From a virus, in the IMG/VR virus record IMGVR_UViG_3300032373_000002, positions 32,001 through 96,000 of that record: DNA of 64,000 bases; one strand, given 5' to 3'. The notes under the pieces were generated by a model, which was given only the letters and a program-made list of their open reading frames with translations, had not been told where the DNA came from and ran no database searches. The stretch's first letter is position 1. Each line of letters starts with the position of its first letter. Made by a program: the position numbers and the translations under genes. Below are positions 1-64,000 of the stretch, piece after piece.

Positions 1-2
1 GA

Positions 3-716
3 GCCTCCAACCTCACAAGCACCGACCCCGCCTACCCATTCGGGGGATCGGAGGGCCAGAACTCACTGCGGCCTACAGCACCTCCCGTTGCCAGCTCCTA
101 CGCTGCCCGCACCGGGTTCGATGCTTTGAAGAGCATCGAACCGTTTGCCTACAAGATCATCCGCCCCACCTCACTCTTGAGTGAGGATGCGATCGACCTC
201 ATCCTCTTCCAGCGGGAGCGGTTGCTGAGCTGGGTCGAGAGCCTGCGATCGGCCTACGCAGTGAGTCGCGGGGGCGACTACTACATCTTCCAGCGGGATG
301 ACCACCTCACGGACGTCGGCTCCCCGACGGACCCTGCTATCGGACTGGGAGTGTTGAGTAACCTGCTCATCACCAACCTGGAAGGGTTGGTTGCCTCGAC
401 CCCCTACGAGAACACCTCAGATGCCCTGAGTCTGCTGGGGAGGAGGTTCTGGCTCCAGGACCCAAAACTGGATGATCCGGGCTACAGTTCCTTCAATGAC
501 AACGCCCTGGACCAGCGGCCCTTGCTGGAAGACTTCATCGCAGAAGTCCTTGACGAAGAGGACCGGCTGAGAGAGCTGCGCTTCTCTTGGATCCGCTTCC
601 GCACCGATCAGGTCAGCGGCAGCCTCCAAGAGAAGAAGCGGGCGATCCAGCAACTGGAAGAACTCCTTGACCGAGCCCGCGAATACATGCTCCAGCAAAA
701 GGCCCTGGACTCCTGA
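3..716 (+). CDS. 5'-truncated hypothetical protein, probable virion/structural module
   Basis: Frame is open from position 3 to TGA at 716 and co-oriented with the large downstream ORFs. Confidence 0.6.
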   Translation, partial: ASNLTSTDPAYPFGGSEGQNSLRPTAPPVASSYAARTGFDALKSIEPFAYKIIRPTSLLSEDAIDLILFQRERLLSWVESLRSAYAVSRGGDYYIFQRDDHLTDVGSPTDPAIGLGVLSNLLITNLEGLVASTPYENTSDALSLLGRRFWLQDPKLDDPGYSSFNDNALDQRPLLEDFIAEVLDEEDRLRELRFSWIRFRTDQVSGSLQEKKRAIQQLEELLDRAREYMLQQKALDS

Positions 717-747
717 ACGGTAGAGTCCCTTTCTAAGAGGTGGTCCC

Positions 748-975
748 ATGGATGATCAGAGCCAAAAGCTCCGAGAAGAGCTTCGCAAGAGGGGGATCGT
801 TCCGGACGAATGGGCACCGGGCAAGGCCGGAGGCAAGAACCCCCTGACGGAGAAGCAGCGGAGGCTCCTCCTGAGCCTACAGAGCCTCGTGCGTCAGCAA
901 ATCGAAGCAGACCTGACCCGGCTGAGCAGCCTCCACGGAGAGCTGCTCCGAAAGAAGAGGGGCGGCAGTGGCTGA
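748..975 (+). CDS. small coiled-coil hypothetical protein
   Basis: GAGG RBS, ATG, stop overlaps the next gene. Confidence 0.65.
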   Translation: MDDQSQKLREELRKRGIVPDEWAPGKAGGKNPLTEKQRRLLLSLQSLVRQQIEADLTRLSSLHGELLRKKRGGSG

Positions 976-3517
976 GTGGCAACCTCTCACCCCCGGAGTC
1001 ACTCCGGTCCTCGACCGGCTGGACCCGGTCATTACTGGGATCGACACGGTCCTGAGCTTCCTGCTGGCACTGCTACAGGTGGCTCAATCGATCCTCCAGG
1101 TGCTCCAAGCCTTCTTGATCGGGCTCATCGACCCGTTGAGGGCTACCGTAGAAGCCCTGATCGCTCAAGCGCGAGCCATCATCGCCGACCTCCGGGCGCT
1201 GGGCGTGTACCTCACGGGGGACTGGCAGATCCTCCGAGCGGAGGACAAGTTCAGCTCAGTCCTGGGCGGCTATTCCGCCTACGAGCGGAGGATGCTGGCG
1301 CGGTTGCTCGACACCGCCGACCCAAACAGGCCCAACTTCAGCGGCTCCACCACTGTGCTGGGGGCCTTCCTCTACACATCCTCCGGGGACATCACGGAGC
1401 TGAGAGCCGCCGTCAATGCGCTGCTAAAGTTCTTCGGGCGGGGGGACCTGATCTCCAAGGGGAGCTCTTACGGCACCCCCGCCCAACCGACCCTGTTCTA
1501 CGGCACGGAAGGGGCCAACGTAGGTAGCTTTCGCCGATTGGCTCAGGCCACCGAAGATGCCATCCCGGATGCTGTCACGGTGAAGTGGAAGATGCCTGCG
1601 CCAGTCGGGGGCATCTCGACGGCGTTCAGCCCTGCTCCGAAGGGCTTCCTGATCCATGTCACCACCGAACCCGACGGCCTGGGGGTGCTGGCGCTAACCA
1701 GCAAGGCCCAACTCAGCGGAGAAGTCGACGGGCTTCCTCGCGTAGCAGCTGCTGCGGTAGATCCAGGGACCAACGGGCCGCTTCGACTGTACGGGGGGGT
1801 CTCCGACATCGGAGTCGCTGCGGATTCGCGAGACTTCAGCAGCATCGAACAAACGACGGATCAGCAAGCCCCCTTGATGGTCCTCCAGAAGGATGCCAAC
1901 ACCCCCCTGATCCTGCCCAGCACCCTAAAACCAGACGACGGTGGGAGCACCCCCCTCTTCGGAACCACGTTCTGGGTCCCAGCAGGCTTCCTGACGCGGA
2001 TCGGCAGCGGGACCGAATACTCGGTGACCTTCCCGAGGAATGTGCTGCCCAAGAAGGTCTCCTTTAGTGCTCGGTTGGACGGGTTCGCTCAGGTAGAGGC
2101 CAGTGAAGAGGCCACAGAGTTCTTCTTCCGGGTCCGTGCCGTCGACGGGGACCTGGCAGAGGCGTTGGACTCTTTGGGGGGCGGGTTCAATGCTCCCGTC
2201 GACCTATACTCCACCGACTACCGCATCTTCCGATTCAGCCGAGGCAGGATCCTTCAGGCAGTCAATGGAGTACTGCTGCCCGAGAATCCGGGGCTGGACG
2301 GGAACGGCAGCATCCAACCCAGCCCGTTCACTCCGGCCAGCTCTCCTGCGGTGGCTCAGTTCCCCTCGGCAGTGCAGGCAGAGTACATCCAAGCCGTCCA
2401 GGCAGCCTTCGCCGTCGCCGTCCTCACGCGAGCGGACCTGACCGAGAGCAACCTGACAACAGCGGGCATTGTGGGGACCGTCGGAGAGTTCCGCTACAAC
2501 CAGTATGCTTTCGATCAAGGCACAGGCCTCGAAGGCGTCGGGCGAGACCTCCTTGCGAAGTACGGCATCTCCAGCACGTTCTATGTAGGCTATCGACCCA
2601 GCGCCTTCCGCCGAAGGCTGCGCTGGGTGTTGAACAGGATCGCCAGCGACCTCCAAGAGCGCGGGATGCCTCCAGAGTCCCTGGCATCAGCCACAGTCGC
2701 TGCTGCCCGACCGCTCTTGAGCTTTCGGTGGAGTGAGATCAACAGTGACTACCCCCCGCTGACCATCCTTCAGAGCCTGGGAGTCGGCTCCAACCCTCTT
2801 GAATTCGAAGGGGTGGGGGCCAACCCCTTCTGCAGGGAAAAGCCGCTGGAGCAGTTGGAGATCCTGTACGAAACCTCCGGAGGTCCTGTGCGGAGTCCGT
2901 CCTTCAACATCACCGCAGGAGCCACCGACGCCTTCTGGGTCGAGGGAGAAGGTTCCGCAGACTCCTCTCCGATCCTGTTCAACGACTCGACCGACCGGGT
3001 CGAGTACATCCGAAACGCGCTGGGGGGCTACAACTCCGGGGGAGTGCTTGATGCGGCTGCCCAGGTCCTTCAGATTGCAGGGGCCAGTTCTGCCCGACCA
3101 TCGGGGGACACCCAATGGCTGAGCATACGGGTCATCCCTCAAGGGCTCCAACCAGCCGATGAGCTGCTGGAGCGGATCGACCAGTTCCTCCAAGGAGTAC
3201 TGGACGGGCTGGACTCCACCACGGACAGGATCGTGGCCTACATCAACGCGATCCAGGCCCGCATCTTTCAGCTACAGGCCCTGCTGAACCAGATCCAGGC
3301 TCTTCTGCGAGCGCTGGACTTCTTCCAGGTGCCTCAAGTGCAAGGGCTGGTGGTGACCGCATCAGGCACGGACGCTCTGGCGGCAGAGCTGATCACCGCT
3401 ACCGAGAAGCCTTCCGACAACGCGGAAGACTACGGGGCCGGAATCGCCCTGGTGGCCGGAGGCATCCCCACCCCCCTACTTGACTTATTAGCAGCCCTGC
3501 TGGGAAGCTCGGAGTAA
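968..3517 (+). CDS. 849-aa probable virion structural protein (helical N- and C-termini)
   Basis: Long ORF with amphipathic helical ends and a beta-rich middle; structural role inferred from context. Confidence 0.6.
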   Translation: MAEWQPLTPGVTPVLDRLDPVITGIDTVLSFLLALLQVAQSILQVLQAFLIGLIDPLRATVEALIAQARAIIADLRALGVYLTGDWQILRAEDKFSSVLGGYSAYERRMLARLLDTADPNRPNFSGSTTVLGAFLYTSSGDITELRAAVNALLKFFGRGDLISKGSSYGTPAQPTLFYGTEGANVGSFRRLAQATEDAIPDAVTVKWKMPAPVGGISTAFSPAPKGFLIHVTTEPDGLGVLALTSKAQLSGEVDGLPRVAAAAVDPGTNGPLRLYGGVSDIGVAADSRDFSSIEQTTDQQAPLMVLQKDANTPLILPSTLKPDDGGSTPLFGTTFWVPAGFLTRIGSGTEYSVTFPRNVLPKKVSFSARLDGFAQVEASEEATEFFFRVRAVDGDLAEALDSLGGGFNAPVDLYSTDYRIFRFSRGRILQAVNGVLLPENPGLDGNGSIQPSPFTPASSPAVAQFPSAVQAEYIQAVQAAFAVAVLTRADLTESNLTTAGIVGTVGEFRYNQYAFDQGTGLEGVGRDLLAKYGISSTFYVGYRPSAFRRRLRWVLNRIASDLQERGMPPESLASATVAAARPLLSFRWSEINSDYPPLTILQSLGVGSNPLEFEGVGANPFCREKPLEQLEILYETSGGPVRSPSFNITAGATDAFWVEGEGSADSSPILFNDSTDRVEYIRNALGGYNSGGVLDAAAQVLQIAGASSARPSGDTQWLSIRVIPQGLQPADELLERIDQFLQGVLDGLDSTTDRIVAYINAIQARIFQLQALLNQIQALLRALDFFQVPQVQGLVVTASGTDALAAELITATEKPSDNAEDYGAGIALVAGGIPTPLLDLLAALLGSSE

Positions 3518-3519
3518 CT

Positions 3520-4371
3520 GTGCCCTCGTTTGCCTGGAGCAGTCGTTTTCGGGAGGGCCAGTGGAGAGCCTTCCGCTCTTTTATGCTTCAGGAGCGTCGA
3601 GACGCTTCCGACCGCTTTATGGTGATCCAAGCGGAAAGGAACCGGGTCGGAACGGTCCGCATCCTGTGGGCGACCGACGCTGGCGGGAATCCCACGGAAC
3701 AGCGAGTGGGCATCAGCTGTACTCCTGCGGGGAGCTCTTTGTGCAAGCTCCTCCGAGCGTACTGCGCGTTGGGAGGCAACCCGTTCGACATCTCCGCGTT
3801 CACCCGGCCGGACTCTGGGGTCGAGGCCACCGGGGTGCGGCAGACCCAACCCAGTGAGGGCATCCTCCACCCCCAAGACATTCGCTATGCCTACGACGCA
3901 GGGGTCAGCGACGGGGATGGGAGTCTCGCCAAGTACAGGTCCTCCCGCCTGGGGGGCAAGCGCTACACCGAGAAAGAGCGGGAAGTGGCGGCCATCGCTT
4001 GGCGGGGTCGGAAGTGGATCAATCAAGAGATCTGGTTCAAGCGCACCCGCCTCGAAGAGCTGATCATCAAGCTGGTAGACCTCCGCGAACAGCTCGACCA
4101 AGAAGTAGAGGACCTGCTCTGGGCCACCTACGGTGACATGATGGGTAGCCCCGGCTATGAGGCGGACCGCTTCACCGACTCTTTGAGTGCGGGGAACATC
4201 GCCTACTTCTTCGACTCCACGTTCAGAATCCCGGACCCGACCGAGCCCGGGCGCGTACCGTATGACCCGACAGCAGCAGCCGGGGAGCCGGGGGCACCCA
4301 ACGAAGACGTGCTGGGCGGCTACCCTTCTTTGATGAGCGACCTCCCCGAAGAAGACAACACTGCCTTGTGA
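3520..4371 (+). CDS. hypothetical protein, probable structural operon member
   Basis: Tightly coupled 283-aa ORF. Confidence 0.65.
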   Translation: MPSFAWSSRFREGQWRAFRSFMLQERRDASDRFMVIQAERNRVGTVRILWATDAGGNPTEQRVGISCTPAGSSLCKLLRAYCALGGNPFDISAFTRPDSGVEATGVRQTQPSEGILHPQDIRYAYDAGVSDGDGSLAKYRSSRLGGKRYTEKEREVAAIAWRGRKWINQEIWFKRTRLEELIIKLVDLREQLDQEVEDLLWATYGDMMGSPGYEADRFTDSLSAGNIAYFFDSTFRIPDPTEPGRVPYDPTAAAGEPGAPNEDVLGGYPSLMSDLPEEDNTAL

Positions 4372-4379
4372 GGAATCCG

Positions 4380-4628
4380 ATGAACAAGCTGGCCGAAATC
4401 CTGAAGCAAGAAGGTCTGAGCCTCCCCAACCTCCCTCCCGGCTACCGTTGGTGGGAGGACGGAGGCGTCATCGTTCTCTTGGGCCACGGCGACTACGAGG
4501 TCGGCTACCTGGAAGACCGGGGCGGGAAGTGGTTCGCATCCAACCCGGAAGACGGGATGTTCATCAACCGTGGGAGGTCCACAGCCTACGAGGCAGCCAA
4601 GGACCTCTTGAGGTGGAAGGACTCCTGA
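4380..4628 (+). CDS. small protein with MNKLxxILxxEGL leader
   Basis: GAGG RBS, starts MNKLAEILKQEGL. Confidence 0.7.
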   Translation: MNKLAEILKQEGLSLPNLPPGYRWWEDGGVIVLLGHGDYEVGYLEDRGGKWFASNPEDGMFINRGRSTAYEAAKDLLRWKDS

Positions 4629-4634
4629 CGCTGC

Positions 4635-5885
4635 TCAGGGGGTGAAGCTCACGATGCTGGAGACGGTCATGTTTACCATCGTCGTGTCGTGGGCTCCGCC
4701 AGTGGAGTTATCTGTCAGGGTCGGGTAGGTGTCACCGTCTCCCATTCGCAACCAGACCTGCATGTCCCCGGCGAAGCCGGTGGAAGAGAGGTCGACAGGG
4801 ACTCCCCCGTTGTAAAGGGTCACGGCGTTCGCGGCCGAAAGCTCCGTGTCGTAGTAGGACCACTCGTCGATATAACCGTCGAAGTAGTCCGCGAAACCCT
4901 GACCGCCTGCCGCTCGACAGATGCGTTGGGTCGAAGTCCCGCCCTGTGAGTCGTCCAGGTCATTGTCGATGACGAGCATCGACTGGAGGACACCATCAAA
5001 ATAGACCTTGAAGCTCGAAGTGGTCTCCAGGCCATCGTTGGTCACCAAGACATGGTACCAGGTGCTGGCTGAGAGGCTGTTGCTGGTCTCAACCGTGAGG
5101 TTGTCGCCGGAGTCTGCCACCTGAACGCGGACCTTTCCGTCGCTCAGGAGGAAGATTCCCTGATAGCGGTTCCCGTTGGTCCCGTCAGCCCAGAGGTCCG
5201 AGTCCGCTACTGCGTTGAGGTAGAGCCAGAAGGAGATGGACCAGGTCTGGTTAGAGGCCCGCTGGTTCGCAGCAGTGGTCCCCACATTCAGGTACTCGCG
5301 GAACGTAGATCCCCGGAAGCGGATCGACTTGGTGTTCACAAAGCCAGGACCCGACGCCAGGACCGTCAGGCTCAAGGTCTCGGTAGTGGTCCCGAAGCCG
5401 TTCACGGCTGAGATCGAAATGCTCGCAACACCCGTTACAGCGGTGGATCCGAAGATGAGCCCCTGCTCATGGTTGATGGAGAGACCGACAGGGAGCCCCG
5501 AAGCATCGAAGTAGAACGGGTTCTCCGTTGCAGTGATCTGGTAGTTGAAGGGCTCTCCCTCGACCACGCTCTCCGTCAAGGAGGAGGTGATTGTAGGCTT
5601 CACTCCGCCCGGACCCCCTCCAGCGAAGGCAGAGAACTGGGAATTGAGATAGTCCACCGTTTCTTGGACGTTCGCTCCTCCGGGGGATCCGTCTTCCGTT
5701 AGGATCTCCGTGTAGGGGATATCTGAGAACTCCTTCTTATCCGTAGGACCGTGTAGGTCAAACACGTCGATGAGCCCTGCATCCGTCTCCACCGCGTGCA
5801 GAGAATTGGTGAACCTGGGATCGACCGTGGTGATGTCGAAGACGACGGAGTTGGCCTCGTTGTCTCTGTAGACGCGAATTGCCAT
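4635..5885 (-). CDS. virion-associated protein with putative Ig domain and LamG/concanavalin-like domain
   Basis: ASGLPVGLSI..G.I.G Ig motif; WSISFW, WYHVLVT, KVYFDG, FDGYIDE LamG motifs. Confidence 0.75.
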   Translation of the reverse strand: MAIRVYRDNEANSVVFDITTVDPRFTNSLHAVETDAGLIDVFDLHGPTDKKEFSDIPYTEILTEDGSPGGANVQETVDYLNSQFSAFAGGGPGGVKPTITSSLTESVVEGEPFNYQITATENPFYFDASGLPVGLSINHEQGLIFGSTAVTGVASISISAVNGFGTTTETLSLTVLASGPGFVNTKSIRFRGSTFREYLNVGTTAANQRASNQTWSISFWLYLNAVADSDLWADGTNGNRYQGIFLLSDGKVRVQVADSGDNLTVETSNSLSASTWYHVLVTNDGLETTSSFKVYFDGVLQSMLVIDNDLDDSQGGTSTQRICRAAGGQGFADYFDGYIDEWSYYDTELSAANAVTLYNGGVPVDLSSTGFAGDMQVWLRMGDGDTYPTLTDNSTGGAHDTTMVNMTVSSIVSFTP

Positions 5886-5893
5886 GACCTACC

Positions 5894-6640
5894 TCACAGG
5901 TTCTTGATGTAGAAGCCGTTGACCTGGGCAGAGCACCCTGAGCTGGCCTTGACTTCGAGGACCGCTCCCGTGTCTCGGACAACCTCCGAGCCCAAGTAGA
6001 AGGTGGTGTTGATGTAGCGTTCGTAATCCGCCCCCGCACCATCACCGAGAGGCGCGAGACCTTGAGCCAGGCTGAAGATCCCCGGCCACCGGATCCGGAA
6101 CTCCAACCGGGTGTTGTTGACGGTGGGGTTAAAGATGATGTCTGCCCGGAGAAGAAAAGAGTCCCCCAAGGACATCTCATCCAACAGGACAGTGTTTGTG
6201 GCAGGGTCCCAGAGACGAGTAGCGTTCGAGGGGAGGAAGTCCGTGTTGGTGAAGTCCCCCAGAGTGTCGTTCGTTATCTGGACCCAATCCCCTGCGGTGA
6301 GTGTGATGGGGGTGGTGGCTGTTGCAGAGTCGTTGTAGTCTGCCCACCCGAAGCGGGACCGGAACCCCTCATAGGCTGCATCACCCAACCCGAAGGTCGC
6401 GGACAGCCTTCCAGCAGAGATGAACCCCCGGATCACACCGGTCTCGAAGCTGAGGGCCACGTCCGAGGTGTAGAGGAGGGTCACAGACCCGGTCGTTGGC
6501 ACATAGACAGCACCCGGTCGAGCATAGCCGGCATCCCGACCGCCTCGATACCGACCACCACTCCCGACGTTGATGTCCGTCACCAAGAGGGAAGAAGTTG
6601 GGGAACCCAACTGAGTCAGGGTTAGGAACACCCCTTCCAC
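5894..6640 (-). CDS. probable virion/tail-associated protein
   Basis: Beta-rich 248-aa ORF co-transcribed with the LamG protein; upstream CTTATG motif. Confidence 0.55.
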   Translation of the reverse strand: MEGVFLTLTQLGSPTSSLLVTDINVGSGGRYRGGRDAGYARPGAVYVPTTGSVTLLYTSDVALSFETGVIRGFISAGRLSATFGLGDAAYEGFRSRFGWADYNDSATATTPITLTAGDWVQITNDTLGDFTNTDFLPSNATRLWDPATNTVLLDEMSLGDSFLLRADIIFNPTVNNTRLEFRIRWPGIFSLAQGLAPLGDGAGADYERYINTTFYLGSEVVRDTGAVLEVKASSGCSAQVNGFYIKNL

Positions 6641-6682
6641 AAGTCACCTCCGAGCCACATAAGCTCCAAGGCGATAGGATGG

Positions 6683-7654
6683 TTAGGGCAGGCGACTCAG
6701 CTTCTCATCAAGGGTGGCACCCCCTACCAAGCCGTCTCTCATCCACTGAGGGATGTTCGACCAGCCCCAGTAGGCCCCGAGCACTGCTCCAGCCACTGCC
6801 CCGTTGGTGTCCACGTCCCCGCCCGCCATGAGGACTTCGTTTAGCACCTCAGAGAAGCCTCGGTGGGCGTTCCTCAGCGCATAGAAGCCTGCCCCCATGC
6901 ACTTCCACGTGTAGCCGATGGGCACCCGCTTCCGCTTGGGGTCGTCCATGCCCTCATCCAGCTTGAGGTCTTCCAGACTCATGCGAGCGTACCGGACGAG
7001 CTCTTCAGCGGCTTCTGGGGCAGCTGCGGTAGCCTGAGCGATCGCGTGATGGAATGCCGACTCCCGGGAGGAGCCGAGGAGGTCCCCCGCCGTGATGAGC
7101 CGCCGGACCGCCTCCGCGATCGCTACGGAGGAAGCCACACATCGAGGATCCCAATGGGTCACCTTGCAGGCTGTCGCGGCCGCACGGGCGGTCCACGCCT
7201 GATCCTGGGGTCGGAGCACTGCCACTCCCGCCGTCCGCATGACGCCGCCGTTGGGGGCAATCTTCCGACCGCTGCGCTCCCAGACCTCCTTGCTCACCGC
7301 GAAGGGCTCCACCAGGAAGTAGGTGCTTTTGAGCACGTTCCAGGTGTGGTTGCCCATGCCCCTCCCGTCTTCCTGAGCCCACTTCAAGAAGTGGTGGGCG
7401 CAGCCTATGGGGTCTACGTCCCCATGTTCCAGGTAGGAGTCCATGATCGAGAGCGCCTGGGCAGTGTCGTCGGACCATTCGCCAGCCCCCCACTGTGAGG
7501 CCCCTCGGTTGGCATCTCGGTAGGAGGTGATGCCCTCCTCCCCATACATCATGAGCAGCAGCGTCCGGTCCTTGAACTCCGCCGGGACCCCGAGGGCGTC
7601 ACCGATGGCCTGCCCCCAAAGTGCGCCCCGCCGCTTGTCCTGATCGATGGGCAT
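6683..7654 (-). CDS. ADP-ribosylglycohydrolase (DraG/ARH family)
   Basis: GDALGVPAEF, WSDDT, NGGVMR, THWDP, GGDVDTNGAVAGAVLGA motifs. Confidence 0.93.
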   Translation of the reverse strand: MPIDQDKRRGALWGQAIGDALGVPAEFKDRTLLLMMYGEEGITSYRDANRGASQWGAGEWSDDTAQALSIMDSYLEHGDVDPIGCAHHFLKWAQEDGRGMGNHTWNVLKSTYFLVEPFAVSKEVWERSGRKIAPNGGVMRTAGVAVLRPQDQAWTARAAATACKVTHWDPRCVASSVAIAEAVRRLITAGDLLGSSRESAFHHAIAQATAAAPEAAEELVRYARMSLEDLKLDEGMDDPKRKRVPIGYTWKCMGAGFYALRNAHRGFSEVLNEVLMAGGDVDTNGAVAGAVLGAYWGWSNIPQWMRDGLVGGATLDEKLSRLP

Positions 7655-7761
7655 TCCTCACCTCCTGGGAGCACCCTACCCGCATGCTCGAGATAGGGTC
7701 CTAAAGACCCTATCTAAAGAGGCTGGCAGCAGCGTAATAGCTTGCAAAAGGAGCAGACTAC

Positions 7762-8052
7762 ATGAAGACCTCCATCGAGGGACGGTTCAAGTTTGAGCCG
7801 GAGGAAATCAAGACGTACTCGGAGAGCATCCCCACAACCAGCGACACTTTCCGCTGGGCGGTCCGGCTCAACGGCGGACCCTTGACCGGAGAAGAGCTGA
7901 ACACCTTCGCGGAACACTTGGTGGCCGTGCGGGAGTCCCTCGTGGGGCTGGAGGGCATCACGAACTACCGAGCCTGGGGTGCCGCCTCCGACCTGCTCAA
8001 CCAGATCAAGAAGGGGCAGGCCACGCTCCGCGAAGCAAAGAGGGGGCTGTAG
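7762..8052 (+). CDS. hypothetical protein
   Basis: AAGGAG RBS. Confidence 0.65.
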   Translation: MKTSIEGRFKFEPEEIKTYSESIPTTSDTFRWAVRLNGGPLTGEELNTFAEHLVAVRESLVGLEGITNYRAWGAASDLLNQIKKGQATLREAKRGL

Positions 8053-8055
8053 GCC

Positions 8056-8469
8056 ATGGACATCAAATGGCATGCATCCTTCTGCTTCGAAGGGGGGGAA
8101 GTCGAAGCAGTCAAGGACGGCCTCAACTCTACACTGACCCTGGGCAACCTCGGCATCGATGGCCCCAAGTGGGTCCGAAAGCTGGAAGCCTGTGTTCCGA
8201 GGGGGGAGAACGGCGGGAGCAACTTCCTCCGGTACGGGGAGATGGAGGAGCTGCTGGAGGACCTGGGGAAGATCCAGACTGCCCTGAGCGAAGAGGTCTC
8301 CAGAATTCAGGACGTCATGGATTGCAAGTACAGTCTGGGGGGCCTGGCGACTGACCCTCAAGAAGCGATGCGGGTGGTCTTGCGTCGACGCTCTGAGCAG
8401 TGGAACTCGTGCCAGCGAGGAGTGGAGGTCTTCTCCAGGGCACTGAGAGAGGCATCCTCCAGACGTTAA
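8056..8469 (+). CDS. hypothetical protein
   Basis: Coupled ORF. Confidence 0.6.
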   Translation: MDIKWHASFCFEGGEVEAVKDGLNSTLTLGNLGIDGPKWVRKLEACVPRGENGGSNFLRYGEMEELLEDLGKIQTALSEEVSRIQDVMDCKYSLGGLATDPQEAMRVVLRRRSEQWNSCQRGVEVFSRALREASSRR

Positions 8470-8511
8470 AGCACTTATGGGCTCCAGAGGGTAACTCTGG
8501 AGGATCCTGAG

Positions 8512-8886
8512 ATGCGCCCCTCTGCACTCCGTGTTGCCGCTGCCCATCAGGACAAGCAGGCCAAGAAGTGGAAGAACCTGCCCAAGGGGTGGACCGACGA
8601 GTCCGTCCGGAAGTTCTGGGACAAGCTCACCGTCGCCGCCCCTGAGCACAAGGTCACTGAGTGCATCGACAAGATGACCGGGAAGTTCAGCAACCCCGGT
8701 GCCTTCTGCGGTGGGCTGGCGGACTGGATGATCCCCGGCTGGCGCCAAGAAGTCGCCAAGAAGAAGCGGGAAGAGAAGGCCAAGGACAAGAAGGCTGGCG
8801 GCTGCAACTGTGGATGCGGGAAGTGTGGCCCGAGCCCCGACAACTTCCTCAGCCTGGAGCGGTTCGCTGGGATGCTTTCGGGGTGA
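8512..8886 (+). CDS. basic Cys-containing protein with SALRVAA leader
   Basis: GGAGG RBS; upstream CTTATGG motif. Confidence 0.7.
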   Translation: MRPSALRVAAAHQDKQAKKWKNLPKGWTDESVRKFWDKLTVAAPEHKVTECIDKMTGKFSNPGAFCGGLADWMIPGWRQEVAKKKREEKAKDKKAGGCNCGCGKCGPSPDNFLSLERFAGMLSG

Positions 8887-9344
8887 GAAAGCTCGACCTA
8901 AAGCTCCCACAACCGCCCTTCAGCCTCGAACTCTTGATCTTCTATCCCAGCGAAGATGGCTGGGGAGAGCTTGAGCCCTTGCGGGAGACGGAGTGGGCAA
9001 GGGGCGTCACCGAAGTCAGCGGGACTTCTCTCAGCCATGCCCTCCACGGCATGGCTGGTCCTCTCTTGAAGGAGCTGCCGCTGGACCCGCGCCTTCGACC
9101 CAAGAAGGTCTCTGCGGAACAGGGGGAGTGCGGGGAGGCAGAGCACTGCACAGCATTCAAGAAAGGGTTCTGCCGTCCCGGAGGGCGACTCAAGAAGGAG
9201 TGGGGGCCTCCCTCCTGCTACGAGCCCCCTTTGGACCCGGCAACACCACGCAAGGTGAAGCATCTGTTCCAGCAGATAGCCCTCGCCTGGGGCGAGGGCC
9301 GTCATGTGGTCTTGGTTCGAGGGGAAGAATTCAGTCTTCGCTGA
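8883..9344 (+). CDS. hypothetical Cys-containing protein
   Basis: GTGA overlap with the previous stop. Confidence 0.55.
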   Translation: MRKLDLKLPQPPFSLELLIFYPSEDGWGELEPLRETEWARGVTEVSGTSLSHALHGMAGPLLKELPLDPRLRPKKVSAEQGECGEAEHCTAFKKGFCRPGGRLKKEWGPPSCYEPPLDPATPRKVKHLFQQIALAWGEGRHVVLVRGEEFSLR

Positions 9345-10548
9345 CCATCTCCACCAGCTCTTCCATCTCGGCGTTGGCCTGAAGGACTCCCTCCGCGCGC
9401 TCCACGATCTTTTCGGCCTGGAGCACCTTTGAGGACTTGAACCGGGCCTTCCAGGCCAGCCTCTTCTGGACCTCGTCCTCGAAGGGGCCGCACTTGCGCA
9501 TGCCGTACCGGGAATAGCAGACGATGCTCAGGCGCTCGAAGCCCGCATCCTTGCTCAGCGGGTCGCCCCACTCCTCACCATCGGGGGGGTCGTTGATGGG
9601 TCGCATCTCGGTGTTGCCGTGCCACTCGTGGACGTTCATCGCCAGGAAGTCGCCGGTGCGCACGTCCACTGCCACCCGGAACTTCGGGAAGCCGGTGTAG
9701 CCTCCCTCGTAGGGGTCGCCCTCGAGAACGCTCAGGTTGCCGTAGCCTCGGGGGTAATCCCCCGCATCTTTGTGGACGGCGGTGCGGTAGTTGCGGTTCA
9801 CGGTCACGGTGGTGAACACGGTGCTTCCCAGACCCCACCCATTCTCGCGGATGCCGCTCTCGCTCATCCACTGGTCCTGGCGACCCCAGTGGATCGGAGC
9901 CTGACGCCGGAAGCAGTTGCTGACGGCCTCCAGGAAGGGGAGGGCCGCTTCCATCTTCTCCATGTTGTTGCGGGAGTACCCGGTCTGACGGCAGAACGGG
10001 AAGCGAGCGCTGGCGTCGAAGTTGCCGGCGATGCCGCTGAGCACCTTGTTGGCAGCCGTCGTAGCGCTCAAGGTGCCGTCCGGGAGTCGGTAGCGGGCAC
10101 GAACACCGTTCCCGATGAGGACAATCTCACCGTCGCGGGCGATGCTGCGGAGCTTGGAGCGGTCCACCTTGCCGGCGGCGATGCCCCGGTTGTCGGTCAG
10201 GGTCGCCGCACCACGCAGGGCCTCGCGCGCCTCTTCCGTCAGGTCCTTGCTGACGACCTCTTTGCGGAAGCTCAGCAGCAGCCGCTCCTCATCCTCCAGG
10301 TCCTCCGAAAAGATACTGAGAGCATCCTCAGAGCGCGGCGCGTAGACGTCGCAGTCTTCCTTGACGATGATGGCGTAGTGGCCTTCGCCGACGAACTCGC
10401 CCTTGAAGGCGTCGGTCTGGTAGCTGGTGAGGACGCCCTTGCCCGTGAGTTCGAGCTTACGAACGCCGTCCTCCCGCCATTCCCAGGCCTCCAGACCGTC
10501 GAAGTCTTTGAGGGTGGCGTCTGGGTGCGGCCGGTTGGTTTGAGACAT
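9331..10548 (-). CDS. TET/JBP-family 2OG-Fe(II) dioxygenase (pyrimidine base modification)
   Basis: FTTVTVNRNYRTAVHKDAGD (HxD), HEWHGNT (distal His), RLSIVCYSR (2OG-binding Arg). Confidence 0.85.
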   Translation of the reverse strand: MSQTNRPHPDATLKDFDGLEAWEWREDGVRKLELTGKGVLTSYQTDAFKGEFVGEGHYAIIVKEDCDVYAPRSEDALSIFSEDLEDEERLLLSFRKEVVSKDLTEEAREALRGAATLTDNRGIAAGKVDRSKLRSIARDGEIVLIGNGVRARYRLPDGTLSATTAANKVLSGIAGNFDASARFPFCRQTGYSRNNMEKMEAALPFLEAVSNCFRRQAPIHWGRQDQWMSESGIRENGWGLGSTVFTTVTVNRNYRTAVHKDAGDYPRGYGNLSVLEGDPYEGGYTGFPKFRVAVDVRTGDFLAMNVHEWHGNTEMRPINDPPDGEEWGDPLSKDAGFERLSIVCYSRYGMRKCGPFEDEVQKRLAWKARFKSSKVLQAEKIVERAEGVLQANAEMEELVEMVSED

Positions 10549-10702
10549 GTTTCCGATTCCCCCTTGCACTTAAAAGTATCCGATCGAATAGCCATTGTCG
10601 AATTTTTGGACCTCTTATTACCTGCCCGAGAGGTGAGGGGAGGCCCTGACCTGGGTGGAGACTGGGGTAGGGTGAAGGCAGCCTTCTTAGCCTGAGAGTC
10701 TA

Positions 10703-11563
10703 ATGCCCAAACGTGACATGTGGGAAGAGTGCTATTCAGGGGCTTACACCGAAGCCTTTTCCCCTGAGACCTTCCGCGACAAGTTCTGCGCCGAATGCAA
10801 CCAAGTAGAGTGCATCAACGCCGGGTTCAGTCGCAAGTCCCGGTGGGCACGGCGGATGGACACTCAGGTTGACCGGCTCTTGGACAACCCCAAGTTCGCC
10901 GACCTGGAGGACCCCGTGTTCCGAGAGATCCGGAAGGTCGACTTCCCCTCCGCAGTGCGAGAAGCCTTGCGGATCCACGTGTCAGAGAAGCGCGGGGACT
11001 GGTCGGTCCCTTCGGAGGGCGAGGTCAGCAGCGCTGCTGCCAGCTTGGTGGGACTGGCCCCCCCGACAGCGTTCCAGCCCCCCAGTCCTCCCACCCCAGA
11101 GCCGCCAGCCCCGGAGACGGCCACGCACGCCCAAGACTCCGAAAAGCCGGAGGGCAAGTGGCGCATCAAGGGGTCCTCTGGCAACATCTACACGATCACC
11201 CGGTGGCCTGAAGACCGCTGGGAGTGTACCTGCCCCAGCCGGGAGGACCCCTGCAAGCACGCACGGCTGGTTCAAGGTAAGCTGAACCGGGTCAAGCCTG
11301 CGGGGGGGCCTACGGTGTTGGGGGGAACCGACATTGGGTCGACTCCTCCGCAGAGCCCGCCCCCCTTGCCCGTTGGGGTCGAAGCACCCCCGCCAATACA
11401 GCCCAAGGCGAAGAACACGCGCCTCCCCCGCGAAGGGTTAATGGTCGGAGGAGGCAGTGCCCCCCGCCCAGACCCCGCCCCTGATCCTTGGGCACCGCCT
11501 CCGAAGCCTGCGGGGAGAGTAATCCCAGTCGGCGGAAGGGTGACCTTCCGCAAAAAGAAGTAA
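10703..11563 (+). CDS. SWIM zinc-finger protein with Pro-rich linkers
   Basis: GSSGNIYTI...WECTCP....CKH. Confidence 0.8.
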   Translation: MPKRDMWEECYSGAYTEAFSPETFRDKFCAECNQVECINAGFSRKSRWARRMDTQVDRLLDNPKFADLEDPVFREIRKVDFPSAVREALRIHVSEKRGDWSVPSEGEVSSAAASLVGLAPPTAFQPPSPPTPEPPAPETATHAQDSEKPEGKWRIKGSSGNIYTITRWPEDRWECTCPSREDPCKHARLVQGKLNRVKPAGGPTVLGGTDIGSTPPQSPPPLPVGVEAPPPIQPKAKNTRLPREGLMVGGGSAPRPDPAPDPWAPPPKPAGRVIPVGGRVTFRKKK

Positions 11564-11574
11564 AGGAGCGGATC

Positions 11575-11883
11575 GTGCCCAGGCCAAACATAACAGCGAG
11601 GGTGCCTTGGTCGAGGTCCCAGGGCTGGTCAACCGAAGGCCCCGAGGGGCCTATCGAGTTTGAGCTACACGGGCATCGGTTTCGGGTTTCCCCCACGGAG
11701 TTCGTGGAAGAGGACTTGGGGAAGACCCGCATGAGAGTGGAGTGTCTCACCTGCGGTGAGACGGTACATGAAGCCACCATCGGCCCACGGTTCAAGATCC
11801 AGAAGCACCTCGACGCGAAGGTCGAGGGCCGGACGGCGGTGGGCTTCCGCAAAAAGAAGGTGAAGTATGCCACGTCCCGATGA
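11575..11883 (+). CDS. hypothetical protein, possible Zn finger
   Basis: AAGGAG RBS; CLTC...H motif. Confidence 0.55.
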   Translation: MPRPNITARVPWSRSQGWSTEGPEGPIEFELHGHRFRVSPTEFVEEDLGKTRMRVECLTCGETVHEATIGPRFKIQKHLDAKVEGRTAVGFRKKKVKYATSR

Positions 11884-12310
11884 CGTTGGAATCGGAGTCG
11901 GAATCCTGTTCATCCGGAACGACGAGATCCTGCTCCTGAAGCGCCAGGGGGCGCACTACGAAGGCTACTGGGCGATGCCGGGGGGCTGGATCGACCGGGA
12001 AGACAACGACGGGGCCACGACCTGCAAGAAGGAAGCCATGGAGGAGCTGGGACTGAACCTCCACACGGTGGTCCAGCGGGGCACCCTCTTCCGCCAGAAC
12101 GATGACCTCGGGATCCTCAACCCCACCCTGTACTACAGAGCGCTACGCTGGAGCGGCATCCCCGAGATCCGGGAGCCCGAGAAGTGCAGCGAGATCCGCT
12201 GGGTCCCCATCAGTGAGGTCCTGGCGGGGGGTATGTTGACCTTCCCCGACCTCCAAGAGGCCATCCTCAAGGAAATCCACGGGGGCTGGCACGAGCACCA
12301 GGAGGTCTGA
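11867..12310 (+). CDS. NUDIX hydrolase
   Basis: WAMPGG...KEAMEELGL Nudix box; REPEKC. Confidence 0.88.
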   Translation: MPRPDDVGIGVGILFIRNDEILLLKRQGAHYEGYWAMPGGWIDREDNDGATTCKKEAMEELGLNLHTVVQRGTLFRQNDDLGILNPTLYYRALRWSGIPEIREPEKCSEIRWVPISEVLAGGMLTFPDLQEAILKEIHGGWHEHQEV

Positions 12311-13302
12311 TGGACCCCAGCGACATTCTCAAGACCGCCGAGGACTTCACGCGGAACCACCCGGAAGCACGGGCGCTCTTGGAAGAGGTCAAGGCCGGAC
12401 GCCTGAGCGAGCACGAATTCGCCGTGAAGGTTGCAGGCCTGTTACTGGAGCATCAAGAGCTCCCCACGAAGTTCAACACTTCCCTCCCCCCAGAGTACCG
12501 CCAACTGCTGGGGGGCCGACCTCTCACCCGACAGGTCAAGCCGGGGATGTGGCAACTGGACCCGTTGTACGAGGCAGCGGTGTTGGAACGGGCCAGCCTT
12601 GACGGGGACGCGCCCGAGCTTCGGTCGGGTCCGCTGCCCGAGGCTGGCAAGCCCGCAGTACCGATCGAAACCGACCTCCTCTCCCCGTTGTACGTCGGGT
12701 GGATGCTGGAGCGCGCTTCCGAAGAAGTCGTCGAGGAGCTGGAGGGAGCAACGGAGGCTTGGGAGACCCTGACCGATCGGGTCCTGGGGGCCATCGAAGA
12801 CCAGTACGAGGAGGGGGCGGAAAAGGTGGTAGCGCTGGCGCTGGCCGCGCAGCACTTTCCGGCACGGCCGGTTGGGGTCCCTGGCTACGAGCCAGGACAG
12901 CTACCTACGATGCGGTCCGTCCAGGCCCCTACCTGGCAAGACATCGAGCGACTGAGCCTTCGAGAACGCCAACGCCTCAGCGCCAAGGCTATCCGCACCA
13001 CGCAAGGGAGGTCGAGCCTCGCAGGCCCGATCGAGAACGAGATCGCTTCTCACCTCCGGCGCAAAGGCTATGAGGTGGACCACGCGGACCTCAAGCGGGA
13101 AGGGGACTTCGTCCGCTGGACCACAGTGCTGATCGAAGAGCGGGTTCAGATCAACTACGACGGTCCCCGCAACGCGGCGGCAGTCCTTGCCGCCAAGCTA
13201 CGCAAAGAGGTCGACCCAGGGCCTGTCCGGGTGAAAGTGTTCCCGTACAACGGGATCGCGGAGCGGGAGTTCGGTTGGGTACTGCGATGGGAGGAAGGGT
13301 GA
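12310..13302 (+). CDS. hypothetical protein
   Basis: Coupled 330-aa ORF with GGAGG RBS. Confidence 0.7.
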   Translation: MDPSDILKTAEDFTRNHPEARALLEEVKAGRLSEHEFAVKVAGLLLEHQELPTKFNTSLPPEYRQLLGGRPLTRQVKPGMWQLDPLYEAAVLERASLDGDAPELRSGPLPEAGKPAVPIETDLLSPLYVGWMLERASEEVVEELEGATEAWETLTDRVLGAIEDQYEEGAEKVVALALAAQHFPARPVGVPGYEPGQLPTMRSVQAPTWQDIERLSLRERQRLSAKAIRTTQGRSSLAGPIENEIASHLRRKGYEVDHADLKREGDFVRWTTVLIEERVQINYDGPRNAAAVLAAKLRKEVDPGPVRVKVFPYNGIAEREFGWVLRWEEG

Positions 13303-13589
13303 GCCTACTCAACCAAGTCCGCGTTATGCTGGATTCCGGGGCCAAAGATTGCATCGGGCTCTGCACACGGAACACCTACGGAGAAGCCTGGGACCATCTG
13401 GCACTGACCCTACCTCCGGAAGCCGTCTTCCAGGGGGAGCGGGTTCAGTGGGGGCCGCGCTCTATCACTGTCAAGAAGCTCGAAGACGAGCCGCTGAAGG
13501 TCGCAGGGGCAGAGCTGTTCTTGCTGGTCGGAGTAGAGACCCTGGACCCAGCGGAGGCAGTGGGCTATGGCCGGTGGACCCGAGCATAG
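13299..13589 (+). CDS. hypothetical protein
   Basis: GTGA overlap. Confidence 0.5.
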   Translation: MSLLNQVRVMLDSGAKDCIGLCTRNTYGEAWDHLALTLPPEAVFQGERVQWGPRSITVKKLEDEPLKVAGAELFLLVGVETLDPAEAVGYGRWTRA

Positions 13590-13950
13590 GCTGTACCAAT
13601 TGGTGGTGGGCGGAGGCCAACCGTTCGCTCTGGACTCCGAGACCCTGCCAGCGTTTTGCCATGACGGCAAGACAACGGCGGGGTCTCTCATGTTGACCTC
13701 GCCCCAAGCAACCTACCTTGAGCAGACCCTTCGGGGTCTGGGTTGCAGGGTTGAAATTCGCTGCGAAGATGGAAAAGCTCCTGAAGGCAACTACCTTTAC
13801 AAGGAATGCGAGGAGTGCCCGTGGGCGTATCCTGAACACGAGGTAAGCCCATGCGGTTGGAGGGTCTGGGAACAGGCGGTGAGGGAATCGCTGCTGCGGA
13901 CCAGCCCAGCCCACCGCCAAGCACTCAAAACCTGTCCGGGAGAAGAATGA
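13567..13950 (+). CDS. hypothetical Cys-rich protein
   Basis: Coupled ORF. Confidence 0.55.
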   Translation: MAGGPEHRLYQLVVGGGQPFALDSETLPAFCHDGKTTAGSLMLTSPQATYLEQTLRGLGCRVEIRCEDGKAPEGNYLYKECEECPWAYPEHEVSPCGWRVWEQAVRESLLRTSPAHRQALKTCPGEE

Positions 13951-14213
13951 CCTACAAAGCTGATGTGACTGTGAAGATCGCCACCAAGAAGGGCAATGCC
14001 AAGGTCCACCTGTGCTTGGGGGGAGCGGACTTTCCCTGGCGCGCAGAAGGCAACCGCGTGGTGATCGGACCCGGCAAGACAGGACCCCGCTGGAACACCC
14101 ATCGCTTCTGGGTGGCGGATGCAGTCCTGAAGGGCGGTCGCGTGACCCGACTCACCCCCGCCGAGTACCAGGAGGCCCTGGACAAGGCGGAGGAAAAGTT
14201 CCAATCTCAGTAG
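13947..14213 (+). CDS. hypothetical protein
   Basis: ATGA overlap. Confidence 0.6.
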   Translation: MTYKADVTVKIATKKGNAKVHLCLGGADFPWRAEGNRVVIGPGKTGPRWNTHRFWVADAVLKGGRVTRLTPAEYQEALDKAEEKFQSQ

Positions 14214-14355
14214 CGTTCCCCACTCTATCATGCTATGGGGATGGCATGACTCGCTTCTTGAGCCTCCCCCCGAAAAACTTCTGGCGCCGATACTGGCGTT
14301 CGGAAGGGGGTACTGGGTTCTGAGAGGCCGCTGCAACCGCAGCACACTCTGACCC

Positions 14356-14396
14356 AAGAAGCCCCTTCCCCACCCGGAAGGGGCTTCTTCTGTTTG
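14356..14396 (+). terminator. intrinsic terminator-like hairpin upstream of the tRNA cluster
   Basis: AAGAAGCCCCTTCC/GGAAGGGGCTTCTT perfect stem followed by CTGTTT. Confidence 0.7.
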
Positions 14397-14431
14397 GAGG
14401 CCCAGAGAACTTTGAAAACACCATACCAATC

Positions 14432-14514
14432 GGGGGAGATGCTCTCTGGGAAGAGCATCAGCCTGTAAAGCTGAAGCCCTCCGGGGCCTGGAGGTTCGAA
14501 TCCTCTCTCCCCCA
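14432..14514 (+). tRNA. tRNA-Tyr(GTA)
   Basis: GGGGGAG/CTCCCCC acceptor, TCAGC-CTGTAAA-GCTGA, long variable arm, TTCGAAT T-loop, A73. Confidence 0.9.
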
Positions 14515-14519
14515 TTTCT

Positions 14520-14594
14520 GCGTCGTAGGGAAGGTTCCCCGGTCGGTCTCCAAAACCGATGTCTGTCAGCAGAGTTCGATACTCTCGCGGCGTG
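14520..14594 (+). tRNA. tRNA-Trp(CCA), atypical D arm
   Basis: TCGGT-CTCCAAA-ACCGA, T-loop TTCGATA, G73; G-U-rich acceptor. Confidence 0.7.
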
Positions 14595-14598
14595 CTTT

Positions 14599-14704
14599 GG
14601 GTGTAGACGTAGATCCTGCGGAGCCTGGGAGGTCGCAGGGGTAAGGAGTCGCTTAGGGGAGCCCAGTCCCCCACGAGGTTCGGGTTCGACCCCCGATACA
14701 CCCA
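14599..14704 (+). ncRNA. tRNA-like RNA with a hairpin inserted in the D arm and a non-canonical anticodon arm
   Basis: GGGTGTA/TACACCC acceptor, TCGGG-TTCGACC-CCCGA T-arm, CCTGCG/CGCAGG insert. Confidence 0.65.
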
Positions 14705-14707
14705 CTC

Positions 14708-14818
14708 GGGACCGTCAGTCAATCGGTAGGCGCATCAGCGGAGCGCCCTACTCCAGACAAGGGGAGTAGGGAACGGGCAGGACGCAGGTGAATGGAGGTT
14801 CAAGTCCTCCCGGTCCCA
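14708..14818 (+). ncRNA. tRNA-like RNA with an extended anticodon arm
   Basis: GGGACCG/CGGTCCC acceptor, D loop with GG, CCCTACTCC/GGAGTAGGG extension, GGAGG-TTCAAGT-CCTCC. Confidence 0.7.
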
Positions 14819-14867
14819 CTCGGCAACCTATGAACCATAAAAGCTAAACGCACTGGCGGAGCTTCAT

Positions 14868-15338
14868 GTGTTCTACACCGCCTACAAGACCACCCACCTC
14901 GCCTCCGGGAAGACTTACATCGGGGTCCACAAGACCAAGAGGACCGACGACCGCTACTTGGGGTCCGGGACCTACTTGAAGAAAGCTATCCGGAAGCATG
15001 GAGCAAAAGCTTTCAAGAAAGATGTCCTCTACATCTTCGACTCTGAGCAGGAAATGCTCGAGAAAGAGAGGGAGTTGGTCGATGAAGCCTTCGTAGCCCG
15101 TCGTGACACCTACAACCTCTCGCTGGGAGGCTTGAAGGTTCCTGACAACACCCATGTCTGGAGAGCCCACGGCTCGGGACAGGGGTTTTCCCCCAACCCC
15201 GCAGGACCCGGAACCGTCCCGTGGAACAAGGGCAAGACTAAAAAGACTTGCTCTAAGGTAAGAGAGAACGCAAAGGCAATAGCTGAAGCGACTAAGAGGA
15301 GGAAGAGGAAAGGCGGTCGGTTCGCGAAAGAGGGCTGA
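14868..15338 (+). CDS. GIY-YIG homing endonuclease (Seg-like)
   Basis: YKTT...YIGVH...YLGSG...YNL core and PWNKGK motif; A-richer composition; sits inside the tRNA cluster. Confidence 0.88.
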   Translation: MFYTAYKTTHLASGKTYIGVHKTKRTDDRYLGSGTYLKKAIRKHGAKAFKKDVLYIFDSEQEMLEKERELVDEAFVARRDTYNLSLGGLKVPDNTHVWRAHGSGQGFSPNPAGPGTVPWNKGKTKKTCSKVRENAKAIAEATKRRKRKGGRFAKEG

Positions 15339-15351
15339 CAACCTATAATAT

Positions 15352-15491
15352 GGCGAGGTGGGCAAAAGGAAAAGCCACTGGTTCAAGGCACCAGAGATTA
15401 GCATCTCTCAGCTGCGCAACTCGCTCTCCTAACCAGAGAGCCCTACGCATCAGCCTACAAGCATTTGCAGGTTCGAGTCCTGCCCTCGCCA
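15352..15491 (+). ncRNA. giant-variable-arm tRNA-like RNA A (anticodon position AAG)
   Basis: GGCGAGG/CCTCGCC acceptor, D, anticodon and T arms; about 70-nt variable region ending CCTACAAGC. Confidence 0.75.
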
Positions 15492-15494
15492 CTC

Positions 15495-15587
15495 AAAACC
15501 TCTCCCCAGAAAAGGGCCGAACCTTCGCTCGGTGTCCGGCTGGAAGCGCCCGCGTGGAGCGTACAACTTCCTCTGGGGAGAGGTTTT
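15495..15587 (+). ncRNA. long closed hairpin cassette between tRNAs
   Basis: 16-bp AAAACCTCTCCCCAGA/TCTGGGGAGAGGTTTT stem enclosing two small hairpins. Confidence 0.5.
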
Positions 15588-15591
15588 TTCT

Positions 15592-15665
15592 GCACTCTTA
15601 GCTCAATCGGATAGAGCACTGCGCTACGGACGCAGGGGTTGGGGGTTCAAGTCCCTCAGAGTGCG
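15592..15665 (+). tRNA. tRNA-Arg(ACG)
   Basis: Canonical cloverleaf, CTGCG-CTACGGA-CGCAG. Confidence 0.93.
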
Positions 15666-15671
15666 TATTTA

Positions 15672-15814
15672 GGGGAAGTCGCCGGATGGTCCGGCAATCG
15701 GTCAGTAAAACCGATGCATCACGCATCTCCAGAAGCGGTCCTCGCCTCCTCCGACCGAAGAGGCACCTCACCAGCTTCCTACAAGCTCAGTAGGTTCGAT
15801 TCCTACCTTCCCCT
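15672..15814 (+). ncRNA. giant-variable-arm tRNA-like RNA B (GTA anticodon, A33)
   Basis: GGGGAAG/CTTCCCC, GCCG-GATGGTC-CGGC, TCGGT-CAGTAAA-ACCGA; module ending CCTACAAGC; GTAGG-TTCGATT-CCTAC. Confidence 0.78.
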
Positions 15815-15857
15815 CTCCAGTAAAAATGCTCCCTACAAAACCTCTTGAGGAGAGCAA

Positions 15858-16544
15858 ATGACGGAACAGAAGCCCAAGAGACACCTCCGAGAACTTCCGT
15901 GGGTAGCGGGAGACCCCAAGCGACTGGTCTTGACCCCCCTCGGAAGGTTCGTCGCTCAGCCCGTCGGGAACACCGGCTACGGCACCGGCCTCCACGTCTA
16001 CGCTCACTTGGATGGGGAGGAAGAGTCGGTATCTGGACTCTTCTCTTTCGGGGCGAAGATCACTCCTGACGGCAAGGTGGTCTGGTCCCAGCGGCAACCG
16101 AACTACCGCATGAAGCACGACCGGGCTGATGAACTCCTTCAGGCATGCCTGAAAATTGCCGAGGACTGGTTCGAGCGGGACCCGGGCCACTGTGCTTCCT
16201 ACTACGGGGGCCTCGCCCGCCGAGAGCTCTACGAGATGAGCCGAGAAATCCGGAGCGAGGAGCACATCATCGGTGTCCTTCAAGGACTGCTGGAAGACCC
16301 GGCAGCACCGAAGACCCGCAGAGAAAAGCAGCCGGACGGTGAGTGGGTGACGGTCCCACTCACCCCGGAGGAGAGAGAAGAACGACGGAAGACTTGGCGC
16401 CGGAACCTCCTCCGGGCAGAAAAGAAAATAGAGGCCCTGAAAGCTCAACGACCCCGACGCATTCAGTTGGAAGAGATCCGAGACCTGATCGACTTGTTCC
16501 TCGAAGGCGCGATCGACAGTCCCTTCCCATTCCCGGCTGAGTAG
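15858..16544 (+). CDS. hypothetical protein
   Basis: GAGGAG RBS, 228 aa. Confidence 0.7.
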   Translation: MTEQKPKRHLRELPWVAGDPKRLVLTPLGRFVAQPVGNTGYGTGLHVYAHLDGEEESVSGLFSFGAKITPDGKVVWSQRQPNYRMKHDRADELLQACLKIAEDWFERDPGHCASYYGGLARRELYEMSREIRSEEHIIGVLQGLLEDPAAPKTRREKQPDGEWVTVPLTPEEREERRKTWRRNLLRAEKKIEALKAQRPRRIQLEEIRDLIDLFLEGAIDSPFPFPAE

Positions 16545-16575
16545 GGGTAACCTACAGCAAGTCAAGGAGGACTGC

Positions 16576-16800
16576 ATGCCCAACACACTGCCCCCCGTCG
16601 GAACCCGTGTCCGCGCCAAGGTCGATATCCACGACGACGCCTCGAACCGTCGCATCCCTCAGCACGCCAAGGCGGGAGACACGGGAATCGTCGAGGGCTA
16701 CTTCGGCAATGATGAGGTCCCGACGATCAACTGGGGTGCCGGCACTGGCCGCGGGGTCTACGACAGCCCCTGGTACCAGCTGGAAGTCCTCAAGGACTGA
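16576..16800 (+). CDS. small SH3-like hypothetical protein
   Basis: AAGGAGG RBS; GTRVRA...GDTGIV pattern. Confidence 0.65.
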   Translation: MPNTLPPVGTRVRAKVDIHDDASNRRIPQHAKAGDTGIVEGYFGNDEVPTINWGAGTGRGVYDSPWYQLEVLKD

Positions 16801-16816
16801 ACAGGTAAGCGGGCTC

Positions 16817-17053
16817 ATGAGAATAGAGCCCCACCAAAGCTACACCTTCCAGGTCTTCGACGAGAACGACCGCGTCGCAGGCTACCTCAAAAACTCTGAG
16901 GGGGCCTGGGAGTGCTTCGACCCCCACGGGGTCGCCATCCCCACCAACCCTGTCCAAGGGCTGGTACGGGCAGCCGGGGTGGTTCTCCGCGACTACGCCC
17001 TACAGGCGCAGGTGCCCCCGCACTGGAGACGGAGTCGCGGGTATACGCTCTGA
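16817..17053 (+). CDS. hypothetical protein
   Basis: ATG after a GGTAA motif. Confidence 0.5.
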   Translation: MRIEPHQSYTFQVFDENDRVAGYLKNSEGAWECFDPHGVAIPTNPVQGLVRAAGVVLRDYALQAQVPPHWRRSRGYTL

Positions 17054-17078
17054 TCGCCAAGGAAGGCAGGAGTCTTCA

Positions 17079-17315
17079 ATGAGCAACAAGCGCAACCATC
17101 GCAGGGGCCACGGACGCATCCAAGGCAACGGACCCCGCTACGAGAACCCGAACCCCTCCGACGGCTGCAACTCCACCCACGTTGCCAAGGGTCGCCGAGA
17201 CTGGAAACGCATCGGCAACCGCGCGCTCCGACGTACCGGAGGCAAGAGCGAAGGCGGGAGGTGGGGTGCCCCATTGACCGGCCCGACCGTAGACCAGGAC
17301 TGGGGCGAAGAGTAA
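17079..17315 (+). CDS. small basic hypothetical protein
   Basis: AGGAG RBS. Confidence 0.55.
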   Translation: MSNKRNHRRGHGRIQGNGPRYENPNPSDGCNSTHVAKGRRDWKRIGNRALRRTGGKSEGGRWGAPLTGPTVDQDWGEE

Positions 17316-17345
17316 GCCTCTACGAACCCAGCAAGGGAGCGCACG

Positions 17346-17795
17346 ATGGCAGACGGGATGTTCAACAGCGGCGGAGGTTCCTCTTCGGGCGGTAGCGGGG
17401 GCTACAATGACTACAGCACCAACTACTACGGCAGCAGTAATCACGGGGGAGGCGGGGACCTCGGCGCTGGAGGGGTGATCGTGCTCGCGGCGGTTATCGT
17501 CCTCATGGTGGTCGCGGTGGCCTACAACAAACACGCCGAAGCCGAGGCGCTGGCTCAGGAACGGCAGCTGGACCGCACCACCTACAAGAACAACGCCGAA
17601 GCCAACTTCGAAGCCTGGACCGAGGCGATGGGCTTCCAAGTCAAGGAAGGGAGCCTGTTCATGGAGCCGGGTTCCTCTCGCCGGGAGAACTACCACTGCA
17701 AGGGGGGTCAGTTCTTCGACCTGACGACCAACCGGAACATCACCTACTGCTGTGCAGTGCAGAGCAACCCCCCCGCACGCTGCTTGGAGATCTGA
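17346..17795 (+). CDS. single-pass membrane protein with Gly/Ser-rich N-terminus
   Basis: Hydrophobic VIVLAAVIVLMVVAVA segment. Confidence 0.7.
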   Translation: MADGMFNSGGGSSSGGSGGYNDYSTNYYGSSNHGGGGDLGAGGVIVLAAVIVLMVVAVAYNKHAEAEALAQERQLDRTTYKNNAEANFEAWTEAMGFQVKEGSLFMEPGSSRRENYHCKGGQFFDLTTNRNITYCCAVQSNPPARCLEI

Positions 17796-18105
17796 TGCCC
17801 TACGAAGGCCCGATGCACGTTCGAATTCAAGGGAGCGCGAGGGAGGTCGACCGGCTGAAGGAGAAGCCTCAGCAACAGCCGGTGGCGCGAGGGGAAGGCA
17901 TAGACATAGAGGTCATCCTGTGAGCCTGGGCCAACGCGAAGCAGAGCGGTGCCGCTGGCGCCGGGAGCTGATGAGCCTCCCAGGCGGGGTCCAAGAACTC
18001 CTGCGGGTGGCCACCGCCAACAAGTTCATGGAGCGGCGCATCGGACCCAGGAGCATCCTCTTGAGGGAGCCGTTGCGGTCCAAGATGGCGGAACGAGGCT
18101 GGTAA

Positions 18106-18178
18106 GGGTCCGTAGCTCCACGGGTAGAGCACCGTCCTCTTAAGTCGGGGGTTGAGGGTTCGAGTCCCTCCGAACCCC
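18106..18178 (+). tRNA. tRNA-Lys(CTT)
   Basis: Cloverleaf, loop CTCTTAA; single mismatches in the acceptor and anticodon stems. Confidence 0.8.
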
Positions 18179-18215
18179 CTCCTTGCCGCTGCCGTAACCC
18201 TGAGCGGAGGCAAGA

Positions 18216-18695
18216 ATGAACCGAGAAAAGAAGTTGCGGAAATTCGAGGAGGACTTGCTCCTCTGGGCGGCGAACCAACCCAGCGACGGGATAGAGATCC
18301 AATACCTTCGCCCCAACCGCCTCAACCCGGACTTCCCCGTCGAGGCTTCCGCCAAGTGGCTGGACCGACTGCCCGAAGGGCCCCTGAAGGCCCAGAAGGC
18401 GCTCAGAAAGACCCAAGAGGACTACCTGGCCCTGGGGCGTAAGGGGTGCTCCTCCGATAACCTGGACTGGGTTCGGCTGGTAGCCGAACTGCGGGGGATG
18501 CACTGGGACTGCCCAACCCTCGGTGTCTGGGTAGACTTCCAGCCGCCCTCCGACGAGGGCATGAAAGACAAGATCCTCCTGGTTTCCCTGGACTGGCGGT
18601 GGTGGGGCATCGATGACCGCTTCGGCCACCGTCGGCGGAAGGTGTTCACGTACAAGACCGTGGCCGAGTACTCCGGCCCGCTCCCCAAGGTGTAG
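18216..18695 (+). CDS. hypothetical protein
   Basis: GGAGG RBS. Confidence 0.65.
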   Translation: MNREKKLRKFEEDLLLWAANQPSDGIEIQYLRPNRLNPDFPVEASAKWLDRLPEGPLKAQKALRKTQEDYLALGRKGCSSDNLDWVRLVAELRGMHWDCPTLGVWVDFQPPSDEGMKDKILLVSLDWRWWGIDDRFGHRRRKVFTYKTVAEYSGPLPKV

Positions 18696-18696
18696 C

Positions 18697-19137
18697 ATGG
18701 AAGATTTCAAGCGGATGAGGGTAGCCGAACTGCGGGCTGAGCTGGACGAACACGGAGTCCAGTACAAGGCATCGACGCGCAAGCCGGAACTCCTCCGGCT
18801 CCTGGAGTTAGCCATCAAGGCCAAGAAGAGGGTGCACGCCCTCCGCATCCTGGATGAGATCGAGTACTGGTTCGTAAAGATGGCACCCCCGCCGCAGCCC
18901 GACATCATCGCGGAAGGGCTCCAGGACAAGACCGAGGGGTGGACATTCAACGTCCACACCAAGGAAGTCAAGCGGTACTGGACCACCCACTGGAATCACG
19001 GCAAGGTCGGGCGGGTGGAGGGTTGGTCGCAGGGCGGCGTGGACCTCTTCCGCAAGAAAGAAGACGCACATCGGCGGATGCGGTACGAGTACCTCCGGCG
19101 GATGATCAAGGGATTGGAGGGCCTGGACGCCCCGTAA
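18697..19137 (+). CDS. protein with N-terminal SAP/HeH-like domain
   Basis: MRVAELRAELDEHGV....RKPELLRLL. Confidence 0.65.
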   Translation: MEDFKRMRVAELRAELDEHGVQYKASTRKPELLRLLELAIKAKKRVHALRILDEIEYWFVKMAPPPQPDIIAEGLQDKTEGWTFNVHTKEVKRYWTTHWNHGKVGRVEGWSQGGVDLFRKKEDAHRRMRYEYLRRMIKGLEGLDAP

Positions 19138-19227
19138 CGACATGCAACACCAACCATGGAGTCTCCCAGGCCGAGAGAAGAAGACCTGAGAGACTGGGCG
19201 GAGGGTAACACTTCTTGCACGCTAAAT

Positions 19228-19311
19228 GCGGTGGTGGCGGAATCGGTCTACGCAGCAGATTCAAAATCTGCCGACCTTCGGGTCTTGAGGGTTCGAATCC
19301 CTCTCACCGCA
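19228..19311 (+). tRNA. tRNA-Leu(CAA)
   Basis: Canonical class II cloverleaf, GCAGA-TTCAAAA-TCTGC, A73. Confidence 0.95.
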
Positions 19312-19508
19312 CTCAACCCCTGGAGCCTACGATGCACCCAAGCCGAAGCCGATACTGCACGGCCAAGCACCCCCAGACCGGGGAGCGGTGCCGCCGGAAG
19401 TGGATGCACTGGGGTCAGCATCGGACCCACGCCGACGCCAAGGGCATCGTCCTGAAGTGGTTCGGCTCGACCAACAACTGAGACTTGGAGCTCCGGTAAC
19501 AACACTTG

Positions 19509-19790
19509 CGCCAGGAAGCCCTAACGCCGGCAACCCATGGTGGGTTGTACGGGCATCTTGGAGGCAGAGTCCGGGGGTTCGAGTCCCCCCTACAACACCT
19601 TCCCTACTCTAAACACCACACTCTGTTGTGTTCGGAAGGTGCCGTAAGTAACCCAAGCCGCTGAAACTGACAGTAGAGCGTGTAAGGCTGAGGTGGGAGG
19701 TTGCTGGTGGAGGCTCTTGTGGCTGGATCTGGGTATCCTTGGGGAGTTTAACTGCCTCCTTGAAGAGAGGTTCGATTCCTCTCCTGGCCT
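19509..19790 (+). ncRNA. about 280-nt tRNA-capped RNA with a second internal T-arm
   Basis: GCCAGG/CCTGGC closing stem, terminal T-arm, GGAGGCAG/CTGCCTCC, internal GGGGG-TTCGAGT-CCCCC. Confidence 0.65.
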
Positions 19791-19969
19791 TTTGAGAAGA
19801 GAACTCACCTCTTTGAAAACCCAAGCTGATCGACTTCCCCCCGGAGGGTGGTTGCCTCAACAGCAACACCCTCTTGGTCAGGGGACAGCCGCTGAGGGAG
19901 TGCGGCTGCTAAGGGACCAGGGTTCCCCGGACAACAACCACACCGTCCAAAACCCGAACCCCTCTTCAT

Positions 19970-20067
19970 GTACCAGGTAGCTCAACGGGAGAGTATCGCG
20001 GGGCCTACGAACTCCGGAGGTTCAGCGCCTAATGCGAAGGTTGCAGGTTCGAGTCCTGCCTTGGTAC
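19970..20067 (+). ncRNA. tRNA-like RNA with an extended anticodon arm (G-1:C73 possible)
   Basis: TACCAGG/CTTGGTA, normal D and T arms, TCGCG/TGCGA enclosing a 33-nt structured insert. Confidence 0.7.
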
Positions 20068-20075
20068 CTCAAATC

Positions 20076-20159
20076 CTGAGGGTGGAGAAAATGTCATACT
20101 CGGCGGGTTGGGCACTCGCTGGCCAAGCGGTCGTGTAGGTTCGAATCCTACCCCTCAGG
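20076..20159 (+). tRNA. atypical tRNA with GGG (Pro) anticodon, long variable arm and G73
   Basis: CTGAGGG/CCCTCAG, GCGGG-TTGGGCA-CTCGC, TGGCC-AAGC-GGTCG variable arm. Confidence 0.75.
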
Positions 20160-20259
20160 TCGTCCCAGGCCTCCTAACGCCTCAGAGACCCTTGCAGTAG
20201 TCCGGCAAGGAGAGAGGCAGCAGGGGGTGCTGGCACCCTTCCGAGAGGTACATCTGAGT

Positions 20260-20336
20260 CGGGGAATAGCGCAGTCTGGTAGCGCAGCGGCTTTGGGAGC
20301 CGAAGGTCGTAGGTTCGAATCCTGCTTCCCCGACCA
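20260..20336 (+). tRNA. tRNA-Pro(TGG)
   Basis: Canonical, C1:G72, A73, encoded CCA. Confidence 0.95.
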
Positions 20337-20387
20337 CCAACACGACCTTCCGCCGCGCTCTGGAGCGCTTGGCGAGCAGGTAACAAC

Positions 20388-20630
20388 GGATAGGCAAGCC
20401 TGATTGCCTGGTTCGGGCGGAGCAGTTCTCCTGGGGGACTGCAACACCGCTAACAAAACGAACCGAAGCAGACGGGGATGCGCATCCCCGCTGACGCTGG
20501 ATGCATAAGCCTTGGGGAAGGCTGAAACCTCTGGGTCGGGGACGCCCGATTCGGAGGAGAACCCGGCGACACCTTGCCGGCCTGGATCCGAGGCGAGTGG
20601 TGTGACCCAGTCGGGGAGAGTCCCGGCACC
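20388..20630 (+). ncRNA. unclassified highly structured RNA between tRNAs
   Basis: A series of nested hairpins after GGTAAC; no credible ORF. Confidence 0.5.
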
Positions 20631-20632
20631 TT

Positions 20633-20705
20633 GATGACATAGCTCAGCAGGTAGAGCAGCAGATTGTTAATCTGCCGGTCCCAGGTTCGAGCCCTGGTGT
20701 CATCG
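20633..20705 (+). tRNA. tRNA-Asn(GTT)
   Basis: Canonical, GCAGA-TTGTTAA-TCTGC, G73. Confidence 0.92.
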
Positions 20706-20839
20706 TCACCGAAAACTGAGGCAGGCCACCTCGGCTGCCGGACCCCCCACCCACGCCAGACGCGCGAGCGCGCCGGGGCCAACCTGGGCTCCTCGAACGG
20801 GAGTTGGAGTGGGGGGTCCGGATAGGTAACACCAAACAT

Positions 20840-20911
20840 CTCTCCGTAGTTCAACGGACAGAACTTCGGCCTCCTAAGCCGAAAATCCAGGTTCGAATCC
20901 TGGCGGGGAGA
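20840..20911 (+). tRNA. tRNA-Arg(CCT)
   Basis: Canonical, TCGGC-CTCCTAA-GCCGA. Confidence 0.93.
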
Positions 20912-20969
20912 CTCAACTTGACAGAGACCGTTCAACTTGTCCGGCTTGGCATAGCCAAAGGAGGACGGG

Positions 20970-21191
20970 ATGAGTCAAGAAGAAAGAGAGCGTGAGTTCT
21001 TCCAGCGCCTGTTGGCGCTCACCAAGCAGTACGGAGTGACCGAAATCGGAAGCTGCGGTTGCTGCGGGGGTGTCCGGGTCAACTGGGAGGGCGTGCAGTA
21101 CGACAACGTCGAGGTCAACAAAAACGGCCTCTGCGCCAGTCGCTACGACATCCAAGCCAAGACCTACAACGGGTCGCAGAAGCTCACATAA
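20970..21191 (+). CDS. small protein with SCGCCG motif
   Basis: AAGGAGG RBS. Confidence 0.65.
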   Translation: MSQEEREREFFQRLLALTKQYGVTEIGSCGCCGGVRVNWEGVQYDNVEVNKNGLCASRYDIQAKTYNGSQKLT

Positions 21192-21268
21192 GCTCTTCGC
21201 GAGGACCTCTGCGCGCAGCCCTGCCTCTTCAGAGGGGATCGGGGTGAAGTGGGGTGACCAGGGGGAGA

Positions 21269-21509
21269 GGCCCCTTTCATTAAGCCTCAGCAACCACTTG
21301 TCCTGAGCCGCCCGTGTAGAGGGAGCAGCCGAGTAGATGTCCGGGGAGAGCGAAAGCCGAACCGGCAGTCAAGAAGGGGTTCCGAGCGGGGTCAAGTCGC
21401 AGTAGCACCAGCGTCTCGAGTAAGCTGGTCGCGACCTTCGGAGGGACAGGCATCGGAGGAGCCACACCACCTTCGGGTGGGTGCTTGGGTTCGAATCCCA
21501 AGGGGGGCC
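21269..21509 (+). ncRNA. about 240-nt tRNA-capped structured RNA
   Basis: GGCCCCTT/GGGGGGCC closing stem with TTGGG-TTCGAAT-CCCAA T-arm; CACCACC-TTCG-GGTGGGTG hairpin. Confidence 0.55.
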
Positions 21510-21558
21510 GTTCAGTAGTTATTGCCCCTATTTCCAGCCCTGGTTGGAGGTAGGGGCA

Positions 21559-21855
21559 ATGCTTTTCTTGAAAGGGTTCCTGATAGGATCCACGTCGGTC
21601 GGTGCGGGCACGTGGCGGATGCTGTCGGTTCATGAAGGCCGCCCGCTCAACACAGTCTTGGCGTCGAGCCTTATCTCCGTCACCTACATCTTCGGGGTCA
21701 ACTTCGTCGTCAAGGAGCAGTGGGCGGGCTACATCGGATTCAGCGTGGGGGCAGCCTTGGCGACCGGATTGTTGGCACACAAGAGGAAGAACCGGCCCAC
21801 GGTAATCCTCCTTGAGGAGAAATGCGATGCGCGACACCCTGAGAAGGAATCTTGA
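21559..21855 (+). CDS. small membrane protein
   Basis: GGAGG RBS, hydrophobic segments. Confidence 0.6.
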   Translation: MLFLKGFLIGSTSVGAGTWRMLSVHEGRPLNTVLASSLISVTYIFGVNFVVKEQWAGYIGFSVGAALATGLLAHKRKNRPTVILLEEKCDARHPEKES

Positions 21856-22351
21856 CTCCCTCCAGCGCCTGGAGGAGGAAGAAGACCGGCTGAAAGCCCA
21901 GCTCCACAAGGTTCAGCAAGCCAAGGTTCAGCACTGCCAGGACATGAAGCGGGACGGGAACAACCCCTTCCGGTGCGGGGCGGGGACCTGCATCCTCTTG
22001 GTTCCCGGCGTGCCCGTTGGCCAGCACACCAACGGTGGGTGCAGGTGCCTGGGCAACCGGCTGGAACCCAAGACGCGAGTTCGCGTCCGTTCCGGAATCC
22101 TCTGGCTCCGCCAGCGGCTCAAGAACGTCTACGCAGGGGACGAATGGTGCGGTGGAGGCTACCACTGCGACGCGGGGATGGACGCTGCCAGCTTCTCTTC
22201 CGACCTGGACCTCATCTTGGGGGAACTGGGCATGACCAGCTACAGCTCCATCAAGGAGGTCACTGACCGCATTGCTGAGATGCGCCGGACGAGCGAGCAG
22301 CTCAAGGCCGAGAACGAAGACCTCCTGAGCGGGGTGGGCCTGGATGGTTGA
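21827..22351 (+). CDS. hypothetical protein (HTNGGCRC motif)
   Basis: GAGGAG RBS. Confidence 0.6.
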   Translation: MRDTLRRNLDSLQRLEEEEDRLKAQLHKVQQAKVQHCQDMKRDGNNPFRCGAGTCILLVPGVPVGQHTNGGCRCLGNRLEPKTRVRVRSGILWLRQRLKNVYAGDEWCGGGYHCDAGMDAASFSSDLDLILGELGMTSYSSIKEVTDRIAEMRRTSEQLKAENEDLLSGVGLDG

Positions 22352-22577
22352 GGTCTTCCTCACTTCGGTCCTCACCTCGTGCATCGTCGGACTGTGGTTG
22401 ATCAGCCGGAGCCAGCCGGGGCAAGGGGTTCCGCTCACGGGGGCGCGGGTCCTTGCCCAGTACACGTCCCTGGCGTACCTGATTGCCCTCTTGGTCGTAG
22501 ACTGGAGGTTCGGGGCTCTGGCCACCGTAATCATGACCGCAACCTTGCGCCCCCACGATGAGCAGGAGCCCTCATGA
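22344..22577 (+). CDS. small membrane protein
   Basis: Hydrophobic segments. Confidence 0.55.
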   Translation: MVEVFLTSVLTSCIVGLWLISRSQPGQGVPLTGARVLAQYTSLAYLIALLVVDWRFGALATVIMTATLRPHDEQEPS

Positions 22578-22992
22578 ACGGACTGCTGGCCTCCCTCTGG
22601 ATTCCCGCCGCAGGCCTCGGAGTGTGCAGAACGGCACCTCTTGGCCGGTTCGGTCTTCTTTCATCCTCCACGGGGTGCTCTACATCGCAATCATGGAGTT
22701 CACCGTGAACAGGATGAAGACCGCAAGTCTGATGGGGGTGGTCTTCCGCATCCGCGACGAAACGGGTCCTGAGTTGGAGCCGTTCGTGCTGTGGGTCGCC
22801 AGCCAAGACCAAGGTCCCTACGAGGTGTTCTACAAGGCCCCGGAACCCAAGACCGACAAGAGCACGGAGGAGGTACGGCACTTCCCGGTCGAGAGCCTGT
22901 ACCTCCGCACTCCAGCGGCGACCTACGCCCTGGAGGTCGTGCTTGGGGTCGACCGTAAGGTGCACCACCTCAAGGTGAGAATGGAGCACTGA
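22558..22992 (+). CDS. hypothetical protein (true start may be downstream)
   Basis: ORF coupled to the next gene. Confidence 0.5.
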   Translation: MSRSPHERTAGLPLDSRRRPRSVQNGTSWPVRSSFILHGVLYIAIMEFTVNRMKTASLMGVVFRIRDETGPELEPFVLWVASQDQGPYEVFYKAPEPKTDKSTEEVRHFPVESLYLRTPAATYALEVVLGVDRKVHHLKVRMEH

Positions 22993-23511
22993 ATGGGACT
23001 GTTCCTCGGATTTGCCGTCCTGCTGGGCCTCTTGTGCCTGTCGACGTACCACTACTGGCACATCCAGGGCCACGGGCCGAACATGCTGGCATGGGGTTCT
23101 CTCGGAACCCTCGCCGGCACCTTCTTCCTGGTCGGCCTGGAGAGCGGGGTCTTGTACGCCACCCTGCTCCTGATCGAAGCGGCCGTCATCTTCTGGTTGC
23201 TGCACACCTTCCGCGTCTGGGAAAACCCGGAACCCCTCAACACCACCGTCAGCGAAGACGACACACCCGAGGCCGAACCCATGATGGTCGACAACCCGGA
23301 TGGGGCATACTTCTTGGTGCTGGATGGCGAGTACAGCCTCTCCAACGAAGAGTGCATCGACGCACTCCGAGCCTACAAAGCGAAGGGTTGGGTACTCGAC
23401 ACGCGAGGAGAGTACATGGTCTGGAGAGGGGACCAGCGTGTTGGCGACACGGAGGTCTTCTGGCGCGGAGGCAAGACCTACATCCCGATCATGTGGGGGG
23501 AAGAAGAGTGA
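22993..23511 (+). CDS. membrane protein
   Basis: Three N-terminal hydrophobic segments. Confidence 0.65.
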   Translation: MGLFLGFAVLLGLLCLSTYHYWHIQGHGPNMLAWGSLGTLAGTFFLVGLESGVLYATLLLIEAAVIFWLLHTFRVWENPEPLNTTVSEDDTPEAEPMMVDNPDGAYFLVLDGEYSLSNEECIDALRAYKAKGWVLDTRGEYMVWRGDQRVGDTEVFWRGGKTYIPIMWGEEE

Positions 23512-23984
23512 TGCTGAAGGGACACCAGAAGGGTGAGTTGCCCCTCCAGAAGGGGGACCGGATTCGCGTTCCTCGCGGCACCTTGATCCGCACCACCAAC
23601 CCAAGCAAGCCGCGCGAATACCGCTCCAAGGTCTCGCGGACCGTTCGAGTGGACCACACCCTCTCGGGCCAGAGCATCGTGGTGGCATTCAAGCATCCCA
23701 CACGCTACATCCGGGGGTCGATGCACTGGCGGGACTTCTACAACATCTGCCAGAACAGGGGCCTCGACTACCCCTACCAGCAAGAGCCCCCCATCGACGA
23801 GCTGCTGGCCATGTTCAAGGAAGCCGGCATCGAGCTGGAAGAGCGGGACGCGCTGGGCGGCAAGTACCAGAACGTCTGGCTCCATCTCAACAACCCGAGC
23901 GTTCGGTGGGCGGGCTCCGGCGGCTACTGGTGCGAAGCCGACATCAACGACGTGGGGAAGCACCCGCAACTGGATATCCGGTAA
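23511..23984 (+). CDS. hypothetical protein
   Basis: TGATG coupling. Confidence 0.65.
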   Translation: MLKGHQKGELPLQKGDRIRVPRGTLIRTTNPSKPREYRSKVSRTVRVDHTLSGQSIVVAFKHPTRYIRGSMHWRDFYNICQNRGLDYPYQQEPPIDELLAMFKEAGIELEERDALGGKYQNVWLHLNNPSVRWAGSGGYWCEADINDVGKHPQLDIR

Positions 23985-23992
23985 CAACCTGT

Positions 23993-24150
23993 GCTCTGAA
24001 GGTTGCGTCAAGACGGTTCGAGTCCGTCGTCCCCTGGGCGCTTTGGGGGCGGGAGTTCGATTCTCCCCACCACCCTCTTTCGAGTAGGTGGTGCCAGGAC
24101 GGCAAATAGGGTAGCACCCGCGCAGGGAGGTTCGATTCCTCCCCAGAGCA
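23993..24150 (+). ncRNA. 158-nt RNA with three T-arms
   Basis: GCTCTG/CAGAGC closing stem; GACGG-TTCGAGT-CCGTC, GGGAG-TTCGATT-CTCCC, GGAGG-TTCGATT-CCTCC. Confidence 0.75.
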
Positions 24151-24171
24151 TTTAACCTCACCCGTAGCGCT

Positions 24172-24480
24172 ATGGCAGACTTCGACGTGAAGATCAACCC
24201 TCGCTGGAGCAACTACGCAGCGTGGGAACTGTCGGTTCCCGGCAATCAGTGGAACCAAGAGGTCCTCCTGCGCCTGGAGGACCTCAACCACCCAGCGTTC
24301 TTAGAATTCCTCACGCAACCGGGCTACCCTCGCATGAGCTTCTGCCTGCGGGAGGGGGTCCCGCAAGGGTTCGCCTTGTTGGCAGGAGAGGTGTTCTTGG
24401 CCTGCTCATACCAAGAGGTAAGCAAAGCCATGTCCAGGATCGTCGAAGCCCTGCCTGACCCGTCCACCCTGGAGTTCTGA
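24172..24480 (+). CDS. hypothetical protein
   Basis: ORF coupled to the next gene. Confidence 0.55.
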   Translation: MADFDVKINPRWSNYAAWELSVPGNQWNQEVLLRLEDLNHPAFLEFLTQPGYPRMSFCLREGVPQGFALLAGEVFLACSYQEVSKAMSRIVEALPDPSTLEF

Positions 24481-24857
24481 TGCGTGCCCTGCTGATCGAC
24501 GACAACCCCTACAGCCTTGAGCGAGACATGCGAGAGCTGATGGGGTGGGAGGTCACGGTGGCCGAGGACGGACGAGAGGCGGTGGGCATAGGCCCCCGCC
24601 TGAAAGATTTCGACCTGATCTTGCTGGACCACCGAATGCCTTTCTTCTACGGCGACGAGGTCTTGGTCGAATGGCAGCGGGAAGGCATCGACGCCTGCCT
24701 GCTCCCGATCTTCCGCATCTCCTCCTTGAGGGAAGGCAAGTACCCGAGGCAGGTCCCTTGGGTCGGCAAGGCGTTGGGGTGCAGCAAGCTCCGACTCCTT
24801 CAGCAGTGGGCCGAGGGAGGGCTGGAAGACGAGGAGTTGCTGCGGAAACTGCGATGA
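24480..24857 (+). CDS. stand-alone response-regulator receiver domain (CheY-like)
   Basis: LLIDDN, FDLILLDHRMP phospho-Asp, ISS, GK. Confidence 0.85.
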   Translation: MRALLIDDNPYSLERDMRELMGWEVTVAEDGREAVGIGPRLKDFDLILLDHRMPFFYGDEVLVEWQREGIDACLLPIFRISSLREGKYPRQVPWVGKALGCSKLRLLQQWAEGGLEDEELLRKLR

Positions 24858-24870
24858 ACGGGGGAAGGAT

Positions 24871-25317
24871 GTGAGTGACTCTTTCGAAAGGCACCTCGCT
24901 TCTCCCGGCCAGGCGGCTCTGGCGCTGCACGACGCGGTTCGGGACGCCAACATCTTGGTCGACGAGGAACGGCACCATGCCCTAACTGCCCAGCTGTACG
25001 AACTGCTGACATCCTTGGACCCGGCGCTGCTGGAGCGCTTGGAGTACCTCCAACTGCTGGAGAGTCAAGAATCGTTCCTCCGGGACAAAGGGTTCCAGGC
25101 TGAGCTGGAGCGGCGACTCAGCCTGGAGAAGCCCGCGCGAGGATACAGCGACCGCTCTCGGCTCGAACGGCGGGACCAGGAGGTCATTGCACGGGGCTTC
25201 GCCCAGGCCCTCAAAGGCTTCCAAGAGGCGCAACAGAAGATGCAACAAATCATTGCCGAATATCGAGCCGAGTTCGCCCGAGCGGCCAACAAAGCGGCAA
25301 GCCTGCCCGGAGGGTAA
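24871..25317 (+). CDS. hypothetical coiled-coil protein
   Basis: 148-aa ORF. Confidence 0.6.
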   Translation: MSDSFERHLASPGQAALALHDAVRDANILVDEERHHALTAQLYELLTSLDPALLERLEYLQLLESQESFLRDKGFQAELERRLSLEKPARGYSDRSRLERRDQEVIARGFAQALKGFQEAQQKMQQIIAEYRAEFARAANKAASLPGG

Positions 25318-25326
25318 GGGGGTATT

Positions 25327-25398
25327 GAGCGTGTCGTCAAGTGGTAAGACACCGGGTTTTGGTTCCGGCACTCGCAGGTTCGAATCCTGCCACGCTCG
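25327..25398 (+). tRNA. tRNA-Gln(TTG)
   Basis: Cloverleaf, CCGGG-TTTTGGT-TCCGG, G73. Confidence 0.9.
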
Positions 25399-25475
25399 TT
25401 CGAGCAGCGATCAGCAAGAGGAAGCGCCGATGTTCGGGTAGACCCCCTATGCGACGGACACCGTAAGGAGAACCC

Positions 25476-25799
25476 ATGAACAAGCTCAGCCACATCCTGA
25501 CAACCGAAGGTCTTCGGAAGAAGGCGCGTCCCGATGACGTGGAGTTCACCGTCACCCTTCGCGGACCTCCGGCCCTGGTCGAGCGGGTGAAGCTGCTGCT
25601 GCGCACCATCAACCTCCTGGGCAACGTGGGGGCCAGCCGGGACGTCCGCATCGGTATTGACGGCGACGGGGCTGACCGGCTTGATGTCCATGAACTGAGG
25701 AACATGGACATCACCCAGGAGGCTGACCCGCAGCTGGAAGAGGATGCACTCCGCATCACGGAAGGTGGAGGACTGGTCGGGGAACGCTGGAACCCCTGA
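25476..25799 (+). CDS. protein with MNKLxxILxxEGL leader
   Basis: AAGGAG RBS, MNKLSHILTTEGL. Confidence 0.72.
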   Translation: MNKLSHILTTEGLRKKARPDDVEFTVTLRGPPALVERVKLLLRTINLLGNVGASRDVRIGIDGDGADRLDVHELRNMDITQEADPQLEEDALRITEGGGLVGERWNP

Positions 25800-25818
25800 C
25801 CGGAAGGTAACCCCTCAT

Positions 25819-25894
25819 GCGAGTGTAGCTCAATTGGTAGAGCATCGGCCTTCCAAGCCGAGGGTTGTGGGTTCGACCCCCATCACTCGCTCCA
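25819..25894 (+). tRNA. tRNA-Gly(TCC)
   Basis: Canonical, U73, encoded CCA. Confidence 0.95.
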
Positions 25895-25901
25895 AATAGC
25901 A

Positions 25902-25991
25902 AGATCCCCCCAACCGCTAAAGTGGACCTGCCCTCCGTGATTGTGGCCGGAGGGCAGTGGACCTGCCCTCGCGGAGCGGTTGGGGGGATCT
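25902..25991 (+). repeat. 17-bp inverted repeat enclosing a 15-bp direct repeat
   Basis: AGATCCCCCCAACCGCT/AGCGGTTGGGGGGATCT; AGTGGACCTGCCCTC x2. Confidence 0.8.
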
Positions 25992-26010
25992 AAGTTCTTC
26001 CGGAGTGCCC

Positions 26011-26238
26011 ATGGACCTGACGCCCGCCAGCATCAGACTGAATGAAGAACGCTTCATTCAAAACATCATCCTGACGGCATGGCCGACCACCTACTGCGTC
26101 GGGCACGAAGAGGACACCCCGTGGCCCTTGGTTGCCTTCGACCACCTCGGGTTCGAGCTGGGCCGGTTCAGATCAAGCCGCTACAGCGCTCGCCGCCTGA
26201 CTGCCACACTGGAAAGACTCCGTAAACGGGGAAGGTAA
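26011..26238 (+). CDS. hypothetical protein
   Basis: GGAG RBS. Confidence 0.5.
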   Translation: MDLTPASIRLNEERFIQNIILTAWPTTYCVGHEEDTPWPLVAFDHLGFELGRFRSSRYSARRLTATLERLRKRGR

Positions 26239-26264
26239 ACGCACCGCGAACCCAAGGAGAATCG

Positions 26265-27341
26265 ATGCCCAAGATCGACCCGAAGTCCCATATTCAAGTC
26301 CGGAGGCCGGGCAATCAGAACGTCATAGGGCTCATAAGCCGCCACCCAGTCCTCCGGAAGAGCTATCTGGTCTTCTGGAACGACCAAAAGGTCGGCCACT
26401 TCACTGCCAAATCCGTCGAGGCGGAATCCACGGTGGCCGCAGCCTTCCGTCTGCCCGGCATCCTCCGGGCAGGAGGCTTCGTGGTTCTCAAGGGGGTCGA
26501 TGACCCGAAGCATGTGTACTGGATCGAAAAACTGGATGGGTATGCGTCCACGGTGCGGCGCGTCCTACCCGGCAGGGGGATTGGCTCCGAGACCTTCAGG
26601 TTCAAGAACAAGCTCTTGAGCCCCCTCCAGGGCCACGAGACCGACATCCACGTCTACAACCGTCAGACAGAGGACGAGAAAGAGGCCAGCAACCTCGCCC
26701 GCGAGGTTGAGAAGCTGCGGGACACTCTGATCTCCTCCGGACAACAAGACTTGCTCGAAGGGCTGGAGCCCAGTAACCTCGGGCAGGGCCAGGAAGGGTC
26801 CAACACTGAAGAGGAAGCCCCCATGAACAAAACCGCTTGGACCAACGCAGGAGATGATGACATGAGCAAGACCGCGCAGAGCGACAGCGGACCCCGCTTC
26901 GACAGCACCAAGGAGCTGATGCAGTACGGCGTCAAGCTGGGCCTGGGCAAGGCTGCCCAGGAGCAGGCCATCGAGCAGCTCAAGGAACGCTTCCCCACCC
27001 AGGCTGCCATGTTCGACAACCCCATGTTCCTCGCGGGCCTCAAGATGGCCGTGCCGCTCATGGGCCTCCAGCTCGCCGGACACATCAAGAGCGACCGTAT
27101 CTCCACCAAGGTCACCGACGCCAGCCAGGCGATGCTGCTGGTCAACACCATCGACGGCACTGCCGAGGTCACCGGCGCTGTTGCCTCCCAGATGATGGAG
27201 CTGGGAGCCTTCCTGCTCGGCCTCTACGGCATCGGCGGCGAGGAGGCAGCAGCCACCACCCACCAGCTGATGCAGGACTTCGGGGTCGACGCCGATGAGG
27301 TCCTGGGCAAGACGAGCACGAAGGGCAAGGTCCCCGCATGA
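26265..27341 (+). CDS. hypothetical two-domain protein
   Basis: AAGGAG RBS, 358 aa. Confidence 0.7.
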   Translation: MPKIDPKSHIQVRRPGNQNVIGLISRHPVLRKSYLVFWNDQKVGHFTAKSVEAESTVAAAFRLPGILRAGGFVVLKGVDDPKHVYWIEKLDGYASTVRRVLPGRGIGSETFRFKNKLLSPLQGHETDIHVYNRQTEDEKEASNLAREVEKLRDTLISSGQQDLLEGLEPSNLGQGQEGSNTEEEAPMNKTAWTNAGDDDMSKTAQSDSGPRFDSTKELMQYGVKLGLGKAAQEQAIEQLKERFPTQAAMFDNPMFLAGLKMAVPLMGLQLAGHIKSDRISTKVTDASQAMLLVNTIDGTAEVTGAVASQMMELGAFLLGLYGIGGEEAAATTHQLMQDFGVDADEVLGKTSTKGKVPA

Positions 27342-27640
27342 AGGGCTACCCAGACGGCTACCCGGCACCGGGCGACGTGGTCGCAGTGCCGGGTTCAGCG
27401 CCGATTCCCGTGACCCAGTCCATCCCGGAGTACGGGGTAGTGGTGCTCTGCGACGCGGACGACCCCGAGGAAGCCCTCCGAGAGAACCGCATGACCCACG
27501 CGATCATGCCTCACAACGACGGCCAGCACGTTCAGGTCTACGACCCCGAGGGGAACCTGAACCGGCCCGGCAAGCACATCCTCAGCCACATCGAGGGGAC
27601 CAAGCCCGGTAAGCGGATGTACAAGATCCACGAACCCTGA
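27338..27640 (+). CDS. hypothetical protein
   Basis: ATGA coupling. Confidence 0.6.
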   Translation: MKGYPDGYPAPGDVVAVPGSAPIPVTQSIPEYGVVVLCDADDPEEALRENRMTHAIMPHNDGQHVQVYDPEGNLNRPGKHILSHIEGTKPGKRMYKIHEP

Positions 27641-27652
27641 AAGGAGGGGCGG

Positions 27653-27970
27653 ATGCCTCCCGAACCGAGACCTGAATATCTGGCCTGGATCCGTTCCAGG
27701 CCAGGCTGGCATTCGACCGCCGAGATCTGGCAGGCCAACCAACGCGGCTGGGACAAAGAGGTCGCTGCCCAGTTCTGCCAGTGGTTGAGCCTGGGACCCC
27801 GGCGATTGGCGATGGCGATCCCCGCCCAGCTCTACATCAAGCTGGAGCGGGAGATCGAGTTCTTGGGGGACACCCTGCAGTTCCTGCTCCAGGGCGGCGA
27901 CCTGATGGTCTACTACAAGGACGGGAGACCGATGTGGCGGGCGTGCGATCCGACCAGGACAGAAGAGTAA
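27653..27970 (+). CDS. hypothetical protein
   Basis: AAGGAGG RBS. Confidence 0.6.
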   Translation: MPPEPRPEYLAWIRSRPGWHSTAEIWQANQRGWDKEVAAQFCQWLSLGPRRLAMAIPAQLYIKLEREIEFLGDTLQFLLQGGDLMVYYKDGRPMWRACDPTRTEE

Positions 27971-27998
27971 GAAGAGTAAACCGCAGCGAGGTCACCTC

Positions 27999-28482
27999 AT
28001 GAGCTACATCAGCGAACAGCAAGTCCTCGGCTACCTCGCATCCCTCAGCCTCGATGGGGTCGGGGAAGTGTTGAGGAACGCAGGCATCCTTCATCGCCTT
28101 CAGCAGCGTTGGGACGAAGAGCGTCCGATTCCTGGGGGGCCTGTCGTGGTCCCCGGCTATCCGTGGGAGCAGGACGTTGACCCGACCCCCCCAGCAGTAC
28201 GAGTGGGACGTGTACCTGCTGGGAGTGAGGCAGGTCTCCGGACCCCACAACACCCGCGACTACCAGAAGCTGACCGGCATCAAGGACATCCGCAAGATCA
28301 CCGGCCGGGGGCTGCGGGACTCCAAAATGCTGTGGGAAGCCCTCCCCAAGCCGGGCAAGGGGCAGACGCTGTTGCCGGCGAACTCATACGGTTGCCTCTT
28401 GCCCGAAGCCGTCACCAAAGATCACGCCCTGGAAATCAAGGATACCTTGGAGCGTTCAGGCATCATCGTCGAGGTCCGCTGA
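27999..28482 (+). CDS. ribosomal protein bL12 (L7/L12)-like protein split by a +1 frameshift at a C7 run
   Basis: NTD-like MSYISEQQVLGYLASLS in frame 0; CTD IKDIRKITGRGLRDSK...VTKDHALEIKDTLERSGIIVEVR in the +1 frame; C7 at 28186-28192. Confidence 0.7.
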
Positions 28483-28517
28483 TGCCCGAAAATTATGTCC
28501 GCTGGAAGGCCCTGTAG

Positions 28518-28976
28518 GTGAGCAACATCATCAGCCCTCGCAATCCGTGGCTTCCCTCTGGGGTCCAGGCAACCAGGGCTGAGCTGGAGATCTTCTTCCT
28601 CCAAGTGTTGTTGAGCAAATACATCGGAGGGACCGCTTCGGTGAAGGCCATCCCGCTGCTGCTCCCGGAGACCATCCCGTGGTCGAGAGAGCACCCGTTC
28701 CAGCTTCTGATGGTCGTAGCAGACCAAGGGCTGATGCCCCAGTGGGTGAGGAACCTCAACAACTATGGGGTGGAAGAGGCGGGACTGGCGGTCGCTTTCA
28801 GCCGAGCCACGGCGCTCGACATCGTCCGCGCGGACAAGCAACAGATCCGCCAGTTTTTGGACAGCCTCCCCAAGTTCCAGCAAGTCTCCCCCTTCTGGGC
28901 GGCATTGTTCTGGGACCGCAGCTACGGGGAAGCCAGAATGGCCCAGCTTGAGAGACCCCGTAACAGGCTGGCATGA
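28518..28976 (+). CDS. hypothetical protein
   Basis: ORF coupled to the next gene. Confidence 0.55.
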   Translation: MSNIISPRNPWLPSGVQATRAELEIFFLQVLLSKYIGGTASVKAIPLLLPETIPWSREHPFQLLMVVADQGLMPQWVRNLNNYGVEEAGLAVAFSRATALDIVRADKQQIRQFLDSLPKFQQVSPFWAALFWDRSYGEARMAQLERPRNRLA

Positions 28977-29755
28977 CCGAACCGAAGACCGGCTGGTGCA
29001 TCGAAGAGGACAAGCTCCGTTACCACCCCCGCCGGATGAACCCCGAAGGGCGGCGGGAGACCCTGCAGGGCCTGATCCAAGGGAGCCTGTACTCCTCGCA
29101 CCACGTTCCGGCAGACCTCCTCCCGATGGTATTCCTGCCGATCGCATTGGGGGGCTTGGCTCCGCCGGACGAGCTGGTCGAACAATTGTTGGGCCCCAAG
29201 CCTCCCGACGAGCCTGAGAGGCTCCCCGAAGCCCCAGTACTGGACAAGAGCCAGCTGCCCTCGGAGAACCCCCCCGAAGTGCCGGGAATCCTGGCCTACG
29301 ATGAGAAGATGGCCCTCGAATGGCGGTGGGCTGAGGTCTCTGATGAGGATTGGGCGGAACACAAGGCAGGGATCGACGAGGAGAACGCCCGACGCCAGGC
29401 TGCCTACACGCAAGAGGTCGCGGAGTATGAAGCGCGGCACCCCCTCTTAGAAAAAGCGAAGCGGGACCACCAAGCTGCCAGGGAGGCTTGGGAAGAAGAG
29501 GTTGCGCGGATCGAAGAGGGGAACGCGACCCTCAAGCAACGTCAGCAAGAATACCGAGACCAACAGGATTCTCTCAGCGAGGGGGCCTACGAGGAGATCG
29601 GAGTGTTCTTGGGGGACATGGGCCAGTCCTCCCCCGCAGGCATCAACGGCCATCCCATGTTCTTCAGCGTCCAGATCGTGCACAAAGAGGACTGGGAGCG
29701 GATATGGAAGGCTTGGAAAGCCGAGCACGAACGTCTCAAGAACCTCGACGTCTGA
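28973..29755 (+). CDS. hypothetical coiled-coil protein
   Basis: 260-aa ORF. Confidence 0.7.
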   Translation: MTEPKTGWCIEEDKLRYHPRRMNPEGRRETLQGLIQGSLYSSHHVPADLLPMVFLPIALGGLAPPDELVEQLLGPKPPDEPERLPEAPVLDKSQLPSENPPEVPGILAYDEKMALEWRWAEVSDEDWAEHKAGIDEENARRQAAYTQEVAEYEARHPLLEKAKRDHQAAREAWEEEVARIEEGNATLKQRQQEYRDQQDSLSEGAYEEIGVFLGDMGQSSPAGINGHPMFFSVQIVHKEDWERIWKAWKAEHERLKNLDV

Positions 29756-29797
29756 GGGTTCAGAGGTAAAGTGGGCATCGACCAAGAAGGAGACCTA

Positions 29798-30598
29798 ATG
29801 GGTGCAGGAAGGTTCAGCCTCAGCGGCTCCAGCGTGAGCGGCATCAGCTCCAGCATCGTCTGGGAGAACAGGCGAATCTGCTTTGATGTGGGCAACCCGT
29901 TCGAGGCGCTGAAGTGCGGCACAGTGCTCATCACCCACGGCCACCTGGACCACGCCGGTGGCCTGCCTCAGCACTACAACATCCGGAAGATGCTGGGGCA
30001 GCGCACCACCTACGTCCTCCCCCGCCAGCTGTTGCAGGAGACCGTAGGGGTGCTGAAGGGCTGGGCTGGGATCCAAGAGGAGGAGTACACCAGCCCCATC
30101 TTCGTGCCGCTCGACATCGGGCAAGAGCACTGCCTGGGAGGCAAGCTCTGGGTCAAGCCCTTCTACACCGATCACCGCATCGACTCCCAAGGCTACCTGA
30201 TCGTGGAGCGGCGCAAATCCCTCAAAGCCGAGTACAGAGGGCTGCCGGGAATGGGCCTGGGCAAGCTACGGCGAGGAGGGGTGGAGATCGACCAAGTGAT
30301 CGACATCCCCATGATCGCGTACACCGGGGACACCCGCGCCACCATCTTCGAGCGCGGAGAGGAATGGCTCAACGCCGAGGTCGTCATCACCGAGTGTACC
30401 TTCCAGGGAGAGTCGATCAGCCCCAAACAGGCTGCTGCGCGGGGACACACCCACCTCAGCCAACTCGTCGAGCGAGAGGCGGCGTTTCGACACTGCGGTA
30501 AGTTGGTCTTGACCCACCGTTCGAAGCGGTACAGCCTGAAGGACATGAACGAGGCCCTTCAGGCCACCCCCCTGGCTGACAAGGCCGTGTTTTTTTGA
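29798..30598 (+). CDS. rnz: RNase Z / tRNase Z (metallo-beta-lactamase fold)
   Basis: THGHLDH, HRIDSQGY, KxLKxEY.GL.G exosite, YTGDT, ECTF, GHTH, THRSKRY. Confidence 0.88.
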   Translation: MGAGRFSLSGSSVSGISSSIVWENRRICFDVGNPFEALKCGTVLITHGHLDHAGGLPQHYNIRKMLGQRTTYVLPRQLLQETVGVLKGWAGIQEEEYTSPIFVPLDIGQEHCLGGKLWVKPFYTDHRIDSQGYLIVERRKSLKAEYRGLPGMGLGKLRRGGVEIDQVIDIPMIAYTGDTRATIFERGEEWLNAEVVITECTFQGESISPKQAAARGHTHLSQLVEREAAFRHCGKLVLTHRSKRYSLKDMNEALQATPLADKAVFF

Positions 30599-30605
30599 GG
30601 CTGGT

Positions 30606-31208
30606 ATGATCGACAAGAAGTCCATGACCGTCGAGGGTTGCGAACCCCTGAGCTACTGCCCGGACCTGTTCGCGGACCAGGCAGACCGGCTGCTGGAGCT
30701 GGTTCGCCCCCAGCTCCTCAGCAGGACCGAAGTCCGGCAGGAGTGCTTCCTGAGCCCGACTCCCCGAGACTACACCTACGGTGTGGGGCGGGGGGCGAGG
30801 ACCTACTCCAGCACCCCGATGTGCCGCGAGCTTCAGGAGTTCTTAAGCTCCGTGAGCATGGCGGTCAGCGTGTTCTGCGGCTACGGCATCGGGGCGAAGC
30901 GGTTCAATGCCGTCTTCGTGAATCAGTACCTGAACAAACGTCAGCACCTGGGGTGGCACGCCGACGACTCTCCGGAACAGGACCCCCACATGCCCATCGC
31001 CGTGGTCAGCTTTGGGCAGGCCCGTGAGATCTGGTGGCGCCCCAACGGCCAGAAGGGGGAGGTCCCTCCCTCTCAGCGCCAGATGCTGGAGCACGGAAGC
31101 CTGTTCGTGATGTCGCCGGGGTTCCAGGACCTGTACCAGCACCGGATCCCAAAGGGGGACCGAGAGATGGGGGAACGTCTCAGCTTCACGTTCCGTTGTT
31201 TCCGCTGA
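30606..31208 (+). CDS. AlkB-family 2OG-Fe(II) dioxygenase
   Basis: VNQY...LGWHADD, IAVVSFG, HRIPK, RLSFTFR. Confidence 0.9.
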   Translation: MIDKKSMTVEGCEPLSYCPDLFADQADRLLELVRPQLLSRTEVRQECFLSPTPRDYTYGVGRGARTYSSTPMCRELQEFLSSVSMAVSVFCGYGIGAKRFNAVFVNQYLNKRQHLGWHADDSPEQDPHMPIAVVSFGQAREIWWRPNGQKGEVPPSQRQMLEHGSLFVMSPGFQDLYQHRIPKGDREMGERLSFTFRCFR

Positions 31209-31366
31209 GACGTTCCCGGACCAAATAAACGACCCAACCCGAAACACTACGGGTATGCTTCCGGCAGGGATAGGTCAATAGTCCGACCCCGCCGGACTTT
31301 CCGGTGAGGGGAAATAATAGAACTATCCCTGCTTCAAGGTGAGTCACTGACGACCAGGAGTACGCC

Positions 31367-32776
31367 GTGGAAATTCCTTCTTGGGCGAGTGAGGTTTGGG
31401 ATACCTATTCGGAAGAGTTGCTGGCGAGGATGCGCCAAGACCCTCGAATCAGCCTTGGCCGGCCAACGATCCGCAAGATCACCGGGCTCAACGGACACAA
31501 GGCAGCGCTTCTCGCAAAGATGATCAAACAGGGCCAGTTCGGCCCTGTTCTGCATTCGGAGACCTCTGAATCCTCAGACGGAGGCTCCAAGGTTGAAGCG
31601 GAGGAAGACGAGAACAAGCGGACGGTTCTCGTCAAAGGCACGGGGGAGGTCACCAACCTCAAGGAATTGATCTCCGTCAGCGGAACAGACGTGGCCAAGT
31701 GGCGCCCCGTCCGGCACAAGGTCAATACCTGGACCACAGCGATGGGCGGCGACGACGGTCCGATCACCGTCCGCAATTGGCAGGTCAAGGCAGACTTCGA
31801 GCCGCGCCGCGATTTTGGCGTCCGGATGCCGAAGTTTAGCGAGCCGCTGCAGCGAGTGCCTCGCGAGTCGGAAGCCGCTCCCCCCACGGAGCGGTGCTTG
31901 CTTATCGGAGACCCGCAGTTTGGCTTCCGGCGCACCCGGAAGGGCTACCTGGAGCCGCTCCATGACCGTCGAGTGCTTGACGTGGCCCTCCAGATCGCTG
32001 CCGAGGAACAGCCTGACTACATCCTGTTCACTGGCGACATGCTCGACCTGGCCGAGCTGAGCACCAAGTACCCGCGACCCATCGAGCTGCTCGACACCAC
32101 CGACCCGAGCTTCGCCGAGGCCCGTTGGTGGTTGGCCAGCTTCCGACGCACCTGCCCGCAGTCCCGCATCATCTGCCTCGAAGGCAACCACGACGATCGA
32201 GTGCTCCGTGCGGTACGGGCTGCTGTTCCGGCCCTGGCTACCCTCCAGGCCCCCGGGGACGACAAGCCTGCCCTCGACTTCAGTCGTTTGCTGGGCTGCG
32301 ACGACCTGGACATCGAGTGGGTCGGCCCCTACGGTGAGAGCTTCTGGCTGTGGGATGCGGTCGAGTTCACTCACGGGGATACCGTCCGGTCGGGTTCGGG
32401 CGGCACGGTAGCTGCCGAGTCCAAGGGACTGACCCACTCCAAGGTGTTCGGTCACGTCCACCGGGTCGAGGTCGCCCACCGGACCCTCTGGGGACCCAAA
32501 GGCCCCCACCAGGTGTTCGCGGCCACCCCAGGATGCGCGTGCAGGCTTGCCAAGGGTCTGGTCCCCAGCGTCAAGCCCAAGAACAACTGGCAACAGGCCG
32601 TGGGAATGATCACCTGGGACAAGGAAGCGGGCCAGGAGCACATCACCATGGAGCTGGTCAACAAGGGTCGCTGCTGGTGGAAGGGCGGTCTGATCGCAGC
32701 TCAGGACCAGACCGCAGCCATCGAGAAGGGGATCGGCTGGCCCATGCGTAAGGACTGGCTCCGCCCCGAAGAGTGA
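31367..32776 (+). CDS. calcineurin-like metallophosphoesterase
   Basis: GDPQFG, GDMLD, GNHD, THGD, GHVH. Confidence 0.85.
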   Translation: MEIPSWASEVWDTYSEELLARMRQDPRISLGRPTIRKITGLNGHKAALLAKMIKQGQFGPVLHSETSESSDGGSKVEAEEDENKRTVLVKGTGEVTNLKELISVSGTDVAKWRPVRHKVNTWTTAMGGDDGPITVRNWQVKADFEPRRDFGVRMPKFSEPLQRVPRESEAAPPTERCLLIGDPQFGFRRTRKGYLEPLHDRRVLDVALQIAAEEQPDYILFTGDMLDLAELSTKYPRPIELLDTTDPSFAEARWWLASFRRTCPQSRIICLEGNHDDRVLRAVRAAVPALATLQAPGDDKPALDFSRLLGCDDLDIEWVGPYGESFWLWDAVEFTHGDTVRSGSGGTVAAESKGLTHSKVFGHVHRVEVAHRTLWGPKGPHQVFAATPGCACRLAKGLVPSVKPKNNWQQAVGMITWDKEAGQEHITMELVNKGRCWWKGGLIAAQDQTAAIEKGIGWPMRKDWLRPEE

Positions 32777-32937
32777 GAACACCGCCTCCGTTTTGGGCGG
32801 TGTTCTCAACATCCATGGCAATTCTGGCGCGTTTTTGGCCAGAATTGCCATTTCTTATTCCATCTTTTCCCGTAAGGTGAGGGCAGGAGGACGGCAAAAT
32901 GTTTTCCTGACCCCACCCCTGAACGGAGTCGAACGAG

Positions 32938-33837
32938 ATGAGAACCGCGATCCTACTACTGACTGCCCTGACGGCTGCCTGCACCTCCCCCGCCACCGCA
33001 CTGATCAACGACTACGATCCGGGATCTCTTTACGGGGGTTCAAGCTCCGGCCAGGTCGGGGAAGCCTACGAAGATGATGACGGAGACGGGTTCACCGAGG
33101 AAGAAGGGGACTGCCAGGACGACGTCCCGGCAGTGAACCCCTACGCCACCGATCTGTACGGGGACGGGGTCGACCAGAACTGCGACGGGGTCGACGGGGT
33201 CGATGCCGACCAGGACGGATTCGCCTCCGAACTGAGTGGGGGGACGGACTGCGATGACACCGACTATGCCATCAACCCCGAGGCTGCTGAGGTGCCGCAC
33301 GACGGCACGGATCAGGACTGCAGCGGACCCGAAGGCGAAGCCCAGGAGTGCGACCTGGACGGCGACGGCTACTGGCACAACGGTGCTTACTGTGGGGGCG
33401 GCGACTGCGACGACTTCGACGGCACCCAGAACCCGGCTGCCATGGAAGACAACACCAACGGCATCGATGACAACTGCAACGGGCTGGTCGACGGGATGCG
33501 GTTCGACATGGAGTTCACCGTCCCCGGTGATGAGGGCTGGATGGGACCCAAGGTGACCGTCTCCGACGCCGCTGAAGGGACCTGGACGATCGAGTTCGAC
33601 ATCGCGGACGGCTTCTACACCGAGACGCACCGCTGGAACACGGCAGAGCAGGAGAGCTGTGACATCGCTTGGCGGGACAGCAACTCCCAACCCGAGAGCT
33701 GCACCACCACGAACATCTCCTCCGGCAACTTCGACGAGCAGACCACCTACACCCTCACCAGCCCGGACGGAGACTGCTGGAGCTGGGGCTACGCTCCGAA
33801 CAACAACTGCTCGGACGAGAACCCCCACCTCTGGTGA
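32938..33837 (+). CDS. lipoprotein with putative metal-binding (MopE-related) repeats
   Basis: Lipobox LTAAC; three D.DGDG...DCDD....NP.A.E...DG.DQNC repeats. Confidence 0.85.
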   Translation: MRTAILLLTALTAACTSPATALINDYDPGSLYGGSSSGQVGEAYEDDDGDGFTEEEGDCQDDVPAVNPYATDLYGDGVDQNCDGVDGVDADQDGFASELSGGTDCDDTDYAINPEAAEVPHDGTDQDCSGPEGEAQECDLDGDGYWHNGAYCGGGDCDDFDGTQNPAAMEDNTNGIDDNCNGLVDGMRFDMEFTVPGDEGWMGPKVTVSDAAEGTWTIEFDIADGFYTETHRWNTAEQESCDIAWRDSNSQPESCTTTNISSGNFDEQTTYTLTSPDGDCWSWGYAPNNNCSDENPHLW

Positions 33838-33973
33838 GAACTGCCAGCCCCGCAGGAGAAGAAATGCGTGTAGTCCCTGTGTGTGTCCCGACCACCTGCC
33901 TGTGGGGTACAGCGGCAAAGGTCGGTATCCCTCCAGGTAAAACCGGGGAGCCTCTCACCCCCAGGAGCCCTAC

Positions 33974-34657
33974 TTGCTCAGCAGACCCGCCATCAAGCGC
34001 CTCATGGAAGCCGGACTCATCGAGGTCGAGCCGGAACCTGTCAACATCGGCCCCAACTCCATCGACCTCCGCATGGGGGCCTCCCTCAAGCGGTACGACC
34101 GAGGCGGGTTCATCCCCTACACGGATGAGGCTGGGAAGGTTCACCGGGCCATCGACCCCACGGACCCTCCGGCATTGGTAGACCTGCCACCCCAACGGAT
34201 GTTCAACCGCAAGACCAATCGTTGGGCAGAGGGTTGGCTCCTCACGCCAGGGGATTTCTACATCGGGACCACCCTGGAGAAGACCACCTGTAAGGGGGTG
34301 GTGCCTCACCTTGATGGGCGGTCCACCTGCGGACGCCTGGGCATCGAGGCGCATAAAACCGCTGGAGTCGGAGATAATGGGTTTAGTGGATTTTGGACCT
34401 TAGAGATCCAAGCCGCCGAGCCGATTTTTCTCCGACCCGGCGACCGACTCTTCCAGGTGTACTTCACCCCCTGCTGGTCAACAGCCTTCGCTGAAATCCT
34501 CATCCGACAAGACGCGAGGAGCCTCAATCAAGAGGCTCTGCAGAGCCTCTTGTATGGGGAGTTGGCTCTGCTGGAGACTGAGGACCTGTACGCCCAAGAC
34601 GGGCGAGGCCACTACTCTGCCGACAACGCCGCGAGGGCTGCAGCTCCCCTGGATTAA
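33974..34657 (+). CDS. dcd: dCTP deaminase
   Basis: PNSIDLRMG, GRSTCGRLG, TAGVGDNGFSGFWTLE. Confidence 0.9.
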   Translation: MLSRPAIKRLMEAGLIEVEPEPVNIGPNSIDLRMGASLKRYDRGGFIPYTDEAGKVHRAIDPTDPPALVDLPPQRMFNRKTNRWAEGWLLTPGDFYIGTTLEKTTCKGVVPHLDGRSTCGRLGIEAHKTAGVGDNGFSGFWTLEIQAAEPIFLRPGDRLFQVYFTPCWSTAFAEILIRQDARSLNQEALQSLLYGELALLETEDLYAQDGRGHYSADNAARAAAPLD

Positions 34658-34671
34658 TCCTGGGGGCAGCG

Positions 34672-35115
34672 ATGGCTGGTACGGTTCAGATTGATGGCAA
34701 GTGGTACTACGCGGAGTGGGACGAAGAGAACCAAGAAGCCCACATCCTGGGATACTGCCGGAGCTGGGAAGACACCTACGGAGTCCTGGAGTCCCCCTTC
34801 GGCCGCGAAGAGATCTGCAGCGAGTACGGCCACGACTTCTTGAGAGTGTACGCGGCTGCCCGCAACGAGGCCCTCCCTTTCAAGGAATACTACCATGGGG
34901 AGGGCCACGACACTGCGGAAGAAGCTCTTGAGTGCTACCGGCAGTTCCTCTTGGATCAAGACTACGGGGTGGCCTACTCAGACCACTACTTGCTGCCCTG
35001 CAAGGAGTGCGGAGAGATGACCAACGAGATTGTGTGGGTCCAGGGGGAGCTCTTGGGGTACTTTTGTGAGAAGCACCAAGGTCCCGACTCGGTCCGGTCT
35101 CACATCAAGCTCTGA
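34672..35115 (+). CDS. hypothetical Zn-binding protein
   Basis: CKEC and CEKH motifs. Confidence 0.6.
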   Translation: MAGTVQIDGKWYYAEWDEENQEAHILGYCRSWEDTYGVLESPFGREEICSEYGHDFLRVYAAARNEALPFKEYYHGEGHDTAEEALECYRQFLLDQDYGVAYSDHYLLPCKECGEMTNEIVWVQGELLGYFCEKHQGPDSVRSHIKL

Positions 35116-35122
35116 GGGAAGC

Positions 35123-35311
35123 GTGAAAGCCTACGACGGAAAGCACATTTGGAACTGCCTGCCTGAGAAGTATCGGTGGACCGCCCACAACCTCGTCGGC
35201 CACCCGCTCAGTGAGGTCCTGCACTTGATGGGAAGTCGGCGCTGGTCCAAGTGGGCTCACGACGTGACCCTTCCCTTCCACTTCCCTGGAGGCGACGACC
35301 CTCGGGGGTAG
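35123..35311 (+). CDS. small hypothetical protein
   Basis: WTAHNLVGHPLSE...HDVT. Confidence 0.55.
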   Translation: MKAYDGKHIWNCLPEKYRWTAHNLVGHPLSEVLHLMGSRRWSKWAHDVTLPFHFPGGDDPRG

Positions 35312-35343
35312 GTAACAGGAGGCACCTTCAACCCTGGAGAAGC

Positions 35344-35856
35344 ATGCACACCAAATTCATCCTCGCAGCGGCGGCAATCGCCCTGGTGGGGGGCGTTGCC
35401 TCGGCGACGGTCCCTGATGTGGGTCGCCCCATCCACCCCAACGCAACGGCAGAAGACGCTGACCTGGATCAGCTCCACCGGGTCTTCGTGGACGACCAGG
35501 GCAACTGGACGACCGAGACCCAGGACCTGGAGGCTTGGGCTTCGGGTGCGGGTCCCCTCGACTCCATCTGGACGGGCACAGGCATCCTGTTCAACGCCGA
35601 CATCAACATGTTCCGAGCATGCTCCTGCGCCTTCGACCACGAAGCCGACGGCGCTCCCAGCTGCGGCGGGAGCGAAAGCTGCCAGTGGGTTTTGGCGGCA
35701 CCCGACTCCAACGGCCACCGCAGCCCTTGGTGTACCGGGTCTTGCAGCGGGTCCGGACCCGACTGCGACTCCTTCTGCTCTCCTCGAACCCTGCACGGGG
35801 ACGGAGGGGTCGTCGCCGACATGATCCTGGAACACGTCCTGGACGGCGGACGCTGA
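35344..35856 (+). CDS. secreted Cys-rich protein
   Basis: Signal peptide MHTKFILAAAAIALVGGVASA. Confidence 0.65.
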   Translation: MHTKFILAAAAIALVGGVASATVPDVGRPIHPNATAEDADLDQLHRVFVDDQGNWTTETQDLEAWASGAGPLDSIWTGTGILFNADINMFRACSCAFDHEADGAPSCGGSESCQWVLAAPDSNGHRSPWCTGSCSGSGPDCDSFCSPRTLHGDGGVVADMILEHVLDGGR

Positions 35857-35951
35857 CCCAGGCTTGGGTCCCCGGTAATAAGTCTTGCCTAAAGGGCTTG
35901 ACCCCACTCTACCAGTAGGGTAAAGCCACAAGGCTCGGTCTTTTACAACTT

Positions 35952-36084
35952 GGGGTGATACAGCAGGTTGGTCCTGCAATGGTCTGTTAAACCACCAATC
36001 ACCAGGCTTCTTCCTCGCTCGGCTTGACCTCTGAGCACCACGGATAGCCCTACAAGCATCGAGGTTCGATTCCTCGTCACCCCA
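35952..36084 (+). ncRNA. giant-variable-arm tRNA-like RNA C (GTT anticodon)
   Basis: GGGGTGA/TCACCCC, TGGT-CTGTTAA-ACCA, module ending CCTACAAGC, CGAGG-TTCGATT-CCTCG. Confidence 0.78.
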
Positions 36085-36116
36085 CTCGCCGCTGAAGCAC
36101 ACGGCATGAGCCTACA

Positions 36117-36191
36117 AGCAAAGTAGCTCAATCGGTTGAGCATTCGATTCGTACTCGAAAGGTTGTTGGTTCAATTCCAACCCTTGCGCCA
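36117..36191 (+). tRNA. tRNA-Thr(CGT) with imperfect acceptor, 5' end overlapping CCTACAAGC
   Basis: TTCGA-TTCGTAC-TCGAA, normal D and T arms, terminal CCA. Confidence 0.7.
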
Positions 36192-36230
36192 AATACAAGC
36201 TCCGCCACTCGCTTCAACGGCACCCTTTCT

Positions 36231-36369
36231 GCGGGAGTCGCCGGATGGTCCGGCACCAGCCTACCCAGCTGTTCAACGCAACTCTCAGAGGCTGACCTCG
36301 CGTACCTCGCTAAGTACGCACCTTCGGTCCTCCTACAAGCCTTCGTAGGTTCGATTCCTACCTCCCGCT
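36231..36369 (+). ncRNA. giant-variable-arm tRNA-like RNA D (ACC anticodon, U73)
   Basis: GCGGGAG/CTCCCGC, D arm identical to RNA B, CAGC-CTACCCA-GCTG, module ending CCTACAAGC. Confidence 0.78.
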
Positions 36370-36398
36370 CTTGGATCCTCGCTCTTTGCACGCAGCCT

Positions 36399-36486
36399 AC
36401 AAGCAATGCCGAACGGTTCAGGCAATCGACTGAAACTCGATCGAGGTGGGTGACCACCTTTGTAGGTTCGAATCCTACTGCTCTCG
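36399..36486 (+). tRNA. atypical tRNA with GAA (Phe) anticodon, long variable arm and only a 4-bp acceptor
   Basis: ATCGA-CTGAAAC-TCGAT, GAGGTGG-GTGA-CCACCTT, GTAGG-TTCGAAT-CCTAC. Confidence 0.6.
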
Positions 36487-36533
36487 CTACAGAGATCAAC
36501 CAGCTGCTGCCCTCGCGAAGATCCAACCCCCTA

Positions 36534-36573
36534 ACAAAGAAACCCCCGGCTGTTAGGCCGGGGGTTTCTTTGT
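36534..36573. terminator. bidirectional intrinsic terminator
   Basis: ACAAAGAAACCCCCGGC/GCCGGGGGTTTCTTTGT between convergent units. Confidence 0.85.
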
Positions 36574-36581
36574 CGGTTCGG

Positions 36582-36770
36582 TCAGTCTCGGCTGAGGACG
36601 ATGGCGGCGCGGGTCTCGTTGCCGACCTCGACGAACTCCCGAATACGGTCCAGGCTCTCCTGGCTGCCAACGATGCTCTTCTCTTCGGGGGTGAGCTGCT
36701 CGAAGTCCCAGCCGATGGCGCGGAAGCTGTACTCAAGGATGCCTGCGATGCGGTCTGTGATGGTGCTCAT
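36582..36770 (-). CDS. small hypothetical protein
   Basis: AAGGAG RBS. Confidence 0.6.
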   Translation of the reverse strand: MSTITDRIAGILEYSFRAIGWDFEQLTPEEKSIVGSQESLDRIREFVEVGNETRAAIVLSRD

Positions 36771-36898
36771 GGGGGTCCTGCTCCTTCTTTGTTGGACGCT
36801 TGAGCTTACGGAGCACCCTTCGATCGATTTCCCGACCGGTCGGATCGGTTAGCGAAACCTCGATCGACCCCCTGAGAGGCTTATAGCTGCGGGTTGGC

Positions 36899-37810
36899 AT
36901 GCGAACAGTATCTGCCGCCAGGGTTTTGCGTTCCCACAGGATCCAACGAGCTGCACAGCTCGCCCTCCAAGAACATGCCAAGACGGCACGGAGCCAAACC
37001 GCTGCCAGTAGGGAGATCACCGCCGAGGTCCTGATCGCCTTCGGGGAAGCCACCGAGGGCGAGGTGAGGGTGGCTTCCTTGGCCCGGAGACTCAAGCAGC
37101 TGAAGGACATGTTCAGCCGCTTCCCGAAGGAGTGGGAGCAGCTCAAGCGAATGCTGGGCGTCAAGGCCAAGGGAACCGTGGGGCTACTGCGGGAGCTCCC
37201 CAAGAAGATCAAGGGGTGGGTAGCCTCCGGGAAGCAGTGGCTTCAGAAAGCTGGCCGCACCCTCGTAAACAAGCTGCCAGCGCTTCAGCTCTACTTCGAC
37301 GTCGGCAAAAAGCTGCCAGACATCAACGAGTGGCTGGTGAAGTCCCTCGACTACATGCCCGGACCCCTCCAGAGTGCGGTTAGGGGCATCAGCTCCCGCG
37401 CCCAGAACCTCGCTGAGTGGCTGGACGAGCTGCTCAAGCTCAAGAAGGTCCTCCGTCCGGGAGGTGCTGTCGTGAGCGGGGGAGTGTTCGCCTACATCTG
37501 GATGAACGTCAAGAAGCTCCACTATGACATGCTGGAGACCATCCAGGGCTTCTTGGGGGGGTTCAGCTTCACCGAACTCTTAGAGGGCCTGCCAGAGCAG
37601 GCAGCCCTGTTCCTCTTGTCGAGCCTGTTCCCCGGCATCCCCGCCGAGATGGTCTGGGGCATTGCCGGAGCAGTAACGGTCGTGCTTCAGATTCTCTGGT
37701 TCATGAAGCAGGGTTACATCCTGTACAAACCCGGACGAGGACTCAAGATCGACTGGAGGGAGATCGGGGTCGAGCCCCCAGAGAGGTTGCCGGAAGCTGT
37801 CCCGGTTTAG
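36899..37810 (+). CDS. membrane protein with SAARV leader
   Basis: C-terminal hydrophobic helices; upstream CTTATAG. Confidence 0.7.
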   Translation: MRTVSAARVLRSHRIQRAAQLALQEHAKTARSQTAASREITAEVLIAFGEATEGEVRVASLARRLKQLKDMFSRFPKEWEQLKRMLGVKAKGTVGLLRELPKKIKGWVASGKQWLQKAGRTLVNKLPALQLYFDVGKKLPDINEWLVKSLDYMPGPLQSAVRGISSRAQNLAEWLDELLKLKKVLRPGGAVVSGGVFAYIWMNVKKLHYDMLETIQGFLGGFSFTELLEGLPEQAALFLLSSLFPGIPAEMVWGIAGAVTVVLQILWFMKQGYILYKPGRGLKIDWREIGVEPPERLPEAVPV

Positions 37811-38298
37811 GGCATCACCACCTGCCGGGCAACGACACCCTGGTCAACCAGGGTCGGGACTGCAACCACGTTCGCACGCGGCGGGGTGCGGTAGCAGGTC
37901 AGCGGCACAATGACACTGTAGCCGCCCATCAGTGCCCTCTGGTTGATCTGGTCCAAGACTCCCTTCAAGGCCCGCTGTTCCGGGAGGGGGATAGACCCCA
38001 GGGCATCGAATATCAAGACATCCCCCCGCTCGGAGTTGTCCCGGAACAGCTGGAAGGCTCCGTAGGGGTCATCGTCCCCCAGGTATGCCGAGAGGTTGGT
38101 CGACAAGAGGTGGGGGAGCTGATCCGGCGGGACCCCTTCGGGGAACACGGCCCGGACCCGGACGCCATGCTCGCTGAGGCGGTTGGCGTAGCCAACGAGG
38201 TGTGAGGTCTTCCCAGAGCCTGGGGGACCCCGCAAAAGCGTGACTCCCGGGGTCGGATCACCCAGGAGTCTGTAGCAAGACAGGAAGTGTGGTGGCAT
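37807..38298 (-). CDS. small P-loop NTPase-like protein
   Basis: GPPGSGKT Walker A, VLIFD Walker B. Confidence 0.6.
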   Translation of the reverse strand: MPPHFLSCYRLLGDPTPGVTLLRGPPGSGKTSHLVGYANRLSEHGVRVRAVFPEGVPPDQLPHLLSTNLSAYLGDDDPYGAFQLFRDNSERGDVLIFDALGSIPLPEQRALKGVLDQINQRALMGGYSVIVPLTCYRTPPRANVVAVPTLVDQGVVARQVVMP

Positions 38299-38332
38299 CT
38301 GGGCTCCTTTGGTTGGTTGGAGCCAAATACCG

Positions 38333-39283
38333 TCAGGCCAAGCTGCGATACAGTTCCAGCGCCTGATCCTGGTGCGAGTCAAGAAGGACCGAGAAGGCCC
38401 TGTCCTTCTTGGCGAAAGCCGACACCCCCTGAAGCTCTCCGGGCTCGAACAGGCCGATAACCGGCGCCACCTTGAGTGCGAGGTTCGGATCTTCTTGGAC
38501 CAGCGAGGCCCACACCTTGTCCCGCTTGGCGAGGGCGATCAACTTGTCCCGTTCGTCCCAAGGGATGGGACGGCCAGCCGCCTCAAACAAAGGAAGGATC
38601 AGCCGCAGGCCGCCCTTCAAGACCTTTCTCCAGTCCCTCTGAACGCCCTCCAGCCAGCCGCTGGAGTAGGAGTTACCCAGCCGCTCTTTGATGAGCCCTC
38701 GCCGGGTGGGCGTGCTGTAGCTCGCCTCGTAGCCGTCAGGCGAGGCAATCGCGTCCAGATACTCCTGGTACAGCTTCCTGACCCTGCCCGAGAGGCTGTA
38801 CTCGAATTCCTGGCCTACATCATAAGAGATGCTGCCCATGTGGGCCGGGAAGAGGTTCGGATCTTTGACGCGAGCTGTGGGGAGGAAGTGGTTGAAGAAG
38901 AACTCCTCAGAATCACCCCCGTTCTCCAAACCGTTCTGGTAGGCAGCCTCCTGGAGCTCTTTCCAGAGCGGGGCGAGCTGGACAGGTTCCGGAACCTCTT
39001 CGACCTCCGGAACCTCAAACGCAGATCCGACCGCCCCCAGGTCTTGCAGGGACCAAACTCCGGGCTTGTTGGGCATCTTGTACTCTGCCCAGACGAACTC
39101 AGCGGGGAGAGGACGCTTGCCCGCTCCGATGTCTCGCTGCATATAGACCGGCAGGCGGGTGCCCTGGAGCCAACCCAGGAAGGGGATGTAGTCCACCCGG
39201 AGCCAGGACCCATCATCGACCTTGATGATCTTTCGGTTCTTGACGCGGGCTTCTTGGAGGATCTTGGCGAGTCGCTTGTTCAT
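38333..39283 (-). CDS. hypothetical protein with MNKRLAKILQE leader
   Basis: ATG coupled to the upstream stop. Confidence 0.7.
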   Translation of the reverse strand: MNKRLAKILQEARVKNRKIIKVDDGSWLRVDYIPFLGWLQGTRLPVYMQRDIGAGKRPLPAEFVWAEYKMPNKPGVWSLQDLGAVGSAFEVPEVEEVPEPVQLAPLWKELQEAAYQNGLENGGDSEEFFFNHFLPTARVKDPNLFPAHMGSISYDVGQEFEYSLSGRVRKLYQEYLDAIASPDGYEASYSTPTRRGLIKERLGNSYSSGWLEGVQRDWRKVLKGGLRLILPLFEAAGRPIPWDERDKLIALAKRDKVWASLVQEDPNLALKVAPVIGLFEPGELQGVSAFAKKDRAFSVLLDSHQDQALELYRSLA

Positions 39284-39624
39284 CAGCCCACTCCGTCTGG
39301 AACTTCGCCCTGAGCTTCCATGAACAGGACCATCTTCTGCATGACGCGCTGGGCTCCCCTTTCGGAGATACCGTCGTTGGGACTCTCGAGGATGGCAGAA
39401 CGTCCCTGCTGCCTGGGTCGACCGTAGAGCTCCAGCTGAACGGAGTCGTTGCTGATGTAGATGCGCACGCTTCGATACTCCCGGCCCCGGTAGTTGACTC
39501 CCAGCGGAATTTCCGCTTCCATCGAGTCTTCCCAATCAGCGCTGTAGTCGTAGAAGTCGGGCATGTACGACTTCTTGCTCAAGCCCTCTTCCCTCAACAG
39601 GCGGGCGAGCTTCTTGGTATTCAT
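39283..39624 (-). CDS. protein with MNTKKLARLLREEGL leader
   Basis: GGAGG RBS; upstream CCTATGG. Confidence 0.7.
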   Translation of the reverse strand: MNTKKLARLLREEGLSKKSYMPDFYDYSADWEDSMEAEIPLGVNYRGREYRSVRIYISNDSVQLELYGRPRQQGRSAILESPNDGISERGAQRVMQKMVLFMEAQGEVPDGVG

Positions 39625-39736
39625 GCTGCCTCCGTAGACTAACAAGCGTCTCACCATAGGCTTCGGATTGATCTCCCGGTAAGCGCTCCAGCAACCCACT
39701 CGCCCCCAGAACAGGGGCCCCAGAAGAGGAACGCTG

Positions 39737-41629
39737 ATGACGAACCCCCCCGACCCCGTGAGCCAGGAGCGGCTGGAGAGCCTCGGCCCCGCCGAGCGCA
39801 CCGTTCAGGTGCTGAGCAACTTCACGGACCACCTCCGCCACAACCGTCCCGGCTTGGTGACCGACGACCCCAACGCCCCGTGGGGGAACAGCTGGCAGCA
39901 GGCAACTTGGAAGGTACAGGAAGACGGGACCAAGGCGGTCTCGACCCTCCGCAAGGTCGGCACCCGCACCCTCAAGACCACGGTCGGCACCCTGGGCGAA
40001 GACGGCAAGACCGTTCGGAACAGCCAGGGGAGCATCGCCGGCGAGTACCGCAAGCCCGGCATCTACCCGGAGGTCGCGGTCTTTCTCTACAGCCAGATCG
40101 CCGAGATCTGGAAACTCGACGCCGAGTTCAGCGCTCACCTCGCCAGCTGGGTCTTCTCCCAGGACCGGCGAGACCTCAAGACGGTCGCCGCCGCCTTCAT
40201 GCTCAGCCAGAGCTACGCAGGCCAGCCGGTCACCGAAGGGGGAGAGGTCATCTTCTACGAGGACGACTTCCGATCCGTGGGTGAAGCCATGATGCTCCTC
40301 CGCAAGAAGGGGCAGGACCTCAGCCCCAAGCAGGTTCTGCAGGTCGGGGAAGTGCTCTGCCTGCCAGGGATCCACGCGATCAACCGGGAGCTGGGGTTCA
40401 CCCGCAGCGCAAAGAACCCCAACCTCAAGCGCTGGAAGAAGGCTGTCAAGCGGTGGCTGCGCTACCGCGAGGACAACCCGCGCATGCTGGCGGGTCTGGT
40501 CAAGTCGGGCCAGTCCAACACCGTCAAGGCCCTGGCGCGGCGCTGCGGCTACAAGCCCGCAAGCGAAGAGTTCTTCCGCGTTCTCAACTGGAAGCAGAAG
40601 CAATCCGCGGACGGCCACCGGGCCATCGGCCTGGACATGGAGACCGAGGCGGCGGAGACCTGGGACGGCAAGACCGAGGCGGAGATCTGCCAGTCGATCG
40701 TCGCGGACCAGCTGGGCTGGAAGGTGATCGTCGGCAAGCTGCCGGCTTCGGTGGGGGTGACCCCGGCCATCTTCGCGGCGGCGGTCGAGTCTGGGGCCAT
40801 GAGCAACAAGGACCTGATCATCCTGACCCCGACCATCGAGGAGCTGGGGCTGATCGACAAGGAGCCGGTCGCTTCGGCCTGGAAGCGGGCGATCCAGGCG
40901 GCGGGAGACCAGCGGGCGCGGAACATCGCCCTGCGGGTTCGGTCCAAGGAGGCCAAGGGGGGCCTGGAGGAAGCCGCCGACGTCGCCACCGCCAAGGCCA
41001 TGGAAGAGGCGACCAGGAACCTGCGGGTGTGGGTCCCCATCGACATCTCTTCTTCGATGGACAGCTCCCTGGCGCAGGGCAAGGAACTGCTCAGCAAGTT
41101 CCTTGGGGGCTTCCCCCTGGAGCGGACCCACGTGAGCGTGTTCAACACCGTGGGCCGGAGGGTCACGATCCGAGCCCCTCGACGGGCAGCGGTCGTCAAC
41201 GCCCTGGGCAAGTTCCGGGCCAGCGGCGGCACCACCTACTGGTCGGGGCTGATTCCCCTGGCGGGCAACCTGCCCCAAGAGGAAGAGGATCTCCTGATCC
41301 TCTGGGTCGGCGATCAGGCTGGGGAGAGCGGGACGGACCTGGCCCGGCGCATGCGGCAGAACAACATCAACCCGGTCGCCTTCGGCTTCTTGGAGCTGCC
41401 GGGCATGCGGGGCAACACCATCGATGCCTGCGCATACTCCCTGGGCATCCCGTGCTTCCGCATCAAGCCCGAGCTCTTCGACGACCCCTATGCTGTGACG
41501 CAGGTGCTGAAGAACCTCATCGCATCAACACCGACTGCGACCACTGCCCGGATCGTGACCCCCCGCAAGACGCTGGTTCAGCAGGTCCTGGAGACTCCCC
41601 TGCTTCGGCGTCCGAACTGGGCCCAGTAG
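39737..41629 (+). CDS. helical protein with C-terminal vWA domain (TROVE/Ro60-like architecture)
   Basis: VPIDISSSM (DxSxS MIDAS), SGGT, WVGD; helical N-terminal region. Confidence 0.72.
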   Translation: MTNPPDPVSQERLESLGPAERTVQVLSNFTDHLRHNRPGLVTDDPNAPWGNSWQQATWKVQEDGTKAVSTLRKVGTRTLKTTVGTLGEDGKTVRNSQGSIAGEYRKPGIYPEVAVFLYSQIAEIWKLDAEFSAHLASWVFSQDRRDLKTVAAAFMLSQSYAGQPVTEGGEVIFYEDDFRSVGEAMMLLRKKGQDLSPKQVLQVGEVLCLPGIHAINRELGFTRSAKNPNLKRWKKAVKRWLRYREDNPRMLAGLVKSGQSNTVKALARRCGYKPASEEFFRVLNWKQKQSADGHRAIGLDMETEAAETWDGKTEAEICQSIVADQLGWKVIVGKLPASVGVTPAIFAAAVESGAMSNKDLIILTPTIEELGLIDKEPVASAWKRAIQAAGDQRARNIALRVRSKEAKGGLEEAADVATAKAMEEATRNLRVWVPIDISSSMDSSLAQGKELLSKFLGGFPLERTHVSVFNTVGRRVTIRAPRRAAVVNALGKFRASGGTTYWSGLIPLAGNLPQEEEDLLILWVGDQAGESGTDLARRMRQNNINPVAFGFLELPGMRGNTIDACAYSLGIPCFRIKPELFDDPYAVTQVLKNLIASTPTATTARIVTPRKTLVQQVLETPLLRRPNWAQ

Positions 41630-41633
41630 GCTT

Positions 41634-42033
41634 CAGATGTAGGGGCTCTCCAACAACGCTTGGTAGGCGTCGAGTTCTTCGACGGTGTTCCCGGCACCGA
41701 CCCTTCCACAGGTCGTCGAAATCCGGGAAGATCCAGCTGCGACCTTCCTCGGTGAGGATGTTCGCCGGGTCGGTCTGCGGCCTCAGACCAGGAGGGCCAT
41801 GCTCGGCCCCCCGGCCGGGCTTCTTGGATGACGGGCTTGTCGGTGCGGATCTCCCAGCCCCCGCCAGTCTTCCCCACGAAGGTGACTTTGGTCCCCCGAG
41901 TAAGGTAGGTCGTGACCTTCCCTCGGCGGTCCCCGTCGATGACCGTCTTCTTTCGGGTCTGTACGGCGGGTCCTTAAGCGGCTTTCTTGGCCGAGAGACC
42001 CTCTTCACCCAAGATTCGAGCCAACCGATTCAT
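41634..42033 (-). pseudogene. disrupted gene with MNRLARILGEEGL leader
   Basis: GGAGG RBS; TAA after codon 19; plausible coding continues with two apparent +1 shifts at G runs. Confidence 0.5.
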
Positions 42034-42089
42034 GTCCTGCCTCCGTTAGTAGGCTGCGAATTAAAATTCCACTATTGAGGAGACCCTCC

Positions 42090-43064
42090 ATGGGCTGGCA
42101 AGACCTACTGAGCCAAAATCACACCCAGACCCTCGCGTGGTTGGGGGGCAAGACCGCCCTGGACGCCAAGCGGTCCTATCGAATTCAAGGTCGACGCCCC
42201 CAGCACCGAGGGTGGCACCAGTTCCAGGTCCAAGGACGCAGGGCAACGTGGGTGTCTTCCGAGGAAGAGATCACCCCTCCCTACGAGGTGGGAGGCTTCA
42301 ACACGGTGCGAGGCTACCTCGCAGGGAACCGGCTGATCGCGGACGGTTCGGCCTACCCTCCCCAGATCCAAGCACTGTTCGGAGCACCCACTGTGTACGG
42401 GCTTCCGCCGGGGCTCGACCCGTTCACGCGGGTGCTGTGCTGGGAAGTGGTGCCCGGAGAGTCGATGCTCTACCTGGGGATTGAGTTCCCCGCAGGACCG
42501 GAACCCGAGGTCCTGATCGCCTTCGAAGACCAACTGAGCATCGACAGCATCCCTGGGGTGGACCCTGCGCTTCATGCCGCATTCAGCTTCCTCCGGGAGA
42601 TGGAGCGGGTCGAAGAAGAACAGAACCGCTTGCTCCGAGAGCGTCAGGAGGCGGAGGTGAGGGCTCTCCGGGAACAGGCCGCGCGAGAAGCCGCCGAACA
42701 AGAGCGGCTGGGCCGACTGGAAGAGATGCGCCGGAACATCGGAAGTGCGGCAGGTCGCCGGAACATGGCACAGCAAGACCTGCGGGCTGCTTGCCTGGCG
42801 GCGCTCCAAGTCAGCGGGGCCGAGCTGATCTCCGTCCGGGAGAGCTACTCCTCCGAAGAGAGCGTGGTGCGGTTCCGCTTCCTTGAGCGGAGGTTCGAGT
42901 GCGTCATCAACTCCTCCACCTTAGCGGTGACCGAGGCCGGCATCTGCCTGACGGATGAGATGACCGGCGAGCGCGGGGACACCCGGTTCACGCTGGAGAG
43001 CCTGCCTTCGGTCATCAGGGAGGCAATCGACCTGGACGTGTTGGTGGTGTTCCGCCACGTCTGA
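42090..43064 (+). CDS. putative E2-like conjugating protein
   Basis: GAGGAG RBS; C-terminal domain with AGICL resembling the E2 G.ICL catalytic Cys; near JAB, Ubl and E1 genes. Confidence 0.5.
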   Translation: MGWQDLLSQNHTQTLAWLGGKTALDAKRSYRIQGRRPQHRGWHQFQVQGRRATWVSSEEEITPPYEVGGFNTVRGYLAGNRLIADGSAYPPQIQALFGAPTVYGLPPGLDPFTRVLCWEVVPGESMLYLGIEFPAGPEPEVLIAFEDQLSIDSIPGVDPALHAAFSFLREMERVEEEQNRLLRERQEAEVRALREQAAREAAEQERLGRLEEMRRNIGSAAGRRNMAQQDLRAACLAALQVSGAELISVRESYSSEESVVRFRFLERRFECVINSSTLAVTEAGICLTDEMTGERGDTRFTLESLPSVIREAIDLDVLVVFRHV

Positions 43065-43162
43065 CCGACGATAGGCTCCTTAAAGCACCCTCAGTACCCA
43101 ATCCGCCCTCCCTATATGTAGGTAGCCGCGCACGGCTGGCTACGACATCGCAGGAGGGTGAG

Positions 43163-43417
43163 ATGGATCCGGTTCTGGTCCTGTACTCGGTGGAGCCCTA
43201 CACCTACAACGAAGGCACGGATTATGTCGTTGAGCGTAGGGTGATCTTCCAACCCGCCACCCGGAAACAGATGCCCTTGGCAGTGCTGGACCGGAACTGG
43301 GAATACCCCTCCTTCCCTTGCGAGACCACGGCGAACCGCTACGCGACCCAGCTCCAACTGGACGAAGCAGGTAAGGAGCCCGAGTTCCTCCCAGCGGAAT
43401 TTAGCTGGGCCTGCTGA
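43163..43417 (+). CDS. hypothetical protein
   Basis: GGAGG RBS. Confidence 0.55.
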   Translation: MDPVLVLYSVEPYTYNEGTDYVVERRVIFQPATRKQMPLAVLDRNWEYPSFPCETTANRYATQLQLDEAGKEPEFLPAEFSWAC

Positions 43418-43428
43418 CCGGGATTCCC

Positions 43429-43770
43429 ATGAGCAAAACGATCGCAGAAGTTCGGAGGGCTGAAGGCCCCTCTTGGTATGGCATCTTCGACGGCACGACC
43501 GATTTCTTCCAGGCCCGCATCTACCCGGAGAAGTCTCTGGCGGTGGCAGCGTGGGAAGCGCCTGAGCCCCGAACGGTACTGCACGCATGCTCCTGCGAAA
43601 ACCCCGGAGTGGAAGAGGTTACCCTCACTACCCACTACGGGAGTGGAGTGGAGATGCAGAGTAAGGCTTGCTTCGGATGTCGGGTCATCACTGGCATCCG
43701 AGACCCCTACTGGGAACCTCACCCCGGACGCAGCGGGTGGGGCTTCGTCATGTTCGGCGAGGAAGAGTAG
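43429..43770 (+). CDS. hypothetical protein
   Basis: 113-aa ORF. Confidence 0.55.
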   Translation: MSKTIAEVRRAEGPSWYGIFDGTTDFFQARIYPEKSLAVAAWEAPEPRTVLHACSCENPGVEEVTLTTHYGSGVEMQSKACFGCRVITGIRDPYWEPHPGRSGWGFVMFGEEE

Positions 43771-43863
43771 CTGGCTGAGTCCCTGATTTTGGCGGCCGTG
43801 TTCGCGGCCTTTGGGACTCTTGAGCGGCCGGTCGACACCACCTACCTACTCTGAGGAGCCATC

Positions 43864-44247
43864 ATGCTCGAAACTGCAGTCGTCTTCGACCAAGAGGGTC
43901 AGGCCCTCCACTGGCACGAGCCTCTGGACCGTTCCGGAGTCTACCTGCCGGACTCCCCCGACTTGTGGTCGGTGCTCTGGGGCCACAGGCGGGTGCTCGG
44001 GGGGGTCGCCCACACCCACCCATGGAAAGGTCGGGCGTGGCCCTCCCAAGAGGACCTGACCACCTTCCGGGCCGTGGAACAGGGCTTGGGAGTCAACCTC
44101 GTGTGGCCGGTTGTGACGTTTACGGATGTACTGTACTTGGAATGGAACCCAGGAATCAATCAGTACTGGTCCAAGATGCCACCGCGCATTCGGGTAGGCT
44201 CGAATATCCTGGAAGAACTTCGAGACCGTAGCGGGCGGATCCGGTAA
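43864..44247 (+). CDS. JAB/MPN+ (JAMM) metallopeptidase
   Basis: N-terminal E plus AHTHP......PSQED. Confidence 0.85.
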   Translation: MLETAVVFDQEGQALHWHEPLDRSGVYLPDSPDLWSVLWGHRRVLGGVAHTHPWKGRAWPSQEDLTTFRAVEQGLGVNLVWPVVTFTDVLYLEWNPGINQYWSKMPPRIRVGSNILEELRDRSGRIR

Positions 44248-44276
44248 ATTAGGAGACCCTAAGCAAGGACCGCCGC

Positions 44277-44930
44277 ATGACCACCCTGGACAGCTACCTC
44301 CGCACCGTGAGCCAACGTCCTCTGAGGCTCAGCAACGGGGAGGCGCGCAGCTACACCTACACCCTCCAGGGTGGCCGCATCTACCAACCCGCGACCGAGA
44401 ACCCAGCTACCAGCGTAGCCCTTAGCAACACCCCGACGTTGTACGAGGCGGGAGCCTCCCTGGGGCCCCCGATCAGACTGAAGCTGGGGGGCGCTACGGA
44501 ATTCTTGGAGGAAGTCCTCCAGGGGAAGAACCCCTACGACCTCCTCCTGGGGCGCATCCCAAACGAGACTGACCTGGGGACCCGAGAGTACCGCACGGAA
44601 CTGAAGATCCGGTTCCTTCTGGCGGTCGAAGGCAACACCAGTCACCCCGAACTCTACGACGCCCTCTTCTTCAAGGTAGTGGGGGAGGCTGGACTCCGGC
44701 CCGGCCCGATCCGCAAGAACGCCAAGCGTGCTCGGAGATACTTGCGGGAGTTCCTGAGCCAATCCTGCCAGAAGCTGGACCGGCGGCTGTCAGGCTCAGG
44801 ACGGGTGGTAGGGTTCCAGTACGAGGAGCCCATCGTCGAAGGCCCCCCGAACAACCCCGCCTTCAACAGGCTCGTACAGGACTTCTTTCAGGTCGAGATA
44901 CGGAACTTCGTCGACCGCATCCCGGCCTGA
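44277..44930 (+). CDS. hypothetical protein
   Basis: AAGGA RBS. Confidence 0.6.
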   Translation: MTTLDSYLRTVSQRPLRLSNGEARSYTYTLQGGRIYQPATENPATSVALSNTPTLYEAGASLGPPIRLKLGGATEFLEEVLQGKNPYDLLLGRIPNETDLGTREYRTELKIRFLLAVEGNTSHPELYDALFFKVVGEAGLRPGPIRKNAKRARRYLREFLSQSCQKLDRRLSGSGRVVGFQYEEPIVEGPPNNPAFNRLVQDFFQVEIRNFVDRIPA

Positions 44931-44940
44931 GAGGTCCGAG

Positions 44941-45267
44941 GTGAGCCCGTACTTCGCTGAATCCTTGAGCCGCATCGAGCTCTACAGGCAACACGGACTT
45001 GCAACCCCCGCCCGAATCCGAGAGCTGGAGCTCTTCGTCAGCCTCTTCGAAGATCGCTGGGACCTGACGGTCAGCAGGACTCCAGAAGGCTATCCTGCGG
45101 TGAGTTACGAGGACAGCACGGGAGCCTACGATGGCGTCGAGGCGATCTTCATTGATGATCGCTGGGTCATAGAATGGGACCTCGGGAATTGCGAAGAACG
45201 CATAGAGGTCCGCGGCTACACCTTGGCCGCTGCCATCTTCTTGACGGTCGCCCAGAGCATCTACTGA
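44941..45267 (+). CDS. hypothetical protein
   Basis: GAGG RBS. Confidence 0.55.
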   Translation: MSPYFAESLSRIELYRQHGLATPARIRELELFVSLFEDRWDLTVSRTPEGYPAVSYEDSTGAYDGVEAIFIDDRWVIEWDLGNCEERIEVRGYTLAAAIFLTVAQSIY

Positions 45268-45309
45268 CCTCCCGGTAAGAGCCCCCGTCCTACAACGAGG
45301 AGGCTCCCG

Positions 45310-45573
45310 ATGGGGCAGATCAACGACAACGAGGCATACGTCAACATCACCTGGAGCGGTCAGAACGGAGACCTGACCAGCCCGGTCCCCTATGACCTGA
45401 CGGACTCCGAGATCCGAACGCTGGCTGCCGCTTCCCTCTCCGAAGGTGCCGTGGCAGGGATGGACGCGGCGACAGCCGACTTCAGCGACTTCGTGGTGGA
45501 CCGCTTCGGCCCCGGCGAGGCGTACCCCTACAACCGGATCATGATTCGGCCGAAGACCCCGTTCGGGGCATAG
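45310..45573 (+). CDS. putative ubiquitin-like (beta-grasp) protein ending PKTPFG-A
   Basis: 87 aa, strong GGAGG RBS, beta-beta-alpha-beta-beta pattern, penultimate Gly, lies between JAB and E1. Confidence 0.6.
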   Translation: MGQINDNEAYVNITWSGQNGDLTSPVPYDLTDSEIRTLAAASLSEGAVAGMDAATADFSDFVVDRFGPGEAYPYNRIMIRPKTPFGA

Positions 45574-45758
45574 GCTGGAGCCTGCGGCAACCGCCGGGGA
45601 GATCTACTCTTGGCTGGCGGACTTCAGTGTAGACGACGAGGTCTGGGTCTACAACTCGTTGTAGACCCAGACCTCCGATCGCCGCAGCTTTCGGGATGGG
45701 GTCTGCCGAAGTTCGAGGTCAAGTATATAGGCTTGCCCGAAGAATGAGGTGAGCCGTT

Positions 45759-46259
45759 ATGACGACCCAAGCCGAAGAAGAACTCGCAGAATTCCGGGAA
45801 GCGTTCGAGCAGTTCCCCGACACCTACGCACGCCGGCAGTTCCTCCAAGAACTGGATGACTTGGGAGCCATCGCAGCCCTCACGGACCTCGAAGAGATCA
45901 GCGCCTTGGACTTCGTGAAGATGCTCCAGGATGGGAGCCTGTCCCGAGGGATCAGGAAGGCGTTCGGGGTTGCTCGGAGGTTGATGGGGGACCGCCTCAG
46001 CTACATGAAGTGGCGGGTCAAGCACCCGAGCCTGGATGCAACGGGAGACCAGGACTACGACTGGGATGTTTCTTCCTACGCCTACAGGAAGTGGACCGAC
46101 GCCGCCCACGACGCCCAGCGGCAGAACAGGCACGACAAGCTCATCAAGTTCTGCCGCGAGCTGTCAGAACGGAGCGGAGTGGTGTTTGCTCCGGCCGACG
46201 CCTACCGGAACCCCAAGAAGATGGCAGCGGCCCTGTTCCCGGACGAAGAGACGAAATAA
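45759..46259 (+). CDS. hypothetical protein
   Basis: GAGG RBS. Confidence 0.6.
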   Translation: MTTQAEEELAEFREAFEQFPDTYARRQFLQELDDLGAIAALTDLEEISALDFVKMLQDGSLSRGIRKAFGVARRLMGDRLSYMKWRVKHPSLDATGDQDYDWDVSSYAYRKWTDAAHDAQRQNRHDKLIKFCRELSERSGVVFAPADAYRNPKKMAAALFPDEETK

Positions 46260-46435
46260 GCGTGTCGAGGAGAGGGGTAAGGGTCCCCTCGACACGCTTA
46301 ATTGAAATGTAGAACAAACGCGCAGCAGAGGGCGCAGCAGAGAGTGCTGTCCCTTGAGATACAGAGGACATTCGCCGTGTACGAATGTTCCATCGTCCCG
46401 GCAGATAGGCCCACGACCGGGTCGAGGAGACTGAA

Positions 46436-47008
46436 GTGAACATCACGATCGTGGGCGCAGGAGCGCTCGGTTCTCATGTAGTGCTGATGCTGCGGAACCG
46501 ACCGGAGAAGCTGACCGTCATCGACTTCGACCGGGTGGAGCAGAAGAACCTCCTCGGTCAGATGCACACGAAGATGGGGCTGCGGAGGAACAAGGCCCAG
46601 GCCCTCCAGCAGATGATGCAGGGGATGTTCGGGGTGCGGGTCGGAGTCAAGTCCGTCGAGCTTCGCAAGGACAACAGCGAAGCCCTCCTCCAGGACTCAG
46701 GGTTGGTCCTGGACTGCACCGACAACATCAAGGCGAGGCAAGAGCTCCAGCTTCACTGCCTGGGCTACGGCACCCCGCTGTTGCACGGAGCCCTGGCTGC
46801 AGACGGCACCTTCGGGCGGGTGGTGTGGACCGAGCACTTCCGCCCCGACCCCGAGACCCAGGGTGCTGCGACCTGCGAGGGTGGGGCCAACCTCCACTTC
46901 CATGTCATGGTAGCCGCGCACCTCGTGAGGGCAACCGTAGACTGGCTGGAAACGGGGAAGCAAGCGTCTTACAACATCCTCCCCGCAGGGGTGGTTCGAA
47001 TCGCATAG
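46436..47008 (+). CDS. ThiF/MoeB-family E1-like adenylyltransferase
   Basis: IVGAGALGS, IDFDRVEQKNL..Q, KAQAL, LDCTDN...R, ATCE (candidate catalytic Cys). Confidence 0.9.
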   Translation: MNITIVGAGALGSHVVLMLRNRPEKLTVIDFDRVEQKNLLGQMHTKMGLRRNKAQALQQMMQGMFGVRVGVKSVELRKDNSEALLQDSGLVLDCTDNIKARQELQLHCLGYGTPLLHGALAADGTFGRVVWTEHFRPDPETQGAATCEGGANLHFHVMVAAHLVRATVDWLETGKQASYNILPAGVVRIA

Positions 47009-47058
47009 GTCCGAGCTTGGACGGCACCGTAACCTCCTGACATAACTGGGAGCCCCCA

Positions 47059-48186
47059 ATGAAATTGATGCGCAGCGATATCATCTCCGCCATGAAACAC
47101 CACATCCAAGAGCTTCGGGGGACCGAATCGGTTGCCTGGTCGGCAGTCGCTGTAGCGACAACCGCCTTTGTCGTCGAGGTCTTCCAGGGAGGCCCGACCC
47201 TGGCCGGGGGTGGCGTCGCGTTCATGGTCTTGATGGTCGCGGTATTCTTGAGGAAGGACTTGAACTCCCTGAACCAAGACCGCAAGAACATCACCCGCAA
47301 GCTGGACGAGAGCCTGGGTGAGCCAGACCCCGGAGAGTGACATGGACACAGAAGACGCGCGGGCGATCCTGAGTGAGCACCTCCGGCTGGCCCAGCTTGC
47401 TCGGTGCTCACTCCGAGATGCCGTTCTGGTCAACTTGACCAGAACCCTCAAGATCCAGTTCTGGTTGGCGGTTCCTCCCCTCCTGGCCATCGTGGCCGGG
47501 GTCGCAGCCCTCCTCAGCGGGGACCTCCAATTTCTATGGCTCGCAGTGCTGGCAGCCTCCGGGACCTTGTGGGTCGGAACCGCCACCACCAAAAGTCTGG
47601 GCAAAATCACAGCCGCCTGCGACCTGGATGTCCAGTGCCACAAGGGGGAGATCGACTCCCTCCGCCGGAAGATGGGGTCGTGATCCGCCCAAACACTGCC
47701 CGAAGCCTGAACATCCTGGCGGGGATCTGGTCGGTGACCCTGGGTATCAGCGGGATGAGCTTGGCCACCAGCTTCGTGCTCGACTTGGGGGACGGTGCCC
47801 TCTGGTGTCCGGTCCTATTCGGGTTGACGTTCCTCTGCGCCGTTGCCGGGGGTTGGGAAACGCGACGACTTCAGAAGAGGCTCTCGTGAGATGAGTCGGG
47901 GGAGAACCTTGTGGAATGGTCTGACTTCTGGCATGCAATGAAGGTGAGCGCCATGGTCGCAGCAGCATCGGCCCCGTTTTGCTGGGGCATGATGGTCTGG
48001 GCCTTCCGTGGCATGGGGCGGGAGAAGCAACGGCTGGGATGTCCGGATGGGGTCGGGCGGGTGGAGTGGGCGCACTACCTGGAAGTCCGAGGCAAGCTGA
48101 AGCAGCTCCCCTACGAAGAGAGCTACGAGGCGGAGAAGGCTGTCCAGCGTCACTTCAGGAGGAAGGCCCAGTGCCCGAAGAGGTAG
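47059..48186 (+). CDS. run of four small membrane proteins (47059-47340, 47318-47683, 47680-47889, 47911-48186)
   Basis: Coupled ORFs, each with 1-2 hydrophobic helices. Confidence 0.55.
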
Positions 48187-48414
48187 ACCTCGAACGCATC
48201 TATGACCTCTTGGAGCAGGACTACGCCGCCTTCGAACAGGGGGTAGAGCTGACTCTCTCTTTAGGCGTCGAGCTTGAGGCGGACTGGGCTGCCTACATCC
48301 AGCGGCGTCAAAGAATCCAGGCACAGCCTGGGGGATACCTGGCCATCCACTTTTCCCCCAGGCAGCGGAAAAGGTTCCAGCGAGGGAAGGCCCTGCTTAA
48401 CCTAAAGGGTTGAC

Positions 48415-49089
48415 ATGTTCCCCTACTTCGGATCTAAACGGAGGGCGGCATACCGATACCCGGAGCCCGAGTACTCCACAGTGATCGAACCTTTTGCCGG
48501 CTCGGCATCCTATTCTCTCCACCACAGGCCGGAAAAGGTCATTGCTGTAGAGTACGACCGGCGGGTGTTCGAGCTCTGGCAGCGGCTCTTAGAACTCAGG
48601 GAGACTCCGCCGCCGCCAGAAATCGGAACACGCACCGAAGACCTGTTTCACATGCTGTTGACCTACAGCGAGCATGCGCTCACCAGCAAGTACATGACGG
48701 TCACCTCACGAATGGTCCGGGATTGGAATGCCATTCACCGGAGGATCCTGGAAGAGTCCCGCTACGTTCGAGGGGCGTTCACATTCCTGCAAGGCAGCTA
48801 CGAGGACGCCCCAGACATCGAAGCTACCTGGTTCATCGACCCACCCTACCAATACGCCAACAAGAGGGGCTATCTACACGGGGCCTCCAGCATAAACTTC
48901 GACCGCCTTCGGGAGTTCTGCCTGAGCCGGAAAGGTCAAGTCATCGTGGCCGAGCAGGAAGGGGCTGACTGGCTGGACTTCAAGCCGTTGTTCTCCCAAC
49001 CCTCGCACAGGGGCAGCCGCAGTACCGAAGTAGTCTACATCAAAGAGCGGCCTATACAGGATGTCTTCGGAGTTTTGTTTGAGGGGTAG
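48415..49089 (+). CDS. DNA adenine methyltransferase (D12 class)
   Basis: YFGSK, EPFAGS, FIDPPY. Confidence 0.88.
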   Translation: MFPYFGSKRRAAYRYPEPEYSTVIEPFAGSASYSLHHRPEKVIAVEYDRRVFELWQRLLELRETPPPPEIGTRTEDLFHMLLTYSEHALTSKYMTVTSRMVRDWNAIHRRILEESRYVRGAFTFLQGSYEDAPDIEATWFIDPPYQYANKRGYLHGASSINFDRLREFCLSRKGQVIVAEQEGADWLDFKPLFSQPSHRGSRSTEVVYIKERPIQDVFGVLFEG

Positions 49090-49100
49090 ACTGGCCTCAG

Positions 49101-49493
49101 TTGAGGTGCAGACCCTTGAGCAACCGTATCCGCCTACACAGACTGGACGAGACACCCATCGGGTGGTGTCGTCCCGAAGCCGTAGAAGCCTTGGAGTCTT
49201 CCGGCTCCGTTGCTTGGGCGAACGGCAAGCTGTACTTGACCCTCCCTGGAGTGGACATATCAACCCCCGCCCCCTTCGAGGTGGGGGAAGCTGTTTGGGT
49301 TATCCTGGGAGGCAAAGAGCTCCCAGGATGGATCCGGGCAGTCATCTTCGCGGCCGGCAATGTGCGGTATTCCGTCCGGGTGCCCGTGGGCGCGGGAGAC
49401 CTCAACCTGACCACCCTACACCGCATCGAAGGTCAGCTCTTGGAACCCCGAGAAGCGCCGTCGATGCGGTTCGACTACGACCCATACTCGTGA
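49101..49493 (+). CDS. hypothetical protein
   Basis: 130-aa ORF. Confidence 0.5.
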   Translation: MRCRPLSNRIRLHRLDETPIGWCRPEAVEALESSGSVAWANGKLYLTLPGVDISTPAPFEVGEAVWVILGGKELPGWIRAVIFAAGNVRYSVRVPVGAGDLNLTTLHRIEGQLLEPREAPSMRFDYDPYS

Positions 49494-49501
49494 GGAATAA
49501 G

Positions 49502-49816
49502 ATGAGCGAAGAAGCTGGCGGGATCCTGACGTTCGAGCAGTTCATGGCGGTTAATCCCCGACAAGACCTGGAGTGGAAGAACCCCCAGGAGAGCTGGCGA
49601 GGCTACACGCTCTTCCGGACGGGCTTCGAGGCGGTGGAGATGGAAATGGGAGATGTCATCGCCCTGGCCGTCAAGCGGGGAGCCGGCCAGGACTACCCCG
49701 ACACCCACTACGTGTTCAGTGCAGCCTCCCAGACCCTCCACAGGATCCCCTTCGACCCCGACCGGGACCTGGTCTCCTGGGTGCCCCTTGAGGGTGCCCC
49801 CGGAGCATCGTTCTAA
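49502..49816 (+). CDS. hypothetical protein
   Basis: GAGG RBS. Confidence 0.55.
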   Translation: MSEEAGGILTFEQFMAVNPRQDLEWKNPQESWRGYTLFRTGFEAVEMEMGDVIALAVKRGAGQDYPDTHYVFSAASQTLHRIPFDPDRDLVSWVPLEGAPGASF

Positions 49817-49819
49817 CCG

Positions 49820-50368
49820 ATGTCCGTAGGAACACTGCTCTTCTTCGGGTTGCTGGCCCACTTCTGGGGCGACTACTGCCTCCAAAACCACTGGATGGCC
49901 AACAACAAGACCAAACCGGGACGCACAGGCTTCGTCGCCTGTACGCTGCATGCCCTCTTCTACACGGGGCCCTTCCTGATCGTTGGCTTGATTGCCGGGG
50001 TGAGCCTGACCTACCTGTTGGGAGGCTTGGCCGCCATCGGAGGCACCCACTGGCTGATCGACCGGAGTCGGCTGGCTGCCTCGTGGTGCGACTTCTGGGG
50101 CGTCGGGGCCTTCGGGTCCCTACCCGGCACAATCGCCCGACTCCAAGGGTGGGAACACAACCCCAGCACCGGCAAGTGGTCCCGAGAGGTAGTGGTGGCG
50201 GAGCACCCCGTCTACGGAATCTCCGCGTCAGAGGCCCGGCACTTCGAAGTGCCTGATGCCCCTCCCTGGCTCAAGACCTGGTTGGTGATCATCGTGGACA
50301 ACACCTGGCACCTCACCATAAACTCCACCGTAATCTTGATCTGGATGGCCCCGCTCACCAACATGTAG
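49820..50368 (+). CDS. DUF3307-like membrane protein
   Basis: AHFWGDYCLQ..WMA..K, HALFY, THWLID, DNTWH. Confidence 0.82.
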   Translation: MSVGTLLFFGLLAHFWGDYCLQNHWMANNKTKPGRTGFVACTLHALFYTGPFLIVGLIAGVSLTYLLGGLAAIGGTHWLIDRSRLAASWCDFWGVGAFGSLPGTIARLQGWEHNPSTGKWSREVVVAEHPVYGISASEARHFEVPDAPPWLKTWLVIIVDNTWHLTINSTVILIWMAPLTNM

Positions 50369-50384
50369 GGGCTGGGAGGCTGAG

Positions 50385-51525
50385 ATGAGCGTGAGGGGAT
50401 GGGGGTGCTACCTCCTCGGAGGCGAGGCGAGAGTGGCCGCTCTGGCGGCGGAGAGGGTTCTGAAAGCGTACTCCGAGCGGGGGGTCCAGGGGGTGGCTGA
50501 GATGTACCAGTCACCCCCTTCCGCGGACCGCATCTTCGAAGATGCGGTCCGCGAGGCGCTCAAGGTCCAAGTGAGTCAGCTGGTCAACGGATTACACCAC
50601 AACACCAAGAAGTTGATCGTCCGGCTGGCCGAAATCCGGTGCAAGCAAGAATTGGGCCTCCCGTAAGACCTACCGCCCCCAAGGCGGGAGAGTTTGCGGT
50701 GAAAGAGAACAAGATGCCCCGAGTGATGCGGCTCATCTTCTGGGTGAGTTACTGCTGGAGCGGGATCACGGGTGGTCGGCCCACGATGATCAACAACCTG
50801 GGGCAGGGCATCGCGCAGATGCTCCTCGACCAGACCCAGGAGGACGGGAACGAACTCCAGAAGGTCTTCGCCCAGGACATGCGGGAAGGCTGGGTCCCCT
50901 CCGAAGGGAACATCCAAGCGACAGTGGGCCGCCTGGTCGAGAGCATCCTTGCCGAGATGCCCTTCCTCAAGGCCGAGGAGCGCAAGGCGATCGGCACCCA
51001 GGTCTCGGAGAAGCTGGTCCCCGTCTACCTGGAGAAGGCCATCGTCGCCTACAACCAGGAGCTGGGGCGAGGGGTCAGCCAGCTCCTGGGAGCGGGGGAA
51101 TGAAACCGCTCATCCTCTCTCTCAAGGTGTTCTTCGCGGTCGTGCTCGGCAAACGGTCCCAGTACATCGCCTTGATCTCCGACGACATCTCCGAAGACGA
51201 GATCAACCTGCTCCAGGATGGGCGCGAGGATACCCTCATCGAAGAGTTCATGCGCGCCAACCGCGGGCGAGGGGCTTTCGAAAATCCAGCCGTCGATGCG
51301 ATGTTGGTCGAAGAGCGGCAGTACGATGACATCCGAGGGCGCGTCCTCCAGCGCCTCCAGAAGAAGTCCTGGCTCAAAGAGGACGCCCGGAAGATCATCA
51401 TCAACAAGGCCAGCGCGAAGATCCTCGCCCACCTCCGCTTTCGAAGGACTGTGGGAAAGATGGTCGGCGCGCACAACCAGCGGGTACAGCACAAGAGCAA
51501 GGTCCCGCCCAGCACCGCTGAGTGA
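50385..51525 (+). CDS. three hypothetical proteins (50385-50666, 50714-51103, 51100-51525)
   Basis: Consecutive ORFs with plausible RBS or coupling. Confidence 0.55.
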
Positions 51526-51638
51526 GTTCGGCCCCTTCGGGGGCTCCCAGAGCCTCGTACTCTGAGTCCACCTTACACCCAACCCGCCCTCACACCCTCA
51601 GAAGAAAGGGTACAGGGACCAGTTGAGAGGACTCAACG

Positions 51639-52592
51639 ATGAGTAAGCAAGCAGTGCTGATGGTCACCCAGCTGGGTGACCAGGAAATCCAGGTCGGTCG
51701 GTGTTCCCACGCACAAGCGCGACTGATGGCGAAGAAGAACCACGGCCGCATCAAGAACGGCAAGCTCTACATCCAACTGAGACCCGTTCATGTGGATGCA
51801 GCCCAAAACAGCATCCACACCCTCCAGAAGACCCACGACCCTCAAGTCTCCCGTGCGGAGCTCGATCGCCGTCTGGAGTGGCTCAAAGGCTTGGTCTCCG
51901 GGGTCACCAAGTGCCAGCTCGCGCAGCTGGAGAGCGAGAAGTCCCCTCGCGTCCGCTGGAGCCAACCGTCGAGGAAGTCTTGGCCATCGCTCACTACGCC
52001 AGAGCAAGAGGAATGGGCAGCAGAGGTCCGAGATGCCTTGAAAAGCTGGGAAGAACACCCAAACCTCACCCCGGCTTCCCCGGAGCCCTTCACCGTCGAG
52101 GGGGAAGAAGTGTTCCGGCAGACCCCAGGCGAATACGACACCCAAGAACTCCAGCAAATGTGGGAAAATTGCGGGGGTGTGGACCAGAAAACCGTCGAGC
52201 ATGCCTATAGGGCGTACGGAACCTCCTATGCCCCCACCCCTCAAGGGGGCCTGACCCCAAAGGTCGAAGCCGCCCTGGTGGAGGACCGTCCTGAAGAAAG
52301 CGAAGAGGAGGTTATCAAACACCACCACCGGCTCCGGGACCAACGAAGAGCTGAGATGGAACAAGGATACAGCAACCTCTCCGTCCAAAACGACATCACC
52401 TTGACGCTCGGCGGAGAGATGACCTCCGAAGCCTTGAGGGAGAAGTGGGGGGCGGAAGTGTTAGCCGACGCCGGTTGGAAAGAGCAAGACGGCTGGTGCT
52501 ACTGGGGGCGTCACGCCTTGGACCTCTCCGAGGCCCATGAGGAGCCCAACGAGTACCGGGTCGTGTGGACCCGTGGCCAGCCGGTCGATTAG
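51639..52592 (+). CDS. hypothetical protein with PLMP/RRXRR-like N-terminus
   Basis: CSHAQARLMAKKNHG...YIQL resembles the PLMP domain; no nuclease motifs follow. Confidence 0.55.
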   Translation: MSKQAVLMVTQLGDQEIQVGRCSHAQARLMAKKNHGRIKNGKLYIQLRPVHVDAAQNSIHTLQKTHDPQVSRAELDRRLEWLKGLVSGVTKCQLAQLESEKSPRVRWSQPSRKSWPSLTTPEQEEWAAEVRDALKSWEEHPNLTPASPEPFTVEGEEVFRQTPGEYDTQELQQMWENCGGVDQKTVEHAYRAYGTSYAPTPQGGLTPKVEAALVEDRPEESEEEVIKHHHRLRDQRRAEMEQGYSNLSVQNDITLTLGGEMTSEALREKWGAEVLADAGWKEQDGWCYWGRHALDLSEAHEEPNEYRVVWTRGQPVD

Positions 52593-52654
52593 AGTCCGGC
52601 CCCGGTAACTGCCAAGAGGTTAGGGGGAGGCGTCCTCCGCTCTTGGAGTTCTTC

Positions 52655-53026
52655 GTGAAGAAAGCCGTCATCATCCCCTCCTTGGAGGGGATTCTGCTCA
52701 AGGTAGAAGGGGACGACACCTCGACGCCCCGGTTCATCAATGCGCTGGTTCCAGTGGAACAAACAGAAGAGGGACTGCCAGCCCCGCTCCAACTGTACCG
52801 CTATGTGGAGCTGGGTCAGCTACCGGAGATCGTCCGGCTGATGATCGACGACCCCAAAGTGGGGGAAGCCGTGCGGATGGCGACCCGCTTTGAGGACAAC
52901 CTCATCCCCCGCATGGTCGAGATGGGTGTGACAGCTTACCAACGGCAGGTCATCCTGGAGTGGATGTACCCGGCCAAGAGATTCCCCCAGCAGTGGAAGC
53001 ACGGGGACAGCAAGGTAGACCTCTGA
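52655..53026 (+). CDS. hypothetical protein
   Basis: GGAG RBS. Confidence 0.55.
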   Translation: MKKAVIIPSLEGILLKVEGDDTSTPRFINALVPVEQTEEGLPAPLQLYRYVELGQLPEIVRLMIDDPKVGEAVRMATRFEDNLIPRMVEMGVTAYQRQVILEWMYPAKRFPQQWKHGDSKVDL

Positions 53027-53086
53027 TTCTCGAAAGCAAGCCAAAGAGCTGAAGGCCACCGTAACACCGGAGACAGAGGGGACCTC

Positions 53087-53308
53087 ATGAGGCAGAACAA
53101 AGCGTACACCGTCAACGGGGAAATCATCCTCGAAGGGCGGGCCTACCTGGACGGTGACGGAGAGACCATCTGCTGGGAATGTGCTGCCCACAGCGCCACG
53201 GCCGAAGACGAGCCCGACAACTTCCTCCCGGTGGCTGAGGTGTGGAACCTGACGCCGGGAGAGACTTGCTCAGGGTGTTCAGCACCGCTGAGTGAGGAAC
53301 AGGAATGA
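53087..53308 (+). CDS. small Zn-binding protein
   Basis: CWEC and CSGC. Confidence 0.6.
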   Translation: MRQNKAYTVNGEIILEGRAYLDGDGETICWECAAHSATAEDEPDNFLPVAEVWNLTPGETCSGCSAPLSEEQE

Positions 53309-53823
53309 CGGCCACAGCCCGAGAGAGGGAACGGTTGGGGGAGATGCTCCGGAGCGGCGGAGAGCATCGGGCGCAAGCCTTGGAGCTGATCTCCACTCTC
53401 AAAGAGGAGGCGGAGGTCTTCCTCAAGGCGCAGTTCGAGCGCCCCCTCGAAGTTCCCTTCACCGTTTCTACGCGCTCCACCCACTATCCCCGTACCTCCG
53501 ACATCCGAGGGTGCTGGTGCAAGGAGTGCGCCGAGGCGTTCTGCGTTGAGGTGCGCAACCCTGCCCGAGAGTGGGCCGTGCAATGCGTCCACGGGGCGAT
53601 AGACGGCAACTCTGGTAACATCTTCCAGCGCTGCCAGAGGTGCTTCACGTGGCTCGACATTCCCCGGATACCGTACTACATCGGGGAATACCGCCTCAGC
53701 CTGAAAGCGCTGGGCCAGGTCAGCCCTCAAGAAATCTGGCTGGCTGGTCGCGCTGGAGCAGAATCCAGCGGCATCGCCTGGCTGGCGGTAGTTGCTGACT
53801 GGAAGAAGGCCAAGAAGCTATAG
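53305..53823 (+). CDS. paralog-family protein with GGEHRAQALEL motif and CxxC pairs
   Basis: WCKEC and CQRCFTWL. Confidence 0.65.
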   Translation: MTATARERERLGEMLRSGGEHRAQALELISTLKEEAEVFLKAQFERPLEVPFTVSTRSTHYPRTSDIRGCWCKECAEAFCVEVRNPAREWAVQCVHGAIDGNSGNIFQRCQRCFTWLDIPRIPYYIGEYRLSLKALGQVSPQEIWLAGRAGAESSGIAWLAVVADWKKAKKL

Positions 53824-53903
53824 ATAAAAAAGCGTTTGCGCGGAAGGCTGAGGGTGCTACCCTTTGGGCGCACCCCGGCAAAACAACTACACGAAAGGTT
53901 CCT

Positions 53904-54266
53904 ATGATCTCTCTCATCCTGATGCTCGCTACCTCACCAGCCCTCGCAGACGGCTACCAGTTCGACGGCTACCCGCTGCACGACTACGGCTACAACCACG
54001 GCATGACCGGCTATGTGGTGTACGACGCGGCGGGGGAATTCGTGTCCAACTTGATCGGATGCGTTCAGGCTGGCCCCGTCATCACAGCCAGCATCGCCCA
54101 CCTGAACGGCCACGAAGCGACCTGCTCCGGCGGGGTCGACATTGACCTCTACAACCCGCCCGGCTGCGATGGGGTTATCTGGGTCACCTGCCAGGGCTCC
54201 CAACTCCTGATCGACGGAGTGGCGGCAGAGGTCGGGGACACCATCGCGGCATCCGCCACTCCGTGA
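53904..54266 (+). CDS. secreted hypothetical protein
   Basis: Signal peptide ending ALA. Confidence 0.6.
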   Translation: MISLILMLATSPALADGYQFDGYPLHDYGYNHGMTGYVVYDAAGEFVSNLIGCVQAGPVITASIAHLNGHEATCSGGVDIDLYNPPGCDGVIWVTCQGSQLLIDGVAAEVGDTIAASATP

Positions 54267-54383
54267 GGGAGTCCCCGAAGAGGGATTGACTATTGAGGGC
54301 CGGATCTCATGAGATCCGGCCCTCAATTTATGGAGAGCTGGACCCCAAAGTAACCAGCGGGGAAACCGACCCGAGGGTACGCA

Positions 54384-54905
54384 ATGAATGAGGATGAGGT
54401 AGCGGAAGACCGATGGCAAAATCTCTTCTGCCTGTCTTTGTCCCAGGCAGAAGAGATTTTGGAAGCGTTGGAGGGACCGATCGCGCGGAGGATCGAGAGC
54501 ATGAGCAAGGCCCCCCGACTGGACCCCTGGCGCGTCGACGCAGTAGGGGGCGACTACGAGCCCCCCTACTGCGAACCTTGCGCGAAGGAAACCGCCCGGA
54601 CGGCCCGGAGAAGGTACTCCGTGCCCGCAGAAGCCAGAGAAGGACTTCGGCAAGGGGCAGGAGTCCTTCGCAACTCCTGCCAGCGCTGCTTCGCGTGGCT
54701 GAATCTCAATCCCCGATGGGACAGGCAACTCTTCAAGGTGACCTCATGTCTGGAGGACTGGCCCCTGCGTCGAGTACACCCATATGTCATCCTGGGGTTC
54801 CTGGGGTTCCTGGGGGGGCGTCGAGTATCCGCCCCCCGGCAGCGGTGTAAGGCGATCGACCTGGCGGAGCGATACCTGCGGGTCAAGGGGGTCACCCTGG
54901 AGTAA
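54384..54905 (+). CDS. Zn-binding paralog of 53305-53823
   Basis: YCEPC and CQRCFAWL. Confidence 0.65.
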   Translation: MNEDEVAEDRWQNLFCLSLSQAEEILEALEGPIARRIESMSKAPRLDPWRVDAVGGDYEPPYCEPCAKETARTARRRYSVPAEAREGLRQGAGVLRNSCQRCFAWLNLNPRWDRQLFKVTSCLEDWPLRRVHPYVILGFLGFLGGRRVSAPRQRCKAIDLAERYLRVKGVTLE

Positions 54906-54939
54906 GGGTCCCCTGTTTTCTTTATAAGCCAACCCAGTC

Positions 54940-55905
54940 ATGAATCTCCGTCGCATCTTGGCTCAAGAGGGCCTCCTTCGAATCCGGACAGCCTCCACCA
55001 AGAGGAGGTTCTTCCACGGCACATCCTCCAATTTCTTACCGAACATCCAGAGCAAAGGGCTCTTGGGAACACCGCCGCAGCGGGTCTGGGAAGACAACCT
55101 CACTGCAATCCCGGGCCACGTGTACCTGACCACGAGCCTACGCACTGCCAAGGACTACGCCATGAGCGCGTCCGGGAAGTTCGGGGGCGAGCCTCTCTTC
55201 TTGGTGGTGGAGCTGGACCGGGATGACCCCCGCATCTCAGCAGAAGAGGACCTGATCCCCAAGGTGCATGGACTGATCATCGATCAGAACGTACACGGGC
55301 TGGCCAAAGGCGAGTTCAGCCCCCTGTGGATCCTCCACGAGTACTTCGATCAAGGCCGGATGCCCTACAAAGGCATGAGCCCTCGGGACGAACTGCGATA
55401 CCTCAATGCACTCTTCGGGGCGAGGACCCTCCGCCACTACATCGACCAAGAAAAAGGGGCCTTCCGGAACATGAAGGACCCCCGCCCACACTGGTCCGAC
55501 AACATGGATGACGAGCAGATTGCGAAGATGCTCCCCAACCTACGGAAGAAAGGGGGGGAGGACTTCTACGATGCGTTAGGGGCGGTGGCCATGAGCGGGT
55601 TCGTTGACCCTGAGCGCATCCTGGACTTTCTCTCCAGCGGGATCGTCACGCAGCTCATGGATGCCCCCTCAGAGAGCGGGGGCAACAGGTCCAAGACCTG
55701 GATGCGCCAGAAAGCTCAGTGGGAGAAGCAATGGCCGGAGTGGTTCGGCCCCGAGGCAGGGCTGGTCACCAAGGAGCGCCCCACTGTCATGGTAGAGGCT
55801 CGCTCCCTTCGACCGCAAGAGATGTGGGAAGTGCCTGCGGAAAACCTCCCCCGCATCCGCAGGTACGAAGACCTCTGGGGGTGGGGGACTGAGGTAAGCC
55901 GGTAA
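54940..55905 (+). CDS. ADP-ribosyltransferase/Tpt1-like fold protein with MNLRRILAQEGL leader
   Basis: FFHGTS...I...GL, HVYLTT....A..YA, GGEPLFLVV. Confidence 0.65.
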   Translation: MNLRRILAQEGLLRIRTASTKRRFFHGTSSNFLPNIQSKGLLGTPPQRVWEDNLTAIPGHVYLTTSLRTAKDYAMSASGKFGGEPLFLVVELDRDDPRISAEEDLIPKVHGLIIDQNVHGLAKGEFSPLWILHEYFDQGRMPYKGMSPRDELRYLNALFGARTLRHYIDQEKGAFRNMKDPRPHWSDNMDDEQIAKMLPNLRKKGGEDFYDALGAVAMSGFVDPERILDFLSSGIVTQLMDAPSESGGNRSKTWMRQKAQWEKQWPEWFGPEAGLVTKERPTVMVEARSLRPQEMWEVPAENLPRIRRYEDLWGWGTEVSR

Positions 55906-55933
55906 CTCCTACGCACCCCATGTAGGAGAGCGC

Positions 55934-56254
55934 GTGAGCGACTACGACCCCAAGAAAGACCCCGTCGAGAAGCTCCTCCACGCTTGGATGCTGTACCGCT
56001 CCAACAGGGGTCCTGCCAAGGATTCCTTCCAAGCCTACTTCAATGAGAGGGCGGAGGAAGATTTTCGGACCTCCTTGGACGAAGGGCTGGAAGCCCTGGC
56101 AGAACGCTACCAGGCCCTGCAGAACCTCACTCGCCAGACCATCAACAAGGCCGAGGACTATCCGGGCTACAGCTTCCGGCGGGACGACGTGGCCTGCGAG
56201 ATGCTGAGGGAATTGAGCAGGATCCTCCAGATCGGGATGCCCGAGGGTGAGTAG
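55934..56254 (+). CDS. hypothetical protein
   Basis: AGGAG RBS. Confidence 0.6.
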   Translation: MSDYDPKKDPVEKLLHAWMLYRSNRGPAKDSFQAYFNERAEEDFRTSLDEGLEALAERYQALQNLTRQTINKAEDYPGYSFRRDDVACEMLRELSRILQIGMPEGE

Positions 56255-56361
56255 GCACACCCTCGGAGGCAAGGTTGTTCCAGGTTGCCGAGAAAAGTGC
56301 GGCAGAGGTCGAGGCGTGCGGCGCGGCTCTGTGCGCACTGCTGGACCCCGAGGAGTAGCGA

Positions 56362-57132
56362 ATGACCAAGCGGAAAGGGACCAGCCTCTGCAGCCTCTGG
56401 AAAGCCGAAGGCCAACACCGAGAGCAAGCAATCGAACTGGCTGAGGCTTTGGGCGGACATTACAAGAGGTTGATGGGTGAGGTGCTCCTACACCACGAAG
56501 GGTTGAGGAGGCCGAACCAGATTGAAGCCTTGACGCACTCGCGGAGCTACCTTGATGAGCGAAAACACCCAGTGGGGTCGCACCCTCTGCCAGATGTGGG
56601 AAGCCGGAGGAGAACAACGTACGCAAGCCTTGGAGCTGAGTCGCACATTGGGAGGGGAGCTTGAGCTGGTAATGGCGCGGGTTCAACGACACCAAGAAGA
56701 TTGCGAGGAGGCGATGGCCAGGTCCTTAGCGTATGCCGATAAAAGTCTGCATTCCTTGAGGAACCGGGCATCCTTAGAAGCCGAAACGGCTTGGGACCTC
56801 CGCCAGGAAGCGCTCAACGACCTCCTCAACGTACCAAGATGACTGAGCACCGCCAGCGCTGGGGCCTAACGATCTCCAATCTGTGGAACACGCGGAAGGA
56901 GGGCCAGCGCGCCCAAGCGAAGGAGCTTGCGGAGAGCCTGGGGGGCGAGCATCAACGCCTGATGCGGATAGTCGCCTTCAACCACGAGAGACACAAGCAG
57001 CTGGCCTTGGACGCTCTCGAAGAGAACAAGCAAGGCCAGCTGGGACTTGTGCCCGAGCTCCTCCGGAAGCGCGAAGAACACTGGCGCGCTTACCACAGAG
57101 CCCTGAGAGACCTAAAGACGCTGCCGGACTAA
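56362..57132 (+). CDS. three tandem paralogs (starts 56362, 56555 and 56839)
   Basis: Shared G.T...LW....Q.R.QA.ELA..LGG motif. Confidence 0.65.
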
Positions 57133-57566
57133 CGACCCTTGGTGGCCCTGTAGGACCGGGCCGTGTCGCTGAACCGTGACGCCCCCTCCAGCCAACCACG
57201 GGTCCAGTGGAACTCGTCTTCCATGATCTGGGTGTAGTCGTCAGTGGAGAGCTCGACGACCTTGCTCTGGTCTCGCTCGAACATCCGGATCATCACGTCG
57301 TAAGCCTTGGCCTGGCAAGTGGGCTTGGTGGTGTTGATGCGAACATCCAGGTTGCCGTAGTCCGCTGCGGAGGCTTCGGCGCGGGTCTTCTTGGCTCGAC
57401 GCACGAGGCGATGGTGCTCCTTGAGCGTCTTCTCGAGGTCCACCAAGTAGCCGTCCAGGGCTTCCTGGTACATCTGGAGGTGTTTGATGCGGTTCGCCTT
57501 GAGGGTGGCGAGGATGTCTTCTTTGGTCACCTTAACGGTGAGGTTCAAGCCGCCGATCATGTTCAT
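57129..57566 (-). CDS. hypothetical protein
   Basis: AAGGAG RBS. Confidence 0.7.
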   Translation of the reverse strand: MNMIGGLNLTVKVTKEDILATLKANRIKHLQMYQEALDGYLVDLEKTLKEHHRLVRRAKKTRAEASAADYGNLDVRINTTKPTCQAKAYDVMIRMFERDQSKVVELSTDDYTQIMEDEFHWTRGWLEGASRFSDTARSYRATKGR

Positions 57567-57576
57567 GGGTTCTCCT

Positions 57577-57759
57577 TCAGGAGCCGTAGCCGTCCTTGGC
57601 CCAGCCGCCCCCCTTCAGCACGAAGGAAGTCTGTGAGATTACCCGAGTTGCCTCACCCTTGCAAGCCTCGCACTTCACCGGATCATCGGCTTTTTCGTAC
57701 TTCCTCAGCTTCTCCGTCAGGGACTGGCAGCCCTTACACTTGTACTCGTAGATCGGCAT
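57577..57759 (-). CDS. FmdB-family zinc-ribbon protein
   Basis: MPIYEYKCKGC...CEAC...FVLKGGGWAKDGY. Confidence 0.88.
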   Translation of the reverse strand: MPIYEYKCKGCQSLTEKLRKYEKADDPVKCEACKGEATRVISQTSFVLKGGGWAKDGYGS

Positions 57760-57807
57760 CGCACCCTCCCGTAATTCAAACCTCACTGTACCCGAAGGGG
57801 ACTGCGT

Positions 57808-58218
57808 ATGGAAGGCTTCAAGTCGCCCCGCTGGACGCTCATTGAGGACGTCCGGTTGGCAAGGCTGTTGAATCAGGGGAAGTCAAACCAAGACATCCAC
57901 GCCATACTATTCGAGAACACCGACCGCAACCGCCGAAGCATACAGCGGCGATCCCGCAGGCACTGCAAGGCCAAGAAGTGCTTGAGGTGCGGTGCCCGCC
58001 TGAGAGGGCCAGCCCCCCAGAAGGGCTACAGGGGAACCTACAGCCGGAGGGGAGGCGTATGCAAGGCTTGTATGGGTCCTCGCTTCGAAGCTGCCCTGGT
58101 GACCGAGAAGGCAAGGGAACGGAAGCGTCACTGGGATGAAGACCAAGAGAGCTTCCTCCAGTTCTACAAAACCCAGAGAAGAAAGCGGCTGAGGAGGCTG
58201 CTGGAGCCTCAGAGGTAG
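57808..58218 (+). CDS. possible DNA-binding protein (Myb/HTH-like plus CxxC)
   Basis: WTLIED..L, CLRC, CKAC. Confidence 0.5.
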   Translation: MEGFKSPRWTLIEDVRLARLLNQGKSNQDIHAILFENTDRNRRSIQRRSRRHCKAKKCLRCGARLRGPAPQKGYRGTYSRRGGVCKACMGPRFEAALVTEKARERKRHWDEDQESFLQFYKTQRRKRLRRLLEPQR

Positions 58219-58261
58219 GAAACCTATACGACCCCTGAAGGGGTAACCGTGAGGTCCCAGA

Positions 58262-59017
58262 ATGCCCTTCGCCTCCCCCGCATCCGCCCTGAAGCCTCTG
58301 GTAGGTGCCTGGGTAACCGTCGACTGGTCTTCGGGGTCGATCTTGACCTATGACTCAGGCAGCCTGGACAACGGGAGTGCTCTCCAGCCCAGCGGAGCGC
58401 TCCGGCTGAGCCACACCGGAGGCCCCAGCCAGCTCACTACAGGAGACGCCGATCCTCGAACGGGGATCGGGTGGTTCCTGCCGGTGACGCTCCCCAAGGA
58501 CATCGACTTCCGTCGCTACGAGTTCTGGATGCGCGGGTTCATCAACATGCCCAACGGAACCTACGGCACGGGGGCGACCGCTTCTTTGGTCATGAAAGCC
58601 TCGAACACCCCCGAGTTCGATGCCGGGTTCGTGTACTCCGCAGCGGCTCGCCGCCAAGAAGCCGGCGACACCATCGAAAACATCACACTGGCCGAAGACA
58701 ACGCTGCGGACCCGGTGGCAGGTAGCGGGGACGACCCCTACATCAGCTTCAACATCAGCGAGGGCGGCACCGCCACCCCCACAAGACCGACAAGCTCTGC
58801 CCAGTACTTCAGTCCGAACAACTTCCTGCTCAGCGACCAGATCAACGGGAGTCGCCAAGTCGGAACCAAGACCACCGACCGCTGGGACCTGACCAGCACC
58901 CGGATCTATTGGGTGGGGTGCTGGCTCAGCACCAACAACGCTGCCATCTCAGCGTTCACCGTAGACTTCGAGCAGGTTCAGTACCGCTTCATCGACCGCT
59001 TCCCGGAAGACCCCTGA
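58262..59017 (+). CDS. beta-rich protein, possibly virion-associated
   Basis: S/T/G-rich; upstream CCTATA. Confidence 0.55.
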   Translation: MPFASPASALKPLVGAWVTVDWSSGSILTYDSGSLDNGSALQPSGALRLSHTGGPSQLTTGDADPRTGIGWFLPVTLPKDIDFRRYEFWMRGFINMPNGTYGTGATASLVMKASNTPEFDAGFVYSAAARRQEAGDTIENITLAEDNAADPVAGSGDDPYISFNISEGGTATPTRPTSSAQYFSPNNFLLSDQINGSRQVGTKTTDRWDLTSTRIYWVGCWLSTNNAAISAFTVDFEQVQYRFIDRFPEDP

Positions 59018-59027
59018 GCCCTGAGCC

Positions 59028-59441
59028 CTACCCGAGCTCTTCTTCCAGCTTGTGCATGACCTCATCGCCAAGGAACTGGCTCCACTCGTGGTCGTTGAAG
59101 TTGACGTCGCCCAGCCCTCGGGGCTTCTTGACCTTTTCAACGATGGCATACTTGGCTGGGACATCTCGCGGGGGTCCTGCCATGAACACGAGGCGGGCCG
59201 GGGCGATGTTGTCTTCGGGGCTGCTGCGCCCCGGAACGAAGTAGATGCCGTAGCGGTTGCCACCGGCATTGATCTCAATGCCCTTGAAGTCCACCTTGAC
59301 GCGGGCCGGGAGTCCCAGGTCACGGCGCAAGAACATCCGGATCTCGTCTGCAGCGAGATTCAGGCGCTCCATTTCCCGCTTGTACGTGACTTCATCGCGG
59401 GTCAGGCCCTCTTGCTCCAAGATCTTGGACAGCTTGTTCAT
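59028..59441 (-). CDS. protein with MNKLSKILEQEGL leader
   Basis: GGAGG RBS; upstream CTTATGG. Confidence 0.72.
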   Translation of the reverse strand: MNKLSKILEQEGLTRDEVTYKREMERLNLAADEIRMFLRRDLGLPARVKVDFKGIEINAGGNRYGIYFVPGRSSPEDNIAPARLVFMAGPPRDVPAKYAIVEKVKKPRGLGDVNFNDHEWSQFLGDEVMHKLEEELG

Positions 59442-59506
59442 GAGGAGTCCTCCTTGCCCCGCCGTTGCCATAAGCAAAACACTCAGAAAACTTATGGCGT
59501 CCTGAC

Positions 59507-59523
59507 CGTAATACGGTATTACG
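59507..59523. promoter_or_regulatory. palindromic operator candidate
   Basis: CGTAATAC-G-GTATTACG immediately upstream of an RHH gene. Confidence 0.55.
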
Positions 59524-59531
59524 AATAGCGT

Positions 59532-59843
59532 ATGCCGAAGAAGATGCTGAGCTTCCGCGTCCCACCTGAGATGCTGGAGGCGATCAACCAACGCTGCGCC
59601 GAAGAGGTCGAAGCCGGAAGGTTCAAGAACCGAAACCAGGTCTTGGAGACGGTCATGGGGGAGTGGCTGGGCAACCGCTATATCCCCATGCCCGACGCCT
59701 TCCCCGCTGAGGTTCAAGGACAGGACCTCCGAAGTGCCTTCGTTGACTTCATCGCCGCAGCGCACAACATGCTGGAAGGGGAGCCGGGATCGACCCAGAA
59801 CCCGTTCCTCATCTGCCCGCCAAGCTCCAAGGAGAAACCATGA
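59532..59843 (+). CDS. ribbon-helix-helix (CopG/Arc-like) regulator
   Basis: MLSFRVPPEMLEAI...GRFKNRNQVL. Confidence 0.75.
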   Translation: MPKKMLSFRVPPEMLEAINQRCAEEVEAGRFKNRNQVLETVMGEWLGNRYIPMPDAFPAEVQGQDLRSAFVDFIAAAHNMLEGEPGSTQNPFLICPPSSKEKP

Positions 59844-60634
59844 AGCTCGAGATCCTGATGGGAGGGGAACCCCTCCGCCAAATCCAGCACGAGGGCAGGA
59901 CGTTCGTCCTCGTCCCCGAAGCAGGCCCCTACGCCATCCGCATCACGGGTGAGATGCAGGCTGCGCGGATCTACTCTGCAGTCAAGGCGGCAACCCGTGC
60001 CAAGGCCGTCATCACGGTGGACGGTCGGAACATCATCGACGGGGAGCCGGGGGCATACGACGGCTACGGCTACATGGTCGAGGGCACCCAGAGCTATACC
60101 ATAGAAGGGTGGAGAGGTGACACAGGGAAGGGCAACCGCTTCTCCTTCGGGGAAGAGGAACTGGGATACAACGCCCGCATGGGCCAGTCGACATCCAATG
60201 ACGGGGTGATCGGCGTGGCGGTCATGAGAGAGAAGCGGGTCCGGATCCAGCAGCCCGCCCCGAGGTACAATTTCATCAGTGAGGGTCCGCACGGCAACCC
60301 CATCCGCGCCCAGGGAACGCTGGCATCCGCGCCCACCGCCGCCTCCCTCGGAGAAGAGCCGCTGGCCCAGAAGGCCAGCGGGAGGTTGACCCGTTCCCGG
60401 AAGTCCCTCAAGAAGATGAGCACCGGTTTCGGAGAAGAGGTCGAGATGCACACGCGAGAGGTCACCGGCTACAAGTTCGAGCAGAAGCCTGCGCAGGTCC
60501 TCCAGGTCACCTACGGCAGCCGGGAACAGCTGGAAGAGTGGGGTGTTCCCGTTCCTCCCCCGCTGCCCGACTTCGACGCCTTCCCCGGCTCCAAGTCTGT
60601 GCGGGTCCCGGCCCCACCCCCGTTGAGGAAGTGA
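59840..60634 (+). CDS. hypothetical protein
   Basis: VDGRNII..G..GY, I.GWR, GVIGVAV..E; AAGGAG RBS. Confidence 0.7.
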   Translation: MKLEILMGGEPLRQIQHEGRTFVLVPEAGPYAIRITGEMQAARIYSAVKAATRAKAVITVDGRNIIDGEPGAYDGYGYMVEGTQSYTIEGWRGDTGKGNRFSFGEEELGYNARMGQSTSNDGVIGVAVMREKRVRIQQPAPRYNFISEGPHGNPIRAQGTLASAPTAASLGEEPLAQKASGRLTRSRKSLKKMSTGFGEEVEMHTREVTGYKFEQKPAQVLQVTYGSREQLEEWGVPVPPPLPDFDAFPGSKSVRVPAPPPLRK

Positions 60635-60636
60635 GG

Positions 60637-60897
60637 ATGGGGGAAAAGATCGTCGAGATCCCCTGCGACCCTGGCACCGAGGACTACGGGCGAGGCTTCG
60701 AGCGGGCACTGAGGCAGCTGGAGGAGGCAAGGAAGCTGACCGGGCCGCTCAAGCCTGCGCTTCCCCCGTCCCAGAAGCTCAAGGACTTCGTGGGGGGCGG
60801 GTGCTCCTGCTTCAACATCGACTGGGGCAACGCAACGGTCGTCGGGTACGTCTGCCCCAACCCCAACTGCCCAAGCCGAATCCGTTGTAGCTGGTGA
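60637..60897 (+). CDS. small Cys-rich protein
   Basis: CSC...CPNPNC. Confidence 0.55.
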   Translation: MGEKIVEIPCDPGTEDYGRGFERALRQLEEARKLTGPLKPALPPSQKLKDFVGGGCSCFNIDWGNATVVGYVCPNPNCPSRIRCSW

Positions 60898-60936
60898 CTG
60901 GGGATCCAGTAAGCCTTCTCCGAAGGGGGCTTACGC

Positions 60937-61554
60937 ATGCACGGAAGCGCAACCAGCTACAGCATCGCAGCCCCAGGCGGGGAGATCCTCTTCCGCGAGA
61001 TGTCCCGCTTGAAGGTGTCCAGTCCCGTGCTGGGTCTTCACTATTTGGTGAGCCTGGAAGACCAAGAAGGTCACGGGGCGCGGGTTCTCGTCCGTCAGCC
61101 GACCTACCCTGACGGAGACTGGGTCTCCAAGGGGGCGGCGGAGATGTTGCGTGAACTACTGGGCAAGCACGAGCTGCCCATAGCAGAGGCTTGCCGATAC
61201 TTGGAGGTCGACCTTCTGGGGTTTCAATGCAGGCATCAGATGCTTGCGGCGGAAGACAAGAAGAAGGTGGCGCGGGAGCTCCTGGATGGGTACGACATCC
61301 TCCAGCGAGTGTCTTGGCGGTTTTATGGGGACCGGCTGACTCACCTGGCCCCCGTAAGGACGTCCGCCGAATGGTCTACTGTGGTTGAGGCCTGCGTCAG
61401 CCCCTGCGTGCAGGTCTACCTCAAGCTGCCCGAGGGCTTGCCCTTCCGGCTGGCCTTGAACCGTGCAGGGCACTTGTCGATCCAAGGCTCAGTGCTGGGG
61501 TTCATCCGCTGGGCAGACCGTAACAAGGTCTGTATCCAAGACCAGGAAAGGTAA
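60937..61554 (+). CDS. hypothetical protein
   Basis: 205-aa ORF. Confidence 0.6.
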   Translation: MHGSATSYSIAAPGGEILFREMSRLKVSSPVLGLHYLVSLEDQEGHGARVLVRQPTYPDGDWVSKGAAEMLRELLGKHELPIAEACRYLEVDLLGFQCRHQMLAAEDKKKVARELLDGYDILQRVSWRFYGDRLTHLAPVRTSAEWSTVVEACVSPCVQVYLKLPEGLPFRLALNRAGHLSIQGSVLGFIRWADRNKVCIQDQER

Positions 61555-62256
61555 ATGAGCATCCCCATTCGAGACAGCCTGATAGCACTCATGCGGAAGC
61601 ACTGGGCGACCTGGGTCGAGAAAGCATTCGACGGGAACTACACCTTCCTGGTCCACCCCATCAGCCGAGAGGGGATCGCCTTCGGCTTCGACGAGGACAC
61701 GGACGAGGACGAGTTCTTGCGGCAAGCCGAGATGCTGCTGGACACCGAAGGCACCCGCGCCCTCCCTCAAGGGGAGGTGCTCTGGAAAATCGCCCGCCAA
61801 GCTGCCCAGCACGAATACATCCTGACCAAGGGTGAGATCGAGCTCGCCGCCTTCACGGCCGAGTGCGAAGACCACACCGAAGAGATCAAAGTGCCGGAGG
61901 TCCTCGCCTTGGCCGAGTGGGTCCGAGACCCCAGCCGTCCAGGCCACTTCCACTTCATCCCGCGAGAGGCAGACCGAGGGATGCTGCAGAAGCTGGTACA
62001 GCTCTGCCCGCCACTGCCCCGCGTGATCGGAGACTACATCAAGGCATTCGGGTCTTGCACCTCCGACGGCCGGGACCTCCCGGTGCTGATGTTCCGCAGC
62101 CAGATCGAGGCCACCCAGTTCTTCCGCCGGTTGAACCTGACAGCGGACGTGAGCCCCGAATACCAAGCGCGGTTGCTGGAGGTCGAGATCGAGTACGCCG
62201 AGCAAAGCCTGGCCGAGAAGAAAAGGAAGCTGGCTGCCCTTCGGGGGGAGGCATGA
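61555..62256 (+). CDS. hypothetical protein
   Basis: Coupled ORF. Confidence 0.65.
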   Translation: MSIPIRDSLIALMRKHWATWVEKAFDGNYTFLVHPISREGIAFGFDEDTDEDEFLRQAEMLLDTEGTRALPQGEVLWKIARQAAQHEYILTKGEIELAAFTAECEDHTEEIKVPEVLALAEWVRDPSRPGHFHFIPREADRGMLQKLVQLCPPLPRVIGDYIKAFGSCTSDGRDLPVLMFRSQIEATQFFRRLNLTADVSPEYQARLLEVEIEYAEQSLAEKKRKLAALRGEA

Positions 62257-62900
62257 CGCTCCGCTTCTTCGACTGGTTCTTGGGGCTGTTCGGATACCAC
62301 CGCATGGAAAAACCTGCGGCGTTGCCGATGCCCGTGACCCAGATCCCCGAGACCGCCGTCCTCTTCATTCCCGAAGAGCCCAGCCCGGAAGAGGTGGCGG
62401 ACCTCATCCATGCCGTCGCCCAAGACCACGAGATGCTGGAGTGGTACGACACGGAGGGGTGGCACCTGCTGAAGAACCCTCACCGCTTCGACCTGGACCG
62501 GGACCGGAAGCTCCCGATCATCGAGACCGAAGATGGGAAGCAATGGGAAGCCGTGCCGCGTTGGCGGGAGACCGACTGGGTCTACCTCGAAGCGGGGGGT
62601 GATGCCCCGGCACGTCCCCGCCCCCAACTGAAAGCAGACGCGACGCCCCGTGCTGTAGAGATGCGGTGTTGGAGACCAGGGGGGAGCCAGCTCACCCCTG
62701 CGTTCCTCAGCCGGTCGGTGTTCATCGCAACCTACGGGTTCGACCCGATGGGGCGCTACCACGAACGGGTCCGCAAGCAGCGCGCAGGACTCGAAGCGAA
62801 GCGCTTCTACCAAGAGGTCCTGGAGAGCGGGGACATCAAGCGCATGAAAGCCCACGCGCGAAAACTGGAAATGAAACTTCGAAGCCTTCGGCGTCAATGA
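62253..62900 (+). CDS. hypothetical protein
   Basis: GGAGG RBS, ATGA coupling. Confidence 0.65.
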   Translation: MTLRFFDWFLGLFGYHRMEKPAALPMPVTQIPETAVLFIPEEPSPEEVADLIHAVAQDHEMLEWYDTEGWHLLKNPHRFDLDRDRKLPIIETEDGKQWEAVPRWRETDWVYLEAGGDAPARPRPQLKADATPRAVEMRCWRPGGSQLTPAFLSRSVFIATYGFDPMGRYHERVRKQRAGLEAKRFYQEVLESGDIKRMKAHARKLEMKLRSLRRQ

Positions 62901-63043
62901 TGAGGGGCATCCACTCCAAGAAACGGTGACTGGTTGATCGTGATGTTGTTTTCGGTGCGGGCCAAGAGGCTGGGCAGGAGAGTTTCCTCATGAGTCTCTA
63001 CCGAAGTCGGCACGGTAAACGGAACGGGACAGAAGGAGACACC

Positions 63044-63760
63044 ATGGAAGACAACATCGACAGGCAGGTAGAAGACCTGTTCCTCCGCTACGGCATCGAA
63101 AACACCGAGGTGACCCCCATCCGCGGAGGGCCGACCCTGTTCGAGTTCTGGAACAAGGGCTACCGCTGCTTCTTCGTGGCGGGAGACTTCGAGGGCGACG
63201 AGGTCCTCCACCGAGCATCGATCTTGGCGGGCGGTCTCCCCAAGGATTTCCCCTTCCGGGAAGACAACTACGCTGCCGTGGTCGCCCAGGAGAAGCTCCG
63301 ATGGCAGAAGTGGCAGCACATCCGGGAGCGGGATGCCCTGAGCTGCGAAGTAGGACTCGTCGGGACCCGGATGGGACTCAAGAACGTCATCGCCGAAACC
63401 GACTGGATGGAGATGCCCAAGAAGTACTCCGGGCTCAACTACATCCCCACGCCCGAGTACCGGGAGAAGTGGCGGGCGATGCGGACGGTGTGGCCCAACA
63501 AAGAAGGAGACTTCTGGATCCCCAGCGGCAGCTACATCGCCCTCCACGGGGTGCGGCTGTGCGTCGAGTCAGGCTACGGGGTGCGGCTGAGGGTCCGACG
63601 TCCGGAAGATGCCGTGAACATGTTCGCCGACTTGAGGGCCACCTACAGCTACAACGACCCGAAGGGTGAGCGGAAGCGCAACCTTCGCACGGAACTCCAG
63701 AGACTGAGGGAGCAGGTAGAGGTGAGGGAGCGCGAGCTGCGCTCCCTGGAGGGCAAGTAG
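63044..63760 (+). CDS. hypothetical protein
   Basis: AAGGAG RBS. Confidence 0.65.
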   Translation: MEDNIDRQVEDLFLRYGIENTEVTPIRGGPTLFEFWNKGYRCFFVAGDFEGDEVLHRASILAGGLPKDFPFREDNYAAVVAQEKLRWQKWQHIRERDALSCEVGLVGTRMGLKNVIAETDWMEMPKKYSGLNYIPTPEYREKWRAMRTVWPNKEGDFWIPSGSYIALHGVRLCVESGYGVRLRVRRPEDAVNMFADLRATYSYNDPKGERKRNLRTELQRLREQVEVRERELRSLEGK

Positions 63761-64000
63761 AATGACGCTGAGTCAGACCGTGATGATCGCAGTCCTGTTC
63801 CTGTTCACCGTCGGGTTCGCGCGGGAGCTGCGCGTGTTCACCGTGGACCGAATGCCGCTGCCGGACGCGCGGGGCCGGTTCCTGGCCACCTTCTATGGGG
63901 GATGACATCGAAGAGAAACTGTTCCAGGTCCAGCAGGCCCTGGATCCAGTCCTCCCAAAGATGAAATACACCAATCGCACTCTCCGGGTCCAGATCCTGG

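Follow-up and report, generated by a model that had tools for sequence, protein, structure and literature searches.

Ro60 proteins partner Y RNAs, and the Y RNAs of bacteria and phages mimic tRNA; at least one tRNA-like Y RNA is cut by RNase P and given a CCA end (PMC4201824, PMC12135203, PMC7824862). Phage Ro60 homologues with adjacent Y-like RNAs have been published, and RNase P cleavage followed by CCA addition has been described for some YrlA RNAs (PMC4201824, PMC12135203). YrlA-type Y RNAs (PMC4201824), with Yrl1 and Yrl2 of phage phiLo (PMC12135203) among them, are non-decoding RNAs that contain a tRNA-like core, a canonical T-arm and a long helix in place of the anticodon arm. They are 80-130 nt long, both chain ends lie within a long Ro-binding stem, and the acceptor-like stem is closed by a loop.

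Modules shaped like tRNA also act as processing caps, as exemplified by mascRNA at the 3' end of MALAT1 and by the tRNA-miRNA chimeras of murine gammaherpesvirus 68. In these eukaryotic and animal-virus systems a contiguous tRNA-like module lies beside its cargo and recruits RNase P or tRNase Z, thereby setting the ends of a non-tRNA transcript. In tmRNA the two ends form an acceptor and T-arm domain, and a long helix running in the anticodon direction leads into a large structured body. In bacterial tRNA genes, group I introns in the anticodon loop likewise interrupt the tRNA frame at the anticodon position.

Here we describe element A, a 281-nt non-coding stretch of a phage genome with the outer frame of a tRNA and, at the anticodon position, a branched insert that contains a second T-arm. 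We assign a probability of roughly 45% to the reading that element A is a lineage-specific, non-decoding tRNA mimic that is released from a tRNA-island transcript by RNase P and tRNase Z, and that may act as a Y-RNA-like partner or as a decoy.

Element A lies in the tRNA island of a huge phage

The window, by which we mean the whole 64,000-nt stretch of DNA that was analysed, corresponds to bases 32001-96000 of a 115-kb IMG/VR virus record (IMGVR_UViG_3300032373_000002) with a G+C content of 62%. The record is estimated to be 22% complete, which puts the whole genome at roughly 400-500 kb and makes the window part of a huge phage. All 14 tRNA genes that ARAGORN calls in the window lie on its + strand, in the interval from 14.4 to 36.5 kb. 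Nearly all consensus T-arms are confined to the same region: of the 26 found in the 115-kb record, 25 share that interval and strand, and 12 lie outside the tRNAs called by ARAGORN. The island also holds about 10 (at least 10) further aberrant tRNA-like genes of 96-142 nt, in which the 7-bp acceptor is perfect and the anticodon or variable arm is enlarged. Seven of these aberrant genes were folded, and three gave z-scores of -3.1 to -4.1 against shuffled sequences.

Element A is bordered by tRNA-Leu(CAA) (19228-19312) on one side and by a 98-nt aberrant tRNA-like gene (19971-20068) on the other. The ORFs that overlap it have a flat GC content by codon position, with GC3 values of 0.47-0.60 compared with 0.73-0.90 for neighbouring genes, and the element is therefore non-coding. 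Neither a sigma-70-like promoter nor an intrinsic terminator was detected when the + strand was scanned from 18.9 to 21.0 kb, which is consistent with release from a polycistronic tRNA transcript by tRNA-end processing.

Element A combines a tRNA frame with a branched inner domain

The features of element A are as follows.

19510-19515, + strand: acceptor 5' strand, GCCAGG; pairs with 19783-19788 at a probability of 0.96 when the element is folded alone
19518-19554, + strand: D-like arm, GCCC (19518-19521) with GGGC (19551-19554); stem probability 0.54-0.98
19556-19567, + strand: 5' strand of a 12-layer helix (UC, UU, GGAGGCAG) at the position of the anticodon stem
19560-19567 and 19752-19759, + strand: 8-bp stem, GGAGGCAG with CTGCCTCC; probability 0.85 in isolation
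19573-19589, + strand: inner T-arm, GGGGG-TTCGAGT-CCCCC; CTACAAC follows at 19590-19596
19596-19603 and 19634-19641, + strand: inner hairpin domain, CACCTTCC with GGAAGGTG; probability 0.91-0.98 in every context tested
19652-19743, + strand: third inner domain, marked by complementarity of CCCAAG (19652-19657) with CTTGGG (19738-19743); the least certain part
19752-19763, + strand: 3' strand of the 12-layer helix (CTGCCTCC, UU, GA), from sequence and fold
19766-19782, + strand: terminal T-arm, AGAGG-TTCGATT-CCTCT; exact consensus, with the acceptor 3' strand directly after
19783-19789, + strand: acceptor 3' strand, CCTGGC, and an unpaired C, read from the sequence

All of the helices listed in the initial annotation (the acceptor, the T-arms, the D-like arm, the 8-bp stem and the inner helices) can be read in the sequence at the positions given there. 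As in a tRNA, a T-arm (GGTTCGATTCC, 19766-19782) is stacked on the acceptor, which has 6 pairs, not 7. All six are Watson-Crick pairs, and the seventh is mismatched in both registers (C19509.C19789 or A19516.C). CCA is not encoded at the 3' end, where TTTT comes next. Both T-arms match the tRNA consensus GGTTCGANTCC exactly. The D-like arm is not a canonical D-arm, and its loop holds a 7-bp hairpin formed by CAACCCA (19531-19537) and TGGGTTG (19541-19547) with a probability of 0.88. The 8-bp stem is lengthened by a UU/UU internal loop and then by UC (19556-57) opposite GA (19762-63). Compared with a canonical tRNA, element A lacks U at position 8, carries the hairpin in its D-loop, has no 5-bp anticodon stem, has a variable region of 2 nt, and has five extra bases ahead of the long helix. 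Since a branched domain takes the place of the anticodon arm, element A would be unable to decode. The good pairing within this non-canonical frame argues for selection on structure and against fresh debris.

The innermost part of the structure is less secure. The initial annotation had proposed a CCCAAG/CTTGGG stem; the complementarity is there, but the exact helix has a probability of 0.00 in the ensemble and was favoured in none of the contexts folded, and the minimum-energy fold pairs this region in a shifted register.

Chance and folding tests on the frame

The frame of element A is unlikely to have arisen by chance. In a test that was designed after the structure had been seen, the 430 nt upstream of the terminal T-arm were shuffled in 3000 trials. 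A 6-bp acceptor partner alone occurred in 822 of the 3000 shuffles (27%), an acceptor together with a properly nested 8-bp stem in 9, and an acceptor, a nested 8-bp stem and a D-like stem in none (0/3000). A looser descriptor of the long frame (7-bp stem, G-U allowed), applied to 564 T-arms of the phage and its relatives, returned 20 matches versus 6-18 in shuffles and is not clearly enriched. The descriptor for a T-arm followed by a closed helix was weakly enriched, with 19 matches against 10.8 expected.

In a fold of element A by itself, probabilities of 0.77-0.96 are obtained for the acceptor, the terminal T-arm, the 8-bp stem and the inner hairpin. With 50 nt or more of flanking sequence the acceptor, the 8-bp stem and the inner T-arm all drop to 0.00, unlike the acceptors of the true tRNAs of the island, most of which persist with flank. 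The fold of the whole element is no more stable than those of shuffled sequences (z = -0.88). Of the nested non-coding RNA with a tRNA cap that had been put forward in the initial annotation, the tRNA-like frame, the second T-arm domain and the non-coding character are borne out, and the long-range helices are not predicted once at least 50 nt of flank is added.

These results bear on a serious rival, which we consider a tentative but real prospect: in a fast-turnover island, insertions and recombination at conserved T-loops may have broken up one or several tRNA genes and left element A behind, with no function as a unit and with any transcript degraded as spacer. The z-score of the fold and the near-background yield of the looser descriptor both fit such debris. 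So does the sequence CTACAAC-A-CC after the inner T-arm, which resembles a former tRNA 3' end and has a possible GTTGTA partner only 29 nt upstream. However, a perfect 8-bp stem and a 6-bp acceptor that span 190-270 nt in correct tRNA geometry are rare by chance. The frame is also far from that of a canonical tRNA, so that any disruption would not be recent, yet the pairing is intact.

Element A does not belong to a known RNA family

Scanning with Rfam and ARAGORN, which had been proposed as a check on the initial annotation, identified element A neither as a tmRNA nor as a member of another known family. At default thresholds ARAGORN found no tmRNA in element A and no tRNA with introns of 0-400 nt, and its tmRNA search at a 90% threshold returned nothing for the element. 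A permuted tmRNA called at the 80% threshold was rejected as spurious, as its tag reads through a T-arm. With Rfam there was nothing on element A at the gathering score and nothing above 21 bits at E values up to 10. The best match from the tRNA clan was tRNA-Sec on 19691-19790, with 21 bits against a gathering score of 47, and the tRNA model itself did not match element A. The inner T-arm gave a weak mascRNA-like match of 16 bits. The best tmRNA match, on a T-arm, reached 11 bits against a gathering score of 84. Models for group I and group II introns, Y RNAs and ribozymes had no match in 19300-20000 at E values up to 10, and Intron_gpI had none on 14000-37000 at E values up to 5.

A divergent tmRNA, in one piece or permuted, that rescues stalled ribosomes in infection would have a similar topology, with ends that form an acceptor and T-arm, a long P2-like helix at the anticodon position and a large structured body, and tmRNAs are known in huge phages. 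We nevertheless judge this identity to be very improbable. ARAGORN finds no tmRNA at its default or 90% settings, its 80% call is spurious, and all Rfam tmRNA models score 11 bits or less on element A. The G3:U70 pair is missing; as the initial annotation had observed, the acceptor does not begin with GGGGC, and its 3:70 pair is C-G or G-C depending on the register. Element A also has a full D-like stem, which is missing in tmRNA. Inspection by eye for a tag frame revealed only short frames such as AVSNPSR*, which do not have the typical tag ending, and none ends in a hydrophobic degradation tag.

The length of element A also equals that of a tRNA plus an intron of about 205 nt, which is the size of the smallest group I introns in bacterial tRNA genes. 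A tRNA gene whose intron is removed by self-splicing or by enzymes, leaving a normal decoding tRNA, would account for this size and for an insert at the anticodon position. We consider it extremely improbable, since neither the Rfam group I and II intron models at E values up to 10 nor ARAGORN at default thresholds with introns of 0-400 nt found anything. There is no detectable intron core and no canonical tRNA that could be restored: no anticodon stem of 5 bp with U33 in its loop is obtained with any choice of splice sites, the stem is preceded by five surplus nucleotides, a hairpin occupies the D-loop, and the D-arm, too, is expanded. Neither RtcB nor a splicing endonuclease was found in the 115-kb fragment; the same holds for a CCA-adding enzyme, although at 22% completeness these absences say little.

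It is also conceivable that the frame is coincidental and that the locus encodes at least two small tRNA-like RNAs, one ending at the inner T-arm and another of about 100 nt ending at the terminal T-arm. Such an arrangement would agree with the loss of the long-range helices of element A in the presence of flanks, with the sub-threshold 21-bit tRNA-Sec match on 19691-19790, and with a relaxed ARAGORN search (90% threshold) in which 19685-19791 is weakly parsed as a 107-nt tRNA containing a 34-nt insert. This last parse of the 3' part, which appears at relaxed thresholds only, would equally suit debris. However, both alternative parses are sub-threshold and have poor acceptors (4 Watson-Crick and 2 G-U pairs), the inner T-arm has no acceptor partner at tRNA distance, and the nested frame of 8 bp and 6 bp is much stronger. 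We therefore regard separate RNAs as quite unlikely.

Element A has no detectable relatives

Related huge-phage genomes were gathered through homologues of the Ro60-like protein described below. BLAST of element A against 28 of these records gave T-arm-sized matches only and no orthologue, which also counts towards debris. A covariance model of element A scored 13 bits or less outside its own genome, and its inner 180 nt have no paralogue within that genome. BLAST of 19300-19950 against the phage record collection returned no match. A pattern scan of IMG/VR for the inner T-arm with CCTACAAC had 0 matches. The proteins encoded nearby were also used as anchors: two scans of viral contigs retrieved no relatives, and one metagenome scan retrieved only distant, partial matches of 34-55% identity.

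A second nested element shares the architecture and the 5' flank

A sibling of element A is found further along the island.

19493-19503, + strand: upstream motif, the 11-mer CCGGTAACAAC, 6 nt ahead of the proposed 5' end of element A
23993-24150, + strand: sibling nested element B, 158 nt, with three T-arms

Element B consists of a 6-bp acceptor, a 5-bp inner stem at the anticodon position and a terminal T-arm at its end. The inner stem encloses two T-arms, each of which is continued by a closed helix of 6-7 bp. Its minimum-energy and centroid structures are identical, with a z-score of -2.87 and 1 of 200 shuffles as stable. The same CCGGTAACAAC 11-mer lies 4 nt ahead of the start of element B at 23993, and both elements start with GCnnnGAAG. 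No other evidence from within the genome speaks as strongly as this common 5' flank for a real RNA start at 19510 and against an accidental nested design. A sibling that shares both its architecture and its 5' flank makes it more plausible that element A is a deliberate nested RNA, and our preferred explanation is that elements A and B are two nested tRNA mimics of one phage. For debris, by contrast, neither a significant fold with regular modules of a T-arm plus closed helix in element B nor a common motif at the starts of both elements would be expected.

The motif core GGTAACA occurs 7 times in the window, versus 2.1 expected, and 4 of the 7 copies (19204, 19495, 20825 and 23980) sit 6-17 nt upstream of the 5' ends of tRNAs or tRNA-like genes. 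It could be a processing signal, a promoter signal, or an overlap with stop codons. A scan of IMG/VR with the shared 5' motif returned 36 matches, about the number expected by chance, and 0 of the 36 had a tRNA-like element downstream. A lone match with a T-loop-like word was rejected because it looks coding and contains no tRNA.

Several further observations were made on these sequences. GGTAACA is preceded by CCGG or GGAGG; it stands ahead of tRNA-Leu, element A, tRNA-Arg(CCT) and element B, and is also found at 20379. Element B weakly matches the permuted cyanobacterial tmRNA model in the acceptor region of the latter (21-22 bits). The best match of its own covariance model elsewhere, 23 bits in one related genome (G001), was discarded on inspection since the acceptor is unpaired.

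The phage encodes a Ro60-like protein and arrays of tRNA-like RNAs

A gene downstream of the island provides a possible connection to Y RNAs.

39737-41629, + strand: Ro60/TROVE-like protein of 630 amino acids with a vWA domain; putative link to element A

An AlphaFold2 model of this protein has a mean pLDDT of 80.5. In a Foldseek search of the PDB the top 11 matches of the model were Ro60/TROVE proteins, with E values of 2e-7 to 1e-5, alignments of 500-600 columns and modest TM scores of 0.35-0.49; Deinococcus Rsr and the Ro60 of Thermus phage phiLo are among the matches. By sequence the protein matched neither Pfam TROVE nor any PDB entry. More than 1000 homologues were found on huge-phage contigs, among them one with 84% identity and six with 58-60%. 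The gene lies among tRNA arrays in 27 of the 27 distinct related IMG/VR loci scanned, and in most of these loci tRNA-like RNAs of 120-150 nt are found within a few kb of it. The clade tRNA-like RNAs that were read share a conserved "CTC-hairpin...YACAAGC" module ahead of the T-arm. Given the Ro60-like gene, the tRNA-like arrays, and the tRNA mimicry of Y RNAs, this lineage therefore maintains non-decoding tRNA mimics.

A number of these RNAs merit description in their own right. In the window, tRNA-like genes of 130-145 nt with perfect 7-bp acceptors are located at 15352-15491, 15672-15814, 35952-36084 and 36231-36369. Each has an insert of 55-75 nt in the variable region that ends in the conserved YACAAGC just before the T-arm. 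Relatives occur in related loci, for example at L004:9064-9530, L027:9160-9640 and L002:6400-7020, and the YACAAGC module is again found beside the Ro60-like gene where the proteins share only about 50% identity. We regard the 130-145-nt RNAs as strong candidates for the Y-like RNAs of the clade. They alternate in conserved arrays with tRNA-like units that carry a (C)CTACAAGC / CTCACAAGC motif (36111-36190 and 36396-36487 in the window; L004:9545-9640, L014:16250-16410 and L015:15100-15220 in relatives), in which the motif runs into the 5' strand of an acceptor that pairs poorly. In the relative IMGVR_UViG_3300044680_000280 (L010:8160-8426), a 267-nt tRNA-like RNA called by neither ARAGORN nor Rfam has a perfect 7-bp acceptor, a D-arm and a T-arm. 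This RNA, from a tRNA array that begins the approach to the Ro60-like gene 1.6 kb upstream of it, is analogous to element A, but the roughly 180 nt by which it is expanded lie in its variable region. Immediately after the Ro60-like gene of IMGVR_UViG_3300028177_000001 (L002:11950-12035) there is a 14-bp terminal stem, GGCAACCACCAACC/GGTTGGTGGTTGCC, that encloses D-arm-like and T-arm-like hairpins in a compact, Y-RNA-like layout. Four genes downstream of the Ro60-like gene in the window (42075-43064, 43864-44247, 45310-45573 and 46436-47008) adjoin it in 22-26 of the 27 loci.

Comparison of element A with the YrlA-type RNAs reveals likenesses and differences. Element A has a tRNA-like domain, with two consensus T-arms and a D-like stem, and its genome also encodes a Ro60-type protein. 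However, at 281 nt with a second T-arm it is far larger than a YrlA RNA of 80-130 nt. Its ends form a tRNA acceptor, not the long bulged Ro-binding stem of a Y RNA, and its long helix is closed by a branched domain, such that the topology is permuted relative to YrlA. Positions 19510-19790 lack the GNCGAAN0-1G motif and have no Rfam match, and the Ro60-like gene is 20 kb downstream instead of adjoining; other tRNA-like RNAs (35950-36490) are nearer to that gene. Element A contains only a near match to the array motif (CCTACAAC), and the YACAAGC module of the Ro60-linked tRNA-like RNAs is absent. A connection between element A and the Ro60-like protein is something that we infer only, and the distance to the gene and the absence of both GNCGAAN0-1G and YACAAGC weaken it.

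A model of element A as a probable tRNA mimic

In our preferred reading, element A would be transcribed within the + strand tRNA island, and its ends would pair as an acceptor stacked on a canonical T-arm. An acceptor with a T-arm is the minimal shape of an RNase P or tRNase Z substrate, and tRNA-processing enzymes could thus excise the element. As in mascRNA and the gammaherpesvirus chimeras, a tRNA shape would set the ends of a non-tRNA transcript; in element A, by contrast, the cargo lies inside the tRNA frame. In place of the anticodon arm, the 12-layer helix would lead to a three-branch domain that displays the second T-arm, and the RNA would most likely work by offering proteins a tRNA-like surface. 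Its partner might be the phage Ro60-like protein, in the manner of a Y RNA; alternatively, the RNA might serve as a decoy or sponge that occupies host factors with affinity for T-arms and tRNA elbows. This reading is weakened because no orthologue of element A, and hence no covariation, was found in the 28 related genomes, its inner 180 nt have no paralogue, its fold z-score is only -0.88, flanks abolish its long-range helices, and its acceptor has only 6 pairs.

We also entertain a broader proposal, which is speculative and on the whole unlikely. With elements A and B, a new class of branched tRNA mimics with multiple T-arms may have come to light in huge phages that encode Ro60. Such RNAs would be matured by the tRNA-processing machinery, and might also be opened at the internal modules of T-arm and closed helix into multi-piece RNAs with several acceptor-like ends. 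During infection they would tether or titrate tRNA-binding enzymes of the host, or defence nucleases that target tRNA.

If element A is a real RNA, it extends tRNA mimicry to a 281-nt molecule that keeps the acceptor and T-arm "handle" and has replaced the decoding arm with a branched domain bearing a second T-arm. The huge phages in question form a clade in which a very divergent Ro60-like protein is accompanied by arrays of odd tRNA-like RNAs. If real, element A would thus offer a testable system for how phages use the shape of tRNA, not decoding, on the RNA-processing, quality-control and defence proteins of the host, and for the evolution of Y-RNA-like partners out of tRNA genes. Should the element be debris, its main lesson is the speed at which phage tRNA islands decay.

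Other features of the tRNA island

Two long, non-coding, hairpin-rich spacers on the + strand of the island, at 20340-20632 and 19800-19970, may contain further unannotated RNAs; one of them begins directly after another GGTAACAAC motif. Enrichment of CCTACAA in the phage mostly reflects codon usage within genes, and only the CCTACAAGC copies in tRNA-like arrays are RNA-related. Between tRNA-Leu and element A lies an ORF on the + strand (19332-19481) that encodes a Cys/His-rich product of 49 amino acids and has a coding-like GC3 of 0.88. It has no Pfam match, and no homing-endonuclease domain was found in it or in the neighbouring ORFs. At 29771-30598 (+ strand) the phage encodes a possible tRNase Z, a protein with a metallo-beta-lactamase fold (Pfam Lactamase_B_2, 28 bits); the gene for its homologue in L004 (7920-8714) directly adjoins a tRNA-like array.
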